Source: Octopus sinensis
Lineage: Eukaryota
NCBI RefSeq assembly: GCF_006345805.1
Contig: NC_042998.1
Location: forward strand, 90,272,001 to 90,336,000
Direction of reading: 5' to 3'
Length of the DNA stretch: 64,000 nucleotides
Position numbers and translations under genes: made by a program
Shown: piece after piece, positions 1 through 64,000 of the stretch
How positions within the stretch are numbered: the stretch's first letter is position 1
Layout: every line of letters begins with the position of its first letter
The notes under the pieces: generated by a model
The model's database searches: none
Seen by the model: only the letters and a program-made list of their open reading frames with translations
Told to the model about the DNA's origin: nothing

Positions 1-380
1 AGAAACGTTAGCACGCCGGGCGAAATGCGTAACCGTATTTCGTCTGCCGTTTCGTTCTGAGTTCAAATTCCGCCGAGGTTGACTTTGCCTTTCATCCTTT
101 CGAGATCGATAAATTAACTACCAGTTACGCACTGGTGTCGATGTAATCGACTTAATCCGATTGTCTGTCCTTGTTTATCCCCTCTGTGTGCAGCCCCTTG
201 TGGGCAGTAAAGAAATAGGTATTTCGTCTGTCTTTACGTTCTGAGTTCAAATTCCGCCGAGGTCAACTTTGCCTTTCATCCTTTCGGGGTCGATAAATTA
301 AGTACCAGTTGTGTATTGGGGTCGATCTAATCGACTGGCCCTCTCTCTCAAAATTTCGGGCCTTGAGCCTGGAGTAAAAA
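1..380 (+). mobile_element. tRNA-derived SINE family 1, dimer-like copy
   Basis: B-box-like GAGTTCAAATTCC and a conserved gcctttcatcctttcggggtcgataaa core, repeated many times in the window. Confidence 0.85.
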
Positions 381-1065
381 ATAAATTACCATAATTTTCC
401 CCCAAATGCTGATACAAATATTGTTTCTGATTTAGAAACAAGGTCGAGGATAAGTCGATGCCGTTAGCCCTGATAGTTTGTTAACGACCCCGAAAGGGGC
501 GAAAGTGAACCTCGGTGGAATTTGAACTCCGAACGTTAAGAGCCAAAGCAAACATAACAAAGTATTTTATACACGCTTTGCTGATTCCGCCAATCCACCA
601 CTCAGAACTATAAAAAGGGTAGCATAAATGAACCCAAATACTTAGTTGCCTATGAAGTGGTTAGAGCTAATAATGATTTCTTTCAAGTAACACAACACCA
701 CATTTGTGGCATTTAGTATTTGATATTCGACTTACATTACATTCCTAGAGCAAATTGTACAGACTCTGTCGATGAAGTGAAAGACAGAGATGATCTTAGC
801 GAAGTTTAAACATACAAGGAAATAAGAAAACCGCAAGACATTCACTTCAGATCAGCACTCTGCCATGACACCAACTAGAAAGCCTTCGACAACCAAGATA
901 GGGGAAATTTGTCTTGTTTTGTTTTGTTTTGTTTTGTTTTTTTATCAGGAGCGAATTACAGTTTTATAGGAAACTGTGGTAGAACATCTGTGTTGCAAAT
1001 AAGTTCAATCTTTAATTTTACAAATTCATGAGTACGTATTACAGTGTCGGTATTAAAGTTAATGC

Positions 1066-1299
1066 GGACGGCGAGCTGGCAGAAACGTTAGCACGTCGGG
1101 CGAAATGCTTAGCAGTATTTCGTCTGCCGCTACGTTCTGAGTTCAAATTCCGCCGAGGTCGACTTTGCCTTTCATCCTTTCGGGGTCGATTAAATAAGTA
1201 CCAGTTACGCACTGGGGACGATATAATCGACTTAATCCGTTTGTCTGTCCTTGTTTGTCCTCTCTGCGTTTAGCCCCTTGTGGGTAGTAAAGAAATAGG
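1066..1299 (+). mobile_element. SINE family 1
   Basis: Full head ggcgagctggcagaaacgttagc; flanking direct repeat ggtattaaagttaa. Confidence 0.85.
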
Positions 1300-1669
1300 T
1301 ATTAAAGTTAAAATTTTCACATGGATTTTAGAAATTTCCTCAGCGAATGTTTTCAATTTTGAATGCAAACGTAATTTCGTTCGTGGATGCCGATTTCCAG
1401 CTCTATGCTAGAAATAACTGTCAAATCTTCTTCAAATCACATCTTTGCGTATTTAAAAAAAAAGGAAGGAAACATAATATAATGTAATCCTATTTATACA
1501 AACCGACAGGATGGTCATGACTACAAAAGATTTCATCACATATCTTCCCCTTATGTTAACTTTCTCGTTGTAGCTCTCTTTTAGTCTCTCCCCTTGTATA
1601 TACGACGTGAGCAGACTTGTGAAATCAACATTATATCGGCTATTATGTAGAATATAACTTAATAATTAT

Positions 1670-1886
1670 TTCTACTCTAGACATAAGACTTTGAAAATTT
1701 TGGTGGGAAGCGGACGAGTCGATTACATCGATCTCAGTGCGTAACTGGTACTTATTTCATCGACCCCGGAAGAAGGAAAGGCAATGTCGACCTCGGCGGA
1801 ATTTGAACTCAGAACGTTGCGGCATACGGAATATCGCTAAGTATTTCGCGCGATGTGCTAACGAATCTGCCAGCTCACCGCCTTGG
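1670..1886 (-). mobile_element. SINE family 1
   Basis: Reverse complement of the family consensus. Confidence 0.8.
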
Positions 1887-2347
1887 CAATATATCTTAAT
1901 AACTATACAGAAATGAGTAAGAAGATGGGTTTTTTTTTATCTCTTTATTTATTTATTAACAGATATAAAAGATCTAAATCTTCCTGGGGAAAGGAGAGGA
2001 CACTGCTTTTTATTTTTTATTTTGGTTTCCAACTGTAAATCTGAGGAAATTCACCAACCAGTCAGTTGGTGCATTTATCACAAAATATAAAGTAAGTAAA
2101 GGAAAATATGAAAACAATAATGTTATATAATTTTAATTAAGGTTTCGATCGTTTCGATAGCTAGACCGATCATTTCATCACCTTACACATTGGTTGGTAC
2201 TTAAAAACCCTGTAAATCCATACAATAAATAATTAATTAATCGGTTAATGAAATAAATTATCCTTTCATCAGACCCTCTCAAAGTTATTATGGTAAATAC
2301 TAAGAATTTCTAACACACACAAACCCTGTTTGTGTGCGTGCGTGTAT

Positions 2348-2456
<109 letters not shown>

Positions 2457-2874
2457 CCAAGTTGTAGAATGGAGTTATCTCAGTACACATGAATCACACA
2501 CAAATGTCCTTGGGAAGCCCCAAACACTTCATTTTACTTCTGACCAATTTGTTAACTTATATACAAACACACCACAACAGAATTAGATATAACCCATTAC
2601 TTGAAATAGGATGTCTCATATCCTGTCTTTGGTAGCTTCTCAGTGATCTATGAACTGGAGCAATGCTTTACTAACCAGTTGATGTGTTAAACCAGTACTT
2701 ATATTTTCTAATGTTCTATGAACTGTTGTTGATCACCCCGACCATCCCTGATCAAAGCTATGTTTAAGTAGCGATCTACATATCCAGATGGTACGTCTGC
2801 TATACACTCCAACATGCAGTGGTTTATGTAAGGAATGCAGTGTGACAATCGAGACATATTACGTTAATTCCCAT

Positions 2875-3125
2875 TCCTTTGCTTGTTTCAGTCAGTTGAC
2901 TGCGGCCATTCTGGGGCAGCGCCTTAAAGAGTTTCAGTCGAAAAAATCGACCCCAAGATTTATTCTTTGTAAGCTTCGTACTTATTCTATCGGTCACTTT
3001 TGCCGAACCGTTACGTTACGGGGACCTAAACACGCCAGCATCAGTTGTCAAACGATAGTGGGGGGACAAACAGACACACATACACAAACATATACATACA
3101 TATATATATATATATTATATATATA

Positions 3126-3156
<31 letters not shown>

Positions 3157-3162
3157 ATATAT

Positions 3163-3202
<40 letters not shown>

Positions 3203-3360
3203 CAGGCTTCTTTCAGTTTCCGTCTACCAAATCCACACACAAGGCTTTGGTTGGCCCGAGGATACAGTATAAGACACTTGCCCAATGCGCGACGCAGTGG
3301 GACTGAACCCGGAACTATGTGGTTAGGAAGCAAGCTTCTTATCACACAACCATGCCTATG
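2875..3360 (-). mobile_element. tRNA-derived SINE family 2 with internal microsatellite; other copies at 17742-19340 (split), 23838-24205, 40195-40697 and 55950-56570
   Basis: gggttcagtccc B-box-like head, CORE-like cttgggcaagtg segment and shared 3' ggtcgatttg...tgactgaaac. Confidence 0.8.
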
Positions 3361-4613
3361 CATATTAGTTATTTTCTTACAAAGCTATTGGTCTGACTGA
3401 GGCCGCTGATGAAAAGTGTAGTCTCAATTTAAAGCTATAGTTTCTGTTTCTTTGCACTTATTTCTGAGACTATTGATGATGAGGCTATCAAAGCGTGCTC
3501 CTTTTGTTTGTCTGGACTAAGTGGAAGGTATAGCGATCTTATGTGTTTTATTCGTGGTAGGGGACGTTTTAAGAATATCTTACTGTTTACAAGGTAATTA
3601 AACATAGAGTGGCAGATAATGTGTGGCTAAACCGAATGTTTTGCTTAGGTACATTGATCAGTGGTTAGAGCGTTGGGTTTACAGTTTACAGTAGTGAGTT
3701 CGATTCCCCGACCGAACTCTGTATTGTGTTCTTGAGAAAGTCACTTTCTTTCACGCTGCTCCAGATCACTCAGTTGTAGAAATGAGTTGCGATGTCACTG
3801 GTGGCAAGTTGTATCAGCTTTGCCTTTCCTTTGGATAATATCGCTAGCCTGGAGAGGGGCGGCGGGTATGCATGGGCGACTTCTGGTCTTCCATAATCAA
3901 CTTTGCCAAGTGTTACGTCTTGGAGGGGAACTTTCTAGGTGCAATCTTATGGTCATTCGTGACCGAAGGGGGTCTTTACCCTTGTGTTTGCAAAAGAAGA
4001 TATTCTTGAAGACACCATGTATTCGTCAGGGTAAAGTTTATGAATGCGGTGATGATTGAGTATAGTGGTTTGAAGTCATATGGAAAGTTGTAACGAAACA
4101 AGGGTAGGTTGATGAGGTTTTCTTAGGATTTTTCAAAGTAAGTTTAAATAATACTGGTTGGCTAGTATGGTAATTATTTTGCCCAGTTCTCAAATTCTAG
4201 GAATTTGGCAGTGTTTGTACGAGCTTGACTGTACAGTTGAGAAGCTCACTTTGCTGCCACGTGGTTTAGCGTTCAGTCTCACAACGCGGCACCTTCAGCA
4301 AGTGTCTTCGGTTATAGCCAAAGGCCGACAAATGCCTTCTTAGTGGATTTCCTTCATAGAAAGTATGTGGAAACCAGTCACGCGCGCATGTGTGTATGTG
4401 TTCGTGTTTGTATATGCCAACCACCATCACGTAACAACCAGTATTGGTTTGTTTAAATCCCTGCAACTTAGCGATTTGGCATAAGAGATCGACAAAATAA
4501 ATATCAGTCTTTAAAAAATAAATACTAGAGTTGATTTCTTTGACTAAGACCTTCCAGACCGTGCCCCAACATGGACGCAGTTCGATGAGTGAAACAAGTA
4601 ATGATAAAAGATA

Positions 4614-4806
4614 ACATTATTTACATTTGACGGATATTTGTCCTCATTTTCCTAGGAATGAGAACCCAGGTTCGAAATTTCCCCAAGACACCTGATGAAG
4701 GCAGAAGGGTATATCAGCCGGAACGTTGTGTTAACAACAAGATGAGAACAAATATCCGTCAAATGTAAATAATGTAAATAATTCCTCATCTCTTAAATAT
4801 AGAACT
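4614..4806 (+). repeat. Short foldback element with degenerate hammerhead
   Basis: Inverted arms at about 4614-4647 and 4742-4775. The loop has ACAC-CTGATGA-AGGC..GCC-GGAAC-GTT-GTGT (GAAA changed to GGAA). Confidence 0.6.
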
Positions 4807-5014
4807 GGATAAAAGATAAGATAAAACTTCTACCAATTTTGACGTCATTTATTTCTATAGCAATGAATTACAGTGGCGAAGTCTTATTTCTGAAAGCAAA
4901 ACATACCAAGGAATAGGAATCCGTCATAGAATAGATTTCTTCAAGATTATTACTTGATGTTGGGTATCTATCTTTCTTCATATATTTTATTTAAACTCAT
5001 CCTTCTTTACCAAA

Positions 5015-5166
5015 CTATTGTTGTCCTAAGTGGTAATCCAATATGATCCCGATCAGCAAATGTAGCCATATAAACGTAAATAAAGGGACTGGTAGTTTAC
5101 GTACTGCAGATGAGTTTTTTTTTTCTAATTCCAAATAGTCTAACTCCTTCTTGGTTTTTGGCGTTC
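5015..5166 (-). CDS. Ly6/uPAR gene A, terminal exon with GPI-anchor-like signal (GTPKTKKELDYLELEKKNSSAVRKLPVPLFTFIWLHLLIGIILDYHLGQQ*)
   Basis: Long polypyrimidine tract ending TTCCCAG; phase 1. Small-residue NSS site, spacer, then a hydrophobic stretch and TAG. AATAAA about 25 nt downstream (plus-strand tttatt near 4986). Confidence 0.8.
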
Positions 5167-5707
5167 CTGGGAAGAAAAGAAGGATAGAAAATCAAAATAG
5201 TAGAAATGAAAATAAATCCCATTGACCACTATGGGATTTATTGTATGTGTGTGCATATGTGTATAAATATGTGTGTATGTATATATGTGTGCGTGTATGT
5301 ATGTATGTATGTATGTATGTATGTATGTATGTATGTATGTATGTATGTATGTATGAACAATGACATGCATATTCTTAATATGTTCCGGGAGATTCGAACA
5401 TGAATATGCTAATCGCTGATCTATTTCGTCATTGGGGAGCAGCTTCTCTCGAACGAATTTATGTTTATAACACTAGATTCATTAGGGTAAGGGGACTTTG
5501 GGACATTCAGTCTTTTGACCTTAATGTGTCTCCTCAGGCAAAGCGACCCCTGACTACTGAATCTAAGAAGAGTTTTGGACACGTGTTTATAACTTCAGCA
5601 AACAAATTAGTTGCTGATGCATGCTGATAACTGCCAACTGACATAAAATTAATATGTGCACGCTGAACAACGAGTATCAGAACGATGACGTACTTATTTA
5701 TTCTTAA

Positions 5708-6220
5708 CTAGCAGTATCGCCCGGCGTTGCTCGGGTTTGTAAGGGAAATAACTATATAAGCATTTTTAGAGAGTTACTTCCCTTATAGATGCCAATTCGG
5801 GCTTTCTTAGCCATTTCTGTTTTGGTGTCTTCAAGCCATGAAGTCATTGTTCTAAAAGAACGCTGGTCTCCTTGACAACGCTTTACGACGTTGATTTCCT
5901 TACACTCCCTTCCCCACAGCTTCACGTGGGAGGGAAGAAGGGGAGAAGCAAACAGGTGCAGGTGTGACCATGGACGCCAACTCCGCCGCCATCGACACAC
6001 GAAAAATTATGCATTAAAATGGAATAAAAAATGATGTTAAATTATTTTTAAAATCGTAGACTCATCGTAGACGCGCGCTAATACTCAGACGGGCTCGATA
6101 TGAATCACGACTATAAGATACCCGGATTTGGTTAAACTGCACCGCAAAATGTGGGAGTAGTTAGGAATCTAAATCGAAGGGGACAGACACTCACACAACT
6201 ACAGTTTTATATATATAGAT
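5708..6220 (-). mobile_element. Non-autonomous Helitron
   Basis: Minus strand starts ATCTATATATATAAAA and ends CCCGAGCAACGCCGGG hairpin then CTAG. Same family as 31241-31639. Confidence 0.8.
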
Positions 6221-8783
6221 ATGTTCTGACGGATTCGAATATGAATATGTTAATTGCTGTTATATTTCGTCATTGGAAAACAACTTCATGTATATGTGTA
6301 TTTGAACAAATGTTTTACGATATCGAAAATGAAAGACAAGTGGAATACTGAGGTGCCAACCATGAGACATTATTAGCTTACAGTAACATGGTTTTAATCG
6401 AGGAATAGAAATTCAAACCTTTTCCTGTTGCAGTTTTCAGTTTCGTTTCTGAGATTTTAATTGAATTCTAGAAGCTGATTAAACTGTAGGTTTTCAAAAG
6501 TTAGGGTGAAATTCGAATAGAAAACAAAATTTTTCGTTAAATTAAAACTTGATCTAACTTCGTTTTTATTTATTATTTTTATTTATATTTTATTGATATA
6601 TGTTAGCTGCAATTTTAGTTTGGATCTAAAACAAAGGTTTCATCGCTTTGTATGTAAAACATTTTGTAAAATTGGGATTGAATTGAACTGAAAATGGTAA
6701 AACTGAATTGAAAATCCAAATCGATAACAGAATTGAATTAAAACATTCGGAATATAACTAATATAGTTGCTTTACTTATGTTAAACTGAAAAACAAACAA
6801 CAAATAAAATACTTAAATTGAAATTTTCTCGGCTCGAAATATTGACTATATCCTTTTGATCATTTCAAGTGCGAGTGCTATGAAATTATGGTAATTACTC
6901 GGAGAGCCAAATCTGCATCACGTTTCGTTTACCGCTTAAGACATATATCTCGTACTTTCGATTTGTGCTGCAATAAAATAGACTGAAAGGGAAGGAGCTT
7001 GATCGGGCTCATGCACCCTTCATAAAATCTCCAGCGATGAATCCACAAATCACTGAGGTTTATATGACATTTTCACTAGTCAAACTGCTGTTAGAAGTTT
7101 AAACTAGAACTAAGAAAACTGTGTACTATTTTGTTAAACAACCTGTCTGTTTTGATAAGCATAAAGGAAGAATGTGTGGTTTAGTTTACTTTGGTAAAAC
7201 TGGAATTTTATGTATGAAGTTCATGTTTGGTGAATTTCCTTCGAAAGAATGATAGTATTCTCACGCAAGATCAGGATACCTTCAGTTTTACGTAAATCTT
7301 TTCCCTTTTTTTCTTTTTTGTAGTTCTTCTTGGTTGTTGTTTATGGTAGGAAGAAGAAGGCTGTATCTATACATCTGCTTCTTGTCTGTGTTACTTTAGT
7401 CGTGTTTGCATGCTTGTGTGTGTAAACTTAGAAAATGTAATTTAATCGCTACTGGGTGGTATCGAATAAGGGAAATATATCATAAGGTATTGAGTGCCAC
7501 AGAGTACGAACGGAGTTCCCAAAGAAGCGAGTCTACAACACGGTTACCATTCCTATTCCCGATGGAAAACACTCAACTTTACTTATATCACTAACACCTT
7601 TGAGAAAGTCCTCTTTCAACTATCCTACGCTTTCTCCTATAAAATGTAAGGGGTTTTTGAGCATCGTTAGAAGAAACCCTATATGTATGGCGATTTGATC
7701 TAAGCAGTCAAGTAATCAAACGTACATCTTCGGTCATCTTATATTAATTGATAATATATCAAGAATCATTTTTATTTGGTAGCCCAATTCTATAAATTTC
7801 GGTTGTATGCTTGCAAAGATTTACATTAAATATGACTATAGGAAAAATTACAAAAAAAATCTAAGCAAAATATCTCAGCTGACTTCAATTGTTTTCCGTC
7901 AGTTTGAGTGATGAATATTTAGTTGTTCGATAAAATGAACTACCGCTCATTGAATGGGTGTGTCAGTGGGGTATTGTACAGGCATGTGTGCCCTTGAAAT
8001 AATTCCTGAACTGAGTCAGTCCAACACAGTGTGGGACTAAGCCGAACCTTTGAACTACTAGCACAATCCACTCGACAGGCTTCCGCATAGTTTCCCTCAT
8101 CCCAATTTCACTACAAGTTCTGGGCCTTGATCGACTCCAGGCTATAGTAAAAGACGCTTGCTCAAGAAGTCACTTATTAAGATCTAACCCAGAACCTTGT
8201 GATTGAGATGCGAACTTTTTTGATACTCGCTCATACTGCATCTACTCAACCAACAAACTTAAGAAAAGCTTAAGAAGCAAGAGTCTAAGGAGAATTTACA
8301 GAAGACCTGTGAGCATCTGCTCGGATACATTCTTGGAATTCATTACTAACATTGTTTGAAGGCCATTACCTTGTCTCCGTAATTATTTCGTCATTATCAG
8401 AAAATATCAAAAAGAAGGAATCTTGGTCAAATCGGATATGTGATACGAGAATACAATGTAAGCATTAGCGAAGCGACAGTGCGAAAATAACCCATTTAAT
8501 GTCCACACTTCTAAGTCTATTTATTTGAATATGTTCCAGACTGTTAATATTATCTTTGTTGTCTCTTTATATATAGCAGAATTCGAGAAAACCGGTGAGA
8601 ACCAGTACTGTCGAAAGATGTCAGTACAGTCTTAGTTTACAATTATGCAGTCTTAGTTTACAGTAAGAATTTGGGTTGAGTGTTTCCTTTTTCAATGCAT
8701 ACAACTGTACGTAGTATAAATTTGATACCTAAAGATGAGCAAAATACATACTGCTTGAAATATAAGAATTAAAAATACATAGG

Positions 8784-8918
8784 TAGTAGCGTAGCCTGAG
8801 CGACGCTTTTATGGGAGCGGCGCTTTTGGATCTGCTCTACAAGCTTTCATTGGGAACGGGATGAAGTTCAGCAAACTGAAGGTTGCCCCGGGCAGCACAC
8901 ACACTAACTACGCCACTA
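8784..8918. mobile_element. 135-bp hAT-like MITE
   Basis: TIRs TAGTAGCGTAG / CTACGCCACTA; TSD tacatagg/tacataga. Confidence 0.7.
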
Positions 8919-9016
8919 TACATAGATTGAGATTAATGATCCTGAAAATCAAGCTAAACCCATTCAACGTTCATATTTTGTTATGGTAAATGAAGAAATA
9001 TACTGTGGTTACTTAC

Positions 9017-9145
9017 CCATAGCCATCCTATTGCAAAGATGCTTTCTACAAAAACAAATCACATCCATGTAATATTTATAACAGCCCTCTTCTGGAAGCA
9101 GTTTTGGAAATTTATATATGTGCTTTGAACATCCTCGGGCCACCA
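9017..9145 (-). CDS. Ly6/uPAR gene A, coding exon 3 (C-half of LU domain: VVARGCSKHIYKFPKLLPEEGCYKYYMDVICFCRKHLCNRMAM)
   Basis: TCTTCACAG acceptor and GTAAGT donor; 129 nt, phase 1-1. RGC...GC...CFCxxxxCN terminal LU motif. Not in the ORF track. Confidence 0.93.
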
Positions 9146-9360
9146 CTGTGAAGATTGGAAATAAGAACAATGTTCAAAAACAGTATCAGAACTTTTAAGC
9201 AAGCCGGCGGGAAAAATATAGATTGTATGTATCTTTTATACATGCATTTGTAGATAATAAATTCATTATAGTTGTGTAACCCATGAAACGGGATTGAACC
9301 TGAAACTGTACCTAATTAACTGACAAAAATATTTACGTATAGAGAAAGGAGTTATATATA

Positions 9361-10612
9361 TCTCTCTATATATAAAACTGAGAATGTCTGTCTGTCTGTG
9401 TGTTTCCCTAAAACTTGATAACTACGCAACCAATTTCATTCAAATTTCACACATGCCTTACTTAGGGTCCGGGGAGTGTCATCGGCAAAAAAAAATTTAA
9501 CTTTTTGTCTAGGGCGAGCCCACAGTAATATATCTTCTCCACTCTGATTCCCTAAAACTTGAGAACTACAGAACCAATTTCATTCAAATTTTACACATGC
9601 CTTACTTAGGGTCCATGTAGTATCATGGGCAAATATATATATATTACAAAATATAAAGTTATATCTTGAGATCGTTAGTGACAACAACGCTCAAAATATA
9701 TAACAGACTGGAACAGTAGTGCTCAAATGAGCTGTATACACTTTTTAATCCGAGGGGAGGCAATGCGAGCAGCAACTACAAAAGCACTACAAAATCTACA
9801 GAAAGATCAAACACATACATATATTCATATATTCATTTATATCTACAGAACAGACATAAAGTCCGACGTTTAGAAATATATAGTAATATATAAATATATA
9901 AACATCATATAAAAATATATTCTACGCATAAGATCCACTCGACGTTCCATAAGAAATTTAGAAATAAAAATTGCAAAAAAAGTTAGAGGTAATAATAACA
10001 ATTGAGTTAGATATAGTAAATATAGTAAGTAGTAATTAAATATATTTCATTTTATTAAATCGTTATATAACAATTAAAAGAAAAAATAGCAATTAGTATA
10101 AAATGTATCAAGGACTTGAACTCGAATATGTGGGTTTGCATGAATGGGAGAAATTAAAATATGAAAAATTTAATTGAGTGCAGAAGTGAATTAGTCCAGA
10201 TGGACATGTGCTCATACCATTTACTATAGCTGCTAGATTGAATTATATGCTTATAAAGTAGCATTCAGTATCTATGAGAATTTTGGGGAGTACGTAATGT
10301 CTGGTCTTTCGCATGTAGCAGGTATGTAATTGAGCATTTGTTTCCGTGTACTATGTGTTGTGTGTAAAAAACATCCTGACGAGGGGGGTGTCAATTTTAA
10401 ATATATAATATGTTTCATATTAATTGATGCATCTCTGATGAAATTTTATGTATTTTTGTAAATTTGTATATTTATCTTCTATGTATTTTTCTCTGGAATT
10501 TTAATTCGTCTTTTTGATATGTCATTGTATGTTTTTTTACCACAAATTTTTAATTTAACAAATTTATACCAAACTAGCACTATGACCTGGCAACGCCGGG
10601 TCATAATGCTAG

Positions 10613-10613
<1 letters not shown>
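9361..10613 (+). mobile_element. Non-autonomous Helitron with internal duplication and AT-rich filler
   Basis: TC-TATATATAAAACTGAG start; ttccctaaaacttg...cttacttagggtcc duplicated; ends GACCTGGCAACGCCGGGTC hairpin then CTAG-T. Confidence 0.7.
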
Positions 10614-10644
<31 letters not shown>

Positions 10645-11259
10645 TTATGCAGTGAATTGATAATAGAGGGTTGGCTAATGTGTCTCAAAGTATTTGCTCT
10701 GACTCAGTACTCTAGTTCAAATTGCACTGAGATCAACTCTGTCTTTCATACTTCAGGGGTCGATAAAAACAAAGTATCGATACAGAGCGATGGATTGGCG
10801 AAAATGTAAGAACTTTGGTGAGATGCCTTGCGGTGTTTGTTCTGGTTCTTTGCATCTTGGGTTAAAATCCTACGGCCTATTTGGTGGATCATTCAATCAT
10901 TCGCCCGATTTAACTACACCACCTGACATCTTGGGTGCTTTTAGCAGAATCCACCTTGTCACAAATAATCAAGCCAGTTTACCGATTTGACGATGCTTTC
11001 TTCCCTCCCTCTAGTTTTAGATATAAAGGAGCATGCACTCTGCCTTTTCTGTTGGCCGAAAGATTTTTTTAAATATAGATTATATTAACCAAAAATCTTT
11101 TGTAATTCTTCTATGTGTAAAAGTCTTTATCAGCTGATCATATAGGTTTAAGTAGACAATGCATCATACTAATGAGGTCTAATAGATTGAAGAATAACTA
11201 TAGTTATCTTTTGCTTGCAAACAAAGGTCAGACTTTTTCTGTAAGTATGTAACATGTTT

Positions 11260-13367
11260 CTCATTTAGGCACAAGGCCAGTACTTATTGGTGGTCAGTGC
11301 ATTATTGGTACTTATTTTATCAACCTCGAAACTATGAAAGAAAAAACTGATCCTGACTTGAACTCAGATCGCAAACAGCCAAAAAATACCGCGATGCATT
11401 TGGTTCGACGATCAAACGATCCTGCCAATCTATCACCACTGCCCTATATAATTGTTTCTAATTTAGGTACAAAACCAACAATATTAAGGGGAAGGGGTTA
11501 TGAGAGCAATTAACTGGAAGTTTATTTCATCGAACTCGGAGAGATGAAAGGTAAAGCTGACACCGGTGAAATTTGAACTCAGATCGTAAAGAGCCGTAAC
11601 TAAATGCCACAAGGCATTTTGTCCAATATATTCACAATACTGCCACTCCAACATCCTAAATGATAATAAAAAATTAATGGTTTCAAATTTTGGCATAAAA
11701 CCTGCAATTACATCGACCCCAGTGGTCAACTGGTACCTATTATGTTGACGCTGAGAGGATAAAAACAAAGTCGACCTCGGCAGAATTTGAACTTAGACTA
11801 TATATTTCTTTACTACCCACAAGGGGCTACACATAGAGGGGACAAACAAGGACAGACAGAGGGAGTAAGTCGATTACATCGACCCAGTGCGAAACTGGTA
11901 CTTTATTTATTGACCCCGAAAGGATGAAAGGCAAAGTCGACCTCGGCGGAATTTGAACTCAGAACGTAACGACAGATGAAATAGCTATTTCTTTACTGCC
12001 CACAAGGGGCTAAACACAGAGGGGACAAACAAGGACAGACAAACGGATTAAGTCGATTATATCGACCCCAGTGCGTAACTGGTACTTATTTAATCGACCC
12101 CGAAAGGATGAAAGGCAAAGTCAACCTCGGCGGAATTTGAACTCAGAACGTAGCGACAGACGAAATACCGCTAAGCGTTTCGCCCGGCGCGCTAACGTTT
12201 CTGCTAGCTCGCCGCCTTTGACCTTAGAATATAAAGACGGATGAAATACCCCGAAAGAATGCAAGGAAAATTTGACCCCGGTATTTTATATCCATAACAG
12301 CGAGTGCAACCGCAAGATGGAAATGGCATAAAATATTTATTCGTTGATACAGAATGTTTAGGAGAAACAAATTGATGGTAAATGGTCACTGAGAATGTGT
12401 TGCTAGAAAAAGATGATAAAGGAAATAGAACTCTTGACCAAAGTAAGTTGGAGTTAAAATTCGAAATTTATTGTAAGAATATTAGTAATGCAACAAATAA
12501 AGGGAACTTTGGTGTTGAACTACATGAATTATAACTATCGATATAGTCATAATGTGGATTTATAATATAGGCACAAGGTCTTAAATTGGGAGAATGACTG
12601 ATCAGATTGATACCAGTACTTAAGGGGTAATTATTTTACCAGTGATGGGAAGGGAAGAAACTCATGGACCACTTTGGTGGAATATGGAATCAAAATTTAA
12701 AGATATGCAACTAACTCCCGCAAGGTATTTTGTTTGTATTCAACTGATTCTATTAAATATAAATTAAGCGATTAGTTGTTGAATGTAGGAATAAGGTGGC
12801 TGAGTGGATAAGGTATGAAACTGACCTACTCTTTGGTTGGGAGTTCAAATACACTGCAGGTGTTTCCCTACACCTTTCGACGCAAAACATTTTTATTTCA
12901 TTTTGTCTCTCTTTCCCTAGTGGGAACAGTTTCCTGAACATCTTGACATATTAGTTTCAAATTTTAGCACAAGGCCAGCAATTTTGGGGGAGGGATTAAG
13001 TCGATTACATCGAGCCCAGTGTTCAACTGGTATTTATTTTATCAATCCTGAAAGGACAAAAGGCAAATTTGACCTCGGCAGCATTTGAACTCAGAACTGT
13101 TAGACAAAATGCCGCTTAGCATTTTGCCAGGCGCGGTAACGATTTTTCCAGTTCCTTTCTACTATAAGCACAAGGCCTGAAATTTTGAGGGAAGGGGATA
13201 GTCGATTACATCGACCCCAGTACTCAACAGGTACTTAATTTATCGACCCCAAAAAGATGAAAGGCAAAGTCGACGTCGGCGGAATTTGAACTCTGAGCGT
13301 AGCGGCAGACGAAATACCGCTAAGCATTTCGCCCGGCGCACTAACCAACCTGTCAACTCACCGCCTT
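11260..13367 (-). mobile_element. Cluster of SINE family 1 copies (best preserved 11805-12217 and 13160-13367)
   Basis: Repeated gaaaggatgaaaggcaaagtcgacctcggcggaatttgaactc cores. Confidence 0.8.
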
Positions 13368-13990
13368 AGATCATCTTGACATATCAATTCGATTTACTGG
13401 TGTCAAAACTAGGTAAAGGTTTATTACTCATCTACTTCACGCCACGAAAAGTTTCTTTGGGCTGATGAGGAATCTAATTGAATGGAAGAAAACTAAACAA
13501 TTTGTTATGCGGAAGAAAATACTGGATGTGATCAGTTCCAATAAGCTATTAATGAATCAAGCAAGAATTTTCAACAAAATCACGTCACTTTGAACAACAA
13601 CATTAAATGCTTCTGAAACTATACTAATAATTCGATGGCCAAATAATATATATCTGATGCTGTGCTGTTAAAAAGCTCATTCTGCAATCGTATGGTCTCA
13701 GGTTCAGTTTTATTATATGGCACCTTGAGAAAACGACTTCTACTATAGTCCCGAGCAGACTAATGCTTTGAGAGAACTTGGTGGACGGAAACTAAAAAGA
13801 AGCCTATCGTGTGTGAGTGTATTTTTCATTCTCTCTTCATTTTTTCCTCCCAACCTTTTTCTGTGGATGAGCGTAGGCTCGAAACGTAAAAGACTTTTCC
13901 ATTTTTCCCGAGCGTCCAACTAATACACTTGCTTGTTGTTCCCTCGCCTGTCTTCATTCTTAATTTTCTGCAAATTTGAACAATGTATAT

Positions 13991-14024
13991 ATCTTATATA
14001 TAATAAAACTGAAGATGTCTGTGT

Positions 14025-14098
<74 letters not shown>

Positions 14099-15531
14099 GC
14101 TTTTTCTTGATCTCGCTTAAAAATCAATATTTTTCATCCGATTTCGTTTACGCTGGGAACATACATCATTTATGTTCCAGAAATAGTCATAGACTCTTCA
14201 AATTTTCCACATGATGAGTAATACTGCCCCTACAGGACGAAAACACCTTCTCATAGATACCAACGATCGTTGCTTCAAGGAACATTACTCTTGATGACGT
14301 AGTCATACTATTTTTACTTCGTCTTCTACTGCAGTTATTACAATGCCCATTCATTGCAAACTGCCAATATTTGCACATTAGCACTTCCTTGAAGTAGCCA
14401 TGCAATTTAAATCAGCTTTTAATTATTTTTTTCAAATGCCTTCAGAAATTAATCCATATTATACATATTCTCTGCTTTTACACATACAAAGTCGTGGCAG
14501 TTAGACAGCTTTCACAATGCCCGAACCTCACTTAAAAGTCAGTTGCCCAGTCATCATTCTACGCAATCTAAACGCACCCACACTATGCAATGGAACTCGC
14601 ATTGTGGTCAAACAAATGATGGACCAAGTCATTGAAGCCTAAATTATTACGGAACACGACAAAAACGATACCGTTTTTATTCCGAAAATTCCGCAAACCT
14701 TAACAGACTGCCCCTACCGTATGCGGAGACTTCAGTTTCCTCTCAAACTCAGCTTCGCCATGACAATTAACAATGCACAAGATCAATCGCTGAAATCTGT
14801 CATATTGGATCTTCGAATGCCATGTTTTTCACATAGACAGTTCTACGTCAGTTGTTCCAGAGTTGGCCATCCAGACAACCTATCCACTTATGATCCTGAA
14901 GGAAAAACCAAAAATGTCGTCTACGAAGCAGCCCTACAGTAGTTACTCCTCCACTGCAATCTTCACATCTACGCCAAACTGTAACCGTTTGCAATCAGAC
15001 TTCCTACAAGCATTTCATTGCTATTTTGCTTCATTTCCGTAATTGTTGTTTATAGTACATTACTTTCAATGATCCTTCTTACTTCACGCACACTGTTTGC
15101 TCATAAGCGTTCTCTGACATTTATTTTTGTACATGCCATTATTCTATGTGTGTGTTTGCTATAAATGTTTGCTTTTGTTTATCATACATGACTTCAATTG
15201 AAAAAAAAGCTTCAATACGATTGTATCAGGCATTCCGAGTAAACTAACTACATGCTACAAAACGCTTCAGATAGGATATAGGATCCCTAATGCCTACTGC
15301 AATTACGATCTCATTTCATGGACTTTCATTTATTACTAACTGCCAAATTTGTGCTCAAAAAGCGTTATTCATCACCTAGATTGCTTAATACCATATAACG
15401 AAATTGGTAATTATACATTTTACGTTTATCAACTTGAAATGACTTCTAAGTACTAATTCAACTTAAACCGTCCAAAGCAGTGCGCCATTATAATAGATTA
15501 CACCGTCCAAAGGACGGGTGCGTTTGCTAGT
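13991..15531 (+). mobile_element. Helitron, internally deleted, with Pif1-like helicase C-terminal remnant
   Basis: 5' TC-TATATA start; ILRNL...LCNGTR and RLQFPLKLSFAMTIN...FSH.QFYV.CSRV motifs; 3' hairpin CCGTCC-AAA-GGACGG then CTAG-T. Confidence 0.85.
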
Positions 15532-16003
15532 ACACACACACACACACGCATATTATTTATACTTTGTCTTATGTGTTTGTATGTATGTATGTATGTATGT
15601 ATGTATGTATGTATGTATGTATGTATGTATGTATGTATGAGTGCGTGTGTGTGTGAGTATTTGTATTTATTCCCATCACCGCTTGACGACCGATGTTGGT
15701 TTCTTTACAGCTCCGTTACTTAGAGGTTCAGCAAAACAAACTGATAGAATAACGTACCAGACATAAAAATAAGGAGTCGATTTGTTCGACATAACTCTTA
15801 AGGTGGTGCCCTAGCATGGCCACAGTTCAGTGACTGAAACAAGTTAAAGAAAATGTATATATCCGGGGAAATTACAGCAGACAATGTATTTTTCATTTGT
15901 TTTACGTTACACAGACAGGAGCTATGATATCTGTACAGATATCTAAATATTCTGTACAGATATTTAGATATCTGTACAGGAAACAACCAAGCTCCATCTA
16001 AAA

Positions 16004-16934
16004 TAGGAGTGGGGGAAACCCCCGCCCGCGGGTGCAATTGCGCCTACGAGCCCATTTTATTGCACCCACAGGCTGGAATATTCGTATGTACAGAATATAC
16101 TCTTTTACTCTTTTACTTGTTTCAGTCATTTGACTGTGGCCATTCTGGATCGCCGCCATTAGTCGATCAAATCGACCCCAGGACTTATTCTTTGTAAGCC
16201 TAGTACTTATTCTATCAGTCGCTTTTGCCGAACCGCTAATTTACGGGGACGTAAACACACCAGCATTGGTTGTCAAGCGATGTTGGGGGGACAAACACAG
16301 ACACACAAACATATACACACACACAAATATATATACATATATACGACGGGCTTCTTTCAGTTTCCGTCTACCAAATCCACTCATAGGGCTTTGGTCGACC
16401 CGAGGCTATATTAGAAGATACTTGCCCATGGTACCATGCAGTGGGACTGAACCCGGAACCATGTGGTTCGTAAACAAGCTACTTACCATACAGCCACTCC
16501 TACGCCTTATAGTCAAATTTTCAATTATAAAATTTATACAATATTCGTATGCCTCTTGCGACATAAGTCGCGTTTCTACTACGACTTAAAACGGTTAGAT
16601 TCGAATAGAAAATCATCCGGTAATTGTCATTTGAATGGAAGTTTTGTATGCACTATAAAACACATATTGCTAGGTTTATACCCCCCCCCCTTAAAACCAA
16701 ACTACACTCAAGCTGAAAAATATAGAATACCTCATAGGTAATATAAACGTCATAAATTTAGTGGCGGCGTTAATGAAGATGTTACGCGTTAATTTAATGT
16801 GTTAAACTTATCTTTATTAATGTATATCGAATTATACATAGATATATACAAGATTTACATAAATATAAGATTCGCCCACGGACCTTTATCTTTGGAAATT
16901 TTTGCCCGCCGCACTTAAAGTCTCCCCATCCCTG
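16004..16934 (+). mobile_element. hAT-like MITE with nested SINE (about 16110-16505, -)
   Basis: Short TIRs TAGGAGTGGGG / CCCCATCCCTG; imperfect 8-bp TSD atctaaaa/ctctagaa; homologous to 46650-47395. Confidence 0.7.
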
Positions 16935-16971
16935 CTCTAGAACCATAATTAAGATTGAAAGCAATACTTAC

Positions 16972-17142
16972 CGCCATCGTGTTGTACTATAGTTCTGGTA
17001 AGACATACTCCTGTACAGTTTTCTCTGTAGATCGACCCCAACTTTTTCAGCTTTCCATCAGCAGGACAGTTTTCATTCTTCTGCCCGTTTCCCAGCACAC
17101 TTTGGCAAGAGAAACATTGTTTGGTAAAGTTTCCATTTTCAT
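16972..17142 (-). CDS. Ly6/uPAR gene A, coding exon 2 (N-half of LU domain: ENGNFTKQCFSCQSVLGNGQKNENCPADGKLKKLGSIYRENCTGVCLTRTIVQHDG)
   Basis: TTTCTAG acceptor and GTAAGT donor; 171 nt, phase 1-1. Five Cys in a CxxC...CP...CxGxC pattern. Overlaps ORF 16949..17152(-). Confidence 0.92.
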
Positions 17143-17676
17143 CTAGAAACAAACACCAGAACTCTAATTAATGGTATTAATTGTTGCTGTTGTTTTGCTA
17201 GACCAAATCAGTCCTGTTCATGCAAACTTGTGTTCAAAGACATTCCACCTTCGACCATGTCACCTTTTTCCTTAAATATATTATTCCCGCTTTGCAGAGG
17301 ATATACTGTGATATGAGAGAGATTTAGCACTTATTGCTAACTAGTCAAGACGCTTCGTCGGGGTTCATTTTCTTCACTGGTTCGGGATTTTGAAGTAATC
17401 ACTTAATAGCAGGTGGCTAACTGGAAATAACAGTTTCATTACCAATAATAAGTGTTTCGATTACACCAATAAAGATTTTTAGAAAAGCTTCAGTAACGTA
17501 GCTTCCATTCTCCAATTTTTTAAATCAAGATTAATGCTTTTTAATCGCGAAAGAACATGCAATTGAATTTCGTATGTGTGCGGGAGAGAGAGAGAGTGTG
17601 TGTGTGTGTGTGTGTACGCGCGTGCATATATGTGTGCGTGCGCGCGCGCGTATGTGTGTGTGTGTGATGCGTATAT

Positions 17677-17743
<67 letters not shown>

Positions 17744-18005
17744 GCTGTGTGATAAGTAGCTTGCTTACCAGCCACATGTTTCCGGGTTCAGTCCCACTGC
17801 GTAGCACCTTGGGCAAGTGTCTTCTACTATAGCCTCTCGCCGACCAAAGCCTTGTGAATGGATTTGGTAGACGGAATTGAAAGAAGCCTGTCGTATATGC
17901 GTCTGTGTGCGCGCGCACGTGTGTGTGTGTGTCTGTGTTTGTCCCCACCACCATCGCTTGACAACCGATGCTGGTGTGTTTACATCCCTGTTAATTAGCG
18001 ATTCG

Positions 18006-19211
18006 GGATCTACTTTTTTTTTCATTCGCAAAATATGCATTTTTTTGAAAGGAAGTAAAAAATCTGAAAATCGGTTATAATAATGTAGTCTTACAGTCTC
18101 ATTGCTGTGAAGGAAAAAATGGAGAAAAAAGTTACAGGGATTTAAAAATCGAAAAAACTGGGTATTTTTAGCCAATAGCAAGACAAAAATTTTCTTCGTT
18201 TAGCGGAGCGATGTCAACTTTAGGGTTGTACCCTGCAAAATTTATAGTTTAGCGTCTGACCTGTTCATTGTGGGTTTCTACATAAACAGAAATACCTAAT
18301 TTCATTGTTGGTTTCTTAATGAACAAAAATACCTAATAAAATAAAAACGTATCATCTTAATGTTTCTTTCGGCTCTTCACTGATTGTATTTTTTTTATCA
18401 TATAAAAAAATTTGTTATATTAATATATTTATCTGCGTGTGTTTACTTTATGCGTATTTCAGTATTATGTATACCTGTCATGTATTTATGTACATCATTA
18501 ATATATAAGTGCATGTGGTGTGTGTGTGTGTGTGGTGTGTGTGTGCATGTGTGCGTGTGTGAAAAGAGGGCGTCTGTCTCCAAAACTCCAAAGTTGAGTA
18601 ACGTTTTCATACTTGGATTTGTTAACTACGATAAGAATAACACTGGTCAACAAAGAATTTGTCCCAAAGAAAAGAATACTTGTATTTTATGTGTTTTTGC
18701 ATGCAGAATTCAAAAATAATGTCAATCTGTATCTCCCCATAGTTCCTCTGTACCACGATAACCCTACCCCTAATTAAAATTTTTATGAATAGAATTAACC
18801 TAGAGAAATTATAAATCCAGCTGAGTCAATGAGACCCAAAAATATACGAAATTAAAATTATGTAAAAATATTAACACAGGAAATGCACGAAAAAATACTA
18901 ACACACAGAAGCACAGAAAAAATGTGTAATATACTAACACAGAAAATTAAAACAAAACGTAGGGGAAATGAATCTCGTGGTGTTAAGCATCAAGTGTGTA
19001 AAAAAACAACATAGACAACAACGGCACAGACAACAGTCAACAACAACAACACAGCGTGCGGTCGTCATGGTAACAAGCTGCTAATGCCACGGTGTCTGTT
19101 GATTGGCGAAAATTACCCAAATTCAGAGTTGCATCGATACACCAAAATTGAAAGCAATTGGCACAAAATTAAGGGGAGGGGCTCATTTTGCGAATGAGAA
19201 AGACTAGATCC
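18006..19211. mobile_element. Merlin-like non-autonomous DNA transposon inserted in a SINE
   Basis: TIRs GGATCTA..TCATTCGCAAAAT / ATTTTGCGAATGA..TAGATCC; 8-bp TSD gcgattcg/gcggttcg. Confidence 0.7.
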
Positions 19212-19784
19212 GCGGTTCGGCAAAAGAGACCGATAGAATAAGTACTAGGCTTACAAAGAATAAGTCCTGGGATCGATTTGTTCGTCTAATGGCGGTGCTC
19301 CAGCATGGCCGCAGTCAAGTGACTGAAACAAATAAAAGAATAAAATGTGTGTGTGTGTGTGTGTGTAAATGTGCAAGTATGCATATGTACCCCTCTCTCT
19401 CTCTCTCTCTCCCCTTCTGTATATATACACATATATATATATATATATATTTATAATGATAATAATAATAAGAAGAAGAAGAAGAATATAAATAATATAT
19501 AAATATATGCATATATACATATATGTACATACCTACATCTATATGTATATATACATGCATATAAGGGTACAGGACATCAAATAAACGTTGAACACAATGA
19601 GAAACGAAAACACAAAAACAAAAACATGGAAATTAACTTTCTTTCAAAAAACGGAAAAACAGAGTACAAGACATACAACACAAGGAATATTCCCCTTCTT
19701 CAGTTGTCCCTGTTTCGTCTACTCCGCGTTACGAAGGTAAGGACAAGTCCTGGGGTCGATTTGTTCGACTAAAGGCAGTTTTAG

Positions 19785-19840
<56 letters not shown>

Positions 19841-19842
<2 letters not shown>

Positions 19843-20201
19843 TAGCTGAAGGTGACACGCTCTACGCGCGGGTAAGAGTGTGGTTGTTACTTTCTGTTGC
19901 TTCCTTTCAGCACGTAAAAAGCACCATCCGAACGTGGCGGATTGCAGCGCCGCCTTGACTGGCTTCTGTGCTGGTGGCACGTGAAAAGCACCAACCGATC
20001 GTGGCCGTTGCCAGCCCCCCGGCACCTGTGCCGGCGGCACGAAAAAAGCACCCACTACGCTCACAGAGTGGTTGGCGTTAGGAAGGGCATCCACCTGTAG
20101 AAACACTGCCAGATCAGACTGGAGCCTCGTGCAGCCTCCTGGCTTCCCAGACCCCGGTCAAACTGTCCAACCCGTGCTAGCACGGAAAACGGACGTTAAA
20201 C

Positions 20202-20232
<31 letters not shown>

Positions 20233-21810
20233 CTCCCTCTTTGTTTCTCACTCCTTTCTCTCTCACTTTCCCCACTCTCTTACTCTTCCTTTCTCTCGGA
20301 CTCTCCCTCGCTTTCTTTTACTCTCTATCTTTATCTATCTCTCTCCCATTTATAAACAACAGAAGATCTTGAGTAAGTTGAGAAATAAAATATTTAGAAA
20401 GATCAATCATAAATCAGGCAGTACAACGGAAAGTCTGCTTCAAGGCAGACAGCCAAAACACTAACATTTAAAAGGGACAGACGAACTTGCGAGCTGAATA
20501 AAATAATAAAATATTGGAAACCAAAGTTTGAAGGGATAGATCTGAGGGTAGTAGAGTCAGCATGGCTGGCATTTCTTAACGACGGACAGCAACGTTTTGA
20601 CAGTTTAACGGCTGGCGTAAAATTTTGAACTTGATGTAAAAGAAAATCCCTAAACACCAAGTTTTGAAGTGATTCTTTTTCACAACAGTAGACTCACCAT
20701 GGCTAGCATTCAAAACTTCTTCATCATGGACGGCAACACATTGACGATTAAAAGGCTAGCGCAAATTTTTAGCTTGATGTAACAGAGAATTCCTAAACAT
20801 CCGCTCCTTTAAATTTTAATCCCCTTCCAGCCCATTTAGACCCCTTTTCACATTTTGGTTAATATAACGCGATTTCATTCGGATGTACTGGGGCCACATT
20901 TTATAAGATGAGGAATTTTGTCCTAGAGGCCACGCCTTTCATTTGAGGGAAAAAAATAGTTGTCATGCAAACTTGCCAGCACTTTTAAGATAGGTCTGCA
21001 TCTATGTATGTGTGTGTGTGTGTATGTATGTGTATGTGTGTATGTGTGTGTATGTATGTGTGTGTATGTATGTATTTCCATTGAGTTAACGTCATTATTT
21101 TCTATATAGCAGACCGTTACATAAACAGGCAAAGGTACATACATACACACTCACGCATACATACACACACATACACACATACACACACACATACATACAC
21201 ATACATACACACACACATACATAGATACATACACACACACATACATGCATACATACATATACACATACATGCATACACACGCACGCACTACAAAAACCGA
21301 GTAAAAAATTTCAGTTATCTCTCTCTTTCACACAGACAGATACATAAAAGAAGGCCGTTTGTATGAAATAGAGTGAGTATTGTGTGTCGGTGGTGGTGGT
21401 GGCGATGATAATTATCATTAGGAAAAAGAGTGAGTGAGTGAGGAAGACATATACATAAGTTGGTAGCGATGATAATTCTCCCTATGAATGCAGACAGATA
21501 CATCAAAGAAAGCCGTCTGACGAAGTTATAAAGGGAAAGTGAAAGGAAGTTGAGGGGAATACATTAAATAACGGTAGTGGACATTCTCAAAGTTATAAAT
21601 GAAGGGGAGTAAGAGAGGGAAAGGAGGAAATAGCGTGAGTGAGGAAGATGGCCCCTAGCAACCACACCTTTTAAGATAGGGATTTCTAAGGTAGCCCACG
21701 AGCATCGTCACCTCATTCTACATGTCCCTGTAAATTTTGGAGCGAATCGGACGGGACGTAGTGGCACTGGAAGCGATCCAAGCGGTAAAAACGCATTCAA
21801 TTTTATATAG

Positions 21811-21812
<2 letters not shown>
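19841..21812 (-). mobile_element. Helitron-like element with nested RTE-type 3' end (about 19900-20232, +) and microsatellites
   Basis: CTAG and hairpin at 19841-19872; ATCTATATAAAA start near 21810; nested gttggcgttaggaagggcatcc...(GAT)n tail. Confidence 0.5.
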
Positions 21813-21854
<42 letters not shown>

Positions 21855-21855
<1 letters not shown>

Positions 21856-23180
21856 CTTTTCTACTATAAGCACAAGGTTTGAAATTTGCAGGAGGAAGCT
21901 AGTCGATTGTTCTGACCGCGAAAGGATGAAAGACAAAATCGACTTAGATAGACGACCTGCCGCTAAACATTTTTCCCGGCGTGCTAAAGATTCTGCCAGC
22001 TAACTGCTTTGTGAATAACTAATATTAGTTTCAAATTTTGGCACAAGGTCAACATGTTCGGGGGAGAGGTTAAATCGTTTAAATCCATCCTTGTGCTCAA
22101 CTGGTACTTAATTGCTCGACCCCGATAGGATGAAAGGCAAAAATCGACTTCTGGGTATTTGAACACAGAAGGTAAAGATGGACGAAATACGGCTACATGA
22201 ATAATTAATATTAATAATCCTAAACAAGATTCAGCCAGGTTGAAGCATTGTGTTTTAAACACAATACTTCAAACACACAAGCGCGCAAGCATCCGAAAAA
22301 ACAATTTTGTTATTCGACACCAAATTTAGTTCTAGATTATATGTGTGCATGTATGCTTATGAGAAGGTGAAGTGGGGAGAGAGAGAAAGAGATTAAGAGA
22401 GCGATAGTACTTCATATATATGTATTCCACTAATATAATCGAAAAGGCATGAACATCACAATACCTAATCCTCTAACGACAAAATATCACGCAACTGATG
22501 ATCTCGCTTTCAGTGCTTATATAAATTGCTTCTTTCAATTAATGTTGCTTAATGGTTAAGAAGTCCGAAATGCAACCCTGAGTTTGTGGGTTCCATTTAA
22601 GCACACGATATTGGAGTCAAATGCCTTTAGCCATTGCCGGAGTTGGACTCGAAATTTTTAGGAAATTTGCATAGAAATTCATCGGTTTGACTGCAGTGGT
22701 AATCGGAAGATATACTACAATATCTTGTGCCAAAACTAATTATACATGATAATCACATTAAGATTACATACGTGTGTGGAGTATTCAGCCACTCAATGTG
22801 TATATCATTCAGTTGATCTCCTAAATGCCAATACGTCGTTCTTGAAAACCAAATAATGATATTTTGAAATCATTTAATAAATACTATTCAGGTCTGTGTA
22901 ATATATAATAGGAAATACATCTGTCATACAAGACCTTCATTATTTAAAACTATTTCAAAATATCGGTTTGAAATTTTGGTACAAGGTGAACAAGTTCGGG
23001 CAAGGGAGTAAGTCAATAAAATCGACCCCAGGGTTCAACTGGTACCTATTTTATCGACTCCGAAAAGATGAAAGACAAAGTCGACCCCAGCGGAATTTGA
23101 ATTCAGAACATAAAGTTGGACGAAATGCCACTAAGCCAGTTTTCCTAGTGTGCTATCGATTCTGCCAGCTCACAGCCTTA
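21855..23180 (-). mobile_element. Degenerate SINE family 1 copies (21855-22200, 22965-23180)
   Basis: Same core sequence. Confidence 0.7.
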
Positions 23181-23280
23181 AACGAACTCAACGGTGTCTC
23201 CCGACAGGTATGTTTATATACATGTGTGTGTGTATGAGTACATATTTATATATATATTTGTGTGTGTGTGTGTGTGTGTG

Positions 23281-23320
<40 letters not shown>

Positions 23321-23326
23321 CATATA

Positions 23327-23426
23327 NNNNNNNNNNNNNNNNNNNNNNNNNNNNNNNNNNNNNNNNNNNNNNNNNNNNNNNNNNNNNNNNNNNNNNNNNN
23401 NNNNNNNNNNNNNNNNNNNNNNNNNN
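23327..23426. other. Assembly gap (100 N) inside the inferred intron 1 of gene A
   Basis: Run of N. Confidence 1.
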
Positions 23427-23742
23427 TAGATACCCTATATATATTATATCGGTTTGAAATGTAGAGTACATTTATGGACTTACACTGTTTTATATATCTA
23501 TATTTATAAATTTTCATGCGTTTGTAAATTTTATATGTGTATGAATCTTTATACATTTATAAATCTTCGTGTATATGTATGTATTTATAAATTCTTAGAA
23601 TTTGTTTTTTTATTATATAGATGAAAGGGTCTATGTATGCACTTTGTATACCATGGAGAATTTCGTTAATATGGATTGAATGAATATATACGTCGGCATT
23701 TGAATTTGTTTTCTCCCCTCCTTAATATATATATATATACAG

Positions 23743-23796
<54 letters not shown>

Positions 23797-24366
23797 TGTG
23801 TGTGTGTGTGTGCGAGCCTGTGTGTGCATATATTCGAGTGGCTGTGTGGTAAGAAGCTTGCTTCTCAACCACATGGTTTCAGGTTCAGTCCCACTGCGGG
23901 GCACCTTGGGTAAGTGTCTTCTACTATAGCCTCGGGCCAACAAAAGCCTCGTGAGTGGATTTGGTAGACGGAAACTGAAAGAAGCCTGTCGTATATATGT
24001 ATATGTATGTATGTGTTTGTCTCCCCAACATCGCTTGACATCCGATGCTGGTGTGTTTACATTCCCGTAACTTAGCGGTTCGGCAAAAAGAGCCCGATAG
24101 AATAAGTACTATTTCTTAAAAAGAATAAGTCCTGGGGTTGATTTGCTCGACTAAAAGGTGGTGCTCCAGCAAGGCCGCAGTCAAATGACTGAAACAAATA
24201 AAGGACTAAAATAATAAAAGAATACATATTTAAATATTTATATATAAATACATATACACACAATGAATATACACGCATACACACACACATACATATTCAG
24301 ACACGCACATAAAAGAAAGTTGGTTGAACAAACGTTTTTAAAATAGATACATCATAACACACACAC

Positions 24367-24397
<31 letters not shown>

Positions 24398-25311
24398 TGT
24401 ATGTATGTATGTATGTATGTATGTATGTATGTATGTATGTATGTATGTTTGTATATGTGCATGTATGTGTGTATGTATGTATATGTCTGTATATGTGTAT
24501 ATATATATATGTATATGTGTTTATATATATACACATATACATATATATCTATATATATACATTCATACATATATGTACATGCATACATAATACATACATG
24601 TACATGCATACATAATACATACATGTACATGCATATATGCATACACACACACACAGTGTCCAGGGTCTCTCTCCTCAACCTGCTTAAACCACAAGGAGAA
24701 CGGGTAAATTTGAAGGCCTACGAGGTTTCGTAAAGAAACCACCATCAGTAGATTACAGAAGGCACCAACTGATGAAATTTATGTCCAAGGGCTTGGCTGA
24801 AGAGTGCTCTTGTCAAAGGAGAGGATGCTCTATCATTCTCCCATGAAATTGGCTCCCACAATTTCCCATCAAGATCAATGCGCTTCTTCGTTCAAATTAT
24901 TAATTTTGAACCCAAGCAAAAGAAGCTGTTTATTAGGGTGGTTGCCATGGAAGCGTAAACCAATCGAAGTGATTGTGGTTGACAAGTAACCGTAAATGGA
25001 ACTCTTCAATTGATGAAGGCTAATTCAGTCCTTGTTGCCCAACTCACGCGAAACGTAAGGCGTATGAATGGAACGCCTGATCCTGAGATGATACCTTGAG
25101 ATACTCAAGGTTTCCAAACAATGGCATAGCTTAAGTCACTATCAGGAGAAGGCCATGCAATATCTTTAAGCAACTCCTGTACTTCTGCTTAAGGCAAAAC
25201 ATATATGCGTGTACACACACACACACACACATACATACGTACATGTGTGTGCTTGTGTGTTTGTATATACAAAGACACACACACACACACATGCACAAAC
25301 ATATATATATA

Positions 25312-25349
<38 letters not shown>

Positions 25350-25973
25350 TAATATATATACCACAAAGGAATAGGGATTTTAAATCCAGACAGATAACCT
25401 TACAGGCACTCTGTTAAAACCCAGACTTGGCTAATCACACCGAATATTTGGAATCGTTTAGAATAAACAATTATAGTTGTATTCCTATCGATTGGTAAAT
25501 CTTGATTTTGCTTCGAAGGAATTCATGCAGAATTCAGAGTATAATATGAAGAATAGAGAGTCATACATCTTTAAAATGTATCTAATAATTTTTTTCTGCA
25601 TTTTAAATTCCGACACATGTTTCTGCTGTATAAGTCCCAAAGGGTTCTAAGATGTGATAGTTCAGTGCATCTAATCAATTATTAAATCAATTATAGTACA
25701 AATTCTGATCCAAAGAATAAATTTCTTATATAGCTTTATTTCAATGTGTTCCCCATACAGGTAGATATGCATGCATGTATGTATGTATGTATGTATGTAT
25801 GTATGTAGGTAGGTAGGTAGGTAGGTAGGTAGGTAGGTAGGTAGGTAGGTAGGCAGGTCGGTAGGTAGGAGGGAGGGAGGGAGGGAGGGAGGTATGCATG
25901 CCAGCATGTGTGTATGTATACATGTATGTATGTATATATAGATATTAGCTGAACTCAAACACTAAGGTCAAAT

Positions 25974-26004
<31 letters not shown>

Positions 26005-26083
26005 TATATATATATGTATATGTATGTCTGTCTGTATGTCTTATATATATATATATGTATGTATGTCTGTCTGTATGTCTATA

Positions 26084-26119
<36 letters not shown>

Positions 26120-26304
26120 TACACACATACATATATATATATACATACAGACAGACATACATACATACATATAATATATATAATATATATATTATATATA
26201 TATAATATATATATATTATATATATATATAATTAAACAAATAAATAAGAGCAATTGTCGAAATCAGTATTGAGGAATAATTAATGCATCTTCATTTACAC
26301 TTAC

Positions 26305-26374
26305 TTGCTACTACCACTTGGAAGCTGAGCATGAGAAGTCCGAATGTAAAGACTACTATATTCACAGCCATCAT
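26305..26374 (-). CDS. Ly6/uPAR three-finger gene A, coding exon 1 (signal peptide MMAVNIVVFTFGLLMLSFQVVVA)
   Basis: ATG followed by 23 codons with a hydrophobic core ending VVA, then a phase-1 GTAAGT donor (plus-strand acttac 26299-26304). Joins exon 2 in frame (A|AT=N). Confidence 0.85.
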
Positions 26375-26562
26375 TTTATCCTTTAAAGGTAAACTTCGTT
26401 TAAAGAAGGCGCTTGCTCGGCAAAAGTACCTTCTCGGATTTCAAAAAGACGTCTGGCCGGCTCGATGAAAAAACACTTGTATTTGTGATGCAGCTTATAC
26501 AATTGTACATACGCACGCACCTTCACGCACACACAGTCTTATACTCTTACATTCATACCCAT

Positions 26563-26626
<64 letters not shown>

Positions 26627-27026
26627 GCAAGTTTGTTTGTATAAATAAACAGGGGCCTTTTCCTTTCTTAAGCGATGTTAAACAAAACCAATCCATAATA
26701 AATCAACATGAGAAAACTCAGGAATGCAGCCCCCTAGATCAAACATATCCGTGTGTACTTGTACAAAGCTGTAAATATAGAGTCGTTACTGAAACGGACA
26801 TTACACACACAACACGCGCGCGCACACACAGACGCATACATACACACACACACACACACACATACATTCAAGCGTATAATTCTGTACAGTCTATCCATAA
26901 CGTACACACACGCACCCGTTTGAAACCACGCTCAAACTGATATATGTGTCTGCATGTATGAACTTATGCATACGGTTGCATATATCTAAATATGTATATA
27001 TGTACATACACGCACACACATACACA

Positions 27027-27068
<42 letters not shown>

Positions 27069-27287
27069 TGTATGCATACATACATATACATGTGTGTGTA
27101 TGGGTGTACGTATATATGCATATATTATATATATATTTCATATATTTTATATATGTTTATTATATTATATAAATATATTTTATATGTAATTTATATATAT
27201 ATTAATATGTATATGAATGTACATATCTACTTGTGTGTTTGTATGTCTGCGCTTGTGTGTATGTGTACGCATGTGTATGCTTGTGTG

Positions 27288-27328
<41 letters not shown>

Positions 27329-27599
27329 AATATACAATAATACTAATGAGGCGATGAGGAAGCCACTTTCTTGATCGTAACAACCTGCAGGAAACAGCAG
27401 TGAAATATGTCAGTCACAACTCTCTTAATTAAACAATGGTACATTAGATACTACATCTCTAGATACTCCTACAAAAATGGAATGGTCATGGCTGGAATAA
27501 TTTTGATCTAGATTGATCCCAGGTTAAACAACTAGAACACGAACGATGAAACAAACATGAATAAGGTTAAATAAATTAATCTACACGTGAGCACAAGTA

Positions 27600-27960
27600 A
27601 TTGTGTTCGTACTTCAAACACAAGTTAATACTGGAACTTGCATAGATACAAAGTATGGAAACTTTACATGTATGATAGAGTCCTTTCACATCGGTATGAA
27701 AGCTCAAATTTCCAGCTCGGCCCAATTTCATATTACAATAGGAGTCAAACAGGGTCGCATACCAGCAACAACGTTATTCTCATTTCAATTGTAACTTGTT
27801 GGCAAAAGCATACTGCAGCAACTCTACTGAACTTGAATACTTACAGTCAAGTATAACACTAACCTGGTGAAGGAGTCGCAGCTCCAACTTATAATCAAGA
27901 CCACACACACGTTAATAAGTGTTTATGCCGTTTGCCGCCGACAGTTTTATTCTTCTTGTT
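27600..27960 (+). mobile_element. Degenerate RTE RT fragment
   Basis: ORF 27603..27794 contains SFH.GM...GVKQG...TLF, similar to the RTE at 49.2-51.2 kb. Confidence 0.55.
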
Positions 27961-28822
27961 GTTTTGTTTGTTTGTTTTTCCATATTAGTTATGTGTGACC
28001 GAGAGAAAAACAGCTTCACCGAACCCTAGCATGGGCAAAATCTAATAACTGAAACTGAAAACTCATAAGGATTTCTGGAATTGAGGGTGGTATAATGAAT
28101 GTAGAGATGTGGTGGGTGAAAGCTGCGGTGAATAGATTGGGGTAGGAGAAAAGATTAGAGACACGGGTAGGCAAGATCTACATAAAGAAGCTCAACTGAC
28201 CTCAGCTGACCTCAGTTCTTGACTAGTTTATATAAATACTTAATTAATTTTGAGTCACCCTCTATATCTGTATGTGGAGGCGCAATGGCCCCGTATTTAC
28301 GGCAGCGGACTCGCGGTCGGAGGATTGCGGTTTCGATTCCCAGACAGGGCGTTGTGTGTGTTTATTGAGCGAAAACACCTAAAGCTACACGAGGCTCCGG
28401 CAGGGGTGGTGGCGACCCCTGTTGTACTCTTTCGCCCCAATATTCTCTCACTCTTTCTTCCTGTTTCTTGAGTAACGCTGCGATGGACTGGCGTCCCGCC
28501 CAGCTGGAGGGGAATGCAAACGCCACAGAAACCGGGAAACCGGGCCCATGAGCCTGGCTAGGCTTGAAAAGGGCGCATAAATAAAAAATATATATATATG
28601 TATGCGAGCATCTTTATATTTGCCTCCTGTAACAAGATAACCGGTATTGATTTGTTTACATCGTTCGGCAAAGAGAGATAGAATGGGTACCGGTCTTTAA
28701 ATAACTACTGGGATCGATTTTATGGTCTGAAAACTTCAAGGGGGGGGGGCTAAGACAAAGGGTGCGAGGCATGTGTGTGAACGTGTAAGGGTAAGACCAT
28801 ATTTGTGTTTGTGTGTACGTAT

Positions 28823-28868
<46 letters not shown>

Positions 28869-29511
28869 GTAAATATATATATATTTAGATATATGCGACC
28901 GTATGCATAAGTCTGCATGTATGCATACATGTATGTATCTGCATGTATGCATACAAGTGTCTGCATGTATGCATACATGCAGACACAGCTATCAGTTTGA
29001 GTGTGGTTTCAAACAGTTGCGTGTGTATGTTATGGATAGACTGCACAGAATTATACGTTTGAATGTATGTGTGTATGTGTGTGTGCGCACATGTTGTATG
29101 TGTAATGCCCGTTTGAGCAACGACTATATATTTACAGCTTTGTGCAAGTACACAAGGATAAGTTTTTGTGAGTGGATGTGAGAAAGAGAGAGAGAATGAG
29201 AGAGAGAAAGAAAGAAAGTGTGTGTGTGTATTGAAATGAGTGTGTACGTGAAAGAGTAAGACCATCTTTGTATTTGTGTGTATGTATGTATGCGTGTGCA
29301 TATGAGAGTCAAAATGTTTTTGTGAATGGATGTGTGGGAGAGAGAAAGAGAGAGAATGTGTGTGTGCGCGCGTGTGTGTGTGTGTATGCGTGTGTGCGTG
29401 AGAAAAAAGCGAGTGTTAGTATGTGTCTGTGTATGTGCGTGTGTGTGTGTGTGTATGTGCGTGCGTGTGTGTGTATGTGCGTGTGTGTGTATGTGCGTGT
29501 GTGTGTGTGTG

Positions 29512-29608
<97 letters not shown>

Positions 29609-29791
29609 GCGCGCGCGTGTTTGTGTGTGCTCAAGTTTCGATAGATGCCGAAGTTGACAAACATGATTACCTGCAATGGGAAAATGGATCTACAAAGGTA
29701 AACAAATCAGTGAAGACGCTCTAGAAGGTTTATATTATATGACACAACTTGCTAACAGAACCAACCCTTTCACACACACACGGATACACAC

Positions 29792-29942
29792 CTACCACAG
29801 AGCATAATAAAACAAAAAGAAGCAGGTAACTAAAAATAGCACTTCATTTCCGGTTAAACGTTTTTCCTTCTATCTCCTTTCGACAACTTTGTTAAATTTG
29901 AATTATTCGCTTTTTTTTTCAACACAGTGCTGTCAGATTTAG
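29792..29942 (-). CDS. Candidate terminal exon of gene B; as assembled it stops at 29854 (TKSDSTVLKKKANNSNLTKLSKGDRRKNV*), with a hydrophobic tail LTGNEVLFLVTCFFLFYYALW* in another frame
   Basis: CATCAG acceptor (weak) in phase 1. One extra A in the A5 run would put a GPI-like tail in frame. Could instead be 5'UTR sequence of gene A. Confidence 0.35.
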
Positions 29943-30055
29943 CTGATGTTAAACTTTAGATCTACTTTTTAATGCTTACAAACATTTGTTGACACTAAAT
30001 GATTGCAAACTATGTATACGAATGTGTCTTTATATGTGTGTCTATGTGTGTGTGT

Positions 30056-30090
<35 letters not shown>

Positions 30091-30189
30091 ACACACACAC
30101 ACACATATATATATGTGCGTGTGTGTGTGTGTGTGTGTATAAGCACACATTCGTATACGCAACATGCAATCGTTTACACACACACAAAT

Positions 30190-30907
30190 ATACCTCCGAG
30201 ACATCAGACTCAGTAATGACACACCGGTCTCACGCCATTTCCGCTCTACCGGTTATTCACTATCTTTGCACAGGGGCCATCCGGACTCCCGCCTTCGCTG
30301 TGAACAAAAATTAACCTTCTCTCTTGGCTCCTTTGCTCCATATGGGCTCAACTCAACTCCTCTCCTCTCTTCATCTGACTCCTCTCTTCTCTTCAACTGA
30401 CACCTACTTCCTCTCTTCACTCCTACCCACCTCATCTCTTCACTGATACCAACCCCACCCTACACCCACCACACACACCTTCCTACCCTACCCTTATACA
30501 CCCCACACCATCATCCAGACACCCACACACCATCCTCCACGCACTCACACACGTCAGAGTCACTAGCCCCTATTCACACACACACACACTTACACATTCA
30601 CACACACCATTCTCACATACACATTCGCACGCGCACCTTCATTTGGGATCACCAGCACTTTATTATCTCCCTTTCTTTCAACCCCATCTTTCAAACTTGT
30701 TTTTTCTAATCATTCGCCATGCTTGACCGCTAAATCTACAAGTTTCTTTTCATTCTCTCTCTCTGTTTATTTTCTCTTATTCCTTTCTGCTGAAAGGCGT
30801 AGGTTCGAAACGTAAAAGAATTTTTCATTTTCCCGAGCGTCAAACTAATACACCTGCTTGTTGTTCATACATCTGTCTTCGTCTTTTGTTTTTCTATAAA
30901 TTTCAAC
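30190..30907 (+). mobile_element. Penelope-like 3' fragment (GIY-YIG C-terminus plus degenerate hammerhead)
   Basis: LRDIR...PVSRHF and EQKL.F.LGS..PYGLN, followed by CTGCTGA...GAAACGTA at about 30787-30814. The 3' end is shared with about 13830-13985. Confidence 0.65.
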
Positions 30908-30926
30908 TATATATATATAATATATA

Positions 30927-31014
<88 letters not shown>

Positions 31015-31062
31015 TTATATACATATATATATATATACATATATATATACATATATATATAC

Positions 31063-31113
<51 letters not shown>

Positions 31114-31137
31114 TATATATATATACAATATATATAT

Positions 31138-31176
<39 letters not shown>

Positions 31177-31240
31177 CTATATATATATATATATGAATAT
31201 ATATATATAATATATATATATATAGATATATATATATATA

Positions 31241-31637
31241 TCTTTATATATAAAAGTGAGGTTGTGTGCTGTCTGTCTCCTACGATTTAGATTCCTAACT
31301 ACTCCCACATTTTGCGGTGCAGTTTAACCAAAACCGGGTATCTTATAGTCGTGATTCATATCGAGCCCTTCTGGGTATTAGCGCGCGTCTACGATGAGTC
31401 TACAAATTAAAAAAGATTTACCATCAATTTTTCCCATTTTTAATCCATTTTTGGCATATATATGGGAAGTAACTCTCTAAAACTTTATCATTAAATTTCA
31501 GAACGTAAAAAGCTACAGTAACACCTCCCCCCCTTTGTGGTTAGCCATATTGAGATGGCTATTATACTTTACATCTCTAAAAATGCTTATATAGTTATTT
31601 CCCTTACAAACCCGAGCAACGCCGGGCGATACTGCTA

Positions 31638-31639
<2 letters not shown>
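31241..31639 (+). mobile_element. Non-autonomous Helitron
   Basis: TC start, 3' hairpin then CTAG-T; homologous to 5708-6220. Confidence 0.8.
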
Positions 31640-31683
<44 letters not shown>

Positions 31684-31848
31684 GAGGGTACTATTATTCA
31701 TAGGTACCGCACGCTAGGAGGGACTTTTGCAGTCAAAACTACTAAAATAAACAAATTGTACCGAATGCAAAACTTCAAAGCAAGTCATTTAAAAACAGAA
31801 TTTTGTCGGGTTTGTAATGTTGTGTTTTTTCTTATATGTCTTGAGTTC

Positions 31849-31912
31849 GTTGCACTGAAGAGCATAGAATGCACATTCTCCATTGATTGCGAAATCACAG
31901 GTGATATGTAAC
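31849..31912 (+). ncRNA. Type I hammerhead ribozyme motif, copy 1
   Basis: Stem I GTTGCA/TGTAAC; core CTGAAGA; stem II GCA/TGC; GAAA; stem III ATCAC-AG-GTGAT; AUA cleavage site after 31906. Confidence 0.75.
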
Positions 31913-32147
31913 TAAATTCTGTTTTTAAATGACTTGCTTTGAAGTTTTGCATTCGGTACAATTTGTTTATTTTAGTAGTTTTGACTGCAAAAGTCCCTCC
32001 TAGCGTGCGGTACCTATGAATAATAGTACCCTCTATATAATATAAATAAATATTTTCAAAGTTGAAAAAAATTAACAGATTTTTTCTCTTACGCGGTTTT
32101 TCACGCTAACTACTGATAATTTCTTATAAAGATTTTATCCTTAATTT

Positions 32148-32218
<71 letters not shown>

Positions 32219-32392
32219 TATTATATAGAGGGTACTATTATTCATAGGTACCGCACGCTAGGAGGGACTTTTGCAGTCAAAACTACTAAAATAAACAAAT
32301 TGTACCGAATGCAAAACTTCAAAGCAAGTCATTTAAAAACAGAATTTTGTCGGGTTTGTAATGTTGTGTTTTTTCTTATATGTCTTGAGTTC

Positions 32393-32456
32393 GTTGCACT
32401 GAAGAGCATAGAATGCACATTCTCCATTGATTGCGAAATCACAGGTGATATGTAAC
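32393..32456 (+). ncRNA. Type I hammerhead ribozyme motif, copy 2 (544 bp downstream)
   Basis: Identical by eye to 31849-31912. Confidence 0.75.
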
Positions 32457-32700
32457 TAAATTCTGTTTTTAAATGACTTGCTTTGAAGTTTTGCATTCGG
32501 TACAATTTGTTTATTTTAGTAGTTTTGACTGCAAAAGTCCCTCCTAGCGTGCGGTACCTATGAATAATAGTACCCTCTATATAATATAAATAAATATTTT
32601 CAAAGTTGAAAAAAATTAACAGATTTTTTCTCTTACGCGGTTTTTCACGCTAACTACTGATAATTTCTTATAAAGATTTTATCCTTAATTTTAAATATAT

Positions 32701-32747
<47 letters not shown>

Positions 32748-33005
32748 GGGGAGATCGCTTAGCTCTTCTTAACTGATAATTCGAAATCGAATCCACACAC
32801 CTGATTCTCTGAGTTGTATCTCCACACCTGACATCCGAACACCGTCGGTCATCCTGGAAAGATCAATCCATTGTTTTAGATTTGACCTGCATCCTAACCG
32901 GACCTTATAACTGACTGAAAGCTTTGCTTCTCTCTCTGGTTTCCAACCGGCTAAATGAGAGCATATCGCACTCTTCGGTTAGCGGCCGGTTAACCGAAAG
33001 CACAG

Positions 33006-33330
33006 TGAGGGCGCGTGGCTTAGTGGTTAGGGCATTCGGCTCATGATCGTAAGGTTGTGAGTTCGATTCCCAGCGACGCGTTGTGTCCCTGAGCAAGACA
33101 CTTTATTTCACGTTGCTCCAGTCCACTCAGCTGGCAAAAATGAGTTGTACTTGTATTTCAAAGGCTCAGCCTTGTCACTCTCTGTGTCACGCTGATTTTC
33201 CCCGAGAACTACGTTAAGGGTACACGTGTCTGTGGAATGCTCAGCCATTTGCACGTTAATTTCACGAGCAAGCTGTTCCGTTGATCGTATCAGCTGGGAC
33301 CCTCGTCGTCGTAACCGGCGGAGTCAAAGA
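33006..33330 (+). mobile_element. tRNA-derived SINE family 3; related copies at about 3655-3980 and 28275-28590
   Basis: A-box TGGCTTAGTGG, B-box GAGTTCGATTCC, then gtgtccctgagcaagacact. Confidence 0.8.
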
Positions 33331-34053
33331 ACCGAAAGCACATCACCGACCAAATGGAAAGGGACAATGTAATTCTTACTCTTTCTATCTCTTTATCAGC
33401 AGACCGTATGAGCAACACATTGTGCCATTGTCACTTATTTACAATTACTGCTATGTCTGTGTTACTAACCACTACCGGTAAATAAATCTATGAATATTAT
33501 TCTTTTCGCTTCGATGTTGTTATTACGCTGTCTCATCCTACTTTCGCCCATTTACATATTGAGACCCCGACGTGGAGCAAGAATCGCTATTTCTACATCG
33601 AGTAACGTTTTATCTGTACCCTACGACTGGCAACTCCAACGTGAGAACCATACATCTGTAGATTACATTTGGTGAGCCACACATTCGTACGTCACATCTG
33701 GTAACTTCGACGTAAGAAGTATATTTTACCATTACACACGCATATACGCACGCGAGCGAGCGCACACACACACACACGTGTGTGTATATAAATATATTAT
33801 GTGTGTATATACATATGTGTGTATATTGTATATATACATATATATATAAATATACATGACCGTATATATATTTGTATGTGTGTATGTATGTATATTTGTT
33901 TTGATATTTTTCATGAAGTTATATATAAAAACAATCAAAATTTAAACTGAAGGATCACTTAATATTTTTGGATCTAGTTTTTTTAGAAGAGTACATATTA
34001 GTTTTTACAAGGAAAAGGCTGACAGCAACTTCGAAGTTTCGGATATTTGCACA

Positions 34054-34126
<73 letters not shown>

Positions 34127-34258
34127 ACACATACACCCTTCTGTGTATCGTACTTAATTATGTATATACGACGTGAAAGGTAAATTTGCTGCGGTATTCG
34201 ACCTGAGATATCTCTTATGGACGCATGGACGTGCTGAATTTAAAAGCACAAGATGCCT

Positions 34259-34445
34259 CTAGGCCTTAAAAGCACAAGTGTTTGTCTCTAGGCCTTTCAG
34301 ACGCGTCCACCACACACGTTCTTTCGCCATAGTCATAAGTACGATGAAAATGGCTCTTCCTTCCCGTTTGAAGGAAGGAGGCGCGACAGTATTGATGATA
34401 GACTCGGCTGATAAACTGACTCGTCCACGAATGTGATGTTCCATA
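34259..34445 (-). mobile_element. Tx1/L1-like ORF2 C-terminal fragment
   Basis: Translation contains MAKERVWWTR, resembling the AK..IW..R motif of L1/Tx1 C-termini. Confidence 0.45.
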
Positions 34446-34658
34446 TACTTCTACAGTACACATATTACTTTAACATTTCATAATGCAATTCCTAATAATA
34501 TTTAATTATAAAAATATAACAGGATTTTTTAAACATCGAATCACTGTGAAGATTCACAAGAATAAAACAGGAATCAAAGTGCCCAGAGGCAAAAAAAATG
34601 GTTGAGAACCACTGATTTAAATAGTCATTTTATATCTATAATGTTGAAATCTACTTAC

Positions 34659-34709
34659 TTGATTTATCGGGAAACGGAAGCTCTTCAACAGTTTGATTAA
34701 GCTTGTCTC
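34659..34709 (-). CDS. Ly6/uPAR gene B, probable linker exon 4 (GDKLNQTVEELPFPDKS)
   Basis: Strong pyrimidine-rich ...TTCCACAG acceptor and GTAAGT donor; 51 nt, phase 1-1, open in frame with exon 3. Confidence 0.65.
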
Positions 34710-35429
34710 CTGTGGAAAAAAGATAGAAATACTGCTTCATACTGTTTGAAGAAACAATCAAACTATTATCAGTTTTAGATATGTTAAACAGCAGAGAAAT
34801 ATTTCAGACAAAAAGGTGATGTTGAAACATGAATTTATTAAAAACAATTATACTGATCATTATCATTAACAGGTTGGTAGAATCGTTAGCAAGTTACAGA
34901 AAATGCTTAGCAGCATGTTCTACGTTCTGGGGTTGTGTGTGAAAAGGTGAAAGGTTTGATGACAAGTACTTTCCTATCTCGCCAAGTTTTTCTCAATTCT
35001 TTCAAAAGTTACCATTTGATGAAGGTAAAGCTGTGTTACAACAGGCAGTATATGTATCACACTAAGTTGATGAGAGTGGCATTACTGTGAGGCTGTTGGT
35101 TTAGCTACTGATGTTGTTGCGGCGCTAAATAGAAGAGCGGTGTTGTTGTGTCTACTAATACAGATTGTTTGATTTGACTGGTAGTTGACAGGTCCGGCGG
35201 TGGATTGGGGGAGGATGCGAGGGGATTTTTGAGAGGGGCGTCGTTGGGCATAGAATAGCTAAGATATAGAAATTTATGAATAACATCTCAAAGTTTGGAA
35301 AGACTTCCGCCACCCACCCCCCATTTTCTCCCAAATTTGTTTATTTTTGTAAATTTTTTTTTGCCATAAATCCCCGTTTTCGGATACGGAGGTTCTGGGA
35401 AAATGCCAAAAATCGGCATTGGGAAATCC

Positions 35430-35800
35430 CCCCACTTACTCTGAGCACCTTTTCAAACTCCACCCGTCTAACACCCGTGGACATATTTACAAAGTCAGAA
35501 AACAGCACAGCTCTCATGACTTTAGGAAACATTTTTTCACACTGAGAGTTGCTGTAGCATGGAACGAACTGTCGGCATCAGTTGTTAGTTGTCGGTGCAC
35601 TGCATCCTTCAAAACTTCCATGCTTTCTGAGATTCGCCAACACTACACCTGATTTTCTCCCCTCCTTACACACACAAGCATGTATCTGACTCATACATTG
35701 TTCGCTTTCCAGACATTTGTACATTACTGTATATACTTTATACGCACTTTCTGACAAGATGTGGTGCACCTGAGCACTGTATACAATAATTTCATTATAT
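35430..35800 (+). mobile_element. CR1-like LINE 3' fragment
   Basis: ORF 35419..35652 with TRGH..K...FFT.RV..WN.L motif typical of the CR1 ORF2 C-terminus. Confidence 0.8.
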
Positions 35801-36124
35801 TATCAAACTGTATGGCAATAAACACAAAAAAAAACTAATGAATTAATGAAGTGCATAATAACAGAAACAAACATTACACCAAAAGTTTTTGTCACACCCA
35901 CAATCTCCCTGAATGCACACATACAAATCATTCAAAAAACACAAAACATATACGCACACTTAATAACCCAATTCCCACAAAAAAATCGGATATTTCCCAG
36001 GGAATATCACCAAGAGAATTCTTGGTGATTTACTGTGGGAAACACACCAAGCCAACTGGAAGGACGGGCAATCCGCCCTCCAACCAAAACCAAGGAAGTT
36101 TTCCTCTTCTTTTCTTTTCTTTTT

Positions 36125-36995
36125 ACGACAACATGGTCGTGTACAGAATAGGCAGCGTTAATGTATGTGCCTTGGAAGTGGAGTCACCTGTTCAACAACC
36201 TCAGGGTGACGTGGTGGCCGTTAGTAAAATCAGAATTTCTGACTCGCGGGATTTCCAACCTATTTTCGGTGACTATGAGGTGTACGCTTCTCCAAGTCGT
36301 CCGGGAGCGGGAGACGGAGTCGCCGTGATAGTTCAGAAAAATCTGAATCTTAAAATACGGATGATTTTCCTGGATCCGAAAGGTAAGTCGGTGGTCCTGG
36401 ATATGATAGACAGCGAAGGACATACTTTCGGGCTAATTGCTGTCTAGCCCCGACAGGGGCAGGACGACCAGATTTCTTCAGACATCTGGAAACTTTCCTG
36501 GGAACATCCCGCTCTTTAGTGTTAGTGGGTAATTGGAATGGAGTTTTAAATGTAAGGTGGAACTGTGTAGGTTTAGCAGATAGGAGAGGAGGGTGCAAAA
36601 GCCTCGCAAACCTGCTCAGACGATTCCAACTCTCTGACAGGTATCGACTGGACTTCCTGGATTTGCCAGTGTGGACCTGGTCAAACCGCATCGGCTCATC
36701 CAGATCATATCTATATAGGTTATTCTGCAGAGTAATAGATAAGGATAGCATAGGTTGTCCACAGTTTAAAGTAGTCGACTACACAGACCACAAATTCGTG
36801 ATCTGTACAGTCGACTTAGATAGACTTCATAGACAGAGACCAGGTTACTGGAAGCTGAACACGTCGTTGCCGGTGCGTAAATATTTCAGGAACCGGATTA
36901 GTGAACTAGTTAAGAGGGCGTTGACGGGAGCAATAATCAACAATAAATGGTGGTTCGCCCTGAAAAGGACGATTAGAATAGAGTCGGTAAGGTTT
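36125..36995 (+). mobile_element. Tx1/L1-like LINE ORF2 endonuclease fragment, degenerate
   Basis: Motifs GVAVI, VGNWN, WTW, DHK and GYWKLNTS across ORFs 35851..36447 and 36519..37052. Confidence 0.75.
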
Positions 36996-37079
36996 CATAA
37001 GCCTTCATTTTACGAAACCGCTATTTTACATGTATTCCCCGAAATAGCGTGATTGACTGATTCAATTTTATTAGTAAAT

Positions 37080-37122
<43 letters not shown>

Positions 37123-37749
37123 TGTGTGTGTGCTATCATACACTGTTCTATATTTGTTAGACGCCTTAAAAATGGAAATCCCCATTGTTTATGATTTGGG
37201 TTTTGTTTCTTTATTATTAATATTATGTAGCTTACAAGTCGTGCAATGCAGGAAGCAGCTTTAATCCATTTGCGTCCATTTTGTATGAAATGGTGGGTGA
37301 ACGTCCCTCAAGTATTGTAGGCACAGCAACAATGCCATTGAGATTGAACAAATTGAAAATTTGTCGATCTTTCTGAATGGGCCATCATCGATTTAAGGTA
37401 ATTTGTTGAGTAAAACCTTAAAAAGAGCTCTATAGAACTCATTTACTTTCAATGGGGAACACAAACACTTGTTCTTGGAATTTTAACTGAAGTAAGTTCT
37501 ACAACATTGCATTTTTCCCTCAATATTTTTCAATAGTTTGTATCTTGTATAGTGATGTATTCATTTTGTGTTATGAATGTTAGTAAATACATTGTTTTAA
37601 TGTTATCTGGATTGATCTTAAATTCTGAAATTACACTTCGTATATAACAACTGCCAATGACTATCAGGATAACTAGAGTTTTCTTATAAATAGTATGCGC
37701 TTATTCGAAGAGCAAAATAAAATTTTAAATATGCAACTCGTTTACTTAC

Positions 37750-37875
37750 CAATCGGTGCGCCATTACAGTTATCCTTGTTACAAAAACAAAATACATTAT
37801 CGCCATAAGAATAACAACCTGAGTCCGGGATATCTTTTGGTAGGCTATGAAGAGTTGAGCAGGAGCGAAAGTAAG
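37750..37875 (-). CDS. Ly6/uPAR gene B, coding exon 3 (TYFRSCSTLHSLPKDIPDSGCYSYGDNVFCFCNKDNCNGAPI)
   Basis: TTCTTCTAG acceptor and GTAAGT donor; 126 nt, phase 1-1. CFCxxDxCN LU terminus. Confidence 0.93.
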
Positions 37876-38782
37876 CTAGAAGAAAGATAATTAAATATCA
37901 AATTATTAACATTTCTTCGATAGAAAAGCAGTACAAAAACGACTTTTCAACAGCATATCTACATAGTATAAAACTAGCTTAATTTTATACGAATGACCTC
38001 CTCGTATATGAAAGTTTTCTCTCACTGTGATTCATTCATAAATTCATTACGAACAAATATTTTCATATCAAATCTTTTTTTTTTATTTACTTAAATATTC
38101 TTTCTGCTTTTATGAGATGTCATTGTAGTTTATTTGAATAAGATGTGACCAGTTCCTTCATCAGATGTTTATGTCAAAATGAGTAATTCATTAAGCCAGT
38201 GTATTATTGACTGCAGCTCAGAGCTATTTAAAGATACCTATAACACCTTATAAAACACAGGTGAAGAATACAAGTTGAAGAATGTGTGAATCTTGCAAGA
38301 TCTGAACAATTCATAAATTCGTAAGACAGATTCATGACAGCCTGTGTTCAATGAATTACCACTCAATCAACAATGGCATAATCATCTTTATTATAAAACA
38401 CTAGTTTTACGTTAAGAAGAGGAAAAACATACTCAGTGGCACTGAACTTTCTCTACTTTCAAGTGTTCAACTTTTATAAAGACGTTATGAAATTAATCTA
38501 AAATAAATTTAACAATTTGTGTGTTACAAAATAACTACAATGGCTCTTCCGCGATTTAATTACTTCAGTTTGAACACACGGCCTCTGATCAACTCACTTG
38601 CTACACAAGTACAGCTCTGAAATATCGAAGCAATAATTTCAAGAGGATGGCTGCAGTGTGCTGCTTTAAAACAAATGATGACAACTTCGCAACAATTTCT
38701 TCCTCAGAAACATTGAATCTCACATAAAATCTATGCTAAAACTATATAAATTGAAAAATAATCAAAGTCTTTTTTAATTTAC

Positions 38783-38938
38783 TTTCGGGATGTTCCGTGT
38801 TTGTTCTATAAATGCATATTCCGTTGCACTTGTTGACAGCTATATTCTTTACATAATCATTAATAGGACAGTTTTTGTTGTCTTTTTTGTTAGTCAAAAA
38901 CTTCGTTGAACACTCGTAACACAGCGTGGCTCCCATTT
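38783..38938 (-). CDS. Ly6/uPAR gene B, coding exon 2 (MGATLCYECSTKFLTNKKDNKNCPINDYVKNIAVNKCNGICIYRTNTEHPE)
   Basis: TATTTCAG acceptor and GTAAAT donor; 156 nt, phase 1-1. LCYEC start motif with 5 Cys; homologous to gene A exon 2. Confidence 0.92.
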
Positions 38939-39149
38939 CTGAAATATAAGACGGTTAAAAACTAACAATGACGTCAACGATTATGAAGACATACGATAAC
39001 GATTAAGGGGAAATGAGGATAATGCTTGAGATGGTTTTGTCATGTTCTTTTACAGATCAGTGACGTTCACGTAAGCGATACTCCGGATTGTGAGTGAGTG
39101 AGTGAGTGAGTGAGTGAATGAGTGAGTGAGTGAGTGAGCGAGCGAGCGA

Positions 39150-40195
39150 GTGAGATAAACACCACGTTGGCGTGGGTGATTGTACCCCCCAAGCAGTGGG
39201 TAAAAGACTTCAACGAGAGAACGGTGGTGTTGAGGACGTATTCCAAGTCTCTCGACACCATCACTGTGTTCTCTCAAATAGAAATTGAGAAAGAGTTTTG
39301 ATCCTGTGGACCCAACCAGCCAATGATCTGGTTTTTCCAGATTTTTTGAGGATGGTCGGTTCTAGGTATCCGGTGATTCTTGAGGGATCTCACCCCCACC
39401 CCGGTGTCACCTGTGCCTGGAACCGGGTCACATTAAGAAAAACTGACCAAGGTAAGGTCCTGGGGCAGTTAATAAAAGTAGCGCCCCCCCCCCGTTCCCC
39501 CGTTGGAGGGAGAGATGGAGGAAGACGAGGAGGTGGAGACCGGCATACCCTGAAACTTTGTCGGTGGGAAGTGTGCCACCGACAGAGGAAACTGTGGCCC
39601 CTCCCAGAGCGACGAGAGATGATTTTGTCATCTTCTTCCATAAGGGAGGGGCAATGCAGAGCTTCTTAAGGAAGCTAGAGGGCCGGAGGGAGGAGATCAT
39701 GCCCTGGACTGAAGACCCGGATTGGCCTCCGCAGGTGACTAAGGAGGTCATATCGGAACTCGATATGTTCAGAGTGATTGACTCCTTCCCGAAGGACCAG
39801 TTTAGGTTCGCCTTCTGGGGCCCCGACCTAGAGCTGGAGCATTGCCTACGGGAGGCATACAGCTTGGTCGGGGAGGAAGGATAAAGAGGCTTTAATGCCT
39901 AAAATGTTTATTGTATCTTATTGTTTGTAAGAGGCTCAGCGCCTCAATTTGTAATGGACTTTTAAGTCCAGTAATTGTAAGAAATGAGGTAAGAGGTTTA
40001 ATACCTCGTTATTTTTTTGTTTTGTTTTGTTGTTTTTTTTTTAAGAACAATGGTTTAGAGAAGCAGAAGATCGGCGGGCGTCTTTTGCTCCTCTCATTAA
40101 TATCATAATTTCGTTTATCATTTCATCTCATTAATGTAATGTCCAGCCCGCAGCTACATCTATGTAATGCCCTTGTGGCAAATAATATGAATAAA
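39150..40195 (+). mobile_element. Degenerate non-LTR retroelement remnant, possibly Tx1-like
   Basis: GC-richer island with broken ORFs (39298..39669, 39558..39884) followed by a T-rich 3' region. Confidence 0.4.
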
Positions 40196-40363
40196 AGTAG
40201 CTTGCTTATCAATCATATGTCTCCGGGTTCAGCCCCAATGCGTGGCACCTTGGGTAAGTGTTTTCTGCTATAGCCTCGGGCTGACCAAGGCCTTGTGAGT
40301 GGATTTGGTTGGCGGAAACTGAAAGAAGCCCGTTGTTTTTATATATATATATATATGTATGTA

Positions 40364-40429
<66 letters not shown>

Positions 40430-40434
40430 GTGTG

Positions 40435-40465
<31 letters not shown>

Positions 40466-53295: not shown

Positions 53296-54380
53296 CTTAC
53301 TATAATGGACGTTATGTCCGTCTGTGTGTTCCCTTTTCACAATCAAACAGCTGGACCAATGGTCACGATGCTTTTCAGGATTACGAAGGAGGTAATCAGG
53401 AAGGATTTTAGCGAAACAAAACCTGAAAAAATATGGTTATTTAGTGGGTATCGATGGCAATTATTCAGTCTACGGGTGTAAAAAATTTAAATAAGTATTA
53501 AGGGGGAGATAACTAATAAAAGAAACAAAGGGAAGTAAGTCAACTTCTTATTATAATGAGCGTCATGTCCGTCTGTCTCTCTGTCTGTTCTCTTTTCACG
53601 ATCAAACGGCTGGACCAATGGTCAAGATGTTTTTTGAGATTACGAAGGAGGTAATCAAGAAAGCTTTTAGCGGAAAAAATGTAAAGCAGTATGATTATAC
53701 AGAGGATATTGAGTTTTGTACTAATAAATCACCTTGTTTTTGTTTTGTTTTTTTTTTTTGTTAAAATTCCGGCGACGAGAATTATATTAATCATAAGGAC
53801 ACATTAAAGTAGTGGTCCATATTTTAGTGGTCCAAATGAAGTTTTTAACTGTCATTTCTTGTAGGTAGACGCTTTAATGTATCCTTATGGTTAATATAAT
53901 TTTAATTCTATAGCTATATAATGCTGATTTAGGCCTGCAACCACCTATATTAATATTGTTATTATTGTGAACTATTTGTATTGCCTTCGATAATAATAAC
54001 AATATTAATATCTTTAAAAGTATTCGCGTCTGAATATTTTTACTACTGATTAGTACTTTTCACTCTAATGCTGTCCACATTTTGGTACTTAGCAATTAAA
54101 GACACCAGCAGATTTCAACATGGCAGATTGTAAAGGTGCTTCAAAGGGTTAAGACGTGCTGAAAAAGGTAAGATTTTTGTATCAAACAAGAAACCGGTCC
54201 ACATATATACCTGTACCATTAAATATATAGCTTTATGCTATATAGGTACACTTGCTTGTATACTATTGAATCTGTTATTTTCAGTGTAAATATTTTGGTG
54301 GTCCAAAGGAGGGTTTTAACTCAAATTTCTAGCGGGTAGACACTTTAATGTGTCCTCATGATTAATATAATTTATGTATG

Positions 54381-54416
<36 letters not shown>

Positions 54417-54830
54417 ATATATATTATATATATATATATATATATACGTACATATATACATATATAGAGAGAGATATATAATTTGAAATAGGATAAAATC
54501 TATATAAGAATTTATCAAGTACGAAATGCTTGTTAGCGTTTTGGAGACCGCAAGTTGGTGACACACCCGGAAGTTGATAGCCAATGGCAAAGGGGGATAA
54601 TCCCCTACTGTTTATCTCCATGCCCCCTCCATTTTAGAGACCGCAATATGGCGACACGGCCGGAAGTCGACAGCCAATGACAAAGGGAGATAATCCTTTA
54701 TTGTTAACCTTCGTACCGAAGCATTTTCCCTTCCATATTTTGAAGGGGTCTTAGGTCAGTAGGTTTTGGGGGTCTGACGATACGCCATAACGCTAAACCC
54801 TTTATCGACGGGAAACCCGGGGTAATCTCA
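53292..54830 (+). mobile_element. Helitron-like non-autonomous element with internal repeats
   Basis: TC-TTACTATAAT start and a duplicated ~130-bp 5' module (about 53296 and 53547). The 3' end is unclear. Confidence 0.35.
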
Positions 54831-55291
54831 TAATGATGAAGGGAATATTCTTTATGCTGCCTGTCTCGTTTCTTTATTTCTTTCTTTCGTTGTTCGAAAA
54901 ACAAGTCCGTTTTCTATGTTTTTGTTTTTTATGCTCTCGTTTCTCCTTTTGTTGACTTTTTTGATGTCCTGTACTCATATATGCATGTATATATACATAT
55001 ATATGTAGGTATGTACATATATGTATATATATATGCATATATTTATATATTATTTATATTATATATTACATAATGACATATATTATATATAATTATATAT
55101 ATTATATAATTATATATATATTATTTATATTATCGAACACCACGCATCCATTTTCAAGTAAGTTTTATCTTTATAATTCCGATGCACACTCTATCCCTCT
55201 CTATTCTTTCTATGTGTCTCCCTGTCTTATTCTTCTTCCTTTCTTTTTTTCTCTCCCACCCTTTCCCTATTCTTCTCCTCTCCCTTCAGCG

Positions 55292-55322
<31 letters not shown>

Positions 55323-56156
55323 ACTCTTCCTCCTTGACTCTCTCGTTGCTCACACGTGACCAACAGCTATCCATCTTTCTTTCTTCCACTTCCTTCCTAA
55401 AGTCAAGACGTGCTTTTTGCTATCTCTTCTCAAAGCTCGTTTATCCAGTGTTCACCACTTCACATCGTCTTGGCTTAACAGCCCTCACCGTTTGTTTTTA
55501 CTGTTATATTCTTACTGTTCTGTTTCTGTTACCACTTTAACCCTCCACCAAAAATCCCAAATTTTATTTAATTTGGTTTGCGTGAAGGACTGTTTTAACA
55601 AATTGCGTCTTGTCCCTACCTTCGTAACGCCGAATAGATAAAACAGGGAGACAACTGATGCAGGGAATGTTCTTTATGTTGCCTGTCTCGTTTCTCTATT
55701 TGTTTCTTTCGTTGTTCGAAAAAAAGTTCGTTTTCTGTTTTTGTTTCTTATGTTCTCGTTTCTCATTTTGTTGACGTTTTTTTGATGTCCTGTACCCATA
55801 CATGCATGTATGTATACATATATATGTAGGCATGTACATATATGTATGTATACATGCATATATTTATATATATTATTTATATTATTATATGATCGAAAGC
55901 CAAGCATCTATTTCCAAGTGTATATATATATATAATATATATATATATATATTCTTTCATTCTTTTATTTGATTCAGGCTGGAGTACCGCCTTTTGTTGA
56001 GCAAATTGACCTCAGGACTTATTCTTTGTAAGCCTAGCACTTATTCTATCGGACTCTTTTGCCGAACCACTAAGTTACGGGGACGTAAAAACACCAACAC
56101 CCGTTGTCAAGTGATGTTGTGGGAACACAGACACACAAACATACACACAGACACAC

Positions 56157-56229
<73 letters not shown>

Positions 56230-56571
56230 CATATATATATATATACTCTTTTACTTGTTTCAGTCATTTGACTGCGGCCATGCTGGAGCACCACCTTTAG
56301 TCGAGCAATCGACCCCAGGACTTATTCTTTGTAAGCCTAGTACTTATTTTATCGGTCTCTTTTGCCGAACCGCTAAATTACGGGGACGTAAGCACACCAA
56401 CATCAGTTGTCAAGCGATATTGGGGAGATAAACACAAATACACAAACATATGCACACACATACATACATACACATATATACGACGGGCTTATTTCAGTTT
56501 CCATTCACAAGGCTTTGGTCGGCCCGAGGCTATAGTAGAAGACACTTGCCCAAGGTGCCATGCAGTGGGAC

Positions 56572-56915
56572 AGCCAATGAAAAATGCGGACGCATGCTAA
56601 CAATATTCTGAACAATTAAACTTGAAAAAGTAAAGAAGAAAAAACTCATGAAAATTAGAGCATAAAATATTGCTGCTAAAATTAAGATTAAAAAGTACCT
56701 CTTGGGTACTTTTTCATATTTTTTTTTTAATTCAATCAATTTCATTTTTCGTTTTTTATGTTAATTTTATTTTTTGTACTAAATGAATTAATAGAAAAAT
56801 TTAAGATTTTAATTTTAGCAGCAATATTTTAAGCCCTAATTTTTTAATGTTTTTCCAGGTTTAATTGTTAAGAATATTGTTAGTATGCGTCCGCATTTTT
56901 CATTGGCCAGTCTAG
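56572..56915. mobile_element. Foldback/MITE with about 120-bp imperfect inverted arms
   Basis: gccaatgaaaaatgcggacgcat... pairs with ...atgcgtccgcattttttcattggc. Confidence 0.6.
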
Positions 56916-57777
56916 TGTTTTTACAGGCATTGCAGTAATAGTAAAATTTTAATTAAAAATATATAAAATTACCATTTTTTGAAGTCATTTTGAATTCAAA
57001 AATTTCCTAGAAAATTCAAATAAAATGAATGATAATAATCGCAACTTTGCCTTTTCTGGACATAGTGTACGTACTGTAATTTCGGTACTGTACAGAGACA
57101 AAGTTACAAATGAATATATTTAAAGAATTTTTTAAATAATGAAAAAAAAATGAGGATACAAATTTGATAAAATGACTTTATTTTAGATAAATTAAATTAA
57201 ATTAATATTGAATAGAATATACTTAAAGTAGCATTTGCCTTTTCTGAACAGCTTTACTACAGACTTCAGTCCTGCTCATAGAGATAAAGCCACAAATAAT
57301 CATATTCTATTTACTATAAGATTATAAATTATAAATATTTGAATATTTATCATTTGCCTTTTCTGAACAGCCCTACATGATTCAGTACTACTCATAGAGA
57401 CAAAATCCAAAAAATAATTTTGTTATTAAAATAATTTATTCAAAAATGGACTTTAAAAAGCCATACTACAAAAAATTAAGCAAAAAAATTTTGTATAAAA
57501 AATTAAGTTAGACTAATGAAAATAAATATTAGAACTCTTTGTATCAATTTGTGTTGTTTTCTATCTTTTGTTGTTTGTGCACCTTTGAAATAGTTTAGTT
57601 CATATATGAGTAGTATCCTATTAATATCACACAAAAATTGATTAAAAATTTGAGAAGTAAAATTAAATATCTTTTTTTTCTAATGGATGAAATTTTAGGA
57701 AACCTTTACCAATATATTCCTTTAACATTTCTCTTTCATATTAATGTCAATATAATAATTCTTAAAATTAAAAAAAT

Positions 57778-60120
57778 CATCATCATCATTGTTCGACCGT
57801 GGTCCAGACAATGGAATTGACCATGCTACGCCAGACTTCAAGGTCCATCATAGCATTACGGAGGTCCTGTTGCTGGATGCTTGTATCCCTAGAGATTACA
57901 TCAGGGTAGGAGAGTGTGCGCCCTCTGGTATTGGGAGTAGATGGCTTCCAGATGAGAAGAGTAGAAATTACTTCTTTTTCAGCTCTACAACAATGTCCAG
58001 CAAACTGGACTCTCCTACCTTTCACAAGAGATGACACAGGTGGTAGTTTCCCATATATTTGCATTTTGGTTGGATGACGCTTCCACGAGAGATTTTGAGC
58101 TCTCATAAGGAGGCGAGTGTAGGTTCCATCCAACCGCCTTTCAAGCTTCTTTGATAACGTCCAGGTTTCTGAGCCATATAGTAGAATTGGTTCGACTGTG
58201 GCTTTGAAGATTTCAAGTTTGAAGTCTCTACTTAGATTTGATGACCAGATCTTATGCATGTCATTACAGGCTGACCAGGCCATACCCTTTCTAGTTAGAA
58301 AATCTTTTCCAGATGATGATATGTATGACCCAAGATATTTATAATCAGAAACCATATTTAAGGGCGCATTGTTGAGAGTATGGATGATGCAATCACTGTT
58401 GGACAGACACTTGTTTATGTATTCAGTTTTGGCCTCATTGAGGTAAAGACCTACACAATTTGAGGCTTGTTCAAGATATTGTAAAAGAGACTGGGCATTG
58501 GAGAGAGAATCACTGATAAGAGCGATGTCGTCAGCAAAGTCAGTGTCTGTCAAGTACTCAGCTGGGTATCTGGAACTTCTTCTTGGTTTTATTTCAAAGC
58601 CCTTGCCAGAGATGGTATCAACTGACATACGTAGCACATAATCAACAACAATGGTGAAAAGAAATGGGGCGAGTGTGTCTCCCTGCAGTATTCCGGCTTT
58701 GATTGAGAAAGATGATGTTTCTCCGTCAGGGGTTAAGATGGTTGAAGACGTATCTGTGTAGAGGACCTTGATGGCAGAAATGATTTTGTCTGGTATCCCA
58801 TAGAGCTTAAGGATTTCAAACATATTGTACCTATCTACAGAATCGAACGCTTTAGAAAAGTCTACAAATACCATTGCAAGATCCCGATTAAATGCTTTTG
58901 ATTCTTCAATAAGTCTGCGTAGACATAGTATCTGGCTCAGCGTTGAGCGCCCATGTCTGAATCTATTTTGGTTCTTTCGGAGCAAAGGTTCAACAAAAAG
59001 GACAAGACGATTTAGGATCAGTTTGTTGTACAGTTTTGCAGCAATTGACATTAGAGATATACCCCTGTAGTTGGTGACGAGGGATAAATCGCCTTTTTTG
59101 GGTATTGGGATGATTTGAGATTGGTGCCAAATCTTTGGAGCGACAAAGGTGGAAAGTGTGTGGTTGCAGAGGTTGAGCAAAAGTGTGTGAAATCTATCAT
59201 CCTTCCAAATTATAGCTGGGATGTTGTCGGGACCAAATGCTTTCGAGGCTTTTAGTTGCTTGGTGGCTGCTGTTAGTTCAAATATGGTAAAAGGGGAGGT
59301 GTTGATGTCCAGCGTGTCTGATATAGGCACACTTGGAAGAGTGGGGTTATCAGGGATTTTGGCATTCTTCCCAAGGAGGTTTTTAAAATGGGTTGACCAA
59401 TTTTCTAAACGTTTCTTAGCTGATCCCCCTTTAATTCTAATTGATGACCCAGAATTTTTGCCTGATAGGTCTTTGATGGATTTCCAGGCGAGATGGTGTT
59501 TTTTACTAATGTGCTCTTTGGATAGTTTACTAATTTTGCCATTGATAAAGTCGACCTCGGCGTTCAAGTAAGCCTCATCAAGATTCTTCTTGGCAGCTAT
59601 GAGTTGGGTCTTCAGTGACTGGGATGGAGAACGGTGGTAAGCTAGTGATATAGACTTTAGATGGTTTCTGGCTTCGATGACATTTGGGGAATTAGAAGGT
59701 TTGCTCTGGCCCCTACTCTTCTAGGTGAGATTGACTCTATACTCAAGAGAGTATCACTGGCTTTTGATGAAAGTAGAAATCCGATACCTCCAACTGTTGA
59801 ATTAACTTGGTGATAGGGCACAAATTGACTACCTCATCTTTCGAAAGAAATGGCGCAATAGTGTTAAAAACTCGAGATCCTACTCTTCCTTTAGTTCTGT
59901 CGGCTCTGACCACAGAATTGTATCAGCTACCCTTAAGCTTAGTCTTCGCTCATCCAAAAAAGCTAAGCCTCACCCGATGAAAACGATCGACTGGGAGGAA
60001 GTCTTATCTAACCCCGATATGTCCAAACAATTTACTATTGAGGTCTATAACACATTTAAATCTTTGTCTACTTCTGAAATAGATGCTGAGAACATTGAAG
60101 AAGTATACAGCAGCCTCATC
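57778..60120 (-). mobile_element. RTE-clade LINE with (ATG)n tail and rearranged, partly inverted 5' end
   Basis: ORF 57786..59567 with NYRGISL, QGDTLAPFLF, FADD and LYGSETW. Endonuclease C-terminus (QIDY...GSDHR) lies on the plus strand at about 59809-60120. Putative TSD attaaaaaaa at both ends. Confidence 0.9.
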
Positions 60121-60398
60121 ATTAAAAAAAATGGTGTGCATTCAAAGTGTCGATGTCGGGCGTTACTGCCCGTCAGTCAACCAGTTTGGTCTATACATTT
60201 TTTCTCTTAACTTTTGTTCTACTGCACCAACTTTTAAGTGTTTTATGTCTAAATGTAGCTTATCACTAGTCAAACATAATTCAAAGAAACTAAATTTGAT
60301 TTTGATTAAAACTGAATTTGTGAGATTGTTTGGAAGACGCCGACTGCAATAAAAAAGCTTCGTTAAGAATATTATTCAACTACTACCGTAGTTGAATG

Positions 60399-60438
<40 letters not shown>

Positions 60439-61090
60439 GTTATATTACATTATGTGTGTATGCGTGTGTGGGTGTGGATGTAATAATCACGATATTTGTT
60501 TTTATGTGCTACTATTTCATGTACTGAGAGCATGCCAGACAGTATTTTTTAACACGTCTGGTGTCCTAGCACAATCATCAGATACTGCCCACATGGCATA
60601 ATGAACTAAAAATGGGACGATAGAATGAGAGACAAGTGAGAAAAGGCGAGAAAGAAGTAGATATAAAAGGTGGAAGGTTGAAAATCCGGACCTAAAATTC
60701 AGTAATGTTTTAGAACTAATTTTCAGCGGTTGTAAGCATATGGCTAAGTTCCTGTTGACGAACTGGAAAGTGTCGTCCTCTCCAAATTGAACAACTGTAC
60801 CACAGACTCTAAGCCACTATCTTTTCAGTCTTATATTTTACAGTCTAAGGAGAAACAACTCTAATCTCCCCCTTTCGCTTTTTTTTTTTTTCTTTTTCGT
60901 TTCCAGTTTTTCAACATTCCACCTTCTATATCTAATTCTTTCTCACTTTTTCTCTCATTCTGAGGAAAGTGCAATCTGAAGAAATGTACCGAGAGTGGTA
61001 AACATAAAACATCTAGCCAACAACTCATCTGATGGAGTACATTTTGTTGATCTTACCATCACGGAACAGTAAGCTACACACACACACATA

Positions 61091-61981
61091 CACAGAATGC
61101 AACGGGTGAATTGTCACCATTTTATATTTTTAATTTCGCGCATGCGTATTGTTTGTTTTGGATTTTGTTGACTACACAGTAAAGTAAGATCACTTGGGCA
61201 CTGTCTATGAGAAAAACAGCATCATGACGCAACTCACTCTGCCAGAAATTTGGAAACAACATCTTGTACTGCTTGGCATTCGCGCCGGACCTCCAATACG
61301 AACATTTCAGAGTGTTCGGATGTCAATCTGAGGAAAGTGCAATCTGAAGGAATGTACCGAGAGTGGTAAACATAAAACATCTAGCCAACAACTTGGTGTT
61401 TGGAGTGATCACTAGTAATAGCGACGTTATGCTTCCATTCATCTTCCCACACGGCCTCAGACTCAACACGGTGGCTTACATCTAGTGCCTGGAGGAGGTA
61501 GTGCTGTCTTGGGTCAATAGAGTGGTTGCTGGAAGACCTTATATCTGGCAAAAGGACTCTGCACCATGCCACACGAGCAGGAGAACCTAGTCATGATTAT
61601 CAGACAATTTCTGCGACCACATCACCCCTAACATCTGGCCACCTCACTCTCCAGAATGCAACACCCTTGATTATTATGTGTGGGGCGCAGTTGAACGAGA
61701 GACCAGCAAAACTCCTTGTAACACCAAAGCTAAACTGAAGGCAAGGATTGTGACAGCATTCATTACCTTAAACAAGGAGAGTGTCCAGAAAAGTTACAGG
61801 ATATTCCGAAGTCGTCTGGAGGCCGTGGTTGAAGCCAGTGACGATTTTATTGAATAAATTTACTCTTTAGTATTTCAAGATATTTTAATGCAATTTGATA
61901 AATATATCTGTTAAAATGAGATGTCAGTGTTATTTTAATTTTTGCGTAATTTAGACCACATTTTATTCACCGCACCCTTTA
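61091..61981 (+). mobile_element. Tc1/mariner-superfamily transposon remnant
   Basis: Translation with stops gives WQKDSAPCH...WPPHSPECNTLDYYVWG...RLEAVVEA. Degenerate TIRs. A 64-bp piece is duplicated at about 60960-61023. Confidence 0.8.
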
Positions 61982-62044
61982 TTTATATATATATATATAT
62001 AGCAATAATAATTCTCTAAACGAGATATAGACAGTAACTGCTCC

Positions 62045-62258
62045 ATAACAAAAGGGACATTAGCCATTTGAATGTGGCTAGGGACAGGGCAGGGCGGTGG
62101 GGGTGTTACTGATGCATTTAGCCCCAGGCGATCATCAACGTCACCAGATAGGCTGGCACCGACGTTGATGATCGCCTGGGGCTAAATGCATCAGTAACAC
62201 CCCCACCGCCCTGCCCTGTCCCTAGCCACATTCAAATGGCTAATGTCCCTTTTGTTAT
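62045..62258. repeat. Perfect 98-bp inverted repeat with 18-nt spacer
   Basis: 62045-62142 is the reverse complement of 62161-62258; a (TA)n array follows. Confidence 0.93.
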
Positions 62259-62286
62259 ATATATATATATATTATATATATATATA

Positions 62287-62343
<57 letters not shown>

Positions 62344-62402
62344 TTAATATATATATATTATATAATATATAATATATATATTATATATTATATATATATA
62401 TA

Positions 62403-62460
<58 letters not shown>

Positions 62461-62519
62461 ATATATATATATAATATATATATATATAATATATATATAT
62501 ATTATATATTATATATATA

Positions 62520-62590
<71 letters not shown>

Positions 62591-63025
62591 TTTATATATA
62601 ATATATATATTATATATATATATAATATAATATATATTATATATATATATATATATATTTTATATATATATATAATTTATATATATATATTTATATATAT
62701 ATATATTTATATATTTATATATATATTTATATATATATATATTTATATATTATTTATATATTTATATTTATATATATTATATAATATATATTTATATATT
62801 ATATTATATATATTATATTATATATATTATATATATTTATATATATATATATATATTTATATATATTTATATATATATATTATATAATATATATATTTAT
62901 ATATATATATATTTATTATATATATATAATATATATATATATATATTTATATATTATAATATATATATATTATAATATATATATATTATATATATATTAT
63001 ATATATATTTATATATATATATATT

Positions 63026-63056
<31 letters not shown>

Positions 63057-63124
63057 ATTTATATATATATATAATATATATATATATTTTTATATATTTA
63101 TATATATATATTTATATATATATA

Positions 63125-63165
<41 letters not shown>

Positions 63166-63170
63166 TATAT
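62259..63170. repeat. Long degenerate (TA)n array; other arrays include (TG)n at 2330-2456 and 29410-29630, (TA)n at 30908-31240 and (TTA)n at 45600-45820
   Basis: Directly visible. Confidence 0.97.
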
Positions 63171-63171
63171 A

Positions 63172-63824
63172 AAACAGAGAGAGAGAGGTAAGTTATATTA
63201 AATCTCTGAGCGAGAGATAAAGAGTAATAGTCTGGAATCGTAAAATATATTTGCCGACTAAATGTGGTGGTCCTATAGAGGACAATGCTACTGTTGTTTT
63301 TAGCCCCAAAAAGACATCTCCTCCAGCTGGCCAACGACACACAGTCTGCGTCCGATTTGTATTTGCGAGGGAGGTCATCGCTCCCATTTCTAGCCTTACG
63401 TGATACACACAGACCCGAGTTTTTGAGTGATTGTTACCGTCTTCAGTGTGTGTTAATCACTGACTAGTGATGAAGAACTCATCCCACAGGCAAAATACTA
63501 TGTCCTTTTTCTAGCGACACACTGTCGCTGATCTCGTAAAAGAGGGAGATAAGTTATATTAAATCTCTAAGTAGGAGATAAACAGCGACAGTACGGAATC
63601 GTAAAATATATTAACACACACTGAAGACGGGTAAGCACCCAGAAACTCGGGCCTGTGTGTATCACGTAAGACCAGAGATGGAAGTGATGACCTACCTCGC
63701 AAATACTAATCGGACGCAGACTGTGTTGTTGACCAGCTGGAGGAGATGTCTTCTTGGGGCTTAAAACAACAGTAGCACCGTCCTCTATAGGACCGCCACA
63801 TTCAGTTAGCAAATATATTTTACG

Positions 63825-63826
<2 letters not shown>
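63172..63826. repeat. Diverged inverted duplication (about 220 bp) with degenerate hammerheads and a short direct repeat
   Basis: About 63236-63457 pairs with about 63610-63826. About 63180-63250 is repeated directly at about 63540-63611. Confidence 0.8.
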
Positions 63827-63909
<83 letters not shown>

Positions 63910-63926
63910 ATATATATATATATAAT

Positions 63927-63959
<33 letters not shown>

Positions 63960-63961
63960 GC

Positions 63962-64000
<39 letters not shown>

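What the first reader, a model, noticed from the sequence alone, without database searches (positions are those of the whole stretch)
31677..32695. Tandem 544-bp foldback units, each with an intact hammerhead in the loop: retrozyme-like dimer
Seen: each unit has about 127-bp perfect inverted arms enclosing a 110-nt loop with a complete type I hammerhead (CUGAAGA, GAAA, AUA site, very short stem III). Two apparently identical units are joined by (TA)n. Established: minimal type I hammerheads with weak stem III occur in Penelope-like elements and metazoan non-LTR retrozymes, and cleave best as tandem dimers that release monomers able to circularise. Inference: cleavage after 31906 and 32450 would free a 544-nt RNA whose right and left arms pair into a long rod-like duplex. 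This would be a non-coding, Penelope-mobilised element that is also a strong ADAR/Dicer substrate. It lies antisense to the Ly6 genes.
Basis: partly seen in the sequence, partly recalled or inferred. Interest (0 to 1): 0.72.

Follow-up and report, generated by a model that had tools for sequence, protein, structure and literature searches.

The report
Duplicated two-armed hammerhead retrozyme insertion
This is one slightly decayed copy of a common small non-coding repeat carrying a predicted self-cutting RNA motif; its hairpin shape is the mirror-image footprint such repeats leave when likely pasted in by Penelope-type jumping-gene enzymes, and the doubling is likely a later one-off local copy (or an assembly error), not a new kind of hairpin RNA element.

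Summary
Observation confirmed: two units identical over 500 bp, 131-bp perfect arms, a 110-nt loop and a type I hammerhead whose stems covary in sister families.

The 544-bp foldback is not the element. The family monomer is 495 bp, non-coding and dispersed (2,478 first-look candidates), in partial head-to-tail arrays. Here it sits as a 5'-truncated copy plus an inverted arm. In 30 of 39 other two-armed insertions one arm ends at monomer position 400 and the other at 495: the published Penelope 'inverted pLTR plus tail' footprint.

The inversion junction occurs only twice in the genome, both here. The two units share four private mutations and differ at none, so the doubling came long after insertion (likely TA-tract slippage or unequal exchange) or is an assembly artefact. 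Reads could not decide.

This copy's ribozyme is predicted to fold worse than all 32 sister motifs tested. No autonomous partner was found, and there is no evidence of expression from this locus. The scan noted the same architecture in other families of this genome; this family had no look-alike note.

Verdict: new member of a known kind, low interest.

The parts
31664..31806 (-). Unit 1 inverted arm: family monomer positions 400 back to 258, ending at the internal start site (400) against the (TA)n tract
31804..32150 (+). Unit 1 sense arm: 5'-truncated family monomer, positions 150-495; 3-nt overlap (TGT) at the inversion junction
31849..31912 (+). Type I hammerhead motif 1, predicted cut after 31906; two private substitutions in the stem II extension
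32054..32150 (+). Penelope-type 'tail' of unit 1 (monomer 401-495), present on one arm only
32151..32212 (.). (TA)n tract between the units; likely the duplication breakpoint
32213..32350 (-). Unit 2 inverted arm, same junction as unit 1
32348..32694 (+). Unit 2 sense arm with tail, identical to unit 1
32393..32456 (+). Type I hammerhead motif 2, predicted cut after 32450
31639..31663 (.). Left (TA)n target tract
32695..32745 (.). Right (TA)n target tract

Best explanation
The unit is one insertion of a dispersed, non-coding 495-bp hammerhead repeat, likely pasted into a TA microsatellite by a Penelope-like reverse transcriptase-endonuclease, and likely doubled in place much later by slippage or unequal exchange between its flanking TA tracts. 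Shown: the family, its 495-bp monomer, its partial tandems, the two fixed 3' ends (400 and 495), the uniqueness of this junction, and the shared private mutations. Inferred: the enzyme nicks both strands of (TA)n; each nicked end primes reverse transcription at a different internal site of the RNA (400 and 495); the two cDNAs stop early and join head to head by a 3-nt microhomology, which leaves an inverted arm, a sense arm and a tail on one side. Whether the ribozyme ends up in the hairpin loop depends only on where each arm was truncated. The copy then aged (about 1.2% private changes, two of them in the ribozyme's stem II extension) before it was doubled. It is most likely an inert by-product, not a selected rod-RNA producer.
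For: Family and monomer; 83 exact copies of a 55-nt ribozyme core. Two-armed insertions pair ends 400+495 in 19 of 26 (exact-core set) and 11 of 13 (best-hit set); 495+495 in 1 of 39, 400+400 in 0 of 39, other ends in 8 of 39; P=2e-5 for 19 of 20 classifiable at even odds. The sister family shows the same two-end rule and multimers of up to about 10 units. This matches the published inverted pLTR with a one-sided tail (PMC8557442, PMC3846280) and two internal RT start sites (PMC11167929). Junction 24-mer: 2 matches genome-wide, both here; ribozyme variant 24-mer likewise. Four variants shared by both units occur in 0 of 35-39 other segments; co-inserted direct repeats at other loci differ at 85 of 2,609 positions, so 0 of 500 has P about 1e-7 to 1e-5. 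Near-identical TA-bounded doublings occur at other loci (L012, L123, L127). Stems I and II covary across sister families. RT + GIY-YIG Penelope-like ORFs of 775-781 aa exist in the genome.
Against: No autonomous element sharing sequence with this family was found among the GIY-YIG loci examined, so the mobilising enzyme is inferred from the footprint only. The tail is about 95 nt, longer than the 30-40 bp usually cited. In vitro the Anolis enzyme showed no strand difference in start-site use (PMC11167929), so the strict 400/495 pairing is not explained by that work. Perfect identity of the two units, plus indel-type differences in the other doublings, fits an assembly artefact as well.
Confidence: 0.58

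Rival explanations
1. Same insertion, but the genome holds a single unit: the second unit is an assembly duplicate made across the TA tracts. With one ribozyme per locus no monomer could be excised.
For: 0 differences in 500 bp. TA tracts on both sides and a 345-bp irregular TA run nearby. Other near-identical doublings in this assembly, one at 100% over 578 bp (L009), and L123 differing mostly by 1-2 nt indels.
Against: Some other doublings carry internal substitutions (L012, L127), though merged haplotypes would too. The three TA tracts differ in length and interruptions. No direct read evidence either way.
Confidence: 0.3
2. One reading: the dimer is transcribed on the + strand, both ribozymes cut (perhaps as a double hammerhead through the self-complementary stem III), and a 544-nt RNA with a 130-165 bp perfect duplex is released and circularised, a new-born rod-like retrozyme and dsRNA source.
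For: Both catalytic cores are intact. Stem III can pair between copies (-11.2 kcal/mol). The 544-nt piece folds into a long rod, -280 to -286 kcal/mol. The swapped pairing costs no energy.
Against: No progeny: the junction exists nowhere else. The hammerhead fold lies 8.2 kcal/mol above the ensemble in isolation (family median 4.1, 0 of 32 as bad) and 12.0 in the loop (4.5-5.1 in 4 of 5 normal contexts, 9.2 in the fifth). Co-transcriptional folding would first pair each unit's own arms, tethering the cut piece until a 131-bp branch migration (inference). Only 1 of 9 predicted Xenopus retrozyme dimers cleaved in vitro (bioRxiv 10.64898/2026.07.22.740005).
Confidence: 0.05
3. The family is only the terminal repeat (pLTR) of a coding Penelope-like element not yet found, and all copies seen are truncated ends, with no independent non-autonomous life.
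For: Two-armed ends with a tail are exactly what truncated coding elements leave (PMC8557442). The Hydra clade, reported from an octopus in that paper's supplement, was not searched in this genome.
Against: Wherever a copy extends 5' of monomer position 1 it runs into another monomer's position 495, not into an ORF. tblastn with three Penelope-like proteins over 112 family loci gave hits in 4 loci (L061, L117, L132, L140), short fragments, none forming an intact ORF joined to the repeat. The sister family forms pure multimers.
Confidence: 0.07

Closest known systems
Metazoan non-LTR retrozymes (Cervera and de la Pena 2020, PMC7229834, passages read; Li, Clavereau and Pollet 2026, bioRxiv 10.64898/2026.07.22.740005, parts 1-3 of 5 read)
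   Same: Non-coding, AT-rich, head-to-tail repeat with one type I hammerhead per monomer; dispersed monomers, dimers and multimers; co-occurs with Penelope-like elements.
   Different: Monomer 495 bp (above the 150-450 bp of the first paper, inside the 51-972 bp of the second). Cleavage and circles not shown here. No pLTR relative found. The window's 544-bp repeat unit is an insertion product, not the monomer.
EN+ Penelope-like element insertions with inverted pLTR and tail (Craig et al. 2021, PMC8557442, passages and supplement look-ups; Arkhipova et al. 2013, PMC3846280, passages; Frangieh et al. 2024, PMC11167929, parts 1-2 of 4 read)
   Same: 5' truncation, partial tandems, head-to-head inverted 5' arm, tail on one end only, two fixed 3' ends, (TA)n targets, hammerhead upstream of the ends.
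   Different: No RT or GIY-YIG ORF; tail about 95 nt rather than 30-40; whole insertion doubled.
[quoted passage not shown]
   Same: Core CUGANGA / GAAA / UH, 6-bp stem I, self-complementary stem III able to pair between copies; that paper also notes pairs of motifs 100-700 bp apart on opposite strands.
   Different: Stem III is 4 bp rather than 0-2; stem II is 3 bp plus a distal hairpin; no Rfam model matches.

Membership tests
Non-LTR retrozyme | Type I hammerhead with full core | tested here: met
   compensatory stems I and II in sister families, core invariant in 8 of 8 aligned motifs except the variable N. Rfam models did not match.
Non-LTR retrozyme | Short head-to-tail repeats, one ribozyme per unit | tested here: met
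   495-bp partial tandems, two ribozymes 494 nt apart in L030; sister family multimers. The window dimer meets the formal rule but with a 544-bp unit unique to this locus.
Non-LTR retrozyme | Non-coding, low GC | tested here: met
   Longest stop-to-stop frame over the units is 106 aa; GC 0.33 over 31778-31941. PBS and PPT were not searched.
Non-LTR retrozyme | Monomer of 150-450 bp | tested here: inconclusive
   495 bp: above the 2020 range, within the 2026 range of 51-972 bp.
Non-LTR retrozyme | Self-cleavage and linear/circular monomer RNA in vivo | not testable with these tools
   No listed holder is on record as RNA; folding predictions only.
EN+ Penelope-like element | Partial tandems, inverted 5' arm, one-sided tail, TA targets | tested here: met
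   30 of 39 two-armed insertions pair ends 400 and 495; TA at the ends of most loci.
EN+ Penelope-like element | ORF with RT and GIY-YIG endonuclease | tested here: not met
   None in or joined to the element; so not an autonomous PLE.
Non-autonomous derivative of a named PLE family | Sequence similarity to an autonomous element's pLTR | tested here: inconclusive
   No match in 30 + 18 + 7 + 20 stretches taken at or near GIY-YIG matches, partly overlapping; only a small part of 5,029 GIY-YIG candidates was seen and the Hydra clade was not searched.
Independent foldback (rod-RNA) element | Same arm-loop-arm unit at several loci | tested here: not met
   Junction found 2 times in 2.72 Gb, both in this window; arm lengths and junctions differ at every other two-armed locus.

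The most novel reading that the evidence does not exclude
A retrozyme caught being reborn: a Penelope-style two-armed insertion, doubled by its own TA flanks, becomes a two-ribozyme cassette that excises a 544-nt circle with a perfect duplex of more than 130 bp. Such TA-mediated doubling of foldback insertions (also seen at L012 and L127) would be a general route by which single-ribozyme relics turn into new tandem retrozyme units and into viroid-like double-stranded circles in an animal with heavy RNA editing.
Probability: 0.06. Interest if true: 0.65.

Novelty: new member of a known kind. Interest (0 to 1): 0.27.

Why it matters
As it stands it is one more octopus-type retrozyme family with a clean Penelope footprint. 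Its modest value is as data: in two-armed insertions the two ends almost never use the same start site (30 of 31 classifiable), which constrains how Penelope enzymes build inverted ends and supports the proposal that animal retrozymes ride on Penelope machinery. The doubling matters only if it is real and expressed; then it would show how a one-ribozyme relic can become a two-ribozyme cassette making long double-stranded RNA. It is also a caution: foldback-plus-hammerhead units in this genome are insertion footprints, not designed hairpin RNAs.

Tried and rejected
Rfam: no hammerhead match at gathering score or E<=10; a miss of the models, not evidence against the motif.

Raw reads X22-X24 (about 3% of each run read) gave no cover of the unique flank and almost none of the family, so they say nothing on the dimer. 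Logan contigs of X1-X3 hold the unique right flank with no differences but end in the TA tract, and no junction-spanning piece was among those listed (807 not shown). No RNA holder listed. In X12 (RNA is a guess) the one contig over the ribozyme carries the family letters at 32418 and 32424, not this locus's: too weak to use.

No second copy (haplotig or empty site) of the right flank in G000.

Gene conversion between the arms: rejected. The arms match the family majority with no shared derived change, and perfect arms have P about 0.05 by chance.

Upstream Helitron-like repeat as part of the element: rejected; none of 7 other copies has the family nearby.

Search for the autonomous partner failed. 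Two short family motifs were absent from the held supplement of PMC8557442, which was cut when stored. Supplements of the bioRxiv preprint are closed and may list related families.

Enrichment of doubling among foldbacks: not shown; within this family 0 of 39 other two-armed and 1 of 46 one-armed insertions are doubled.

Paper searches found no description of cephalopod retrozymes or of doubled foldback insertions; the library is incomplete.

Full report
1. Observation. The sequence holds two units 544 bp apart with 0 differences over 31668-32167. Each has perfect inverted arms of 131 bp (31673-31803 with 31914-32044), 143 bp at 98%, around a 110-nt loop, followed by a 97-nt unpaired tail and a (TA)n tract. 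The loop holds a type I hammerhead: stem I GTTGCA/TGTAAC, core CTGAAGA, stem II, GAAA, stem III ATCA-CAGG-TGAT and an AUA site cut after 31906 and 32450. These were the only two hits of my descriptor in the window. Rfam did not find them. The motif is nevertheless real: a sister family 74% alike keeps the core and stem III and rewrites stem I (GACTTG/CAAGTC, GGCCTG/CAGGTC) and stem II (ATAC/GTAT, GTAC/GTAC) with pairing kept.

2. What the unit is. A search of the own genome G000 (2.72 Gb) gave 2,478 first-look candidates, 40 scored, 158 matches; I took the best 30 as loci. Nearly all match only the sense part of the unit. Mapping them showed a 495-bp monomer in partial head-to-tail arrays. In monomer coordinates the window unit reads 400<258 joined to 150>495: an inverted arm that ends at 400 and a 5'-truncated sense copy that ends at 495, with a 3-nt overlap at the junction. 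To avoid the bias of best hits I searched an exact 55-nt ribozyme core (83 matches) and fetched 57 stretches around matches not already held. They hold 58 ribozyme-bearing insertions: 26 two-armed (19 with ends 400+495, 1 with 495+495, 0 with 400+400, 6 with another end) and 32 one-armed (24 ending at 400, 5 at 495, 3 elsewhere). The best-hit set (27 loci; the two window loci and one duplicate left out) gave 13 two-armed, 11 of them 400+495. For the unbiased set, 19 of 20 classifiable mixed pairs has P=2e-5 at even odds. Arm lengths and junctions differ at every locus. The sister family (460-bp monomer) follows the same two-end rule and forms multimers of up to about ten units. No ORF above 106 aa overlaps the units, and copies that extend upstream run into another monomer, not into coding sequence.

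3. Published match. Partial tandems, an inverted 5'-truncated copy, a tail on one end only and (TA)n targets are the described footprint of endonuclease-bearing Penelope-like elements (PMC8557442, passages; PMC3846280, passages). The tail corresponds to the stretch between two internal reverse-transcription start sites in vitro (PMC11167929, parts 1-2). Tandem non-coding type I hammerhead repeats are non-LTR retrozymes (PMC7229834, passages), proposed to be non-autonomous Penelope derivatives (bioRxiv 10.64898/2026.07.22.740005, parts 1-3). G000 encodes RT + GIY-YIG proteins of 775-781 aa, but none of the stretches examined shares sequence with this family, so the partner is unnamed. The label 'octopus' comes from earlier scan notes and my recall of the repeat content, not from a call of mine.

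4. The dimer. A 24-mer across the inversion junction matches twice in the genome, both in this window; so does a 24-mer with this copy's ribozyme variant. The foldback unit therefore has no progeny. Against the family majority each unit has 6 differences in 346 bp; 4 are found in 0 of 35-39 other segments and all are shared by both units. Direct repeats laid down in one insertion at other loci differ at 85 of 2,609 positions, so 0 of 500 is very unlikely for co-insertion (P about 1e-7 to 1e-5). The order is insertion, ageing, then doubling. A screen of the 172 loci then held (7 of them from this window) found other near-identical doublings: L012 (a foldback, 99.3%), L127 (a hammerhead foldback of another family, 98%), L123 (a one-armed copy of this family with 147 bp of flank, 98%) and L009 (100%, no TA boundary). 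These fit either real slippage or unequal exchange between TA tracts (established for short direct repeats; recalled) or a recurring assembly fault. Reads did not decide: X22-X24 missed the locus and contigs of X1-X3 stop in the TA tract. I put real against artefact at about 2 to 1.

5. The 544-nt piece between the cut sites folds as a long rod, and stem III could pair between the two motifs. Against it: two of the private changes fall in the stem II extension, and the hammerhead fold of this copy lies 8.2 kcal/mol above the ensemble, against a median of 4.1 for 32 family motifs, none as bad; inside the hairpin loop the gap is 12.0, against 4.5-5.1 in 4 of 5 normal contexts. These are relative figures only: the program ignores tertiary contacts and magnesium, and even typical copies do not have the hammerhead as their lowest fold. 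The two local hairpins (-546.2) and the swapped pairing (-547.4 kcal/mol) are equal in energy; co-transcriptional folding would likely trap the local hairpins and tether the cut piece. There is no evidence of expression from this locus.

6. Context. A 398-bp repeat with Helitron-type ends (TC ... hairpin ... CTAG, between A and T) abuts the left TA tract (31241-31638); it is an independent high-copy family. Cysteine-rich Ly6-like exons lie on the - strand at 38939-38781 and 37874-37750 and at about 17167-17003 and 9107-9030, with a candidate signal exon at 26374; the family name is by pattern and recall, Pfam gave no such hit. The element lies between the two genes' identified exons with its ribozyme on the opposite strand. 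A read-through - strand transcript would still form the 131-bp hairpins, without the ribozyme.

7. Verdict. Observation confirmed, interpretation partly supported. The family is a new member of a known kind (non-LTR retrozyme with a Penelope footprint); the foldback dimer is a locus-specific by-product. Earlier notes of this scan describe the same architecture in other families of this genome; none matched this family by sequence. Interest 0.27.

Noticed in passing
window 31241-31638 (+): 398-bp non-coding repeat with Helitron-type ends (5' TC, 3' hairpin then CTAG, inserted between A and T); 1,958 candidates, 40 of 40 scored copies 96-100% alike and full length.
   Followed up: partly
window 38939-37750, 26374, 17167-17003, 9107-9030 (-): Two paralogous Ly6/three-finger-like genes by cysteine pattern; the exon at 37874-37750 ends in a splice donor but no downstream GPI-signal exon was found.
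   Followed up: partly
window 33400-33480 (+): Exon-like stretch with acceptor, ATG, a hydrophobic 23-residue peptide and a phase-1 donor, on the strand opposite the Ly6-like genes; may be chance or a signal exon of another gene.
   Followed up: partly
window 45822-45933 (+): Short GIY-YIG-like remnant directly after a long (TTA)n tract.
   Followed up: no
L093:484-2153 and 6417-8091: Penelope-like element with two overlapping ORFs (479 and 781 aa) flanked by 1.66-kb repeats 99.3-99.8% alike that include its own 3' end, a TA tract, a nested hammerhead repeat of another family and a further repeat: possible 3' transduction or TA-mediated doubling.
   Followed up: partly
L006:1281-2700: The family studied here and its 460-bp sister family are inserted side by side in one TA tract.
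   Followed up: partly
L096, L097, L098: Sister-family multimers of 7-10 units; L098 alternates two unit lengths (period 944), and L096 repeats a six-unit block, as if copied from higher-order templates.
   Followed up: no
L009:2021-3178, L012:1884-2756, L123:1738-3000, L127:2680-3896: Near-identical 425-604 bp tandem doublings, three of four bounded by TA tracts and two being foldback insertions; either a common real process or a recurring assembly fault.
   Followed up: partly
L034, L088, L097:724, L101:6459, L127: At least three further unrelated type I hammerhead families met by chance in fetched stretches, several with the same two-armed TA footprint.
   Followed up: no
window 41786-45014, 49232-51256, 57786-60210 (-), 14643-14942 (+): Long LINE-type RT frames (616, 674, 644 aa) and a short helicase-like fragment; labels from inspection of the translations.
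   Followed up: no
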